DNA of 64,000 nt from Mobula birostris. Its lineage: Eukaryota. A program made the translations under genes and the position numbers. The notes beneath the pieces were generated by a model. It had not been told where the DNA came from and made no database searches. It worked only from the letters and a program-made list of their open reading frames with translations. The stretch is from positions 60,352,505 through 60,416,504 of the forward strand of contig NC_092381.1 in the NCBI RefSeq assembly GCF_030028105.1, in the 5' to 3' direction. Shown one piece after another: positions 1 to 64,000 of the stretch. Position 1 is the first letter of the stretch, and each line of letters opens with the position of its first letter.

Positions 1-930
1 GCAGCTCTCTACTCTGTTGTAATATACCTCTGCCAGGATAGTCACCTAGAAAAGAACGCATACGGGTGCAGTCATTGGCCAAAGGTGTCTGCTGAGACAA
101 CACTGCCCCACTTCAACAACCCAGGTGTCCAATTCCACGATGAAGGGAAGGTCTGGCGACCAAAATGGGAGCTGTCTTGATCCGTTGTTTGAGCTCTGTG
201 AAAGCAGCCTCTGCTTCAGTAGTCCAAACAAAAGGGCTCATCGATCTCTCGGTTAGTGCTGTCAGTGGAGTCACTACTGGGCTGAAGCTTCTGATAAACT
301 TTTGAGAAAAGATGACAAATCCCAGGAATTGTTAGTCCTACTTCACACTGGATGGTGGTGGCCAAAATCTTACTAGAGTCTATTTTGAGATTACCATTAT
401 TTATGATGAAGCACAAAAAAAAAAGATTCGTGGTTTTGTGAAATTCAGACTTCTCCAGCTTGATGTAAACTCCATGTTCAAGACACCACCTTCGGATATC
501 TCTGACATGAGCAATATTCTCCTCCATCGACTTCGAGTAAATTGGGATGTCATCCAAGTAGATGAAGGCATACTTATGGAGAGCATCCCAGATCAGGTCA
601 TTTATAAAGGCCTGTAAAACAGCTGGAGAGGACACAAGGCTAAAGGGCATGACCAGATGCTCAGTGTCCTATTGGTATGTTGAATGCCGTCTTCCACTTG
701 TCGGCCTCCTTTATGTAAACCATGTTGTATGCACTCCGCAAGTCTGGCTTCGAGAATACTCGTGCCCATGGAGAATCTTGAAATCAGTGTTCCTGAGTGG
801 AAGAGGGTAACAGTTCAGCCCTCTATAATCAAAGCAAGGCCGCAGACTCCCATTCTTCTTCTGTACCAAGAAAAAGCCAGAGCCAGCTGGAGAGTTAGAG
901 GGCCGAATGAATCCCAGGGCAAGAGCGGCA

Positions 931-3900
931 GGAGCAGGCCACAGCGATGAGGTTTCTCGCAGGTCGCAACGCTTGTTTAAAAGTACAGAAGGGACAAGCT
1001 GGGTGGCCACTGTTGGAGCAGCCATTGTTGGGAGTAGGCTAGTGGTGAGAGTAGGAGTGTTCGGCTTTGTCTCAAAAGAGGCTTTGGCTCGAAAAAGGTG
1101 TTGGTTCTGGGTAAACTCCGTTCGGGTTCCCCCTTTTTTCCTCTCTCTCTTGTTCTACCTAGTGTAGTAAATGTGTTCTTCATGCCGGATGTTGGAGTCC
1201 TGGGAGACCCAGATTCTCCCAGGGAACTACACCTGCAGGAAGAGCATCCGGCTGCAGCTCCTTGAAAACCATGTTAGGGATCTGGAGCAGCAGCTGGATG
1301 ACCTTCCGCTTGTACAGGAGAGTGAGAGACAGTCACTCAGAGTTACAGGGGAGTAGTCACCCCTAATTTGCAGGAGGTGAGCAGCTGGCTGACTGTCAGG
1401 AGAAGGAATGGAAATGTGAATAGACAGTTAGCACAGAGCACCCCTGCAGCCATTCCCTTCGAAAATGTATACTACTTTGGATACTGTTGTGGGAGATGAC
1501 CTTACAGGGGAATGCCATGGAGACTGAGTTACTGGTGCTGAGCATGCCACCATGGTGCAGAAGGGAAAGAGGGAGAAGAGGGGAGCGGTAGTGATGGGGA
1601 ACTCAACAGTCAGGGGAACAGACAGGAGATTCTGTGAACGTGAACAGGACACCCAGATGATATGTTGCCTCCCAGGTGTCAGGGTTAGGGCAATCTTGGA
1701 GCGTGTCCACAACATTTTGGAGAGCGAGGGAGCACAGCCAACAGTCTTGTTACATATAGGTATCAATGACATAGGAAGGAAAAGTGAAGAAGTCCTGAAA
1801 GGAGAATTTAGAAAGCTAGGTATAAAGCTAAGAAGCAGGACCACCTGGTAGTAACTTCTGGATTGCTGCCTGTGCCATGCACCCGTGACAGTAGAAACAG
1901 GATGATTTGGCAAATTAATATGTGGCTGAGAACCTGTGTAGGGGGCAGGGATTCAGGTTCTTGGATCATTGGGATTTCTTCTGGGGTAGGTATGACCTCT
2001 TCAAAAGTGACGGGTTGCACCTGAACCCGAGGGGAACCAATATTCTTGCAGGCGGGTTTGTTAGAAGTCTTGGGGAGGGTTTAAACTAATTTGACAGGGG
2101 GTTGGGAGCCAGAGTGAAGGGACTCAGGATAGGAAGCAAAGATAGCATGCAGTCAGACTGTCAGGAAGGGCAGGCAGATGATAGGACATAATTACAGCCA
2201 GCAGGGTACCAGTGTATTAGGGATGCAGATTCAAAAAGGTTAGCAAATACAGTACTCAAAGTATTATATCAGTGCACCAGCGTATAAAAAATAAGGTGGA
2301 TGATCTTATTGCACTTTTACAGATTGTCAGGTATCATGTTGTGGCCATCACTGAATCATGGCTGAGGCATGGTTGTAGTTGGGAGCTGAATGTCCAAGGT
2401 TACACTTTGTATCGGAGGGATAGAAAGGTCAGCAGAGGGGGTGGCATGGCTCTGCTGGTAAAAGATGGCATCAAATCAGTAGAAAAATATGACAAGGGTT
2501 GGAGATGTTGAATCTTCGTGGGTTGAGTTAGGAAACTGTAAGGGTAAAAGGACCCTGATGGCAGTTATATACAGGCCTGCCAACAGTAGGTGGGATGTAG
2601 ACCACAGATTGCAACATGAAATAGAAAAGGCATGTCAAAAGGGCAAAGGATTGTCATGGGAGATTTCAACATGCTGCTCGATTGGGAAAATCAGGTTGGA
2701 AGTGGATCCCAGGAGGGTGAGTTGACTGAATGCCTACAAGATGGCTTTTTAGAGCAGTTTTTCATTGAGCCTACTAGGGAATCAGCTATACTGGATTGGT
2801 GTTATGAAATGAACTGGAGGTGATTAGGGAGCTGAAGGTAAAAGAACCCTTAGGAGGCAGTCATCATAATATGATTGAGTTTAACTTGAAATTTGATAAG
2901 GAGGAAGTAAAGCCTGATGTAGCAGTATTTAAGTTGAGTAAAGGAAATTACAGTGGTATGAGAGAGATAAATTGGAAGGAGATGCTGGCAAGGATGACAG
3001 CAGAGCAGCAATGGTGTGAGCTACTGGGAAAAATGAGGAAGATGCAGGATAGATGTATTCCAAAAACAAAGAAATGCTCAAATGGCAAAGTAGTACAACC
3101 ATGGCTGAAAGCTCATGGCAAAGGAAAAGAGAGAGCATACAACAAAGCAAAAATTAGTGGGAAGACAGAGGATTGGGATGCTTTTAAATCCCTACTGACA
3201 GCTACAAGGGAATTATTAGGAGGGAAAAGATGAAATATGAAAGAAAACTAGCAAAAAATATTGAAGTAGATAGTAAGAGCTTTTTCAAATATGTAAAAAA
3301 TAAAAGAGAGATGAGTAGGTGTAGGACCACTAGAAAATAATAACAGGGGACATTGAGTATTTTGTATCAGGCTTCACTGTGGAAGACACTAGCAGTGTGC
3401 CAGATGTTGAAGGGTGCCAGATGTTGTTGACCTAAAGGAACATAAGTCACTCAGACCAGATGAACTGCACCCCAGGGTTCTGAAAGATGTAGTGGTAGTG
3501 ATTGTGGAGGCATTAGTAATGATCTTTCAAAAATTGTTAGACTTTGGCATGCTCCCAGAGGACGGGAAAATTGCAAATGTCACTCCACTCTTTAAGGAGG
3601 AAAGCAGCTGAAAGAAATTATAGACCAGTTAGACTGACCCCAGTGGTTGGGAAGATGTTGGAGTCAATTGTTAAGGATGAGGCCATGGAGTACTTGGTGA
3701 CACAGGACATGATAGGACAAAGCCAGCATAGTTTTCTTAAAAGAAAATCCTGCCTGACGAACCTCTTGGAATTCTTTGAGGAGATTACAAGTAGGATAGA
3801 TAAAGGGGATGTAGTTGATGTCGTGTATTTGGACTTTCAGAAAGCCTTTGAGAAGGTACCACACATGAGGCTGCTTACCAAGTTAAGTGCTCTTGGTGTT

Positions 3901-5012
3901 ACAGGAAAGTTACTAACATGGTTAGAGCAAAGGCTGATTGGTAGGAAGCAGTGAGTGTGAATAAAAGGATCCTTGTCTGCCAAAGACTAGTGGTGTTCTG
4001 CAGGGGTCAGTGTTGGGACACTTCTTTTTATGCTGTATACCTATGATTTAGATGGTGGAATAGAACAACTTTGTTGCCAAGTTTGCACATGATATGAAGA
4101 TTGGTGGAGTGACAGCTAGTGTTGAGGAAACTGGTAGGAACCAGAAGGACTTAGACAGATTAGGAGAATGGGTAAAAGAGTGGCAAATGAAATACAGTAT
4201 TGGAAAATGCATGGCCATTCACTTTGCTAGTAGATATAAATGTGTAGACTATTTTCTAAACAGGGAGAAAATCCAAAAATTTGAGATGCAGAGGGACTTG
4301 GGAGTCCTTGTGCAGAACACCCTGAAGGTTAACTTGCAAGTAGAATCTGTAGTGAGGAAGGCAAATACAATGTGAGCAATCATTTCAAGTGGTCTAAAAT
4401 ACAAGAACAGGGGTGTAATATTGAGGCTTTATAAGGCACTGGTGAGGCCTCACCTTGAGTATTGTGAACAGCTTTGGGCTTCTCATCTAAGAAAAGATGG
4501 TGCTGGTATTGGAGAGGTTTCAGAGGAGGTTCACAAAAATGGTTCTAGGAATGAAAGGGTTATCATACGAGGAATGTTTGACAGCTCTGGGTCTGTACTC
4601 GCTGGAATTTAGAAGGATGAGGCGGGATCTCATTGAAACCTTTTGAATGTTGAAAGGCCTAGACAGAGTAGATATGGAAAGGATGTTGCCCATGGTGGGA
4701 GAGTCTAGGACAAGAGGGCACAGCCTTAAGACAAAGGGGTGTTCATTTAAAACAGAAATGTGGCGAAATTTCTCTAGCCAGAGGGTGGTAAATTTGTGGA
4801 ATTTATTGCCACAGGCAGTTGTGGAGGTTAGGCTGTTGGGAGTATTTAAGGCAGTGCTTGATAGGCTCTTGATTGGACACGGCATCAAAAGTTATGGGGA
4901 GAAGGCCGGGGAGTGGGGCTGAGCAGGGGAGAAAATGATCGGCCATGATTAAATGGCGGAGCAGACTCAATGGACCAAATGGCCTATTCCTGCTGCTATG
5001 TCTTATGGTCTT
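931..5012 (+). mobile_element. Near full-length CR1 LINE (5'UTR, ORF1 zinc finger/leucine zipper/SGNH esterase, ORF2 endonuclease-RT, 3' tail), decayed
   Basis: ORF1 CSSC...LEQQLDDL, VVMGNS, HIGIND, DGLH. ORF2 AITESW, MGDFN, NYRPV, YLDFQKAFEKVPH, RPHLEYC. Tail cttatggtctta. It splits Gypsy pol between EEYI and AALALG. Confidence 0.93.
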
Positions 5013-5965
5013 AATATACTCCTCTACAGAGCTTCTCTCCAGGCCTGAGAGCATGTATAATTGACCCCGCGGAGGACATGTACCTGGCTGTAGATCTATT
5101 GCTCAGTTATAGGCCCCTTCCAAATCCTTGTAGATGGAAGGGATTTCTACCCACTCAGGTGCTGCAATTACCCCCAAACCTTCCTCTGAGGATGACTTCT
5201 GAGACTCTCCTGATGGCGGGGGTGCTTCGGCAGATCCCAGATTCTCCCCCATAGGTCCACAAGAGTCTAGTGAAAACAGAAGTCAATCACAATCGAAATC
5301 CTCATCCATCTCCTCAGACATCAGCAGTGAGGTACGCCAAAAGGTCCTTTTGTTCTTGGGAATAGTTTTTCAAGGATCTTCAATTTGGAGCCTTGCCCCT
5401 TGTTAACTGGAGGCCATTGGCTTAGCTGCTAGAGTTCCATGGTGCTTGGGCACCTCCCTCGTTTGCTCCTGAGCTAGTGATCTTGTTGTAGCGCATGCTT
5501 GACTGTAATGGATCAGGACTCGCACAGGCCTATTCACCTGAGCCGGCTTGTCTTCCCTGGAAGGTAGGACTGGGTTTTCTGAAGGCTCCAGGTTACTCTG
5601 AGCAGAAGTCATTGGCTGTTGGTCTTGGGAGAGTCTGGGGGTTGAAAACAATCCCTCTTTCAATGGTTGGACCAGGTAGAAATTCTCCCCTCCCTCCAGT
5701 CCTTGGATGGGTTATATTGGAATAGCCAAAGGCACCCAAGGATCAGGGGTATGAATGGAGAGTCAATAATGTAGGAACTAATGTCTTCCACTTGACCCTC
5801 TATCCTCATCTGCAATTCCACAGTCTGTTGCAGGATCTGCCTGCTACCTAGTGGGCAGCTATCCAAGACAGTTGCGAGCAAGGACTGACTAAACTTTCAC
5901 AGTGGTATGTCAAACCAGCGAGTAGTTCCTCTATCCAGAAAATTACCCACTGCTCCGGAGTCCAC

Positions 5966-6027
5966 AGAGTCGGAGCAGACTCGATGGGCTGAATGGCCTA
6001 CTTCTGCTCCTATATCTTATGGTCTTA
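5966..6027 (+). mobile_element. Extremely 5'-truncated CR1 3' tail inserted in the Gypsy protease motif
   Basis: cggagcagactcgatgggctgaatggcctacttctgctcctatatcttatggtctta matches the CR1 end at 4957-5012. Confidence 0.85.
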
Positions 6028-7076
6028 TAAGCCTTGACCCGCCTCAAGTTCTGACCCCAGGTAAACTGTGCCTTTAGCACAAAACCAGAATCCGTGGAGT
6101 TGGGTGTAATGGCTGCTACCATCACAGCCCTTGCAGTATTTGACAGACTTAGCAGTTCCCCAGGTGGCTGCAGCTTCGAACATTTGGCCTGTAGGTGACC
6201 TGCTTCCCCACAGTAAAAGCAGCAACCTTGATTCCGGCACGGGGACCTCTCATCGACAGAGTCTAGTGCAACCAACCTGCATGGGTTCAACAGGATCTTT
6301 ACGGGCTGGTCGTGGTCCAAGGTTGGAGAGTGGATCAATGATGCATTGAGTTTGGGCTTGGGCTAGCCCTCCTTGACCTCATGATGTAGTCCCACTTACG
6401 CTTTGCCAGAGAGATCGAGACAAATGGACCGGTCGATGAAACCTTCTAATTTCTCTGCTGGCTCTCCCAAGGTGAGGGCATCTTTCAGTTTCTCAGAGCC
6501 TGTGGCAGTATTACATTTCTAAGGCCTCCCCATTCCAACCACTCACCTGGGCCAAGGTCTGAAATTTGATCGTATAGTTGGCCTCTGTCCATCCCCCCTG
6601 TCAAACCTTCATCAGGCAGTCCGAAGTGCAACCGGTTCCGACAGGGTGATGAAGCACCTCCCTCATGACGTCCATGAATTTCTCTGAGTGCGAGAAAATC
6701 TTCAACCTGCATTCCCAATGCACGGTGGCCCAGGCCAGGGCTCCCAGTCAGAAGAGAAATAATGAAGGCCACGACTCGGTGCACTGAAGGGAGTCGGGAC
6801 GGCTGGAGCTCAAACACTAACAAGCACTGGATGAGGAAGCTGCAGCAAGAACCGAGGTCACTGTCAAATCTCTCTGGGGCTGGAAGATGTCCTGGCTCGG
6901 CAGTGGTACCGACTGGTTCTCCCAGGTGACTCTGGCTTCCTCCTTGCAAAAGTTGACCTATGGCTACCTGGAGGTCATGTATCTCCAGGCTCTGATGGGA
7001 AGTATTTTCATTGTGGCTGGTCTCAGCAGATGAAAGACTCTGATACCCAGCTGGGTCCATGCTGGTTCAGTCGTAC

Positions 7077-7398
7077 TATGATGAGAGTTCTTGACGAGAA
7101 TGACTTGGACCTAAGTGCTGGAGTATCCAGGGCTAGGATCAAGACACGGTTTCAAACTGAATCGAGAACCTGAGCACAAAACAAACACTAGACAAAATCA
7201 TGAGTAGGTTTACAATTATACACTGAACCCTAGTTCAGGAGTTCCTTAAATGCTCAATCGTTAACCCCCAAGACGTGACTACCAATTTGCAGGAATGGCC
7301 TGAACCTTTAAAGGGCCGAGTCAGCTATCCATTCTCCGGGGAGTTAGAGCATTTGAATCTCGGAAGCTGGTGTGCGTGGATGGGTGGGTTTCATAACA
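7077..7398 (-). repeat. 5' LTR of the Gypsy element
   Basis: Begins TGTTATGA, ends TCATCATA (degenerate inverted termini), followed by GTACGACTGAACCAGC and the gag ATG. Confidence 0.7.
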
Positions 7399-7439
7399 TT
7401 CTGAAACTTTTAGAAGATTTGATTCGTGATTTTCGATAT

Positions 7440-7790
7440 GTTAAGGAGATGCTATTACCATTTTGGATTATTTCCAGGGAGGCGAGTGGGTGCAGGGATG
7501 TGTGGGGAGAAAGAATACTTCAAAAAATAAGAGCCACACCCTTTGGAGAGAGACGCCGGGAAGCATTTTGACATGCATGGATTGTGGAATTTAAGAACTC
7601 TTTTGGAAGTGGCAGTTAAAGTTTCATCATATGTTAATTTTAAATTGATAGATTTTTATTAAGCAAACATACTAAGAGTTATTGAGCAAAAGCACATGGA
7701 ATTAGGTTGCAGCTCTCGTTGAATATCATAACAGAAATAAGAAGTTAAATGACCTACACGTGTTCTTACACTCCATATGAATTGATAGTA
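7440..7790 (+). mobile_element. Old, highly diverged CR1 3' fragment
   Basis: Weak resemblance to the CR1 ORF2 end and 3'UTR seen elsewhere in the window. Confidence 0.4.
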
Positions 7791-9164
7791 CAGAACTGGG
7801 TATACTCCTCTCCACCAGAAATAATTCACTTGCCTCTGCATCCCAGTGATTTATAGATTCTTCAACCATAAATACTCTTATCAGCTTGCGGCTGTTTTCA
7901 TTGTGTGGGTTTAAGTACAGATCACTAATGAGTAAATCTGACACCAAGGCATTCGCTTCGTGAATATTGAAATGACTGTGTGTGGTAGAACTGATCATCA
8001 GTTTTAATTCAAATTATGTATGTAGCAAGTATTCCACAAAGATTTATGGTTGGGAAATGTCACATATGAGTTAGGCAGTATAATCATAACTTATTTTGCT
8101 ATCGAAAACTTTTAATTAGCAGACAATTCCTTTCAATTCTGGATCCAGTTGTAATAGGGAAACAAAATATCTCCTCCTTAGAACAGCACCACGTCTGGGT
8201 GACGGGGTGAAAGCTGCTCCAATTAATGCAGCACGTACTCCATCAGATGACTCATTTGAGTTTAATAAGTTAAGTATATTTCAACAAACTATGGAGATTG
8301 CTTCTTGCAGATGGTTCTGTGTGGGGTTTAAAACTTGTGCCAATTTATTAAGTGACAAGAGAGTGCCAGTGAAATTTTATTTTTAGCACCATCTGCCCAC
8401 ACTGGACTGTGTGAAATTTACTGCGAGCTTCAAATTAGCACAATGGCATTTTTTCATTGCCAACTGACAATGCCTCCTCTAAAATACAAACATTGGAAGA
8501 TTAAATGTTGGAGGAGAAAAAAATTGCAAACAGCAGAAATAAAGAAAAACATTATTGATTGGACACTTTTATTCATCAAAGTACAGAGTGTAGGAAATTA
8601 AAATTTCCTTTCTGGACACTACAAAAATAAGTTGGAAATGTGGTTCATTCCAGCAACTGTACAATGAGTTATTTGGCTTATAAGGTTTCTAGGCAATTAA
8701 ACAGGCCTTCATCTAAGTTTGCAGAGTTAGACCTTGATACTAAAGTGGAGACAAAGTAAATTGTGAGGCCAACAATGGCAAGGAATTGAGGACAACTGGT
8801 AAGTGAAAACCTGATCATTGGCAGAGGCACTAGTTGTAAATGGAAAAGAAAACAAGGAATGAAGGGGCAGAGAAACCAGCAGGAAATTGAGGGGTTGCTT
8901 ATGTAGACATTTGCTGTGACTAAAACCAGGTGTGGGCTGCAGTGGGTGGGGAAACATTGGCTGCAGTCAGAAATGGGTGGGGTGGAACAGAAATTGCTTA
9001 TGCCTGTTAAAAGAGCTCAGTTTAGAGAAAGAAAGACACCATGAACAAGATTTTGTCACATTCAGCCATTCAGCACCAAACAGGCCTTCTAATCCTCCAT
9101 GCCCATGCTAGCCATTAACTATCACTGTATACCAATCCCATTTTCTAGCACTCAGGCTGTAGAG

Positions 9165-11113
9165 CAGAGAATGTAGGAACAGGAACAGGCCCTTCGGCCC
9201 ACAACATTATGCTAAACCGATTAAATTAGTAATCAAATGGCCTAGTAAACTAATCTCATCTGCCTACACAATGTTCATATCTTTCCATTGGCCTCACAAG
9301 CATGTGCTTATCTTAAAAAATCCGTAATATCTGCCTCTACCAGCACCCCAGGCAGTGCTTTCCAGGCACCCACCACTCTGTGTAATAAACTTGCCTCTCA
9401 CGTCTCCTTTGAAATTGCCCTCTCTCACCTTAAATGCATGCCCTCTGGAATTAGACATTTCAACACTGGGGTAAAAAAGATACCGTCTGTCTACTTTATC
9501 TATGCCTCTCATGTTATGTAAATCTCTTTCAGATTTCCCCTCAGCCTCTGCTAGTACAGAGACAAAAATAAATGAATTTGTCCAACCTTTCAGTATAGCA
9601 CATGCCCTCTGATCCAGACAACGTCCTGGTAAACCTCTTCTGCACTCTTTCCAAAGCCTCAAAATCCTTCCTACAATGGGGTGACCAGAACTGTGTTCCA
9701 TACTCCAGATACAGTCTAACGAGAGTTTTATAGAACTGCAACATGACTTCCTTCCATGAATGACTATCTCAAACATCTTATTAAAGTACATGTAGACAGC
9801 ATCCACAACTGTACCTTCATCAATCACCCTCGTCACGTCATCAAAAAACTCAATCAAGTTAGTAGGATACGACTTGTCCTGCACAAAGCCATGCTGGCCC
9901 TCCCTAATTAGGCCATGGTTCCAAATGCTCATAAATCCTATCTCTACGAATATCCTGCAGTAACTTCTCTACTACTGGTCTGAGACTACCGGTCTGTAGT
10001 TTATCCCTGGTTTCCTTCTTGAAAAATAGGAAAACATTAGCTACTTACCAGTCCTCCAGGAGCTTGCATGTGGCTCAAGAGGGGCACGAAGATATTGGGC
10101 AAGGCCCCAGAAATCTTATCTCTTGCCTTTCTCAATAACATTGGGTAAATCCCATCAGATCCCATGGACTTATCCACCTTAATGCTCTTTAAAAGGCCCA
10201 GCACTACCTTCTCCTTTATATTGAAATGTCCTAGCATATCATTACACACTACCTTCTCAACGGTAAATACTGATGTAAAGTACTCATTCAAGACCTCATC
10301 CACATCCAAGCAAAAGTCCCCCCCACCTATGCTTGAGTGGTCCTACCCTCACCCTAGTTATCCTCCTGCTCTTGATATAGAATGCCTTGAGATTCTCTTT
10401 AATCCTACTTGCCAAGGACTTTTCATAGCCCCTCCTGGCTTTCTTAATTCCCTTTCTGAGCTGTTTTCTAGCTTCTTTATAATCTTCAAGGGATCTGTTT
10501 GATTCTAGCTTCCAAAACTTTATATACTTTCCCTTTTCCATCTTGACTAAATTCATCACCTCTCTCAAAATCCAATATTCCCTCACCTTGTCATCTTTAT
10601 CCTTCCCTCTGACTGGAACATACCTGTCCTGTACTCTGTGCAGTTGGTCTTTAAATATCCTCCACATGCCCGTCGTGGACTTGCCCAAAAAAAATCCATT
10701 TCCAAGTAAATATCTCTAGTTCCTGCCTACTGCTCTTGTAATTTGCCCTGCTCCAATTTAATACTCTCCTGCAAGGTCCATAGTTAACCTCATCTATAGC
10801 TAACTTAAAGCTTAAAGACGTCACTATTCCCACTGAGGTCGGTTACCTGGCCAGGATCATTTCTGAACACCAGGTCCAGCACAGCTCTCCCTCTTGTTGG
10901 ACTATCTACATATTGATTTAAGAAACCCTCTTGGATGCACCTGATAAATTCTGCTCCATCTGAACTTCTTGCACTAAGAAGGTCCCAGTTTATATTATGG
11001 AAGTTGAAGTGCCCCATGCCAACAGCTGAATCGTTTTTACAACTTTCTTTAATCAGCCTGCATGTCTGTTCCTCAATGTCCCAGTGGCTACTGGGCTGTA
11101 GCCTATAATGCAA
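9165..11113 (-). mobile_element. CR1 LINE ORF2 with internal deletions and 3' tail
   Basis: ORF fragments MGHFNF, LNQYVDSPTRGRAVLDLV, QHGFVQDKSYPTNLIEFF, LERVQKRFTR. Confidence 0.88.
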
Positions 11114-11449
11114 TGGCGACTCATGCTTGCCTAGATGCTTGTTAAATCATGAGTCTTTGCTTTCAGCACCCAGTATGTCCAGATTCCAACCACCCTCTGG
11201 GTGGAAGGGAAAAAAACATTCCTCTAATCCCTTTAAACTTCTTACCACTTATATCAACCCTCTGGCCTCTGGCTTCAGATATCTCCTTTATGGAGAGAAG
11301 TTATACATGATTTACATTATCTATGCCCCTCATAATTTCGTATATCTCCATCAGGTTCCTCTTTCAGCCTCCTCCACTTCAAGCAAAACAAACCCAGTGT
11401 ATCCATTTTCTCCTCATAGCTGAAATGTTCCATCCCAAGGAAATCCTAT

Positions 11450-12275
11450 GTTGAGTCTGCAGTAAAGAAGGCAAATGCAATGTTGGCATTTATTTCAAGG
11501 GGAATAGAATATGAAAGCAAGGAGATAATGTTGAGCCTTTATAAGACACTAGTCAGGTAGCAACTAGAGTATTGTTAACAGTTTTGGGCCCCGTATCTCA
11601 GAAAGGATGTGTTGTCATTGGAGAGAGTTCAGAGGAGATTCATTAGGATGATTTTGGGAATGAAGGGGTTAATATATGAGAAGCGTTTGGCAGCTTTGGG
11701 CCTGTACTCACTGGAATTTAGAAGGATAAGGGAGGATCTCATTGAAACCAACCAAATGTTGAAAGGACTAGATAAGGTGGATACAGAGAGGATGTTTCCT
11801 ATGGTGGGGGTATCCAGAACTTAAGGGCACATCCTCAAAGTTGAGGGGTGACCCTTTAGGAGAAAGGAAAGGAAGAATTTTTTTAGCCAAAGAGTAGTGA
11901 ATCTGTGGAATGCTCTGCCACTGACTGCAGTGGAGGCCAAGTCTGTGCGTATATTTAACGTGGCAGTTACTCATTTCGTAATTGGTCAGGGCTTCAAAGG
12001 ATATGGTGCAAACATGAGAAAATCTGCAGATGCTGGAATTTCAAGCAACACGCACAAAATTGCTGGTGGAACGCAGCAGGCCAAGCAGCATCAATAGGAA
12101 GAAGTACAGTCGATGTTTCGGGTCGAGACCCTTTGTAAGGACTGGTGAGAAGGATATGATGAGAAGGCAAGTGTATGAAGTTGAGTGGGATCCAGGACCA
12201 GCCAGAGTGGAATGGCGGAGCTAACTCGATGGGCTGGTGGGCCTAGTTCTGCTCCTATGTCTTATGGTCTTATGG
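11450..12275 (+). mobile_element. CR1 3' fragment inserted in an older minus-strand CR1 remnant (about 11150-12545)
   Basis: LERVQRRFIRMILGMKGL, NLWNALP and tail cttatggtcttatgg. Confidence 0.85.
12009..12149 (-). mobile_element. Short Penelope-like terminal fragment with degenerate hammerhead motif and 12-bp TSD
   Basis: Flanked by aaggatatggtg (11997-12008) and aaggatatgatg (12150-12161). Homologous to 25690-25810, 28424-28530 and 42150-42280. Confidence 0.8.
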
Positions 12276-13541
12276 TGTGGCAACCAGAGTTGCACAGGGT
12301 ACTCCAGCTGACCACCTAATCAATTGTTTATAAAGTTGTACAATAAATACCCCTACTCTTAAACTCTGTACCTTGTCTAATGAAGGTTAGTATGCCATAT
12401 GCTTTCTTAACCATTTTGCCTACTTGTGCTGACATCTGCAATGATACTCAGACTTGTACACCTTGGCCCTCTATTCTCCAATACAGTTGAGGGCAGTGCC
12501 TTTCATTCTGTATATTCTGCCCTTCTTATTCTTCACCTCACTGCACCTCAGTACCTCTAAGGCTAAATGTGGTCTGTGGTATAAACCCATCAGTGTGATG
12601 GCTCCAATCTTATGTTTGAGTTCTTTACCTTACTTTATACTTTATTGTCGCCAAACAATTGATATTAGAACGTACAATCATCACAGCGATATTTGATTCT
12701 GTGCTTCCCGCTTCCTGGATTACAAATTGATAATAAATACTAAAAATTCAAATTATAAATCATAAATAGAAAATAGAAAAATGGAAAGTAAGATAGTGCA
12801 AAAAAAATGAGATGCAGGTCCAGATATTTGGAAGGTACGGCCCAGATCCGGGTCAGGATCTGTTCAGCAGTCTTATCACAGTTGGAAAGAAGCTGGTCCC
12901 AAATCTGGCCATACAAGTCTTCAAGCTCCTGAGCCTTCTCCCGGAGGGAAGAGGGACGAAAAGCGTGTTGGCTGGGTGGGTCGTGTCCTTGATTATCCTG
13001 GCAGCACTGCTCCGACAGCGTGCGGTGTAAAGTGAGTCCACAGACAGAAGACTGGTTTGTGTGATGCGCTGGGCTGTGTTCACGATCTTCTGCAGCTTCT
13101 TCTGGTCTTGGACAGGACAACTTCCATACCAGGTTGTGATGCACCCTAGAAGAATGCTTTCTACGGTGCATCTATAAAAATTAGTGAGGGTTTTAGGGGA
13201 CAGGCCAAATTTCTTTAGTTTTCTCAGGAAGTAAAGGTGCTGGTGGGCCTTCTTGGCAGTGGACTCTGCTTGGTTGGACCAGGTCAGGTCATTTGTGATA
13301 TTGACCCTGAGGAACTTAAAGCTTTTGACCTGTTCCACTTGAGCACCACAGATGTAAATTGGGTTGTGTGGTCCCCTACTCCTTCTGAAGTCGGCAACCA
13401 ATTCCTTCATCTTGCTGACATTGAGGGATAAGTTATTGTCTTCGCACCATGCCACCAGGTTCTTAATTTCCTCTCTGTACTCAAACTCATCATTACCTGA
13501 GGTACGGCCTACAATTGTGGTGTTATCAGCAAACTTATATA

Positions 13542-15144
13542 CAGGCTTCCCCCGCCATCCAAAGGTAGAGCATTCCTATGAAACAGTTCGTAAGCTGAAA
13601 TGTTGTAAAGTGAAGAAGCTATTACCATTTATTTATATGGGAAAATTTTGTGAGCGTTCGCAGACCCAAAAATAACCTACCAAATCATGACAAATAACAC
13701 ATAAAACTTAAAATAACAGTAACATATAGTACAAGCAGGAATGATATGATAAATACACAGCCTATATAAAGTAGAAATACTTTTCTACAATGATTGCCTG
13801 AACAGATCTCTGTAGCGAAAATCTCACGCAAGCGCTCTCGGCAGAAAATCTCACGCAAGCGCTGTTGGCAAGAACACTCTCTCCAATAACCTTTAAACTA
13901 CGAAGCTGCCGAATCTACCAAATAACACATAAAAATACACAGCCTATATAAAGTAGAAATAATGTATATACAATGTAGTATCACTTACCGAATCGGGAAG
14001 ACAGCGCGGAGCACACTGGTGATGGTGTGCTAGACTGAGTCGTCGCAGTTTGGGTGGTGCAGTGGCCCCCACCCTCCGGGCCACCGACCCGATACGTTGC
14101 CGCGAAGAACACAGCAGTAGCCTGGAGCCACACAGCACATCTTTAAGAAAAAAGCCGAAATAAACATGCTAATTAATTAGATGCCGCCGACACGTAATTG
14201 TCGGCCCAGATCAGAGACGATGAAATTGGAAATCGGCACTGATCTGGGGCGACGATTACGTGTCGGTGGCACCTAATTAATTAGCTTGTTTATTTCGGCT
14301 TTTTTCTTAAAGATGTGCTGTGTCTCCCGGCTACTGTTGCATTCTCCGCGATTCGGTACAGTATCTGTCCGGGGCCCGGGGGTTGGGGTGGTGGGACATC
14401 GGGGTGTCATCTCATCGTCGATCAGGGCAGGCAGCTCATCTTCTCCTATGACTGCCGCCTCGATGTCGAAGGTCGAGGTTTGTTGTCTTTTGTGGCTGAT
14501 GTGGAAGGCTTGCCTGACTGCTGAGCCTCTCGCATTTTTCAGTTTGTTTATAAGGACTCAAACCATCCTGCAAGTATCCCCGAAACCTAAGTACCCTTTC
14601 AAAATTAAAGTTGTGCTTTATCATTGCAGCGAAAATCTCACGCAGTTGCTTCACTTTCTGCGTTCGGTTTCGATTGTTATCCTTTCCTCTTCCAGTTGCA
14701 TCAGCTCTTCATCTATCAGTTCTTGGTCATGGGATGCCAAAACCTCTTCAATATCATCTTCATCAGCTTCCAGAAGCCAAACTCACTTTGTCCTCGCTTC
14801 GTTCACCATGATCGAAACCCTTAATTATGTCTAGTCTTACACTAAGTGTAACACCCTTACGAGCTCTTTTAGGCTTTTCCGGTACCTTAGAACTCATCTT
14901 GCTAACGGCTGCTCACAGGCACGTGTTTAAGCAATGCTGTTCCGAATCCAGGGGCGAGCGGCCGCTCGGGGCGCGTGCTGCCTTTTATCGTGCACTGATT
15001 TTTTCGCGCGCTGATTTTTTAACGCGCGCTGCCTTTCTTCGTAACAGTGAAAACACCCTCTGAAAGCGAAAACAGGTACTAATGTAGTTCTTTTGTAACA
15101 GTGAGGTTTCATAAAGTGAACGTTTGAAAAGCGGGGGACAACTG
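13542..15144 (-). mobile_element. Internally deleted pogo/Tigger DNA transposon (MER82-like ends)
   Basis: TA duplications at 13540-13541 and 15145-15146. Imperfect TIRs CAGGCTTCCCCCGC / CAGTTGTCCCCCGC. Transposase start MSSKVPEKPKRARKGVTLSVRLDIIK (ATG 14897) joined to the acidic C-terminus EDDIEEVLASHDQELIDEEL. The DDE domain is missing. Confidence 0.88.
14112..14339. repeat. Long palindrome (arms about 105-110 bp) inside the Tigger element
   Basis: cagtagcc...cacagcacatctttaagaaaaaagccgaaataaac...cccagatcag is mirrored by ctgatctggg...gtttatttcggcttttttcttaaagatgtgctgtg...ggctactg. Confidence 0.92.
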
Positions 15145-16301
15145 TATTGAGTTTGATGGAAACTTGGCTACACAATCATGGGTGTACAGTGAGTACAGCA
15201 GGGGGCTGAGTACACAGCCTTGTGGGGCACCGGTGCTCAGGGTGATTGTAGAGGAGAGTTTGTCCCCTATTTTTACAGCCTGGGTTCTGTCTGTGAGGAA
15301 GTTGAAGATCCAGCTGCAGATCTGAGTGCTAAGGCCCAAGTTTGGAGCTTAGATTACCCATTACCCCTTAGATCTTAGACTACCCATTTAGATTCAGTCG
15401 ATGAACCCTTCATTTCTTACCCTCGGAATCCAGCTGTGATATTGCTCTTCAAAGGTAATTCAACACCTTGTCCTCCCTTACCGCCCTTTCTATCTCTTCT
15501 AAAACATCAAAATCCTGGAATGTTAAGCAGTTAGTCTTGTCCCTCTCTCAATCAGGTCTCTGTTATTGTCACCATGTCATTGTTCCATACACTGATTCAT
15601 ACTCTAAGTTTGTCGCCTTACTCTTAATAGTCTTTGCATTAAAATCAACACATCTAAACAACAAACCAACATTTTCATCTTCTTCCTTAAAGGCTTAAAA
15701 AAGCTTATGCTGGTACATTCTATACCTTGCTGTTAGGGACGATAAATTGATGTCATCCCTGCATTTCAGAAATCAGAATTTCCTGCACAAATGCACAGTA
15801 CATATGTAGGGGGATGGGAACCACAGCAGGACAAGTGATAGGATTGAGGGCAATGAGGCAATGAAGATAAGACTGAAAAGAAGGCCAGCAAGGCACAGGC
15901 TAATAAATGTGTTGGGGCTGATCGGCTGAACTGTGCTCATTTCAGTGTTAGCAGGATTATGCATAAGGAGGATGAATTTACATCCTGCATCAGTGTATGG
16001 AATTAAGATCTTGTTACCATTACAGAGACCTGGTTGTGTGAGGGGCAAGACTGGCAGCTCAGTGTTCCTGCGTTTTTCTGCGTTAGACATGACAGAGAGG
16101 GGGAATAAAAGAGGTGGGGGTTGCACTGCTGCTAAGGGAGAATGTCATAGCAGTACTGGAGGGCAATTTAGGTGGAATTCAGAAATAGGAGAGATTTAAT
16201 TATGCTGATGGAATTATATTATATGACCCCTCTTCCAATAGCCACTGAGAGGTGGAGGGACAGATATGTAGACAGATTATGAAGAGATGCAGGAACAATA
16301 C

Positions 16302-16716
16302 CTCCAAGAGGACCATAGCCTTGCCGTGGTTTGAAGGCTTGTGTGCTTCAATGACCCAGAGCACGATTTTGGCTGGAGTCAGGTCTTTGGCTCTTAGTGG
16401 GGTTACCCATGCCAAACAGGTCAAAGAGTAGATGCCAGACAAAGTGTGGACGACGGCTCCTCCAGGTCTGGGGATTCAGCTCAGAGCTAACAACCCTGAC
16501 TAGTCAAACAAAACCCATAGAACAGCAATGAAGAGTTCGTCTACATCTGTGTGTGATGGAGTTCCAGAGTCTCCACCTGGAACATGCGTGGTTGACAGTA
16601 GTGAAAACCAAGAGGAAGCCTCTGGCACAATGAAGGAAGCCTTGAACACCGACAGACAGAGATAGAGGACCTTTGTTGCTGCTGTAAATGTCAGCAGCTT
16701 AACGGGCAGTAAGCAA
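16302..16716 (+). mobile_element. Non-autonomous RTE-derived bipartite SINE (RTE 5'UTR plus RTE 3' end)
   Basis: 5' part ccttgccgtggtttgaaggcttgtgtgcttcaatgaccc and 3' part gacagacagagatagaggacctttgttgctgc...gggcagtaag. Degenerate TSD gcaggaacaata / gcaggagcacca. Confidence 0.6.
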
Positions 16717-17235
16717 GAAAGCAGGAGCACCAGGGTTGTCATTGTGCAAGACTTTAATTTCCTTAGTATTAACTGAAACTTCCTTAATACAAGAGACTTG
16801 GGATTTATTCAGTGCATCCAGGAGGCTTTCTGAAAGAGTATGTGGACAGTTCAACAAGAGGAGAGAATCTGCTAGGAAATGAGCCAGGCCAGGTGACAGA
16901 CCTGATAGTGGATGAGCATTTTGTGATTAGTGACCACAACTAATTATGTTTTAAAATAGTTATGTGGATAATCAAACTGGATCTTTCTGGAAGGTACTAA
17001 ATAAGGAAGGTCAAATTATGGCAGAATGAAATAGGAGCTAAAGGACATTGATTGGGAGCAGCCGCTGTCAGACAAGTCCACATCTGACACATGAGAGATG
17101 TTTAAAGACCAGATGATTAAAGTTCATGATCAGCATAGTCTTTGAAGAAGTAAGGACAAGGATGGTGAGATAAGGGAAATTTGATTGACCTGAGAGAGCC
17201 TAAATTTAGTCAGGAAGGAAAAAAGAAGTTTACGT

Positions 17236-18571
17236 AGAAACATAGAAAACCCACAGCACAATACAGGCCCTTCGGCCCACAATGCTAAGCCGAACCTGTA
17301 CTTACTTTAGAAATTACCTAGGGTTACACATAGCCCTCTATTTTTCTAAGCTCCCTGTACCTACCTAAGAATCTCTTAAATGACTGTATTGTATCCGCCT
17401 CCACCACTGTCACCAGCAGCCCATTCCATGCACTCACCACGCTCTACGTAAAAATACTTACCCCTGATATCTCCTCTGTACCTACTTCCAAGCACCTTAA
17501 AACTGTGCCCTCTCGTGTTAGGCACTTCAGCCCTGGGAAAAAGCCTCTGACTATCCACATGATCAATGTCTCTGATCATCTTATACACCTCTATCAGGTC
17601 ACCTCTCATCCTCTGCCATTCCAAGGAGAAAAGGCCGAGTTCACTCAACCTATTCTCATAAGGCGTGCTCCCCAATCCAGCCAACATTCTTGTAAATCAC
17701 TTCTGCACCCTTTCTATGGTTTCCACATCCTTCCTGTAGTGAGGTGACCAGAACTGAGCACAGTACTCCAAGTGGGGTCTGACCAGGGTCCTACATAGCT
17801 GCAACATTACTTCTTGGCTCTTAAACTCAATCCCACGGTTGATGAAGGCCAAAGCACCATTTGCCTTCTTAACCACAGAGTCAACCCACGTAGCAACTTT
17901 GAGCGTCCTATGGACTCGGACCCCAAGATCCCCCTGACCCTCCACACTGTCAAGAGTGTTACCATTAATACTATACTCTGCCATCATATTTGACCTACCA
18001 AAATGAACCACCTCACACTTATCTGGGTTGAACTCCATCTGCCACTTCTCAGCCCAGTTTTACACCCTATCGATGTCCCACTGTAACCTCTGACAGCCCT
18101 CCACACTATCCACAACACCCCCAACCTTTGTGTCACCAGAAAATTTACTAACCCATCCCTCCACTTCCTCATTATAGACTCACTAGTCTATAATTTCCGA
18201 GGCTATCTCTGCTCCCTTTCTTGAATAAGGGAACAACATCTGCAACCCTCCACTCCTCTGGAACCTCTCCATTGATCATTGCCCAAGGCTCAGCAATCAC
18301 CTCCCACAGTAGCCTGGGGTTCATCTCACCCAGTCCTGGAGACTTATCCAACTTGATGCTTTCCAACAGCTCCAGCACATCCTCTTTCTTAATGTCTATA
18401 TGCTCAAGCTTTTCAAACCACTGTGAGTCATCCCTACAATCGCCAAGATCCTTTTCTGTAGTGAACACTGAAGCAAAGTATTCATAAAGTACCTCTGCTG
18501 TCTCCTCCGGTTCCATACATACTTTTCCACTGTCACAGTTGATTGGTCCTATTCTCTCATGTCTTATCCTT
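17236..18571 (-). mobile_element. CR1 LINE 3' portion with an internal deletion near 18172
   Basis: MEFNPDKCEVVHFGRSN, RPHLEYCAQFWSPHY and the tail ...ttctatgtttcta. Confidence 0.9.
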
Positions 18572-18969
18572 ATACATAAGGTTTCCGAAGCTAAAATCAA
18601 ACTGGGCCTTTGTGGAGCATAAATTTAACAGCAAAGTGCTCAAACAGGCAACTAGGAAGACTGAAGAGACCATGCAATATCCTTGGGAAGCAGGATCGGG
18701 GGAATGCCAAGGAATTTCATACATACATTAAGAAAAAGAGGATAACTAAGGCGAGGGTAGGACTACTCAAGGGTGGAGGGATTTTGTGCTTGAAGACTGG
18801 GGTATTCAATGAGAACTTTGTGTCACTATTTACCAAGGAGAAGGATTTAGAAGATAGTGAAAACAGAGTGGGGTGTGCTAATGTGCTGGGACATTTTGAG
18901 ATTAATGAGGAAGTAGTGGCTGGCTCTTCTGAAATGCATTAAGATGGATAAGCCCACAGGGCCTCGCTG

Positions 18970-19155
18970 TTCTCCTCTGACCTCTGTTGTTAACAAGGTG
19001 TTTTCATCCACAGAACTGCAGCTCATTAGATGTTTTTTGCTTCTCAAACCTTTCTCTGTAAATTCTCAATAATGTGTGAAAATCCAAGAAGTCAGCAGTT
19101 TCTGAGATGCTCAAACCAACAATCATTTCATGGTTAAAGTCACTTAAATCACATC
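18970..19155. mobile_element. Tc1-derived fragment of the same family as 47648-48197
   Basis: Shares cctctgacctct...cacagaactgc...cagcagtttctgagatgctcaaacca with the 47.8-48.0 kb element. Confidence 0.65.
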
Positions 19156-19561
19156 ATGTGTATGGTAACTTGCACCAAATTCTCCTTTCCATCACCCTTA
19201 GGTAACTAACACATTACTGTTACTAAACACCAATATTCTGGCTGGGAGATATTTTAGTGCTACTTAGGAACATTTAAAAAGGAGTGGTAGAGGTGTGGGA
19301 CTCTGAGCTGAGCTGTAGAATAGCTGATGAGAAATCGGGATAATACTGTTGTCAATGACAGCATGTTTAGTTGTCAGGATAGGTAGGAGCACAAAGAGAG
19401 ACAAAAGCCCATTGCTTTAAACTGCATCTATTTCAATGCAAAAGGTTTGATTTAGAAGATGGATGAACTGAGGCTTGGATTGGATCTGAGGACTCAGATA
19501 TCACAGGCATAATAGAAACATGGCTGAAGGAAGGCAAGGACTGGCAGCTCAGTGATTCAGC

Positions 19562-21165
19562 ATACCATAAGACCATAAGACATAGGAGCAGAATTCGACC
19601 ATTCGGTCCATCGAGTCTACTCTGCTATTTCATCATGGCTGATCCATTTCCCTCCCAACCCCATTCTCCTGCCTTTTGCCTGTAACCTTTCACACCTTGA
19701 CTTACCAAGAATCTATCAACCTCTACCTTAAATATCCCCAATGACCTGGCCTTCACAGCTGCCTGTGGCAACGAATTCCACCATTTCACCACCCTCTGAC
19801 TAAAGAAATTCCATCTCATCTGCATTCCAAATGGATCTCCTTCTATTCTGAGGCTGTGCCTTCTGGTCCTGAACTCACCCACTATAGGAAACGTCCTCTC
19901 CACATCCACTCCATCTAGGTTTTTCAACATACAATAGGTTTCAACGAGATCCCTCCCGCCACCTCATTCTTCTAAGTTCAACTGAGTGCAGGCTCAGAGC
20001 CATCAAACACTCCTCATATCATAAGCCTTTCATTCCTGGAATCACTTTCATGAACCTCCTTTGAACCCTCTCCAATGTCAGCATATTCTTTCTTAGATAA
20101 GGAGCCAAAGCTGCTCACAATATGCCAAGTGAGGCCTCACCAATGCTTTATAAAGCCTCAGCATTACATCCTTGCTTTTATTTTCTAGTTCTCTTGAAAT
20201 GAATGCTAACATTACATTTGCTTTCCTCACCAATGACTCACCAGCAAGTTAACATCTAGGAAATATTGCACGAGGATTCCCAAGTCCCCTTGCACCACAG
20301 AGTTTTGAACTTTCTCCATTTAGAAAATAGTCTAGGCTTTTATTCCTTCTATCAAAGTGCGTGACCATAGGCCTCCTCATGCTGTATTCCGTCTACCACT
20401 TCTTTGCCCACTCTCCTAAATCCTTCTGCTGCCTCAATGCTTCCTCAACATTACCTGCCCCTCCACCAATCACTATATCGTCCACAAACTTGGGCACAAA
20501 GCCATCAGTTCCGTCATCCAAATCATTGATGTACAACGTGGATGGCGGGGTGGAGATATGTCTCTACCAAAGGAGGTTCAAAATGCTCCTTCCGTTCACT
20601 AGCCATCAAGTCACCCTTGGGCAAGTTGTAGCACCTGCTTGGCTTCCCCACCCCCAACCAGGGTCATGTGAAGCCATGGGAGCAGGTGGTTGATGGTTGT
20701 ATGAGCAGCTGATGCATAAGCGACCACTGATGCCAGCTAGATTTGATAATGGCTGGAGTCACAAGTCTTGTAAAGACACTGCTTAGAAGGCAGCAATGGT
20801 AAACCACTTCTATAGGAGAATTTTCCAAGAACAATCATGGTTATGGAAAGACCATGATCGCCTACATCATACAACACGGCACATAGCAGTCAAGCAAACA
20901 ACATTTAAAAAAATGGTCCCAACATTGACCCCTGCTGAACATCACTAGACACTGGCAGCCAATAAAAAAGGGCTCCCTTTATTCCCACTCTTTGTCTCCT
21001 GCCAAACAGCCAGTGCTCTATTCGTGCTAATATCTTTCCTGATATCCACGGGCTCTTATCTTGCTAGGCAGCCTCATGTGCAGCACCTTGTCAAAGGCCT
21101 TCTAAAAATACAAGTACACCACATCCACCAATTCTGCTTTGTCTCTCCAGCTTGTTATTTTCTTA
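19562..21165 (-). mobile_element. CR1 LINE 3' portion
   Basis: Tail ccataagaccataagac. ORF NFFSQRVVKWWNSLP and RT remnants up to the YLYF*KAFDKV region. Confidence 0.88.
20538..20890 (+). mobile_element. Short SINE-like insertion with RTE-type 3' segment
   Basis: Interrupts CR1 RT. Contains gcaatggtaaaccacttct...ccaagaacaatcatgg (BovA/RTE-like) and ends acaacacggcacatag. Confidence 0.55.
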
Positions 21166-21504
21166 CAATAGGTAATACAGATGTTTCAGTGTGACAAATG
21201 CCCTGGTGGGAGTGGGAGGGGGGTGTGTTGGCTTCTTGATAAAGGAGGTCATAACAAATGTCCTTTGGGGGGGTCATCCAGTAAGGCCAAATGGGTACAA
21301 AGTATGGAATACTGGGATTGTATTATACCCCCACCAAAAGTCAGCTGGAATTAGAGGAGCAGATATGTAGAGAGATTGCAGCTAGTTGTAAACGTAACAG
21401 GGTTGTATCAATGGGAGGTTATCACTTCCCTCATATTGGCTCATCCAACTATACTGTAAGAAGTGGAATGAATAGAATTTGTGAAATGTGTCCAGGAAGA
21501 GCTT

Positions 21505-22226
21505 AGGAGAGACAATGGCACCTACCAGTGATTCCTTTGCTTGCATCTTCGGAAACAACTCTATTTCTCTTTCAGGGTTCTTTTGAAGAACCTGACCTGG
21601 AGTTACATGCTGACTTCAGTTCTTTGCGGGAATGGAACCCACAAGAGCTCAGATTGCCTTTGGAGGGCCAAGATCTTGTGGCTCTGGAGACGGGCGGATA
21701 GAAGGTCAGTGTCCCAGCAGGAGACCATGGGAGTTGGAAGATTTATGGCTGTGTGCCCAGAGACCTGAGAAGTTTAGTCACAGAGCTCAGAAAAAGTGAT
21801 GCAATGGACTTCTAACATCATAAACCAGCAAGTTGTTTGTTATGTCTCCCCTCTCGCTGTGAAACGGAGACATCTCTTTCTCCCTTATTAGGGAGAGAGA
21901 GAGCCTGTGGTGAACGAGTATTCTTTGGGGTACTGCAAGTCTGTGTCTTTGCTGTTGCTTCGCTGCCCACTTAAGTGCTCAGTAGTGGGTGCCGATGCTT
22001 TATTTTTGCTGGTTGGGGAGGGTGGATCGTTGCTTGCTGCCACTTACGTGCAGGAGAGAGGGGAGCTGGTGGGGGGGAGGTACTTTAGGGCTCTAATTTT
22101 TAACTGTTATTCATTCTTTGGGGGCACTCCTTTGTTTGCATGGATGGTTGCAAAGAAAAAGCATTTCAGGATGTATATCATACACATTTCTCTGACATTA
22201 AATGTACCTTTGAAACCTTTGAAACG
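21505..22226 (+). mobile_element. Non-coding retro-insertion with Rex1/Babar-like 3' tail
   Basis: Interrupts CR1 endonuclease. Ends gcatttcaggatgtatat...attaaatgtacctttgaaacctttgaaac, resembling the Rex1 tails at 29920-29985 and 45960-46018. Confidence 0.55.
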
Positions 22227-23696
22227 TTCCTTTATCAATATAAGGAAGGACCTACTAAAGAGAGAACCACACTGGACCTCCTCCTGGGGAATGAGGTTGG
22301 ACAAGTGGTGGAAGTTTGTGTTAGTGAGCATTTTGGATCAGAGACCATAATACCTTTAGTTTTAAAAGAGTTTTGGAGAAGGTTATGACCATTTCATAAG
22401 TTAGCGTGTTGAAATGGGACAGAGCAAATTTTGGAGCCAATAGGCAGAACCTTGCAGAGGATGAGTGGGGGAGATTGCTTGCAGGGAAATGAACGTCTGC
22501 AAAGTGGGAAGTTTTTAGATGAGTGATGTCAAGAGTGCAGGATCTGTGTGCTTCTGTTAGGGTGAACAGGAAGGCTGGGACATTTAGGGTAAAAGATATT
22601 GAGGTTCTTCTGTGTGTGGAGCCAAAAGAAATGGGAATGATTTTTAATAAATATTTCTCCACAATTTGTACTATGGAGAAAACAATACAAGCTAAGGAAA
22701 TGGCTGAGCGTGGTGCTGCGTTGGGCCATATACAAATTAGCAAGAAGAAGGTATTGGAAGCCTTAGTCTATTGAAATGGATAAACCTGGTAGATTCTCAA
22801 ACCTAGTGGGAAACCAGAGAAGAAATTGCGGGGGACCGTACAGAGATTTTTGCTTCATCTCTGGTCACAAATGTGGAGGCCAATGTAGTACCATTATTTA
22901 AAAAGGGTTACAAAAACAAGATAGGAAACTACAGCCTAGTGAATCTGACATCATGTTGGATAAATTGCTGGAAGAGATTCTGAAGGACAGGATCTACATG
23001 CATTTGGAGAGTCAGGGTTGGATTCAGGAGAGCTAGTGCAGCTTTATGTGTGGGAAATTATGTCTGACGTTAGAATTCTTTGAGGAAGTAACCGAGAGGA
23101 TAGTGCAGTGGAAGTTTTTTTATACGGATTTTAGCAAGAGCTTTGACACCGTCCCTCATGGCAAGCTACACTGTAAGATTAGATCACATAGAATCTAGGG
23201 GGCATAGCTGATTGGATTCATAATTGTCTCAGTGATTGGAAGCTGAGTTGAGGCTTTTTTCTGGAATGGAAGCCTGTGTCTAATGGTATCCCACAGGTGT
23301 CAGTGTTGGGACCTTTGTCGTTTGTAATTTATATAAATGACTTGGATGTGAATATACAAGGCAAGTAAGTTTGTAGATGATTCTAAAATATGTGGTCTTG
23401 AAGACAATCTAGAAGATTATGAAGCATTAGAGTGAGATCTTTATGAGTGAGGTATGTGGGTTGAGGATTAACAAATGACTTTCAATCAGATAAATGAGCG
23501 GTAGAGTGTATTAGGAGATCAAACCAGGGTAAGACTTGCACAGTGACCGTAGGGCCAAGAGGAACATTGTGACAGACAGACTGAGAAGTGCAAATTCATA
23601 GCTCACTGAAGATGGTGTCACAGTTAAATAAGGTGGTGAAGGAAACATTTGACACATTAGCCATCACCTATCAGGGAATTGAATACAGAAGTTGAG

Positions 23697-23830
23697 AAAC
23701 ACTCACAAAATGCTGGAGGAACTCAGCAGGTCAGGCAGCATCTAATAGAAGAGCACAGTCAACGTTTCGGGCCGAACCCCTTTGGCAAGGCTGGAGGGAA
23801 AAGCTGAGGAGTAGATTTAAAAGGTGGAGG
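23697..23830 (-). mobile_element. Penelope-like terminal fragment with degenerate hammerhead motif
   Basis: acaaaatgctggaggaactcagcaggtcaggcagcatct...cagtcaacgtttcgggccgaacccctttggcaaggctgg. Confidence 0.75.
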
Positions 23831-23849
23831 TTTTTTGAGGCTGTGAGTG

Positions 23850-24520
23850 AAGTGTGCAGCTTAGAGGACAGGAAGGCAGGAGATGCAGCGCCGGCCCGGG
23901 ATTGACTCCATTTCTCACCGATCTCACCGAATGAAACGCCAAGGTTGAAGTTGTCAAGGCAGGTGAAGAGGCTGAACGAGTGTTCAACGCTGTCTACCTG
24001 CCTCTCGCTCACTGCTGCTTGAGAAAGGTGCCTGTGTGTGATGGTCTCTCTCTCTCCCTCTTACTTGCTGCTCCCAAGGGAAGGCCCTTGTACTTGAATG
24101 ATCTCTCTCTCTCTTTCTCTCCCTCGATGTTGTCAGAGGACGGTGCTGGAGCAAGGTTTAATCTATGCAGTTTTGTGGATTGGATAATTCTCACTATGTT
24201 TATTTCTAGTTTATCTGGTCTCTCCTATTTTTTTTTGTTGATAGCTTAGGCAAATGTTAAATCAGGGCATCCTGTAGATAAGGAATACTGAGCTGAACTG
24301 AAATATGGCTTTTGATTTTGTGTTTTATATTCTGTGCTTTTTGCTCATTTTTTGTTGCCATTTGCACGGTTTTTTTGCATGTGGGAGAAGGGAAGCTAGA
24401 TGGATTTTTTTGAACAGGTTCCATGGCTCTTCTTTGTTTCGTGACTGTCTGTGGGGAAGACGAATCTCGAGGTTGCATGCAGCATACAACTTCGATAATA
24501 AATGGACTTAGAATACTTTG
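23850..24520 (+). mobile_element. Non-coding element with Rex1/Babar-like 3' tail
   Basis: Ends gaatctcgaggttgcatgcagcatacaacttcgataataaatggacttagaatactttga. GC-rich 5' part, no ORF. Confidence 0.45.
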
Positions 24521-25687
24521 ACGTACCCAATGGCTCTGGTCCTACATCCAATTTATCTCTGTGTTGCTCCCTAATTTTGCATCTGCCCAATAAACAGCTT
24601 CACAATTTGGCTTGCATTGTGAACTGTCTCAAAACATTTCAATCTCATTGATCAAAGATATTAAAAACCAACTGCTTGGCTGGTTAGATTTTAAGGAGGG
24701 CATCAGAGGGGAAAAGAGTTTTAAAAATTTGAAATAGGAAGAGAAATCTTTCGGAGAAACTATTCCAACACTTGAGGCCTTGGTGCCTATAAAGCTGTGA
24801 CAAATGTGTGCAAACATGGCAGAATTGAAATAGCATGATCTTGAAGGTAGTGTATGAGGGTTTTTCCTTGGTGTTGGATGAAAGATTCAGTTCATCGTCA
24901 AAATCATTATAGAACCACCAGATGATGTGTCAAGGCTTTAATTACCTGGAGGCCATATTTAGCTCAAATGATTAGCGATAGGTACATTCTGATTTAGCTG
25001 ATATTAATTTGATCCTTTCTGTGGAAAATCAGTCAGCAGTTCCTTTTGACAATACAGCAGTAATTGTGAATAATGAAGAAAATTTAGACAGACATATATT
25101 TCAGTGATACCTCACACATCCAGAGCTAGTGTTCATTTATTTTATTTCTCTTTAAATTGGAATTCCCCAAATGCTTTTTTAATGTTCCTCTTGCTTCCCT
25201 TTTACTGTTTCAGTTAGTATTCAGTGCAGCCACTGTACTGTGATAATACTTTAGCCTCCTTGGGTACTTGAAAGATGCAAACTTCGCAGCAAAGCAGTAT
25301 TTCTATGTCAACAAATCCCCTCAAAGAGATGCTGGAAAAATGCCTGGCTTCTAATAGAATTAGAGTTTATTAGGAAAAGAAGAGACAATGTGGATGAAAT
25401 GCTCCCTTACACAGAGTGGTTTCCAGGGCTGCTGGGACCATGACAGTGTTAAGTGGGAAACAACTAGCTAGTCTGGAATAATGGATGTGTAAATGGTCAT
25501 AGAGTGGAGGTCTGTGTTGATCTTTAAAATACAACAATTTCTGCAGAACATTCTCTGGGCAATAAAGTACATTGGGTTCAGGTTTCTGATGTGTAAGTTG
25601 GACAATATTGATAGGAGTGAGGAATTGACTACATTTTTGTATATTAACATTGTATATATCACATGTAGATGATAAGCACATTAAAGT

Positions 25688-27885
25688 CTACAGATTCTGG
25701 AAATCCAAAGCAACACACACAAAATGCTGGAGGAACACAGAAAGCCAGGCAGCATCTATGGAAATGAATAAACTGTCGATGCTTTGGTCTGACACCCTTC
25801 TTCGGGATTGAAAAGGAAGGGGAAAGATGCCAGAATAGAAAGGTAGGGGGTGGGGGGAGGAGGGTAGCAAGAAGGTGATGGGTGAAGATAGGTTGGTAGG
25901 AAAGATAAAGAGCGAGAGAGAAGGGAATCTGATAGGAGAGGAGAGGGAACCAGACAAGGGACAGAGGAGGGAACCAAGGGGAGGTGATAGACAGGATAGA
26001 CTCAAGAAGAGTTAAGAGGCCAGTGTGGGGAATAGAAGAAAAGGAGGTGGGGGGAGAATTTTTTTTTACCAGAAGGAGAAATCTATATTCATGCCATCAG
26101 TTTGGAGGCTACCCAGAAGGAATATAAGGTGTTTCTCCTTCACCTTGCAGGTGGCCTCATCTTGGAACAAGAGGAACAGGAATGGAAGTTGAAATTAAAG
26201 TGTTTGGCCACGAGGATGTTCCGCTTTTGGCGCATGGAGCGGAGGTGCTTGATGAAGTGATTCCCCAATTTATGATGGATCTCATCAATATAGAGGAGGC
26301 TGCACTGGGAGCACCAGACACAATAGATGACCCCAGGAGATTCACACGTGAAGGTTTCCTAACCTGGAAGGACTGCCTGAGGCCCTGAATAGAAGTGATT
26401 GAGGTGGTGAAAGGGCAGGTGTAGCACTTTAGCCATCTACAGGGATAAATGTCTGCAGGGAGATTAGTGGAGAAGGATAAATTCCAAGGGAATCATGGAG
26501 GGAGCGATCCTTGTGGAAAATGGGGGGCAGGGGGTGTAAGGTAAAGATATGCCTGGTGGTAGGCATCCTAAGGAGATGGTGGAAGTTGTGGAAGATGTTG
26601 ATGTTGTGTTGGATGTGGAGGCCACAGGATGGTAGGTAAGAACAAGAGACCATAAGACATAGGAGCAGAATTAAGCTATTCAGCCCATCGGGTCCATTCC
26701 GCCATTTCATCATGGCTGATCCCGGATCTCATTCAACCCCATATACCTGCCCTCTCACCATATCCCTTGAGGCCCTGACCAATCAGTAATCTGTCAACCT
26801 GCGCTTTAAATATACCCACAGACTTGGCCACCACAGCAGTCTGTGGGGCAGCATTCCACAGATTCACTACTCCTTCGCTAAAAAATTCCTCCTTATCTCT
26901 GTTCTAAAAGACTGCCCCTCAATTCTGAGGCTGTGTCCTCTATTTCTGGATATCCCCCACCAGAGGAAACATCCTCTCCACATCCACCTTATCTAGTACT
27001 TTCAACATTCGGTAGGTTTCAATGAGATTCCCCCACATTCTTCTAAATTCCGGTGAGTACAGACCCAAAGCTGTCAAGCACTCCTCGTATGTTAACCCCT
27101 TCATTCCCGGAATCATCGTGAACTTTCTCTGGACTCTCCAATGACAACACATCCTTTCTGAGATAAGGGTCCCAAAACTGTTGGCAATACTCCAAAAGTA
27201 ACCTGCTTAGTGTTTTATAAAGATTCAGCATTATCTCCTTGTTTTTATATTCTATTCCCCTTGAAATAAATGCCAACATTGAATCTGCCTTCTCTACCAC
27301 AGACTCAATCTGTGAATTAACCTTCTGGAAGTCTTGCACGAGTTCCTTTGCACCTCTGATGTTTGAATTTTCTCCCTATTTATAGTCTGCACTATTGTTC
27401 CTTTTACCAATATGCATTATCATACATTTCTCACCGTATTCCATTTGCCACTTTTTTTGCCTATTCTTCCAATTTGTCTAAGTGCTGCATTGCTTCCTCA
27501 CCATTTCCTACCCCTGCACCAATCTTCCTATCACCTGCAAACACCATCATCACTGTTAAGGTGGTGGGAAGATGGGGTGAGCATGGATGTTTGGGAAATG
27601 GAAGAGGGCAGCATCAATGGTGGAGGAAGGGCAACCTCTTCTCTGAAGAATGAGGACATCTCTGATGCCTGGAAAGGAAAGCCTCATCCTAGGAACAGAT
27701 ACGGTGGATACAAAGGATCTGAGAAAAGGAATAACATTGTTATAGGAGACAGGGTGGGAAGAGGTATAGTCAAGATTATGGTGGGAATCGATCAGTTTAT
27801 GAAAGGTGTCGATTGACACTTTGGCTCCAGAGATGGAGACAGAGAGATCGAAATAGTGGAGAGAGGTGAGGGAGATTGAGAAAGG
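25688..27885 (-). mobile_element. Penelope-like element 3' part (RT C-terminus, GIY-YIG endonuclease, terminal region), interrupted by CR1
   Basis: DSHHNLDYTSSHPVS (ORF 27556-27819), GVIYCVWCSQCSLLYIDE..LGNHFIKH (about 26250-26335), LIFLLGSLQTDGMNIDFS (about 26075-26128), then a pyrimidine-rich tract and the terminal hammerhead-like segment. Confidence 0.88.
26647..27545 (-). mobile_element. CR1 LINE 3' portion nested in the Penelope-like element
   Basis: KADSMLAFISRGIEYK, RVQRKFTMIPGMKGL and tail accataagacatagg. Confidence 0.88.
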
Positions 27886-27929
27886 GGATGCAGATGATGC
27901 TGTTTACTCTGGTGATCTTGGGGTTATAG

Positions 27930-28200
27930 TGAGAGATTGAATAGGCTGAGTCCATTTTCCCTGGAGCAAAGGAGACTCAGGGATAACTTGATAAATGTAC
28001 ATGAAATTATGGGAGGCCTTGATAGGCTAGATAGGCAGAATTTGTTTCCCATAGTAGGGTATCTAAAACTAGAAGGCATTGATTTTTATGCGAGACAATA
28101 AGGGTTTAAAAGAGATACAAGGGACAATCTTTTCACACAGAATAGCTGGTACATATAACTGGAATGAGTTGTCAGAAGAGGTGATTGAGTCAGTGTTTTG
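27930..28200 (+). mobile_element. Old CR1 3' fragment
   Basis: RLNRLSPFSLEQRRLRDNLI-like remnant. Confidence 0.6.
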
Positions 28201-28423
28201 AGAAGTTGGTGATGAAATATTAACTCCTGCCTGAGGAGCAACTTGGATCTGCTCCATTTTGCCTACCCTGACAACAGGTCCACAGCAGATACCATCGCAT
28301 TGGCTCTTCACTCAACCCTAGAACATCTGGACAGCAAAGGTGCTTATATCAGGATGCTCTTTATTGACGACAGCTCAGCAATCAATACCATCATCCTCTC
28401 AAAACTAATCATTAAGCTTCAAG

Positions 28424-28836
28424 CAACACACAAACAAAATACTGATGGAACACAGCAGGCCAGGCAGCATCTATAGGAAGAAGTACAGTCGACATTTCAG
28501 GCTGAGACCCTTCGTCAGGACTAACTGAAAGAAGAGATAGTAAGAGATCTGAAAGTGGGAGGGGGAGTGGGAGGGGGAAATCCGAAATGATAGGAGAAGA
28601 AAGGAGGGGGAGGGATGAAGCTAAAAGCTGGAAAGTTGATTGGCAAAAGGGATGCAGAGTTGGAGAAGGGGGAGGATCATGGGACATGAGGCCCAGGGAG
28701 AAAGAAAGGGAGAGGGGAGCCCAGAGGAAGATGGAGAGCAGGCAAGGAGTGATTATGAGAGGGACAGAGAGAGAAAAAAAAGAAAGGGGGGGGGGAATAA
28801 AAATAAACAACGGATGGGGTAAGACGGGGAGGAGAA
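28424..28836 (-). mobile_element. Penelope-like terminal fragment
   Basis: Homologous to 25700-26050. Splits the Rex1 reading KLQ|DLGL. Confidence 0.85.
28486..28523 (-). ncRNA. Minimal type I hammerhead ribozyme motif (Penelope-associated), best-preserved core
   Basis: UAGUC-CUGACGA-AGGGUCUCAGCCU-GAAA-UG-UC-GACUG: stem I UAGUC/GACUG, CUGANGA box, stem II, GAAA, and a GUC cleavage triplet. Confidence 0.75.
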
Positions 28837-31494
28837 AGACCTTGGCCTCAATACTCCTTGTGCAATTGGATCCTCCATTTCCTAACTCGCAGACCCAGTC
28901 AGTTTGGATTGGAAACAAGATTTCCTCCATGATCTCCATCAGCACAGGTGCACGACAAAGCTGTGTGCTTAGCCCTTGCTCTATTCATTTTCCACTTATG
29001 ACTGTATACCTAAGCATAGCTCTGATGCCAAATTCAAGTTTGCTGGTGACACCAAATCAAAGGTGGTAATGTATCAGCATGTAGGAAGGAGACTGAAAAT
29101 CTGGCTGAGTGCCATGATGTCAACCTCCTACTCAAAGTCAGCACGACTAAGGAGCTGATTATTGACTTCAGGAGAAGGAAACCAGAGGTTCCTGAGCCAA
29201 CCCTCAATGGAAAATCAGAGGTAGAGAGAGTCTAAACTCCTTGGTGTTATTATTTTGGAGGATCTGTCCTGGATCCAGCACATGAGTGCAATTATGAAGA
29301 AAGCATGGGAACGCCTCTACTTCCTTAGGAGTTTGCAGAGATTCAGCACTACATATAAAACCTTGGGAAACTTCTACAGATGTGTAGTAGAGAGTGTAAT
29401 GACTGGTTGCATCACGGCCTGGTCTGGAAACACCAACGGCCTTGAATTGAAAACCCTGCAAAAAGTAGAGGATACAGCCCAGTCCATCATGAGTAAAGCC
29501 CTCCCCACTATTGAGCACATCTACATAAAACCTTGTTGCAGGGAAGCAGCATCCGTCATCAGGGACTCCCACCAATCAGGTCATGCTTTCTCCTCACCAC
29601 TGCCATCAGGATGAAGGTACAGGAGCTTACATCACCGGTTTCAGGAAGAGCTAATACCCCTCAATAATCAGGCTGTTGTGTCAAAGGGTTCATTTCACTC
29701 AACTTCATGTGTCCCATCATTGAAATATCCCCACAACCTATGGACTTACTTTCAAGGACTCATCATCTCATGTTCTTGATATTTATTTGTTTCTTTTTGT
29801 ATTTGCATTGTTTATTGTATTCTGCACACTGGTTGAATGCCCATATTGGTGCGGTCTTTCGGTGATTATATTATGGCTATTATTCTATAATAGATTTATT
29901 GAGTATGCCCACAAGAAAGTGAATTTCAAGGTTGTATATAGCGACATATATGTGCTTTGTTCATGCATTTACTTTGAACTTTGAAACAGTAACAACATCT
30001 GGACAAGTACTTGTGTGTGCAAGGCATGTGAAAAGCTATGGAATTAGTGCAGGGAAATAAGATTAATATAGATAAGCATGATAGTCAGCATTACACAATG
30101 GGCAGAAGAGCCTGATATTATGTTGTACAACTCTATATGACTCCTTATTGTGTTTGAGCACATTGCCTACTTGTGACCTCCAGAAACATAACCAGAGATA
30201 CAAATGGTTAGTGCTTTCCAGAAGTTGAGAAGAATTCCTGAGCATTCAAGTTGGTAAATCAGTCACGTAAAACTAAGCATCACAGACTAAAACTACTTTT
30301 TACAATCTGTCTTTGCTTACCCAGTTTAACAAGGCAACATATGAATTCTATTGATAACCACAGAACAAATAAAGAAAATCAACCAGTCTTCCCATTGCTG
30401 ACTAGCATTCAGTAATACTCTCCGTATGAACATCAGCTATGAAAGTCCAGTGGCAAACTTTGCCAACAATCCTTGTTTGGAAAGTTACAGATATACGTGG
30501 TGGCAGGAGGAAGCAGCCCGATAACACTAAACTTCAGAAATGAGATTTGACTTCAAGACAGCATTTAGCTGAGACGTCCTGGCAGAACTGAAGTATTTGG
30601 GAAATGGGTAGAATTCAGTTTGCACAAAGGACAACATTTGAGTTTACTGCTGGCTGATCTGTTTCACCTGTAGTTCAATAGGTAAGGGGATGCTGTGCCC
30701 TCACACAGCATGGCCTAATTTGCAATGAAAGCTATCAAATAACATTCGGACATGGACATGGCCAATGGACATTTCCTGTAATACATCTACAAATCACCTA
30801 CCATTTAAAGGTACTACCTTCAGATTTAACTCCCTCAACAGCCTGGGGTCATCACTAAGGGGAAACTTGATACTCTGCAAAAACAGGCTTAACTTTCCAT
30901 TTGCCATTGCCGTTCCACCATTTACAACGCACAAGCCATACGATGGGAAACTCTTTACGTGCCAGTCCCATTAGTACTTCAACATCTTAACCTTATTCAG
31001 GTATTCAAACCCCTGCCTTAAACACTTTCTCCCTTCATTTTCAGTAGTCCGTGACTCCAATGTGCAACAATAATAAAATGCAGAAACTCACTGAGAAACA
31101 AAGAATGAAATCTATTGTGACGGAAGGCTAAAGGCAGTATACGGGAACAGCATCTCAATGCAACCAGCACGCTATTCTGAACTGGAAATACACTGGATCT
31201 TTCAGTTCTGCTGCAGCAAAATTCTTCCATTCCCTGTTAAGCTGCTTCACAGCAGTAGCTTCAGTACAAGGACTGCAGTGGTTCAAGGAGGCCAAACTTC
31301 TGGAGAGCAATTAGAGTGGACAATAAAGAATAGCAACTGGAGAGATTACAATGAGTGAAGCATGCTGGGTGACCAGGATAAAAAGAGGACATGATGAGAA
31401 AAATAATTAAAATGCAGAGTATTATACTCACTGACTTTAAAAGCACCAATCGTGCTATTTAATAACTTCCAAAATGCAATAAAATTGAAGGAAC

Positions 31495-34321
31495 ATAAAA
31501 TATATCCATGCTTTTGTTTAATCACTTCATATAAAAATCTCTTAAAAGGTTTCTGAACACAATATACAATACTGTACCATACATTGTGTGAGACTCAGAA
31601 AACATTAAGGAAATCACCACCTGAAACATTGCAATGTTTAACAGACATATAAACCCATTACTCATGCAGACGTTTCAATCTGTTGAACCGTTTTTTAACA
31701 CAATTTGGACCAAAAGCTTAAAACGTATTTTAAAAGGTACTGACATCAGACTGCAATTTTTTTTTTGTGTTTTGTTGCTTTATCTTTTTAACAGTTATCC
31801 CAGACATTGCTTCATAGTTGCACATTGAATAGTTTTAAACTGGAATCTATGGTGGATTACTTCAGATAACTGAAAAACTTTAATATCTGTGACCTCTGGG
31901 TTCCATATGTCTCTTTATCACCACTGTTCAGGTTATTCTATATTACACCATTATTAAAAAAAAGGTAAAAAGGGAATTTTCACCTGAAATTTTCTACACA
32001 GCAACACCACCACTTTAAAGGCAATGTTAATGTACCTGTATAAATTAATAATTTACAGCAAACATTATACAGTATGTACATGGTATAAATACAGAGCTCT
32101 AAATAGAAAATGGATGTGTTCTAAGAATATGGTTGCAATGCTATACAAAAGATGCCCAAGCTGATGAAGAATGGCAAGACACCTAAATAAATTAAAGGAT
32201 AAAAGCATTCAAGTGAACAGTCTCTTAGTTCTACATGATACATGTAAAAAATCTAAATGCTCACCAAGGTCTCCTAATACAAACTCATGTTGCCAGAGTT
32301 TGTTCTAAAATTGTTGGTTAGAAGTAGCTGCACGTAGACAATGTTTTTCTATGACTGTTAAGATCATGAATAGGAACAATGAAAAGTGGTGCCATGGTTT
32401 CAGAGTATAAGCAAAGGAGGAAGGCATCGCCATGCTCTTCCAACGCCCTCTAACTACCCAATTATCCAGTGAAATATTACCGTTTGAAAAGACAATTTAT
32501 AATTGTGGGTGATCATACCTAACATTGGTAATGTGTGTTTGAAAAATTTTGGCCTATGGTGGATCAGGCAATATGTGTGCGCCAAAATACCAGTTTTTAA
32601 GAAGTGAAATTATGAAAATAGAGCTGAAACCTCTTCCTAATCAAAAGTTTCCATTTTGAAGAGTAAAAAGAGAAAAAAAGAAAAGATAATTTTTACTTGA
32701 TCCTGGTGATGTCATATAATTCATTTGTTAATTAAATCAAAATTAGCCCACAATTTATTTGAACTTATTAACACTGTTGGTTAATAAAAATTAACTAATA
32801 ATTTTCCAGCATATATCACTAATACAGAAACCAAAAAGAAAATGTTCTAAAGGGATTAAGAGATTTCTTTGAACTAAAAAGACTGGAATCCAAGCTGCTA
32901 AGTTACACAAGAAATCACAATTCTTAATGAAACTCGTGTCTTTCTACAAAGGTCTGAGCTTGGCACATGCATCTGCTTTGACAACCTGGAAAATGACATG
33001 ACATAACTCCCAGAACATTTCCAGCAGAAAAATTCCTTACATTTCCCAATAAACAGATCCTAATTCCCAAAGGATGTGGTGTGAATGAGTTTAAAAAATG
33101 CTAACTGACATTATGGGGATGTATCATTTTTGTGTTTTTTTTACATGTTTGATCCAAAGAAAGTTTACTGCTTCCTTTCATCTATACAATCCTAGGATTC
33201 TTTCATTATCCTAACATATGATCCAGGTATTTTCTCAGAATTAACATCAAATTAGACCAAATCTTTGGGTGGTGAGCAACTTTTCTGAAGGGTCCATGCC
33301 AGAGTGGAGTGCCCAAATTTTCTTCATTTTTCTTTCAACACATCACTCTGAGCTGGATCCAAACTCTTGCCCTGAAGGCTCAAACTTAGTGAGCCATTCA
33401 ACCTTCTCACTTGTTTTGTTAGTTTCAGGGTGAACTGTGAGTTGGAAATATTATCATTTGGTATATTTCACAGAATCAATGACTTGATATTGTGTTCAGA
33501 TCTTCAAACTTGCATTACAGAGTAAAGTTAAATTGCCTTTCCTCCTTGAAGAACTGTGGTAATGTGTAACAAGTCGGTATTTAGAATATCCCAAGAACGT
33601 TTCTTAAAAAAAGGCAGGTATAAAAAAGAAAATGTTTCTAAACCACCATAATAGTTGGGATACATTAAAAAATGTGTTTAAACTGTTTGTCCCCTTTTTA
33701 ACTTTCAAAAGTAAAGATACACCAAAGAATACACTTTATAAACAATTTACTGATAACTGGAAGATATTGCCATTTTGTCTATGATGGGAAACGGAAGACT
33801 TAATTCTCATTTGTTCATGCCACTATTCATCATATGTAGAAAAATTCTGTTAGGATTTTAGTAAATTGTGTTCACTTAAAATAAAATACTTTTGGAAGGA
33901 CAGAAACGTTTTTCAAAAGGCACACAGTCCTAAGACATCATTGACTTAACAGAGAACATTTTCCTACATGAAAAGCTATTTCATATTGTTGAGACTGGAA
34001 TGCAGTTTCAGTGTCTTGCAATACAAAATCTCTCAGTGTTGTGTCATTCATTTGCATGCTCATCCCTACTTTTGGATGGCTTGTGCCCACCAGTTTCAAA
34101 TAAACATTGCTTGTCAATAAGCCCCTACATCAAAACTTCTAAATGTTTCCACCACTATTGTCTTTCCAACCTTGGTGTCATGATAGTTCATCATCTGAAC
34201 CATAACGGCAAGCTTTCTTCAGCAAATGTCTATCTAGGATTATAAACCCATATCATAGGCTTCTTTCCTACAGATAAATTGCAAGTGTGACAATAAGCAT
34301 ATGTCCACATCTTTAGAAAAT
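31495..34321 (-). other. pde4b: Putative pde4b 3'UTR, about 2.8 kb
   Basis: AT-rich and TE-free downstream of the stop codon. AATAAA at 32754-32759, ATTAAA at 31517-31522 followed by U-rich sequence, and a Pumilio element TGTACATA at 32073-32080. The end point is inferred. Confidence 0.5.
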
Positions 34322-34711
34322 TTACGTATCTACGGGTGTTGTGTCTTCCGTGAGTGGATCTGTTTGTGCTTCTTCCATCTCTGTTTCCTGGTTCTCGGAC
34401 TCCAGTGCAACAAAGATTTTTGTTTCACAACTCTGACAGCTACTGTCCTCTTCTCCCTGACTTGTTTCCTCTTTCTCAGTTTCTTCAGAATCCTCATTTT
34501 CTTCTAGTGTGAGTTCAAATTGGAATTTTTCAGTGGAACACTGTCCTTCTTTCTCTTGCTCATCAGGGGAAGGGGATGGGCTCTGGGGTATCATGCTCTG
34601 ATACCAATTCCTATTGTCCTCCAATGTGTCTAGAATATCCTGTGCATCAGGATGAACGAGATCTGCCCACGTTTCCCACAATGGATGTGCAATGTAATCA
34701 ATGAATCCAAC
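34322..34711 (-). CDS. pde4b: pde4b last coding exon ([18 protein letters not shown]...PQSP...EKFQFELTL...TPVDT*)
   Basis: 390 nt including TAA. ERK site PQSP, FQF docking motif and C-terminal PVDT as in PDE4B. Confidence 0.96.
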
Positions 34712-35478
34712 CTGAATTAAAACAAATTAAGAACATAGATTTAAAATGTACACATGTAAAGATGGAAATATAAGTCTGTAATTTTTGAACGAGAATGCTG
34801 TCTCAGTGCTTCATTTGGAATCTATTTGAACTGGCACCACAAGGCCAAATGCATTCTTGCTTACATAAATGACCAAAGGAGGAGTAGGGAGAACAGAAAG
34901 TAATCCAGTGCACTGATTACATAAGAATAGAGACCAAGGATCAAATAAGCCTGTTCCTTTTCCATTAATCAAAGACACTTAATCCACTCTCTCACCCTAT
35001 TACAGAAAGCTCTGAAGTGATGAATGGAGTTGCGCTTCACAAGATTGTTTGCTCTTGATCTGATGTACATTAGTGACCCAGAATAGGGCATTATTTTAAT
35101 ACAGGCGACAAAAAACTTTAAAATGTAGCACACAAAATGGTGACAAAAAGTAACAGAGTTCAGGACAGCAAAGGCCCCCTATGGAAAATTGACAGACAAA
35201 AGCTGAATAAAGCATAATGAGAGAAGTGTGAAGTGGTATCTTTTTGAACAAAAGTCAATATAATTTAAATGACACAAAAAGGGTGCACAAGAGTGGCAGG
35301 CTTAATAGACAAATCTTTGAAGACAGAAGATCAATCTAATAATGCTATTTTAAAATATCAATATTTTTCAGTTTATAAATAGAGGCACAGTGCACATAAA
35401 CAAGGAAGTCAGGATAATAATAAAACTGTTCATGGACCTTTTGAACACTATTCAACAACTACAGAACTTATCACCTAC

Positions 35479-35661
35479 CTGGGATTTTTCAACTATTGCT
35501 GTGTGTTTGTCACACATTGGGCTTATTTCCATGCCTCGCTCCCGTTCTTTGTCTCCCTGGTGAAAGAATTCATCCATGATTCGATCCGTCCATTGTCTGT
35601 ACAGCTCTAGAGACTTTGTGGGATTGCTCAGATCAGCACAGTGTACCATGTTACGGAGAAC
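35479..35661 (-). CDS. pde4b: pde4b catalytic-domain exon ([24 protein letters not shown]...VEKSQ)
   Basis: 183 nt, AG acceptor and GTAGGT donor. Contains CADLSNP and the invariant Gln. VLRN, KSLELY and GDKERE are PDE4B-type. Confidence 0.96.
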
Positions 35662-35874
35662 CTGCAACCAAAATAACAGATGTTTAACCAGACTGCTGAA
35701 GATCAGTATTACAGAATTATTTTAATAATGGCATCAAAGGAGGCATATTATTCTAGCCTGTCTTTTCTACAAAGCTCGACAGCAGTGATACACTGCAAAC
35801 GCCTGTTTATTTTAATAGAAGTGAATGTGATGGTATTTTGTGACTTTTCTGACCTCTTGCTTCTGACTCACTGC

Positions 35875-36030
35875 TATCGTAAGGAGTTTGAGCAGGTTGG
35901 AACTGTGTGGGCTTCCCCTGGAGCTCGGGTTTCCTCCCATATTCTAAAGACAAACAGGTTGGTAAATTAATGGCTCGTTGGGCTGGAAGGGCCTGTTACC
36001 ATACTGTATCTCTAAATAAATTAAATTAAT
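35875..36030 (+). mobile_element. 5'-truncated V-SINE-type element
   Basis: gggtttcctcccatattctaaagac V-domain-like core and gaagggcctgttacc...tctctaaataaa tail. Confidence 0.6.
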
Positions 36031-36074
36031 TATCAGTGTACTATATTGATACTAAGGATCATAAAGTCGAAAGT

Positions 36075-36895
36075 CAGAGTCATATAGCATGGAAACAGGT
36101 CCTTTGACTCAAGTAGTCCGCTCGGACCAAGATTATAATCTAAGGTAGTTCCATTTACCCTTTCCTACTCAAGTACCTTTAAAATTTTGTTTATATGTCT
36201 CAACCACTTCCTCTGACAGCTCATTCTATGTACCAATGACTGTCTGGGTGCAATAGTTGTTCCTCCCATTCTGATTAAAGCTCTTCCCTCTCAGCTTGAG
36301 CCTAGCTTTTGATTCTCCAAACCTGGGAAAAAAGATGTTCTCATAATCACGCTCATTTTCCCACATTCCAGTGAATGAAGTCCCAACCTGCTCAACCTTT
36401 CTCCATAACTCAGTTCCTTGAGTCCTGGCAACATCTTTATAAAAATCCTCTGCGCTCTTTCCAGCTTAATAGAGTCTTTCATATAGCAGGATGATGAAAA
36501 AAAGAGCACAATATTCCAAATGTACCTCCTACGCAATATATATATATATATTTCAATCATTCTACTCAATGCCCTGACTGAAGGTCAGTGTGCCAAAAGG
36601 TCACTTTCAGGGGTTGCTTCACTTGTACTCCTGTTTCCATTGTTCTATAACACTTCCCAGGACCCTACTGTTCAGTGTGCAAGTCCCACACCCATTTGTC
36701 TTCCTGAAATGCAACGACTTGTAATTATCAAAATTAAACTCATTTGTCATTCCTCGGTCCACTTGGCCAGCTGATCAAGATCCCTCTGTAAATCCTGATA
36801 ACCATTTTTATTGTCTACAATGCCACCCATTTTAGTATCTTTCGGAAACTTACTAAGCATGCTTTATACATTCCCATCCAAATCGTTGACAGACA
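36075..36895 (-). mobile_element. Intronic CR1 3' fragment
   Basis: KLERAQRIFIKMLPGLKELSYGERLSRLGL. Confidence 0.8.
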
Positions 36896-37384
36896 GTTTG
36901 GAAGCACAGTGCTTTTTAGTTTGTACCAGGCAATTACATGTTTCAGGCTTCTTAAGATAGGACACTCAATTGAATAATCACTGAAATTCCTTGCAGACAA
37001 TACTTGTTTCCTTCACTCAGCAGGAGATGAGGTTCTGAATGGCCCATCTGCTAGCTGTTTTCTTCTTTTATTGTGCAGTGTGTAGTGGATGAATATAAAG
37101 GCACTATGGATCTTTTGTGTATGCTGCAAGGTACCCCCTGCTAATGTTGCCATATAAAGGGAGCTTTAAATAGTATAAAAACCAAGAAACCATAAGGGCA
37201 TGCATCTATTCATATTAAAACAGTTCCACAGTAGTTCTAATCTCATTTATAATAGCATGTGTGGAAATGGATGTTAAGAGAATAATGATCTCATTAGGGG
37301 TGTACCAGATGCCCTGGAAAAAATGAACAGCACCCTCAACAGCACTTCATGTAGACATTGAATGTTGTTGGTCAAGCTACACAC

Positions 37385-37507
37385 CTGAATTCTATCTGTG
37401 TAATTATCAAGTTGTAAAACACCTGAACTCGTCACTTTCTTTGTTTCCACCATGGTCTTGAGATCTGCCAGCAACGTCATATGTTTTGACATGTCTGTGG
37501 CCAACAC
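37385..37507 (-). CDS. pde4b: pde4b catalytic-domain exon ([41 protein letters not shown])
   Basis: 123 nt with AG/GT boundaries. LATDM motif and ERK KIM docking region. Confidence 0.96.
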
Positions 37508-37623
37508 CTAGAACAAAGAACAATATTGGATATTTGATCAACTATTTTAGGTTTTAGATCTCCACAGAAACAAAAAGATGCCTGTCAGTTTATAGCACCG
37601 AGTCCACAGGCCTGATTACTTAC

Positions 37624-37778
37624 AATCTCAATAACCATCTTCCTTAGCATCTGCCGCTGCTTCTTGGTAAGATTCTGAAAAATGTCACAGGAGTCCTCTT
37701 GCAGCAGTTTAAAACCTACAGCCAGATGGTGGTTTTCTAACACAGACTCATCGTTGTACATCAGTGCTAACTCGGAAT
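37624..37778 (-). CDS. pde4b: pde4b catalytic-domain exon ([18 protein letters not shown]...RKMVIEI)
   Basis: 155 nt, ttttcag acceptor, gtaagt donor. Phase 1 start matches the previous exon. Confidence 0.96.
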
Positions 37779-39296
37779 CTGAAAAATAAGCAGGTTCAAG
37801 ACAGTGAAGACAATGAAAAGAAAGCTGAAGACACCCATGTGATGTTGATTCTTTGTGAATTAGGTAATATGTTTTGCCAAAAAAAAAATCAGTGCAGCTT
37901 ATTAAAGTACAAGAATGCTACAATACTTAAGGGTTGACACAAGTACATACAGGGCTTCCCTTTTAAAATAATTCAAAATAAAACAATCATGTTGGATTGG
38001 GGGAAAGGATGGGTTAAGAAAGCTAGGCGTTGTTGTTTGCTACCTAACAGCTGACTAGCAGATCATCCATGTAAATCATCCCACTCTACTCTACCAGTTT
38101 AGGTGCAGTTTTAAGTGTTCAATTGCCAAGTAAATTTGTTGGTATTATGTCTTTTGGCTCTGCTACAAACAATAGCCAATTACATAAGGCACCTAGGATG
38201 GTAGACATCCTGGACACCATTAAGAAAAAAAGTCCGGAGAAACATCCATCTGTATTGACGCAATTCATTAGGAACAAAAAATATATTGGAAATAGGCTTA
38301 AATTGTTCCATTTTAGAACTGGATTAAAACAGCAACAAAAACATAATACGTGATGAATCTTAACAGATTCCTTTAGAAACTGCAACCAGTTGGAGGCTTT
38401 ATACTCATTGCTCACTCCGCCTACACAAAATTAGTCACCAAGTGTTAAACAGACAAAACCAAAATAGGGAAACAGGAATACACGAGATCAATAACTGTGT
38501 TGATATGACAGATAAAATTTAGCAATTAAAGATATTCTCTCAGATATTATTATTTCTCTACTTTTAAAGGGTAGAATATATGTGATTGGCATTAATGGTT
38601 TAATAGCTTTGTCAATTTATATCCCTTCATTTTTATTAAAATTGAAGGTAAGCTTCTTAAGTCGAATGCTAGATGTTTGAAAATTTTGGGCTAAGAATTC
38701 ATCCTTAATAATCACAACTAAACACATGCCATAGTATCAGCTGCTCAAAGCGCCTCCAAGTCAATGAAACCATTTGTTTGGAGGAGAATATCAAGGGGAA
38801 TGAGAGTGCACCATCCACTCAGCATTGGTGGTCACAGATAATTGAAAAGTTCCACTTGCTATCTTGGACTTGACATTGGTTAGGAAAAATCTCTTCCATT
38901 GTAAACTCTACAACAAAGCCAATAGGAAGACTACACAAAGACAACTGATGCCTGTGAAAATATTCAGGGTTTTATGGCAAGGAAACAGGGATGTTGGTCT
39001 ATCTTGTCCTTGCCAATCAAGATGTCTATACCAGCTGGTCTCATTTTCCAGGATCCAGCTCATATCACTTACAATAGAAAGCCTTACAACAAAAAAGTAC
39101 TACTTCAGAAAGAACTACTATAAATGGACAAAGGAAGAAAGATGAATTTTTTAGACATTTTAAATTGAATCAGAAATCATATGCTAAAGAATAGAAATAA
39201 CAATGAATACAGGTACTGTGGGCCATAGTGTCTGTCCATGCTATACTATTCAATGTTCTACAGTCTATGCAATTGTTGAAGTTTGTTACAGTATCA

Positions 39297-39431
<135 letters not shown>

Positions 39432-39959
39432 TCAAACAAACATGAATGAATAGCAAAAGATAGCAATAACTGCATATTTAGGATCGTTAACTTTTCTTTC
39501 TAATACTGTACCAGTTAATAAAAAAAACTGTGGAACAGAATGTGTTGGATTCACTGTAGATAAATTTAATTGTTTGCAATCTGTTCCTGTGAGAACCACA
39601 TGGTAGTAATAATGTGCAAAACAAGGGCACAAAATAGTACGAATTGACTGTTGTAACACAATCACTGATCTCATATTTACTGCTATGGGAGTTTACCGAC
39701 TGAATGTCAGATGTGTTCTTCCACCGACAACAATGGGGGATGAACTTTTATTCAATGTATTATGTTTGGAAACTATTTAATGTACGCAAAGACATTCACA
39801 AGCACTTGTTAATGCCAGGTTTGCCTTTTAAATCATGGGAATTCATGTATACAATCTGACATTTTATTGTCCTGGATAAATAAGCCCAAGTCCCAGAATA
39901 TCATTGATGATTGTCTCTAATTGGTCTGGAGGAAAATAATTCCATGGGACTAGAAAGTA

Positions 39960-40486
39960 ATCATAGAAGCATAGAAAACCTACAGCACAATACAGGCCCT
40001 TTGGCCCACAAAGCGGTGCCAAACATGTCCTTACCATAGAAATTACCTAGAAATTATCTATAGCCCTCTATTTTTTTTTTAAGAACCATGTACTTATCCA
40101 GGAGTCTCTTAAAAGACCCTATCGTTTCCACCTCCACCGCCATCGCCGGCAGCTCATTCCATGCACTCACCACTCTCTGAATAAAAAATTTACCCGGCAC
40201 TTCCTCTGTACCTACTTCCAAGCACCTTAAAAATGTGTCCTTTCGTGCTAGCCATTTCTGCCTTGGGAAAAAGCCTCTGACTATCTACACGATCAATGCC
40301 TCTCGTCATCTCGGACACCTCTATTAGGTCACCTCTCATCCTCCGTCACTCCAAGGAGAAAAGGCCAAGTTCACTCAACCTATTCTCATAAGGCACGCTC
40401 CCCAATCCAGGCAACATCCTTGTAAATCTCCTCTGCACCCTTTCTATGGTTTTCACATCCTTCCTGTAGCGAGGCGACCAGAACTG
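39960..40486 (-). mobile_element. Intronic CR1 3' fragment (same subfamily as 17236-17760)
   Basis: Closely collinear with 17240-17755. Confidence 0.88.
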
Positions 40487-41263
40487 GAACTAACCGATGA
40501 AAGCGAGGAACAAAACTACATATCCTACTTTTGCACAAAATGTTGAAATCCATAACTTCAAAATCTTGTTTGATAGCTTATCGAGAAAATATATTGTGTA
40601 ATATATTATTGAACAATGCTGATTAGGAGGTTTACAAGTTCTATCCTATTTCCGCACTGAACTTAGCTCACTTCAACTTGGTTACTGATTATGGGATGGT
40701 AATTAGCTTTAGTATTTCTAGGCCTGGGAAAGGGAACAGAACAAACAGTAGTTGTATTTGATTGTAAACCCATGATTGAAGTGGGGAAGGCTACCGATAG
40801 TCAGAATTAGATAATTCAATTTACAAATAATTGAATCAGTGATGAACTAAAACATTATATAACTAATAACTCAGTACTATAATGAAATGAAGCTTTGATT
40901 TGGCAAATCTACAATTATACATTTTCTATCATAATCACTGTGTCATGCTGATAGCTGCAGATAATAATCAGCAAGAATTGAAAGGCGATCCTGGGTTTAG
41001 GGCATAAACTTAATCATTGTAGGAACATAGAAAGATAATCTGTTTCATGCAGCAGAAAGAGTTATTGGAAAAGAGGTGCAATAGTTCTGGTTGTAATAGA
41101 TTGAGAATTAGGCAAGAATGAAATAGGTTTGGGAAACAAGATGTTTTGGTAGTGATTCTGTGCATTTCACTTCAGAAAACATTTAACTGGCTGTAAAAGA
41201 CTTTAAGAGTATTCTCTGGTTATAATGAATCCAATGCAACTCCTTTTTTTACATTGTACTTAC

Positions 41264-41428
41264 ATCTAGTGCTGGTGTTAAAAGAAGAATATGCGTAGAC
41301 TGAGCAACATCAGCAGCATGCAGACTATTATGGTAGGCTACGTCACAATGGTAGTGGTCCTCCAGTGTCATGATGTATGTAACAAATGTATCCACTGGGA
41401 TCCGAAATGTCTTCAGCAGATCCCTCTC
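41264..41428 (-). CDS. pde4b: pde4b catalytic-domain exon ([10 protein letters not shown]...[24 protein letters not shown])
   Basis: 165 nt, AG acceptor and GTAAGT donor. Contains the YHNxxHAADV metal-binding motif. Confidence 0.96.
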
Positions 41429-41629
41429 CTATTGAAAATGGATTAAAAATGTAAATTACACATCAATTTAAAATCAACATAGAATCATTTTGGGCTGCAT
41501 TTCATTTAACTTTTTTGTGCAGAAAATAATTACTTTTACTTTGTTAACTAGTGCATTGAAATATATTCAATAGTAGTAACAACTGAACTAGAAATATCCA
41601 GAATTCACTGCTCGCTTGACCTTACTGAC

Positions 41630-41728
41630 CTGAAAGATGCTGTACATAATGCAGGTGAGAGGTCGATTGTTTGAAAACTCTGCCACTTTGAATATGTTAA
41701 GTCCCCATTTATTCAGGTCATCCAGTTC
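41630..41728 (-). CDS. pde4b: pde4b catalytic-domain exon ([33 protein letters not shown])
   Basis: 99 nt, tttgcag acceptor, gtcagt donor. GLNIF and RPLTCIMY are PDE4B-type. Confidence 0.96.
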
Positions 41729-42239
41729 CTGCAAAGATAAGGACATTGGAATACAGCAATTACAATAAATTCCTCAGATATTTATGAAAACCGTATGGAA
41801 ATATTGCATCCACACATATCATTTCACAGTTTTTATCTAAAATGTGCTAATACAACAGTTTCATTTCTATAAAGGACATGCTAGTCTTGATGCAGACACA
41901 AGTCTTGATGCCCTTCTCTCACTGTTACCATCAGGTAGGAGGTACAGAAGCCTGAAGGCACTCACTCAGCGATTCAGGAACAGCTTCTTACCCTCTGCCA
42001 TCCGATCCCTAAATGGACATTGAACCCTTGGACACTACCTCACTTTTTTAATATATAGTATTTCTGTTTTTTTGTACAATTTTTAATCTATTCAATATAT
42101 GTAATGTGTAATTGATTTAGTTATTTATGATTATTATTATATTAACAACAGGAATTCTGCAGATGCTGGAAATTCAAGCAACACACATCAAAGTTGCTGG
42201 TGAACGCAGCAGGCCAGGCAGCATCTCTAGGAAGAGGTA

Positions 42240-42277
42240 CAGTCGACGTTTCAGGCCGAGACCCTTCGTCCGGACTA
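42240..42277 (-). ncRNA. Minimal hammerhead motif in a pde4b intron (sense), core U4>G variant
   Basis: UAGUC-CGGACGA-AGGGUCUCGGCCU-GAAA-CG-UC-GACUG, inside Penelope-like fragment 42143-42335. Confidence 0.65.
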
Positions 42278-42580
42278 ACTGAAGGAAGGGTTAGTAAGAG
42301 ATTTGAAAGTGGGATGGGGAGAGGGAGATCCAAAATTTTATGGATTTTGTGTCTTTGCACTGTACTGCTACAAAATGAAGTCAAGTTCATTGTCATGTGC
42401 ACAAGCATGTGCATGCAAACATGCAATGAAAACCTTGCAGCATCATCACAGACACATAATCTTACATCAGCAGCATTTGTGAATAAAACGTCTATAAATA
42501 ATCCACTTTTTTTTACAAGAAACACAATTAGAACAAGAAAAAATGTCTATTTTAGCACTGTGGACATAGTGTTGCTAAGC

Positions 42581-42653
42581 TGTAGTGACCAGGGCTTTAC
42601 CAGTTGTAGTGACCAGGGCTTTACTTTACCAGTTGTAGTGACCAGGGCTTTAC
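42581..42653. repeat. Tandem triplication of a 24-bp unit inside a LINE tail
   Basis: (cagt)tgtagtgaccagggctttac occurs three times with no unique spacers. Confidence 0.9.
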
Positions 42654-43137
42654 CCGTTGGTTCAACAACCAACTGGTTGCAGGGAAGTAACTCTTCTTGA
42701 GCCTGGTGGCAAGGAGATTCAGTACTCCTGCCCGATAGTAGCTGCAAATTGATGACGTGGTCTGGATGGTGGGAATACCTACTGCAATTGATTTACTTTT
42801 TTTCCTTTCTGCATTATCATGTATTGTATTGTGCTGCTGCTGCTAAATTAACAGATTTCATGACACATGCCGGTGATAATAAACCTGATTCTGATTCTGT
42901 ATACTGTGAGCAGTCAGAGCATTACACATTGGAAGGATGTAATGATCTTTGATCATTATGATCTAGCTTGTATTTACTGGAAAACCTGAACTTGCTGGAA
43001 TGTCGTCCACTGAGGGACATTACTTGTGGATCAGCCAAAATCCCACTGAAAAATAGAACAAGCTGGGCTGCAAAACTGTGAACTCCTTTTCTAATATTCC
43101 ATTGCTATAAAAGTTCACATGGAGGCTTGAATTGTAC

Positions 43138-43316
43138 CTTGGAAAGGCAATCTTCCATGTCAGTTTTGACAGCAAATCGGGGGATGCTTGAATATGTGAG
43201 GCTGGAGCTGTGCATCAGCTTTTTCACTCCGCTAATCTGTGTCATGAGCTGTTTCTTTTTCTTCTTGTCTCTCTCTTTCTGTGTGGGGGACGGCATCTCC
43301 ACATCATTCTGCTTGT
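43138..43316 (-). CDS. pde4b: pde4b exon, LR2 and start of catalytic domain ([13 protein letters not shown]...MEDCLSK)
   Basis: 179 nt with AG/GT boundaries. KQNDVE and [18 protein letters not shown] are PDE4B-type. Confidence 0.96.
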
Positions 43317-44539
43317 CTGTAACAAGAGAACAGAACATATGACACCTTGGGATAAATTAGAAATCCAAAAATAAAATTCTGCTTTATCTTCAAAAGAAAA
43401 ATACAATAGAGAAGAATACTAAAATAGGGGACATTTTTCACTGTGAGTGTAATTATTCACTTAAAGTACATAATAATAGTAAACCTAAAATGAACATAGA
43501 CCTATTGGGAAAGTTCAGAATTTTTGAAGTGGACATAATTTTATCTAGAAGGGAATGTGGGCAGTTACAGAGTGACTGCCCTTTATGCAGCCTACTCCAT
43601 TTTCCTTGCAGACCATTGTCAACATTGAATTGTATCTTCATTATTACCATAGCTTTCACAATGGAGTATATTGCTAATTATTTCAAAGCATTTTTTGATG
43701 AGAAGTAGTGGCATTTAAATATACTTTCAGCAGTTTCTATTTTATTTGTTCTGAATGTATAAATTTGCATAGGCACCAATAGCTCTCCTGTGCTTTGCCA
43801 AGCAGCCTCTGCGATCAGCTTGCTCTTCACAATTGGACAGCATCACAGTGTAGGCCAGTGTTTCACATGATCATTGTGTAAACTCAGACTGAGTAGTGAG
43901 AGCATGATTAATCTGGCTTTAATGCTCCTAGGCTAAGAATCACAACTGATGAACAGTTCCCACCCTTTGTTACTTGGGGAGTCTGTTTGATAATGTGAGC
44001 AGGGTGAAGTGGGGAGGGTGTTTGGGAGAAGGTGTGGCAGACCAGATTTGCCTATATTTGCAACAAAATATTGGTATTCCTCAAAACTTGTCATCAATAA
44101 AGAGATTAACAATTACAGTTCCAGGATCATGTTGAATTGTTTTCTTTTCCTTCTCAATAGTATGACATATTCATTTCATGAACTGACACCTTTCAGGGTG
44201 CCTTTTAAATTATTAACACTGGCCTACACTATAATGCTATCCAATTGTAAATAGCAAGCTGATAGCAATCGGGCTACTTTGAAAAAACTCTCTGCCCAAT
44301 TATTATCAACATATAACCTACAGCAGCAAGGGTCCCAACACACTTGACCACTGGTGTAGTAAGATTAGGAATGGCTATCATTCCACTCACAGACCACATT
44401 TTGGGAAGTCTGATCTGGCTGTCTTCTTCCTACCTGCACAAAGGCAGAGGCCTAAGAGCAGTGCTCCAGAGTTGGGGACAAGAAAGAAGTAGCTGCTGGA
44501 AGCAGAGGAGCAGCTACGGGATTGCTTTTGGTCAGTAGA

Positions 44540-46018
44540 CTAGGTTGTGTTCAAGTAGTCATTGGAGGATCTGAATGAATACACCAGGGTTGTCAAAGAC
44601 ATTATAAGACAGTTGTCTTCCCCAACCAGGAGGCCTGGAAGAACCAACGGATATGAAATCTGCTGACGGCCAGATCAGTGGCATTCAGGTTCGGTGACCA
44701 AGTATGATACAAGTCCAGGTACGATCTCCGTAAAGCCACCTCACATGCAAAGTGGAAGTTCTGATCCAAACTTAGGTCACTGAAGGATGCTCGACAGCTG
44801 TGCCAGAGCTTCAATGCTCTTACTTCTTACAAAGTGGAACTGGGCAACAATGGAGCTTCACTCCCAGATGAGCTCAATGCTTTCTATGTCCACTTTCACC
44901 GTCAAAACATGGACGAAGCTCTTCGAGCTTCTGCAGTTCCCAATGACCCTGTGATTCCAGTCTGTGAAGTCGACGTGAGAGCATCCTTCAGGAGGGTGAA
45001 CCCAAGGAAAGTATCTGGGCGAGTACTAAAAGCCAGTGCTGATCACCGAAATCTTTAACCTCTCGTTTCAGAAATCTGAGGTAGCGACTTGCTTCAAGAT
45101 GGCCAGTTATACCAGTACCACAGAAGAGTGTGGCAACCTGCCTCAATGACTATCGACGATTCAGCATATCGGAGGGAGATTGAAAATCTGGCTAAGTGGT
45201 GCCAAAACAACAACCTTTCACTCAATGTCAGCAAGACCAGGGAGCTGATTATTGACTTCAGGAGGAGGAAACCGGAGGTCCATAAACCAGTCTTCATCGG
45301 GGCAATCAGAGGTGGATAGGGTCAGCAACTTTAAATTTTGCATTAAGATTTCAGAGGATCTGTTTTTGGTCCAGCATTTAAATGCCACGACAAAGAAAGC
45401 ATGATAGTACCTCTATTTCCTTAGAAGTTTGCAAAACCTCGGTATGACATCTAAGTCTTTGATAAAGTTCTGATATGTGCAGATTATATTGGCTGGTTAC
45501 ATCATGGCTGGTATGGAAACACCCAAGTCCTTGAATGGAAAATGCTATAAAAAGTAGGGATACAGCCTAGTCCACCGTGGGTAAAACCATCCCCACCACT
45601 GAATAAATCGAAAGAGTGCTGTCGCAGGAAAGCAGCATCCATCATCAAGCACCCCCACCACCCGGGTCACATTTTCTTCTTGCTGCTGCCATCAAGAAGA
45701 AGGTACAGGGGGTTCAGGAACAGTTATTAACCCTCAAATATCAGACCCTTGAACTGGAGGGTATAACCTCACTTGCCCCATCACTAAACTGTTCCCCCAA
45801 TCTATAGACTTCTAAGGTCTATTCATCTCATGTTCTCTATTTACTATTTTTGTATTTGCATAGTTTATTGTCTTTTGCACACAAGCTGTTCATCCACCCT
45901 GCTGGGTGTGGTCTTTCATTGATTCTGTTGCGCTTCGATTTACTGTGTATGCCCACAAGAAAATAAACCTCGGGGTTGTATATAGTAACTATGTTAATAA
46001 ATTTACTTTGAACTTTGA
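44540..46018 (+). mobile_element. Decayed Rex1/Babar-type LINE with deletions
   Basis: SLPDELNAFY, WCQNNNLSLNVSKTRELIIDFRR and tail aataaatttactttgaactttga. Confidence 0.85.
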
Positions 46019-47647
46019 CACTGTGTCTTTTTGGAATGTTCACTAAAATCTAAATTTGATGTACTTAACAATTAGAAGTCTGAAGATGTGATTAAGAAAA
46101 TAATCTAAAACAAATGATTACTTCCCAAACAGTAAAAGGGAATTGCAATTAATATTTATAATAGAACCTTGAAGATTAGGATTGCAGCATATTAATTATG
46201 TCATGGACTTCTCTATTTCTTTTTCCAAAATATTTTATCAGTTTCATTTTAAATCCCATAATTATATTTCAATGCAGAATACATCTACTGGATCTGCGTG
46301 AATTTTGCATTCAGCACCAAAACCTCAGTTTCTCTTCAGACACATTGAATTGATGACATCCCACTGTGGTTTGTCTTCAACTATTAAGGTAACAGGTCAT
46401 TATATTCTTCGGAGGATAAGGGGCTTAATCAACCAGGATAATTTATACACCAGAATTCATAGGGTCTATTCCACAACTTAATTAAAGACCCTTGCAAAAG
46501 AAAGCAGTTCAGCTGAACCTGGTTGCATCAAAGCAGCACATCACAGAGGCCTTATTCACAAGCATCTTATCAAACTGATATTATTGGATGTTTTTTCACT
46601 CTGTACTATCAGTGAAGGGCTTCCCCTTCAAAGATTTCTTTGGCAAATTGGATGCTGATGGTGAGCAGCACAGAAAGGTTAATGACACTGTCTCAGCAGT
46701 GCTCCGTCATCTTCTAAATGAGCGGTCACAGATCTTCAGTCAGACTGAATTACAACAGTGCCAAGCCTGAACTATAACAACCAGTACTAGGTAGCAGACA
46801 TTACACAGTCAAATTGGAAGGACGTTCCAGAACATGCCCTTCAGGAGAGATGAGGAGAAAATTAGAGGACAAAGAAGTAACCTCATATTAACAAGCTGTA
46901 GCTGAGTGATGCTTGAGATTCGACTGATGAGAACTCAAGAAAAATATACCAAATGCAAAGTTTCTTTGAAAGAAGACACAAAGGACCAGGTGTTTAAATT
47001 TCAAAGATGATAAATGAAACTCCATAAAGTTATTTTTTCCCATGGAAACCACAAAGTAGGTAGAAGACTTGTGTTTCATCTGTCACTTCTTTGAGAGATG
47101 AATTTGATAAAAGTAAAGTTGGGCAAGAGTGCATTAGTTTTACTGGTAGTGATTTGAAGTATAGATTGCAGATCCTAGAAATGAGAAATAAAAACAAGAA
47201 ATGCTGTTAAATTTCTCTCACTTCTCTGTAAGTTAAAAACACGCCTGTTGTTTTTTTTAACATTCCCTCCTCTGATGAGGATTTTTTTGATCTGAAACAT
47301 GAACTCCTTAACTCTGTACAGATTGCCCCAGTCTTGCTGAGTAAACAGAAAGCACTTGGGACTGTTGTTGTGCCCATCATTATGACTTCCAGACACAACT
47401 GCTCTTTTGGGTACAACAATTTTTTTTCCCAAAGCTCTCTTCAGCCAATCATCTCAAGTTGAAGATCTCTAGTTATTCCTATCCCTGATCTTTCCAATTC
47501 ACTCTTTCAAGGCTTCCCTCAGTTTTACGCTCTTCCCTGAGACCCTAGATTAGCCAATCTCACTTTAAAATTTGTTACTACTAGAAAAGAATTGACATAG
47601 TCCCTCAACCTTTATAAGGCACTAGAAACTTCTGTAATTGAGGCATA

Positions 47648-48197
47648 CACAGAGGAGCCACTTTATTAGGTACAGGAGTAGGACCTGATGTGGTCTCCTG
47701 CTGCTGTACGCCATCTACTTCAAGGTTTGGCATGTTATTCATTAAGAGATGCTCTTCTGCACACCACTGTTGTAACACGTGGTTATTTGAGTTACTGTCA
47801 CTTTCCTGTCAGCTTGACCCATTCTGGCCATTCTCCTCTGACCTCTCTCATCAAAAAGGCATTTTAGCCCACAGAACTGCCATTCACTGGATTTTTTTTT
47901 TGTCTTTCATACCATTCTCTGTAAACTATAAACAGTTGTGTGTGAAAATCCCAGGAGATCAGCAATTTCTGAGAAACTAAAACCACACTGTCTGGCACTG
48001 ACAATCACTCCAAAGTCAAAGTCAGTTGGATCCCATTTGTTCCCTATCCTGATATTTGGTCTAAACAATGGCTGAACCTCTTGATCAAGTCTGCATGGTT
48101 TTTTTTTGCATTGAGTTGCTGCCACGTGATTGGCTGAGTAGATATTTGCATTAATAAGCAGGTGTACAGGTGTACCTAATAAAGTGATCACTGAGTG
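47648..48197. mobile_element. Non-autonomous Tc1/mariner element
   Basis: TIRs ...cactttattaggtaca / tgtacctaataaagtg...ctgagtg, preceded by TA. Transposase N-terminal remnant DFDFGVIVSARQCGFSFSEIADLLGFSHTTV on the minus strand. Confidence 0.85.
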
Positions 48198-48999
48198 AAT
48201 ATGTGGGCCAGAACAGGCTCTACCCAAAAAACTCCCAAATGTCAAATTTTTCCGAAGTTGCTTATCTTCATGACATTCAGAAACAAACAAAATGATTAAA
48301 ATGAGGGCAAGTAAAATAATATACATTTTTTATAAGAACTCTTAAATAATTAAAAAATGCAGCATCGAGTCTCCATTGGGATAATAGGTCTGTGGATCTT
48401 GTGCTCAGGAACTAACCTGAGTAAATACCCCAGTTTAGATGCTGGAGTGTCACAGCAAATCTATCCCCTAGTAGAATCTGTGATGGAGCAGCCATTAATT
48501 TGCCAGCAAAGCTTTGTCAATAAACTTGGGGATTCAGAATATCCTGGATATGTTTCGACATAGTGGATATGTGTTGGCAGCTCACTGCAGAACTACCAGA
48601 GAAAACAAGAAAATTTTGGGCCATGTCTTTGGCAAAAGTACATGTTTAGGAGCTGATTAGGTCAGCAAAAGAATTGAACAATAGGAAATGTTGCACTCAC
48701 TGAGCATTCCATCAAAAAAGTCTGGACAAATTCAAATTTTCAACTTGTTTGAATGAGAAATGATCAGATCTGGGGAGTGGTTTTGATGGACTATACGATT
48801 CAGACTTTCTGCTACATGCTAATTCAGCTTCACATTTCAAAATAAAATCTATGTTTATATTACAACTATTTACTGTTTACTATTCTACTGTTTAGAAGAC
48901 CATGATATTTAGATTTCCCTAGTTGTGATCCACTCCCTGGGCATTACAGTGACTGTGTCAGAATCATTAGTGATTTTTATGGCATTTATATTTGTACTG

Positions 49000-50232
49000 A
49001 GTAAGATGGCGGCATACTTGGATGCAGCAACCACTGTGGATCTAATCAAAGGTATATTTGTTTTCCTGTATGTCTTTTTTCATGGTTGCAGGTCACTGCT
49101 GGACTGCTGGACTATCCCAGCGTATTCTGTACCATTGTTGTGCTGTGGCATACCATCAAACAATCAGTGGGACTGATTGTCTTGGACATTTTTAGTGGGA
49201 ACACAAGACTTTACAGAGCACTGGTAAACTAAAATACTGCAATTCTGGTTCACTGGTGAGACTGACAGTAGGGGGAGGGCTGCATTGCTACGGTTGTGGT
49301 GAGGACAAGGCCTAGGCCATGAGAAGAGATACCGAGGCAAGCATCTCTGTGTGTGTACAGGAATTAGTATTGTGTTGGGGCCCGGTCCCTTCTGTTGGTG
49401 CTGCCCTCTGGTGTTCACTCTGTACTGCTCTCAGGTGCTCGCTCAGTGGAAAAGCAAGATGATCAAGACAGACATTGGTCAGATTGCACTTGGAATATTG
49501 TGAGCAGCTTTGGACCCCTAATCTAAGAAAAGATGTGCTAGCAATGAAAAGGGTCACAAAAATGATCCCAGGAAGGAAAGAGTTAACATACCAGTAGTGT
49601 TTGATTGCTCTAGGCCTGTATTTGCTGGAGCTTAGAAGAATGAGGAGGGATCACAATGGAACCTATCAAAATGTCTGGATAAAGTGGATATGGTGATTTT
49701 ACTTCCTTTAGTGGAGTTGCCTAGGACCAGGGGGCATAGCCTCAAAATTTATGAATGTCCATGAGGAAAAATATCCTTAGCCAGAAGGTGGTGAACCTGT
49801 GAAATTCATTGCCACAGACAGCTGTGCAGTCCAAGTCATTGGATACATTTAAGGCATAGGTTGATATGTTCTTGATTAACCAGGGTGTTAAAGATTAGGG
49901 GAGAAGGCAGGAGAATGAGCCTGAGAGTGATAATAAAACAGCCATGCTGGAATGACGGAGCAGGCTCTGTGGGCAGAATGGTCTAATTCTGCCGCTATTT
50001 TTTATGGTCTTAGAGTCTAAGGACAACATCCCGTAAATCTAGTCATGCCACTCAGACATATTGGCTATATTGTTTTTTTTCATTGTGACTATGTTTTTCT
50101 GAAACCATAACCACATGATTATATATTTACGCTATGTGCTAGGTGCTGTTGGTACTGTCGTTTGCACCTTAGCCCAGAGGAATGCTGTTTCCTTTGGCTA
50201 TATTCATATATGGTTAAGTGATAATTAATTTG
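49000..50232 (+). mobile_element. Non-coding element starting aagatggcggc with a Rex1-like tail, carrying a nested CR1 3' fragment (about 49440-50012)
   Basis: YY1-like AAGATGGCGGC at about 49003. CR1 piece LHLEYCEQLW...tatggtctta. Tail ttgcaccttagcccagaggaatgctgtttc...gataattaatttgaa. Confidence 0.55.
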
Positions 50233-50984
50233 AATGGCTGTCCCTAGTGAGTCATCAGGAGAGGAAACTCCTTTACCAATTGAACCATAAAATTATTTAT
50301 TCCACTTCTGTGAATAATTGAGTCAACGAGTGGAAAGCACACCACAGAATAAATCAGTATCAGATTTGTAGTGAAAATAGAGGCAATTAAAACCAATTAA
50401 CTGATTTCACATTGGTCAGCAAATACATAAAAAAGCCTCAGGGAGTATTTTGATAGGACTCTGGAAAATAATCCAAATAATTAAAAGGAAGGCATGTGGT
50501 CAATTCAGATGTTCACACGTTCAAAGGGATTAGATGGAAAATTAACTATTTTCCCACTAGCCTACCAAACAAATTGCTTCACAATGATAAACAATATGAA
50601 ACAGCAAAATAACACATGTAGGAATTAGAAGCAAAAGCCTGCAAATTCCATGGGTGCCAATCAAATAGTTCATAGCTAAAACAGAACATGCTTGGATAGA
50701 TACAGAAAATTTGATTTCCACACAGCTTTGCCAATTTAGCAGATAGCTGATTATATAATTGCACATCAGTATATGCAGCATATGTCTAATATGCTGGCTT
50801 ATATTAAATATTTGTTTCAAATTTGATTAAACTGCATGCAAGGAAAGTTCTCTTTGTAGAATTCACTCAAAAGTTATATTGGTACCCAATCAAATAGATC
50901 CAGGTGGCTCTGGATTGCTAATCTAGTTGAAATGGCTCAGGTGATCTTAGAGCATTTCCCCATGTAAAAATACTATAGATGGGG

Positions 50985-51325
50985 AGAGTGGGGATAAGAT
51001 GATGAGAGGCATTGATCATGTGGATAGCCAGAGGGTTTTTCTCAGGGCTGAAATGGCTAGCATGAGAGGGCACAGTTTTAAGATGCTTGGCAGTAGGTAC
51101 AGAGGAGATGTCAGAGCTAAGTTTTTTTTTATAGAGTGGTGAGTGCGTGGAATGGGCTGCCGACAATGGTGGTGGAGGCAGATACGATAGGGTCTATTAA
51201 GAGACTCCTGGACAGGTATATGGAGCTCAGAAAAATAGAGGGCTATGGGTAACCCTAAGTAATTTCTAAGGTAAGGACATGTTTGGCACAGCTTTGTGGG
51301 CTGAAGGGCCTGAATTGTGCTGTAG
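50985..51325 (+). mobile_element. CR1 3' fragment (same subfamily as 17236 and 39960 copies)
   Basis: Reverse complement of the 17260-17580 segment. Confidence 0.85.
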
Positions 51326-51362
51326 TTTTAAGATGATTAGAGAGACCAAAGCACACAGGGTA

Positions 51363-51608
51363 TGTGATGCACTATCAATTACTCCAAAAGACTGGAAGTA
51401 GAGTAAATACCGAAAGGCTTTTATTAACAAGTAAAATGGACCCACGTCCATGCTGAGTATCTGTCCTGGACTGAGAGGAGCAGCCATGGCACAAACGCCT
51501 TTATTCAGGGGTCTGTGGGAGGAGCCACAGGAGCAGTCAGCAGAGGGGTGTGTCCAGGCCTGTCCAGACAGGTAACCCAGTTACAACCTATACACATGGT
51601 TTACCACA
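51363..51608 (-). mobile_element. Solo LTR, probably Gypsy
   Basis: Minus strand TGTGGTAAAC...GCATCACA, 246 bp. Two AATAAA motifs (51500-51505 and 51420-51425). Both flanks share gta. Confidence 0.7.
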
Positions 51609-52990
51609 GTATGGACCTCACCTAAGAGCCAGCTGAACAATTTTTATAGCGTTGAAAGTGTTTCCAGCACTGACTGTATCATTTTGCCCCCACCATTGCT
51701 ATACTTCCACAGGTAGGGCTTTCCCTACTTGAGACACGATTTCAGTAAGATGTGGTGGGCCAATTGCTGCTTGGGAACAATCTTAAAATCCTTGGTAATT
51801 CATACACGTCCGAGTTGTGCAGCTACAAGAAAATAAATTAAAACCTTTCCTTTAAGAGTCCATCAGAACCAGGGAGGCTTTGCTGAGTCTTGCAGATTTA
51901 ATAAAGTCCTCCCCTTGCCCAGATGGTTCACGGGACATCCAGGTGAACAGATTCTCTGCTACTATTGGCAGACTCATTAGTCATTAGCAGACATTACCAG
52001 AAAGAAATTAAATTTCCACTTATAATTTCTAAAAAGGTAGCCTGCTTTGCAACTTGTTTTAATAGCTGCCATCAATACTATTTAAAATTCCTTAGCTAAT
52101 ATTTTGCTTATTTTTCCAAGGAAACCTGCTCTCAAGCCAGTCACTTTCTAACAACAAATGCTTGTGGATTGATATTTATTATATTGTCAGAAACATGGAT
52201 TAATAAAGTAGAAAGAAATCACTATATTTTAGTGCAATCACTGTCAATGTACTGTCAGAGATTGAATCCAACTCCACCAGGTGGATCCTGCAGTCAGCAG
52301 CTTATACATAACTGGGTAATGTGGTTTTATACTAGCTGGTGTTAACTGAAAATGGAATGCTAATCAGGAAATCTTTCATTAATGCCATGAGATATGCTAC
52401 ATTTAGTTGAGTCATAGGCAGTGATTTGGTTTAACTTGCTTTCCAAAAGAAGAATGAATTTGGAGAAGACAAGATAAGCAGAGTTTGTGTTATTGCAATT
52501 GATTGCGGTGAAAATCATCAACGTTGTGGGAAGCTTTCAGAGTAGATCCCACACATGGATCCCGATTTCTATCCTAGTGCTTGTACAATTCACATTGCCA
52601 TGTTACCAACATTATTGAAAATTATCTTTATAATTGCCAGGAGTGGGAGGAGGTAGAAAAATATGTAACTATCCGTACACAAGTGGTTTGGAAAGATACA
52701 AAAGTTTAGAATACGTTATACATAAAGAAATTAGTAATCTGTAGAACATATATTCATTCTAGAGAATCTTCCTGTTGATAAAACAGAATCATTCTGTTGA
52801 TAAGCTCCCTAATGGGGACTTGCCAAATTTCTAATCACTGCACGCTAGATTGGATACGAAGGCACAGTGGAGCAACATCCTGCTTCTTCTATTGTTCTTA
52901 ATACTCCAAAAGCGGGACACTTCTACTCTTCTTTAGAAAAATATAATTTTCTTATAATGAATTTGAGCTGTGGACTTGGGAATGACTTAC

Positions 52991-53063
52991 CCAAGAAATG
53001 AGTAATGGTGGGATCAACGATACAACTAAGGCTTATTCACTGGATCACAAGGCCAGTAGAAAT
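52991..53063 (-). other. Candidate 73-nt poison cassette exon of pde4b
   Basis: ttaactgcag|ATTTCTACTGG...CATTTCTTGG|gtaagt. After the UCR2 exon it reads DFYWPCDPVNKP then TAG. Confidence 0.35.
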
Positions 53064-53250
53064 CTGCAGTTAATATGTAAATCTCAAAAAAACATTTAAA
53101 TGACAGGGATGCATAGGACAATAATGCAAAAGGTACTAAAAGTAAGTATTTTCTGAATGGTGCAGCAATGCAGAGTAATTTCAGATTGTATTAACTATTT
53201 TAAAGGAAGCTCTTAATTGTTGAAACTATCAAATAATGTCTCTGCTTTTA

Positions 53251-53403
<153 letters not shown>

Positions 53404-54486
53404 TTATCACCAACTATTTTTATCAACCATTTCAATATCACTTTTGAATCAGATATTTTCATCAATTTATACATTCCTCAAGAGTGAAAGGAAATGTAAA
53501 TTTTCACATTTTTTGTCAGGTATTGTTTGTAATATTTTAACTGTGCTCTGTATAAACCTAGCTGATATTCTAAAATGCATTTTAAATAGGTTCATTGTTC
53601 TATTTTCAGTTATATAGGAATTGTTCCCAAATAATTGATGCTTCAAATTTTAAATATTAATTATGAATAAGGAAGAGCTTAGAACAGATGAAGTAGTGTT
53701 TGACTTGCATACAAAATTATTTACTTACACAATAAACAATGGTATTGTAATTATGTAGCTACATTGCTAATGAATTAGTTCTAAGACACAGCATTACGGG
53801 AAAACATATGTTAATCTTACCTTTAGCATTTATTTTAAAATGGTTGATAAAAATGGGTATTTAAAATTGTATTTAATCTATAGACCATATGGAAGCTCAG
53901 TTTTATAATTTCCCTAAACAAATAGCTGGATTTATTTTGATATAAAGTATGCAATCGTAAATTTAGTGAGATCATATATTAAATATTTTTCTGAATATGA
54001 TAGCAGCTTAATTCTCTATTACTCCATTATAAAATCTGAAATCTTATAACATATTTGTAAAGATATTTGTGATGACTTATAAAAGAATTGTAAACATGTA
54101 CTTTGGAACTCAGAATGTTAAATATTAATAAAAGAATAATAAAAGAACATACAGTATATTTGAAGATTTTTCTCATCCCCTTCACTGCACGGCTTGTTCT
54201 AATTATACATTATTTTTAAAAATAAAAACTTTTATATTCAAAATGTGATAGTGGAAATTCCTGGTCAGTCTCTTTTTGTTTCATTTATTTGTCTCTGCTC
54301 ATAAAGATAACATTTTAATTCTGATGAACTTTATTGATATTCATTTGAAATTAAATTAGCAAGTGCAATAAACTGTCAATATGGAAATAAAGTCTGAGGT
54401 TCAGAGGTTTCAGCATATTAACCTAAAGCCACGTAATCTCACAAAAAAAAGCAGTTTCAAAAGCATTTCATAATTAATTTACTCAC

Positions 54487-54534
54487 CTTGATATAACCCC
54501 AAGAAACAGACAGTAAATAATTTGCTTCAGGCAT
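54487..54534 (-). CDS. pde4b: pde4b super-short isoform first coding exon (PDE4B5/PDE4D6-type N-terminus MPEANYLLSVSWGYIK)
   Basis: Reverse complement reads gccaaaATGCCTGAAGCAAATTATTTACTGTCTGTTTCTTGGGGTTATATCAAG|gtgagt: 16 codons, phase 0, good Kozak context. It joins FKRMLNREL in frame and matches the known PDE4B5/PDE4D6 unique N-terminus. Confidence 0.93.
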
Positions 54535-54900
54535 TTTGGCCCAACAGAAGCAACAACAGCCGTGTACAAAATAAGTATCTAGCTGGTCAATTCCACACGC
54601 AGAGTTTCAACAGCAATGGTCACAATGCTTCATTAGCAGTTTAAATGTTTGAAGAAAATTTGTCCCAAAATTCAGTATACTCTTTCACTGACTGAGAAAA
54701 TCCAGTTCATGCAATAGTATCTTTCCCAGGATCTATCTGCGCATTTGCACTGACAGAACTGAGATAATGAAATCAGGGGGTCACATGGAACTGAGACCAT
54801 ACAAGTGTGTGCACTTCACAGCTCTTATGAATTATGAATAGCTTTGGTCTCTTCGCTAGAGGGGGTGGGGGTGTTACTTCATATTAGCCTCAGTATAAAG
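54535..54900 (-). promoter_or_regulatory. Putative promoter/5'UTR of the PDE4B5-type exon
   Basis: TE-free sequence directly upstream of a recognised first exon. E-box GTCACATG at about 54780-54787 and GT-box GGGGTGGGG at about 54862-54870. Confidence 0.45.
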
Positions 54901-55602
54901 GGGCAAAATATATCTATTGTCTGCAAGCTTACAGAATCTAGATCGTTAAAGCACAATATAGGAAATGACAGAACATGGAGGATGCCCAATACTTATGTAA
55001 ATTAGATGTCTTATTTATGTAAATCAAATGCAGATGGTGTCCCCATTTCAGTGGAGAATAGAATCTGATTTTAGCACCCTCCTACAGTACTGTCAGATAC
55101 TTTTCAACATAATGACAAATGATTAGGCATATTAGCAGTCTAAGATAGAGGTATGATCTGAACCAATCTTCTCAATTGTACAAAATAAGGAGAATAAAAA
55201 AGGTATTACAATGATTTACAATAATAATTAGAGTAATTCTATGAGGTTTAGATTTCTCTGTTGACACACAGAATATAAAATTAAGGTTTGTTATACTGAT
55301 GAATTCCATTTAGCTGTTTTTTGTTCAAGGAGTTATTAAAATTTAAAACAGATATATTTTCAGAAGCAAGTATTTTATTAAGAGGCTATTTGCTGATATT
55401 TGTACATGTGTAGGTTTTTAACTAATGTTATTTGAAACTATGGATATAGTGCCAGCAAGTAGAACCAAGTTACTGAGTGAGTGCTTAACAATGGTATCCT
55501 AATAAATCAGTTCCACCTTACTGAGATCACCCAGGCGAGACATTCCTAACTATAAACACAATGTTTTGTATGGTTTCATTAAACATTCTACAGAGAAACT
55601 AC

Positions 55603-55650
55603 CTTTCTCAGACAATGGAGAAAGTCCCAATATTGAAGAAACTGATACAT
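55603..55650 (-). CDS. Candidate alternative first coding exon of pde4b (MYQFLQYWDFLHCLRK)
   Basis: ATG TAT CAG TTT CTT CAA TAT TGG GAC TTT CTC CAT TGT CTG AGA AAG|gtagtt: 16 codons, phase 0, compatible with the UCR2 exon acceptor. Promoter-like motifs lie directly upstream. The donor is only moderately strong. Confidence 0.55.
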
Positions 55651-55699
55651 TGATGATTATTTAAAGCTTGTACTACAACCTGCACTCCCCATAACAGTT

Positions 55700-55795
55700 C
55701 TCCTTTAAATCCTAGATGAAGCACAGTGCCTGCATAAAAATGCTATTCACTCTGTGTCTGATTGGCTTTCAGCTCAGCTGCAGTGACATCACCTT
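55700..55795 (-). promoter_or_regulatory. Putative internal promoter: CRE-like, NF-Y CCAAT box and TATA-like element
   Basis: TGACATCA (55784-55791), AGCCAATCAG on the minus strand (55758-55767) and ATTTAAAGG (about 55702-55710), in promoter order and spacing upstream of the ATG at 55650. Confidence 0.5.
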
Positions 55796-56759
55796 GGCTT
55801 TCTCTGCACTGCTGATAAAGAGCATTAAAACATGGGAGGGCAGCTACATTAAGGAGCCCCCGAGAATCTTGAGCAAGTCAAAATAGCATCACAAATTGAA
55901 CATTAGAACTCCACTGGTATCATATCCTGTACTATTGCTCCAACTAGCTACCTAAAGAGTTCCTGCTATATATTACATTACCGATGAACAAAGAAGTTGC
56001 CTGGATTCTCATTTATTTTGCATAATAATTTAACTTGCATCTGCCACTGAATTCAAAGAAGCAATTGTTGTGAACACATAAACCAACACAACCTCTCCAA
56101 TGATCATGGCCAGTGTACCTTATGTAATAAGATTTAATAACTTCACTTTAATTTGTTTAAAGTTTGGTTTTAAAAAATCAATTGACAATTATTCTTATGA
56201 TCTCCATAGATTTTGCCTGCTTTCTGTGATCTCAAACAATAAAATAAAAAAAATTATGAGATTACGTACAGCTTCACAGGTGAAGGAGAAAGCTCATGGA
56301 GCTTCTTTTCAAGGGGTCACCAGGTATTAATCAAGAATGAAGAGAGGTATTTTTTTCCCCGCAGTGTCGTTACTCTAACCAAACTGCTCACCTAGGACTA
56401 TCTGTTTTAAATATGATAGTTTTCACTGAAAGGAGTCATTCAATTTGATAATACAACATTTCATTAAAACAACCATCATTAAAAATTTGACTTGGTCCTA
56501 GCAGAAGGTTTAACAGAGGCACATTTACAACATTTAAGACTACCCTTCAACATTACAAACCAATTCTGACATGTGTACATGCTAATGTTGAGGTTCCATT
56601 ATAGTACGTCAGAAAGGGCGCTCATCGGAAGACTGAAATGCAAATCACAATAGTGCCTGTGAAGAATACTGATCTATTGCCAGAGGCCAGTTTGCTTACA
56701 TTTAGGATTAAATGGGCAGATTTAATGCCGATAGCTACAGAGTGGTTAAATTACCGAAT

Positions 56760-57070
56760 AGCCATCTAGAGACCTCAGTTCTTGATCTAGAGACACAAAT
56801 TCTAATCCCTCAAACAGTAAATGGGGTTAGAATTCAAGTAATTAAGTGAATCTGGATCAAAAAGCTATCAATAATATTTGTGGAATAATTGTTTTGCCAT
56901 TTAGAACTCAGATGATTCACTGCTGTGCTTCAGGGAAGGAAATTTCCTGTCCAGACAAAAGAACTGTATGTTTTTGAAATCCGCCAATGTGGTTAATTCT
57001 TTATTACCACTTGGAAATAGCATGAAGGGCAGTCATGGATGGAAAATAAATGCCAGCATCATTCACATCC
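56760..57070 (+). mobile_element. Old degenerate SINE
   Basis: Contains ttcagggaaggaaatt...caatgtggttaattct...agggcagtcatggatggaaaataaatgccagc, resembling a common elasmobranch SINE as I recall it. Confidence 0.4.
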
Positions 57071-57633
57071 AATGAAACAATAGATATGGTAAATGTTTTA
57101 CAGCCTAGGGCTAATGTGACTGATGGGTCAATTTCACAAGAGTACAAAAAACCAGGGCATTCTTCCTGGAGTTGGAAACTCTGTTCATCCACACAGTCAA
57201 TAATCCTCCAAAGGTGTGAATGAACTGCTTCAAATTTTTCAAAAGATCATGTCACTAGATTATGATTAGGCCATTGCATCTTTCTTCAGTAACATACAGC
57301 GATTTGTAATAGAGCAGAGGTCTAATGAAATACCAGCTAAACAGTCATTCTTCACATTGAACCAAGACAATGAAGATCAACAATTCATATGACTCCAGAG
57401 GGAATCACAGAAATGCTCCATCTTGTCCTTACCCAATGACTGTAATTTCCAGTCGGAATCTCTGACAATACGTCGGTGTAATCCTCTAATTTGGCTTAGA
57501 ATTACGATGATGCATTGGTGTAAAAATTGCTTTACACAACTTCACTTTTATGAATTCCTCTCAAATGACAGAAAAATGCAGAGGATAGTTACTGTAGTAG
57601 TATTTTCCCTTCACAAGGATTTAACAGGCCCTT

Positions 57634-57937
57634 GGGGTGCCATGGTAGCATGGTGGTTAGCACAATGTCATTACAGCTTGGGGCAGTGGAGAATGGGAGT
57701 TCAATTCTGACATCCTCCGTAAGGAGTCTGTACGTTCTCCCCATGGAATACGTACATTTTCTCTGGGTGCTCTGGTTTCCTCCCACAGTCCAAAGATACA
57801 CCGATTAGTAAGCTAGTTGGTCATTGTAAGTTGTCTGGTGATTAGGTTAGGATTAAATTGGGGGTTAGTCAGCAGTGCAGCTTGAAGGGCTAGAAGGGGC
57901 TATTCTGCACTGTTTCTCTAAACAAAATAAAATAAAA
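57634..57937 (+). mobile_element. Full-length tRNA-derived V-SINE (HE1-like)
   Basis: A box TGGTAGCATGGTGG, B box GGAGTTCAATTC, V-domain gggtgctctggtttcctcccacagtccaaaga, LINE-like tail and (aaaat)n end. Confidence 0.85.
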
Positions 57938-58661
57938 TATTCCATTTCAATGCTGTAACTTTCATCCTTGTTGTTACAAAAAGAGTAAACTCAAGCATGG
58001 CTATGGCTTGAAAACAAATTCAAATTTATGAATAAGTTGTCAAAATCATCTTTGAGTGGTTGCATGTCAGATGTAAAAGACATCGTTCTAGACTGTTACT
58101 ACAAACCATGTATAGCAGCTTTAGATTATTCCATTCTCACTCAACCATTTTGTCCTTTTTCTCTTTTTTAAAGTTTGCTTTTGCCTGTTCTACCAAACTT
58201 AGAACATAAAATTTGTGTTCTTGTAGGGTCCTTCAAATAATAGCAGCTTATCAAATAGCTGGACTGTTAATAGTCCAAAGGTCTGTGTGGTCAGAGTCAG
58301 ATTCATAGCTTTAATTGTTGGAAACTGGGAACTTTGTCTCCAGAAGCTTAGACTGTTTACGTAAAAAGATACAGTATCTGAACAAATATCATATACGCAT
58401 GAAGTCACCAAAGTGGCAAAAAAAAACAGCATAAATGTAGAGAGCAGACAGACTTATTAAGAATGGTAAAGAAACATAAGAAGAATGATAGAAAGACAGC
58501 TAATTGGAATCCATTCCTCTACCTTTGATTTCTGTGAGGGACGATTTCTTCATCTGTGACTCATTGGTATATCTTTTTAGTTAGTAGGAATTGTTCCAGT
58601 GCTTTGCAAATCCTTTGTACTTTAATTACTCCTTAGTAATTAGGAATCTTTTTTCCAGATA

Positions 58662-59787
58662 TAGTGCCTTTTAAAATATTCAGCCCCCAACCCTTTGTAT
58701 ATATAAATGAGTACTACAACTAGAGGTGTTCATCAATTTAACTGAGAATTTTTATTTGTGAATCACATGCACCTTCCTTCCCCCCCCCCCACCAAAGTAG
58801 AGCCCACAAAACAGGGAAAAACTGTAAAGCGTGAAAAACTAAAAATTCAAAACCTGAAATGTGAGCAATTCAAAAGAATTCATCCCCCTTTGCTCAGTAC
58901 TTAGTTGAGCCATCTCTTGCAGCTAAGACAGCCAGTAGTCTTTTTATATAGGCTGTATTAGCTTTGCACAATGTGATGAAGCAAGATTTGCCCATACCTC
59001 CTCACACAAGACCTTCTTCCACATCTTTACAGCAACTTCTAAATGGTCATTTACCAAGTCCTTATGGGCAAAGATATATATTTTTTAAAGCCAAGGCTTC
59101 TTCCATAAATTCCTTTTTTTTTGCAAGGATTTGGAGACTGTGGAGCCATGAACTTCATCTCCAGTTGCAGCCACTGACTTCTGCAACACACTTCCAGTGA
59201 CTGTTGGTGTCACAGTAGCCTCTTTTACAAGTGCCATTCTTCTCTGATGACTAAGCTTATTGGGGCAGCCTGTTCTACTGTGGTTTCATATTTTTTCTGC
59301 TTTTTCATGATGGACTGGTCTGAGTTCTGAGGTGTGTTTGGTGCCTTTGAGATGATCTTGTACCCTTCCCCAGATTTGTGCTTCTCTATTATCATTTTCC
59401 TGACTTGCCTTGAATGCCCTTTTGGCTTAATCTGTTGAAAATCTACCATACTATTGAACCTTACAGACAGAGGGGGTATTTATTCAGGTGCTCCTCCAAT
59501 TTTCTACATAACAAATTATGTGAGTTGGTAAGGTAATATAAAGCATTCCACCTGAGGAAAGTTACCGTAGTAATTACAAAGGGGATGAATACTTTTTCAG
59601 TTTCACAATTTTGTTTTTTAATTGTAAGTAAATTTTTGGCAGATTTTGGAATTTTTCTTTTGATTTAACATGATGCTCAACATTTTGATTAGCTCAAAAA
59701 TCCTACTTTAATATATTTTAAATTTAGAAAATGAGACAGTAAAATGTGAAAATAGTTGTGGGGGCTGAATACATTTTCAAGGCACTG
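58662..59787 (-). mobile_element. Internally deleted Tc1 transposon of IR/DR type
   Basis: TA-flanked TIRs tagtgccttttaaaatattcagcccc / ggggctgaatacattttcaaggcactg. Inner repeats near 58875 and 59580. Transposase N-terminus HSRQVRKMIIEKHKSGEGYKIISKA. Confidence 0.88.
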
Positions 59788-60104
59788 TAGAAAACCACTG
59801 AGTTTTAAATCTGTTTTATGAATTTTGCTGGGGTGCCAATATTCCCAAAATTAAAATCATGAAGATCGAGTAAGGAGTAACTCCATTATCTTACACTGTG
59901 ACTCTTGAGAAATCAGCCCAGACGCTGTGGGCCAGCATCCTGTGTTCTATAGACTGTGTGTATGTTTGCAAAGCTGTCCTTTTAACTTCACTGATTATTG
60001 CCTGCCATTTACATTAAGTACTGAAGAGTGGCTCCCATTTACGACAAGAATCTGAACAAAGAATATTGGCTGAGCTTGGCAAAATAAAAAGATCCGATTG
60101 TCAG

Positions 60105-60485
60105 CAAGGAGGAGATGCTAAATCCAATCAGCACAGACCGCAGTCTCCCAGTGAGAAAGTCAAGGATCCATTTGCAGAGGGAGGTACAGAGGCCAAAGGC
60201 TTTGGAACATATTGATTAAAACTGAAGGTACGATTGTGTTGAACACTGAGCTGTAACTATAAATAACAGCCTGATCTAGGTATTAGTATTGTCCAGGTGA
60301 TTCAAGGCTGAGTGGAAGCCAAGGAGAATGCATCTGCTGCAGACCTATTGAGGCAACAAGCAAACTGCAGCAGGTCCAGGTCCCTGCTTAGGTAGGAGTT
60401 GATTCTAGGCAAGATCAACCTCTCAAAGCACTTTGTCACAGTAGATGGGAGAGCCACTGAGCGACAGCCATTGAAGCAGCTCACT
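60105..60485 (-). mobile_element. Rex1/Babar-type LINE RT fragment
   Basis: VALPSTVTKCFERLIL...DLLQFA...NRSAADA. Confidence 0.8.
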
Positions 60486-63484
60486 CTGCTCTCCCTGGGA
60501 AGTCAGTGAGGGGAGGGTCAGATGTTCCTGGCCCAAAGTACCATTCTATGGAAAGGAAATGCCTGGAAGCACCTCCACCTGAGGAAGGGACGATGGTGCA
60601 TGCAAATCCAAATAAAATTATGCTTAGAAACAATTGGAGAATTCCTGTCATTGGACATCATGACATCTCTTGTCAAATATGAAGCCTCCTGTTGATAGCC
60701 ACCTTAGTCTTCCTTAGTGATGAACCAATAATTTTTTTCCATGCTCACTATCACTTGGACAGAGGAGTGCTTGGGTATGATACAAAAGCAGTTTGAGGGG
60801 ACCCTAAAACATCTATCACTAAAAGAGGCTTAATATCAAAATTAACTCATTTCTAAAAGAACACATGACAAGGTGGAAATTCAGCAGGTGCCTATACTCT
60901 TCCTGTTATGGATGTATATATTGATAATAATATTATTAAAAGTAATTATTGCATAGAACCTATGCAAGTAACTCCTATGATCATATAACGATATCTATCA
61001 TCCATTCTCTTACACAGGACTGCCATTGTCCCATAAGAGACAGAATCAGGTCAGAATTAGAAAATCAAAATGGGTACCTAAAAGGAAATACTTGCCATCA
61101 GCAACCGGATATCGCCACAACTTATAAACTACTGGTCTGGTAGTTCATTCACTTTGCCAATAGATTAGGTACACTGACTCAAAGACCGTATATGAAGCTG
61201 GTTATAAAGGAGAACTAACAGGAATGTTTGTTGCCTAACCAGTGAGATTCACATGCATAGCAGCAATTTTGATATTCATATGAGATTACTTCCTAATTAA
61301 ATAAAACTGTTTTAACCTTGTATTTGCTGAGGCTGTGATTTATGAACATTTATAACTTTCCATGACATGCAAAGCATGAAGCAAGATGTTGTTTTATTCA
61401 TAATCAGAAAGGACTTTTCATGAGTAACAATACAATCCAACTTGGGTAACAGTATTATCCAATTTAAGCTGGGGCTATGAATGCACAGAACTGAAACCCA
61501 CAATGTTAAATTATGTGAGGTCAACTGAAGCTAATCCATAGGGGGAGCTATATCCATAAACTTCAACCATTACTTTCTTGGACTCCTGCTATATAATTTC
61601 CTATGAACGTTGTGATTGTGCCCCATTAAAATTTGAAAACGTTGAACCTATTAATGCACCCACAGACACTTCTAATTTCATCTGCAACTATTTCAATGCT
61701 ACTCTTGAGCGGCTGACATTATTGGTTTGATATTTTGACATTTTATTTATGCCTATCATCTACAGTATTTGGAGGTGCAAGGTGCAAATTATCATTATCT
61801 ATCAAACACAATTTAAGTAACTTGACAGCACTATCTGTCTTACTGCTCCAGTTATTACAAAGCTCAAGATAGAACACACCTTGTAAAATTGTTTCTGAAA
61901 TGTTGTAAAGCAGCATGACTAATCTTGGGCTTCAACTTGTCGGGAAAGAATCAAGTAGCTTGGTACAACCAGCAAAGCAGACAACTAAACTAACACTATA
62001 AAAGTTACACAAAATTGTTAAGGATTTAAATCATTTTTGAATGTATTAGTTTAAGCCAAAACAGTGGAATAAAATGGAATTGGAAAGGATCAAAGTTTAA
62101 AGAGTACCTTTCATTTCCCATTCAGGATATCCATATAGTTGTTGACGACATACAGGCATCATAGAATCAAATTTATGCACAAGTTGAAACAAATAGCAAT
62201 ATGATAGTGATCAGATATAGTCTTTCAATAATCTTAAGTAGCCATTTACATATGGGAGCACAATTCTCTTGTTTCCTTTGAATTATACCTGAAAGGAGCT
62301 GAAACCTTAGTTTAACTCTTTATCGAAAAGATAGCACCTGCTACATGTTACATTTTAGTGGCAACATATACATGTGTGCTCATATTTTTGAACTGGAACT
62401 CTAATATAAGAATATTTCAAAGAAGTAATCAGGAAATTCAACAACTTGAACAAATTTCCAGATGGAGAAGACAATCGGCATAAAATTATTTAAGAAACAA
62501 TTAGGCTCTGCATTTCTTTAGATGGATCAACAGAGGAAGGTCAACTGGCTTCCTCATCCAAAATAAATTAAGTTAGTTGTCACTACCTATTAGTATTTTG
62601 AGAAATTCTTTCCCCTCAATTCCCATTCTACAAACCTGTGTACCTGGACTGATTCAGCACGTTGTACATCATCTTCAATAGTCAACATATGACCTACCTG
62701 CATTCTTATTTACGCATCTGAACAATTTTCAAATGCAGTGCAAATTTCAGCTTAGAATACTTCTGAAAATGTATCCTTTCAAATCAGTTTAAAGGGAGTC
62801 AATGTCCTGGCAGATAAAGTAAGTTCTGTTATTTATACATGTATGTTTATATAGTTAATAGAAAAGATTAGTGTGGGAAGCTCTCAGTAGACTAGGGCAC
62901 GAACCTGCCATTTGGACTAACGTACAATCATTTAAATTCATGACCTGAATTGTCATCTGTAGTTATTCCCCTATCATTCAGCACATGCTCAAAACGTTTT
63001 CTCCCAAATGTAACTCAATTTATCACTACTTCAGATAGAATTGTGACATCAGTTGAAAAGCAAATGGAAAATATAATGGTTATCAAGATTATCAGCAGGA
63101 AACCTTGCCCTTTTTAACTGGGAATCACAACATCATGGCAGCATAAAGGAACTTCAGAAATTTAACATGAAGCAGACAAAGCAGTGAGCAAACACATCAT
63201 GAAAGTCAGGTTGTCCAAATCCGCATAAACAAATTTAGCATCAACGGAAAGATGGTTCCATCACAGATTCTTATGGATAAGATATCATTCCACGAATCTT
63301 TGGAAAACAATGTACTATATTTAGGAACAATCAACTAGTTTAAGGACATGTCAGAAATATTATTGCTTGTGGAAACAGATATTGTTGGTTGACAGACACT
63401 CAGACGTTATGCCAACAATGTAGCTTAATAATGAGCATCCACTTAAATTAATTCTTTAAGTAATGCCTTCGTGCAGATTGCTTA

Positions 63485-64000
63485 GACCGTAAGACATAGA
63501 AGCAGAACTAGGCCGTTTGGCTCAGTGAGTATGCTCCGCCATTTCATCATGGCTGATCCACCTTTCCTCTCAGCCCAGTCTCCTGCCTTCTGCCCATATC
63601 CCTTCATGTCTTGATCAATCAAGAATCAGTCAATCGCTGTCTTAAATATACATACAGACTTGGCCTCCACAGTTGCCAGTGGCAATGAATTCCACAGATT
63701 CACCACTCTTTGGTTAAAGAAATTCCTCTCATCACCATTCTAAAAGGACGCCCCTCTATTCCAAGGCTGTGTCCTCTGGTCTAAGACTCTCCCACCATAG
63801 GAAACATCCTCTCCACATCCACTCTATCAAGACCTTTCACCATTCAATAGGTTTCAATGAAGTCACCCCTCATTCTTAAGGATTCCAGCAAATACAGACC
63901 CAGAGCCATCAAATATTCTTCATTTGACAAACTGTTCAAACGCAGAAACATTTTTGCGAATACCCTTCGAACCCTCTCCAATTCAGCACACCCTTTCTAC
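63485..64000 (-). mobile_element. CR1 LINE 3' portion, continues past the window end
   Basis: Collinear with 19565-20090. Tail accgtaagacatagaagcag. Confidence 0.88.

Follow-up and report, generated by a model that had tools for sequence, protein, structure and literature searches.

We suggest that a CRE-like site and an NF-Y-type CCAAT box in an intron of the Mobula birostris PDE4B gene form a regulatory module serving a PDE4B5-type promoter about 1 kb downstream, and that the 16-codon open frame lying behind them is incidental; the reading is tentative, and we put its probability at about 0.45. The analysis shows the motifs and the spacing between them, places them upstream of an MPEANY exon that is spliced, and finds similar motifs in bird and teleost loci without the frame. 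The initial annotation had read the same segment as an unrecognised super-short isoform with its own promoter and a hydrophobic N-terminus, which on balance is unlikely. The features concerned, numbered along the 64,000-nt stretch of DNA that was analysed (the window), are:

55784..55791, minus strand: CRE-like site, TGACATCA on the plus strand and TGATGTCA on the gene strand
55758..55767, minus strand: NF-Y-type CCAAT box AGCCAATCAG, a perfect consensus match
55702..55710, minus strand: TATA-like sequence ATTTAAAGG, matching 6/8 consensus positions
55603..55650, minus strand: candidate 16-codon first exon MYQFLQYWDFLHCLRK, with its ATG at 55650 and the donor AAG|GTAGTT after 55603, phase 0

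The gene had been named as PDE4B, and this holds: over the last coding exon (34328-34708, minus strand) the sequence agrees 100% with the M. birostris RefSeq PDE4B protein XP_072129978.1, which maps on the window as nine constitutive exons from UCR2b (53379) to a stop near 34325, and the Mobula hypostoma protein differs from that of the window by one residue. A PDE4D identity, hinted at by EFISNT, was rejected on RefSeq names and on non-coding blocks shared with a bird PDE4B locus, with no tree behind the rejection. Because the window contains no UCR2a exon, we take 53380-64000 to be the 3' portion of the intron between UCR2a and UCR2b, the intron in which every super-short PDE4 first exon is described as sitting (PMC2929239). 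The candidate lies in this intron, as had been claimed, upstream of UCR2b (53379) and with UCR2a beyond the window end, which is the super-short placement as that source defines it. The intron is longer than 10.6 kb; conserved material was found only in the 2.5 kb adjoining UCR2b, the part open to comparison. An Rfam scan of 53000-64000 gave 0 matches. Downstream of the gene, positions 1-31000 of the window contain many decayed LINE-like and LTR-like reverse-transcriptase fragments in the ORF list. The known exons and the putative promoter against which the candidate has to be considered are:

53286..53379, minus strand: UCR2b constitutive exon, beginning FKRML, with an acceptor at 53379 common to all upstream first exons
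54487..54534, minus strand: MPEANY (PDE4B5-type) first coding exon, with its ATG at 54534 and the donor AAG|GTGAGT after 54487, corresponding to XP_062920235.1 in M. hypostoma
54754..54890, minus strand: ray-bird conserved non-coding block, likely the MPEANY core promoter, with 54800-54890 reached by 0/400 controls in three scorings

The MPEANY transcript is confirmed in a related species, in which contigs of run X1 join 54487 to 53379 at a depth of 39.9 and reach upstream to 54805. Its first exon resembles the candidate in intron, acceptor, phase 0, length of 16 codons and AAG|GT end; unlike the candidate, it is annotated in rays and sharks, is spliced in run X1 and is unchanged as far as teleosts and amniotes, and it combines a strong donor with an A at -3 and a promoter that is conserved. 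The block at 54754-54890 aligns to about -369 to -223 from the MPEANY ATG of a bird-like locus (L005), and this conservation makes it the likely PDE4B5 core promoter. Ray-bird conservation is strong near where the MPEANY transcript begins, in blocks ATTCATAATTCATAAG and CCCTGATTTCATTAT, the first of which we take to resemble POU-factor sites. The text available from PMC2929239 discusses the PDE4D6 promoter, but not this ray-bird block. A further 19-nt block at 55356-55374 (minus strand), near-identical between ray and bird (2-5/400 controls), might represent, weakly, a third element of the PDE4B5 upstream region.

In the proposed mechanism, a CREB/ATF-family factor is predicted to bind the CRE-like site and NF-Y the CCAAT box, and both factors would stimulate transcription at the MPEANY start some 950 nt downstream, where the 5' end lies near 54805. 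A rise in cAMP would thereby increase the amount of a super-short cAMP-degrading enzyme and complete a negative feedback loop. The PDE4B2 promoter, whose mechanism presumably involves a CRE, is similar in being an internal PDE4B promoter with proposed cAMP feedback, and differs in that PDE4B2 starts upstream of UCR2a, outside the window. A title cited in PMC5042479 gives this precedent as a cAMP-inducible intronic PDE4B2 promoter with a proposed feedback role. The literature listings yielded no paper on the PDE4B5 promoter and none tying a CRE or NF-Y site to it.

We considered how far the motifs depart from chance. All the letters of the CRE-like, NF-Y and TATA-like sites reported in the initial annotation are present, and the first two stand as consensus-like sites, the TATA-like one being at background, with a match as good (6/8) in 72% of 40-nt intron windows. 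The CRE-like site is one base from the canonical CRE, and the CCAAT box matches the NF-Y consensus throughout. Taken singly, the motifs are no more than chance would produce in 64 kb, with 0.88 expected and 2 seen for RRCCAATCAG and 4.95 expected and 8 seen for TGACRTCA. When mini-exons on both strands are considered together, however, a CCAAT box and a CRE-like site lie 40-250 nt upstream of 2/64, both of them under this one pair. In view of this count, the 72% TATA background and the seven mini-exons described below, the motif pair is unusual and the reading frame and TATA-like site are ordinary. The CRE-like site and AAGCCAATCAGA lie 15 nt apart. The CCAAT box is in forward orientation about 85 nt before the start site predicted by the initial annotation, which we take to be the usual position of NF-Y in a core promoter and which would fit a real isoform as well.

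Comparison with other vertebrates bears differently on the motifs and on the frame. A pattern built on the MPEANY exon returned five host-derived loci, covering 881-1929 nt upstream of the ATG: L005 resembles bird PDE4B, and L001-L003 appear to be teleost pde4b, pde4d and a second pde4b, the assignment of L003 to a pde4b copy being made by elimination since its contig ends before UCR2b. L004 was excluded from the conservation counts because its upstream part looks chimeric. In this locus (L004:458-1580) the sequence upstream of about -400 departs from its near-twin L002 and presumably reads as filamin-type coding sequence on the other strand, so that the contig is probably chimeric.

The MPEANY exon is kept in the one bird and three teleost loci. 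The candidate exon, by contrast, shows no trace in bird L005 or teleost L001-L003, none of which encodes a similar peptide. Its scores are reached by 156-328/400 GC-matched controls against L005 and by 86-229/400 against L003, and no alignment to L005, L003 or L002 was obtained in any scoring; a single 20-nt match to L001 is reached by 9/400 controls in one of three scorings. A bird AAAG|GTACGT site was rejected as a homologue of the 55603 donor (z 2.2, 3/60 shuffles), the bird stretch fitting 55474-55356 better.

The motifs fare better, with partial matches upstream of the MPEANY exon in two of the four loci, though these matches are short and some of the fitting was done once the sequences were known. 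In L005 the 9-mer GTGATGTCA occurs about 1.14 kb (about -1144) upstream of the MPEANY ATG, compared with about 1.26 kb in the ray, with a second short block aligned behind it; by shuffles the 9-mer is reached in 3/1000 and the 8-mer in 20/1000, and L005 has no CCAAT box. In L003 the CRE-like 11-mer is matched at 9 of 11 bases in a single place among 1918 positions, and exactly 15 nt further on comes the identical 12-mer AAGCCAATCAGA; the pair stands at about -670, about half the ray distance, and has a different CRE variant, and the CCAAT box alone is reached in 12/1000 shuffles. Neither the CRE-like nor the CCAAT motif is found in L001 or L002. The ray promoter segment as a whole is reached by 2-6/400 controls against L005, where its best local target shifts from -647 to -1155 with the scoring, and by 3-29/400 against L003. 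For the composite pattern the 0/1000 obtained is no fair p-value, because the pattern was fitted after both sequences had been seen. Taken together, this conservation is thin and gives moderate, suggestive support to a regulatory role of the CRE-like/CCAAT pair.

The alternative that best withstands these results is that everything here is coincidence, an AT-rich intron with, by accident, an octamer resembling a CRE, a CCAAT box and a short frame all inside 190 nt, which a scan of many windows picked out. Every element is singly at chance level in the window, the matches in other vertebrate classes are short and rest in part on post hoc fitting, and divergence from related rays (32/876 letters in X10, 12/235 in X2 and 13/362 in X1) is like that of other intronic pieces. 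Against this stand two independent loci, each matching at roughly 1-in-100 to 1-in-300 for motifs named beforehand, and the spacer in L003, which is exactly the same. We regard coincidence as rather unlikely, though it has to be taken seriously.

Under the regulatory reading that we prefer, the 16-codon frame is probably incidental, because its start context is weak, an upstream ORF precedes it, its peptide is ordinary, frames of this kind are cheap and no homologue was found. The initial annotation was accurate about the letters: the ATG, 16 codons and AAG|GT are all there, in phase 0 and fitting the UCR2b exon, and length and phase are those of the MPEANY exon, which sits 1116 nt downstream. 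Such an arrangement, an ATG with an open frame and a phase-0 donor compatible with the FKRML exon, is also found in six other frames of the intron, the ATG..AG|GTR phase-0 mini-exons in the 10,621 nt of intron within the window numbering seven with MPEANY included. The candidate donor is the second best of the seven and within the range of the real PDE4B donors here, and the candidate and MPEANY are the two of seven in the stronger donor class as defined in our analysis. Mini-exon ATGs lie 40-250 nt downstream of 238/2870 sampled positions in 35000-64000; a real regulatory element with an incidental frame behind it is therefore not rare. The candidate did not arise as a duplicate of the MPEANY exon, a possibility rejected on 17/48 matching bases, ATG and AAG included. 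Two further small frames lie beside it:

55657..55692, minus strand: upstream ORF of 11 codons, with its ATG at 55692 and stop at 55659-55657, in the same frame as the candidate
55517..55543, minus strand: second phase-0 mini-exon, of 9 codons, with the donor AAG|GTGGAA, under the same CRE-like and CCAAT motifs

The second mini-exon illustrates how readily such frames arise. The upstream ORF, which the initial annotation did not mention, has a strong start context (G at -3 and +4) and stops 6 nt before the candidate ATG, whose own context is weak, with T at both -3 and +4; a transcript starting near 55680 would exclude the upstream ATG, which would favour a real isoform. The upstream ORF begins MGSAGC, a start that we take to resemble those that are myristoylated or palmitoylated. 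A relative without the upstream ORF stop would have the candidate extended to 30 residues, and no protein reading through that stop was found in searches of short proteins (22-70 aa) and of 1.84 billion representatives.

The peptide itself was compared with 206 ATG-started intronic 16-mers, using hydropathy scales. It had been described as a hydrophobic and amphipathic, aromatic-rich targeting helix, and of these properties the aromatic content alone stands out, with five aromatic residues matched by only 4/206 controls. The Kyte-Doolittle mean of -0.26 is reached or exceeded by 142/206 controls and the Fauchere-Pliska mean is reached by 53/206; the moment of 0.47, reached by 45/206, is not above background, and a Cys occurs in 88/206. 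Such membrane modules have been described as amphipathic helices (PMC6022864).

The model for membrane targeting is PDE4A1 (TAPAS-1), a phosphatidic-acid-binding region with Ca2+-triggered membrane binding. Its first exon is joined at the FKRML junction, as in the candidate, and both have an aromatic-Trp-Asp triplet (WWD in PDE4A1, YWD in the candidate) and basic residues near the junction. In PDE4A1, however, one residue separates WWD from FKR (PMC7555651), whereas the candidate would have seven and does not place Trp-Trp-Asp directly before the FKR basic residues. The triplet is the sole support for a membrane anchor, and the candidate's best match to the shark PDE4A1-type N-terminus (YWD against WWD), a score of 19, is reached by 15/206 controls, which leaves the anchor reading unsupported by the sequence. 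Sharks already possess a true PDE4A1-type exon in PDE4A: two shark PDE4A-type records (P0181, P0184) carry the annotated N-terminus MPLVDFF...WWDQ.

The history of the known isoforms sets the expectation for a new one. PDE4B5 and PDE4D6 have one common N-terminus (PMC2929239), and mammals are described as having five PDE4B isoforms with PDE4B5 the only super-short form (PMC7291338), which is brain-specific according to the title of Cheung 2007 cited there. For the PDE4A1 type, PMC2929239 notes transcripts in mammals only and exon similarity in frog, lizard and fugu. Because sharks carry the PDE4A1-type N-terminus too, both known super-short N-termini predate the split between sharks and bony fish, and both are kept from sharks to amniotes.

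As the initial annotation had surmised, the candidate N-terminus is absent from the records and literature covered here. Cluster look-ups, in which one cluster of 41 shark and ray members contributed 15, gave 65 cartilaginous-fish PDE4B records; in these, UCR2b is entered from UCR2a in 59, from MPEANY in 5 and from another stretch in 1, and from the candidate in 0/65; nor was the peptide or isoform described in the open-access literature on PDE4B5, PDE4D10/11, promoters and elasmobranchs, subscription papers not being covered. It is absent from the RefSeq isoform sets of M. hypostoma (X1-X5), Hemitrygon akajei (X1-X5) and Rhinoraja longicauda (X1-X6), all three of which include the MPEANY form; the M. 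birostris record set says little on the point because it consists of four long forms only. Four pieces of the peptide, 4-6 residues each, occur in 0/333 stored proteins.

A profile of the peptide joined to UCR2b was calibrated on 207 stored and 10 simulated proteins; two others (A2 and A3) were discarded for giving the simulated product a low rank. With the retained profile the exact simulated product reached 80.7 bits, no stored protein but the profile's own scoring as high, and 7/10 simulated forms ranked in the top 8, the other three being 64th, 90th and 170th. With 2926/2935 candidates passed, no similar N-terminus was found among the best 120 of 2926; three proteins exceeded 80 bits, and the fourth real match had 78 bits compared with 80.7 for the exact product. 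Scoring was confined to cluster representatives of 80-2000 aa, so that a member inside a 90% cluster would be missed. The short-protein class (22-70 aa) contained no homologue of the candidate, the exon's own 20-aa frame is absent from the protein collection, and DNA patterns had 0 matches in viral and prokaryote collections. The sole match among 1.84 billion representatives, P0298, is a tandem-repeat protein and was rejected as unrelated. By these comparisons the N-terminus appears neither conserved nor annotated in other species.

Contigs from related rays weigh on neither side where the candidate junction is concerned. In those of X1, X2, X3 and X10 (presumed RNA, 4/15 runs) the sole splice joint listed is 54487 to 53379, although the diluting 2.6-kb query could miss a candidate-only run: by our estimate, a run limited to UCR2b plus the candidate exon would have about 12/275 words in common with that query, below the one-twentieth bar. 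The candidate exon is uncovered in the X1 and X3 contigs, presumed-RNA sets of related species for which this query is weak for the candidate junction. An X2 contig at 55589-55823 (depth 2) continues beyond the donor for 26 genomic letters, fewer than the 31 required, and is possibly DNA; an X1 contig at 55694-56055 (depth 5.7) ends near the predicted start, but X1 has other intronic patches as well, and we count neither contig as evidence. Over 54983-55861, X10 has 32 other letters in 876 and 11 gap letters at 55225, 55461, 55490 and 55588, with no gap within the candidate exon or motifs and none in 55589-55861, and over 55589-55823 X2 has 12 other letters in 235 and no gap; these divergences and that of X1 (13/362) are totals per contig. 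Zero indels in the candidate stretch is not significant, because only about 1-2 events would be expected, by our estimate, over so short a stretch.

We are sceptical of a genuine additional super-short first exon driven by a CRE/NF-Y promoter of its own, confined to rays or cartilaginous fishes and expressed weakly or in a tissue not sampled, and consider it unlikely. Its product might be a monomeric PDE4B without UCR1, carrying an aromatic N-terminal tag that possibly targets membranes or a partner. Intron, phase and length are right (PMC2929239), the donor falls within the gene's real range, the motif pair is rare near mini-exons, with a forward CCAAT box at core-promoter distance, the aromatic content is exceptional, and neither X10 (55589-55861) nor X2 (55589-55823) has an indel; moreover, PDE4 first exons are argued to come into being by sequence drift in single lineages (PMC2929239). 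Weighing against it are its absence from three ray RefSeq sets that include MPEANY and from the best 120 of 2926 profile matches, the missing counterpart in four bony-vertebrate loci, in contrast to the two known super-short N-termini, which persist from sharks through to amniotes, the weak start context, the background-level TATA and moment, and the shortness of the indel-free stretch. Equally doubtful is the more elaborate proposal that, in rays or cartilaginous fishes, an old CRE/NF-Y element lying upstream of the PDE4B5 promoter turned into an independent promoter and acquired the 16-codon exon, which would give a third kind of super-short N-terminus with an aromatic membrane tag.

Least probable by a wide measure is a minor promoter from which the 55603 donor is used and translation from 55650 is poor, ribosomes starting at the upstream ORF or scanning past to yield a truncated super-short enzyme from a Met inside UCR2b, or none; the strong upstream and weak main ATG, the records of other PDE4 genes starting at an internal Met (P0023, P0024, P0046, P0177) and the fact that it needs no peptide conservation would suit it, but 0/65 cartilaginous-fish PDE4B records start at an internal UCR2b Met and there is no direct sign that the 55603 donor is used.

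These readings differ in what they would mean for the PDE4 family. If the isoform were real, a gene family with many N-termini on record would gain a further, lineage-restricted one, and specialists in PDE4 and exon evolution would have a clear example of a first exon born at a regulatory element, though no new principle. A captured exon would stand beside MPEANY and MPLVDFF as a targeting exon that originated at an enhancer. If, as in the reading that we favour, the motifs alone are real, they would constitute a testable cAMP-feedback element for PDE4B5.
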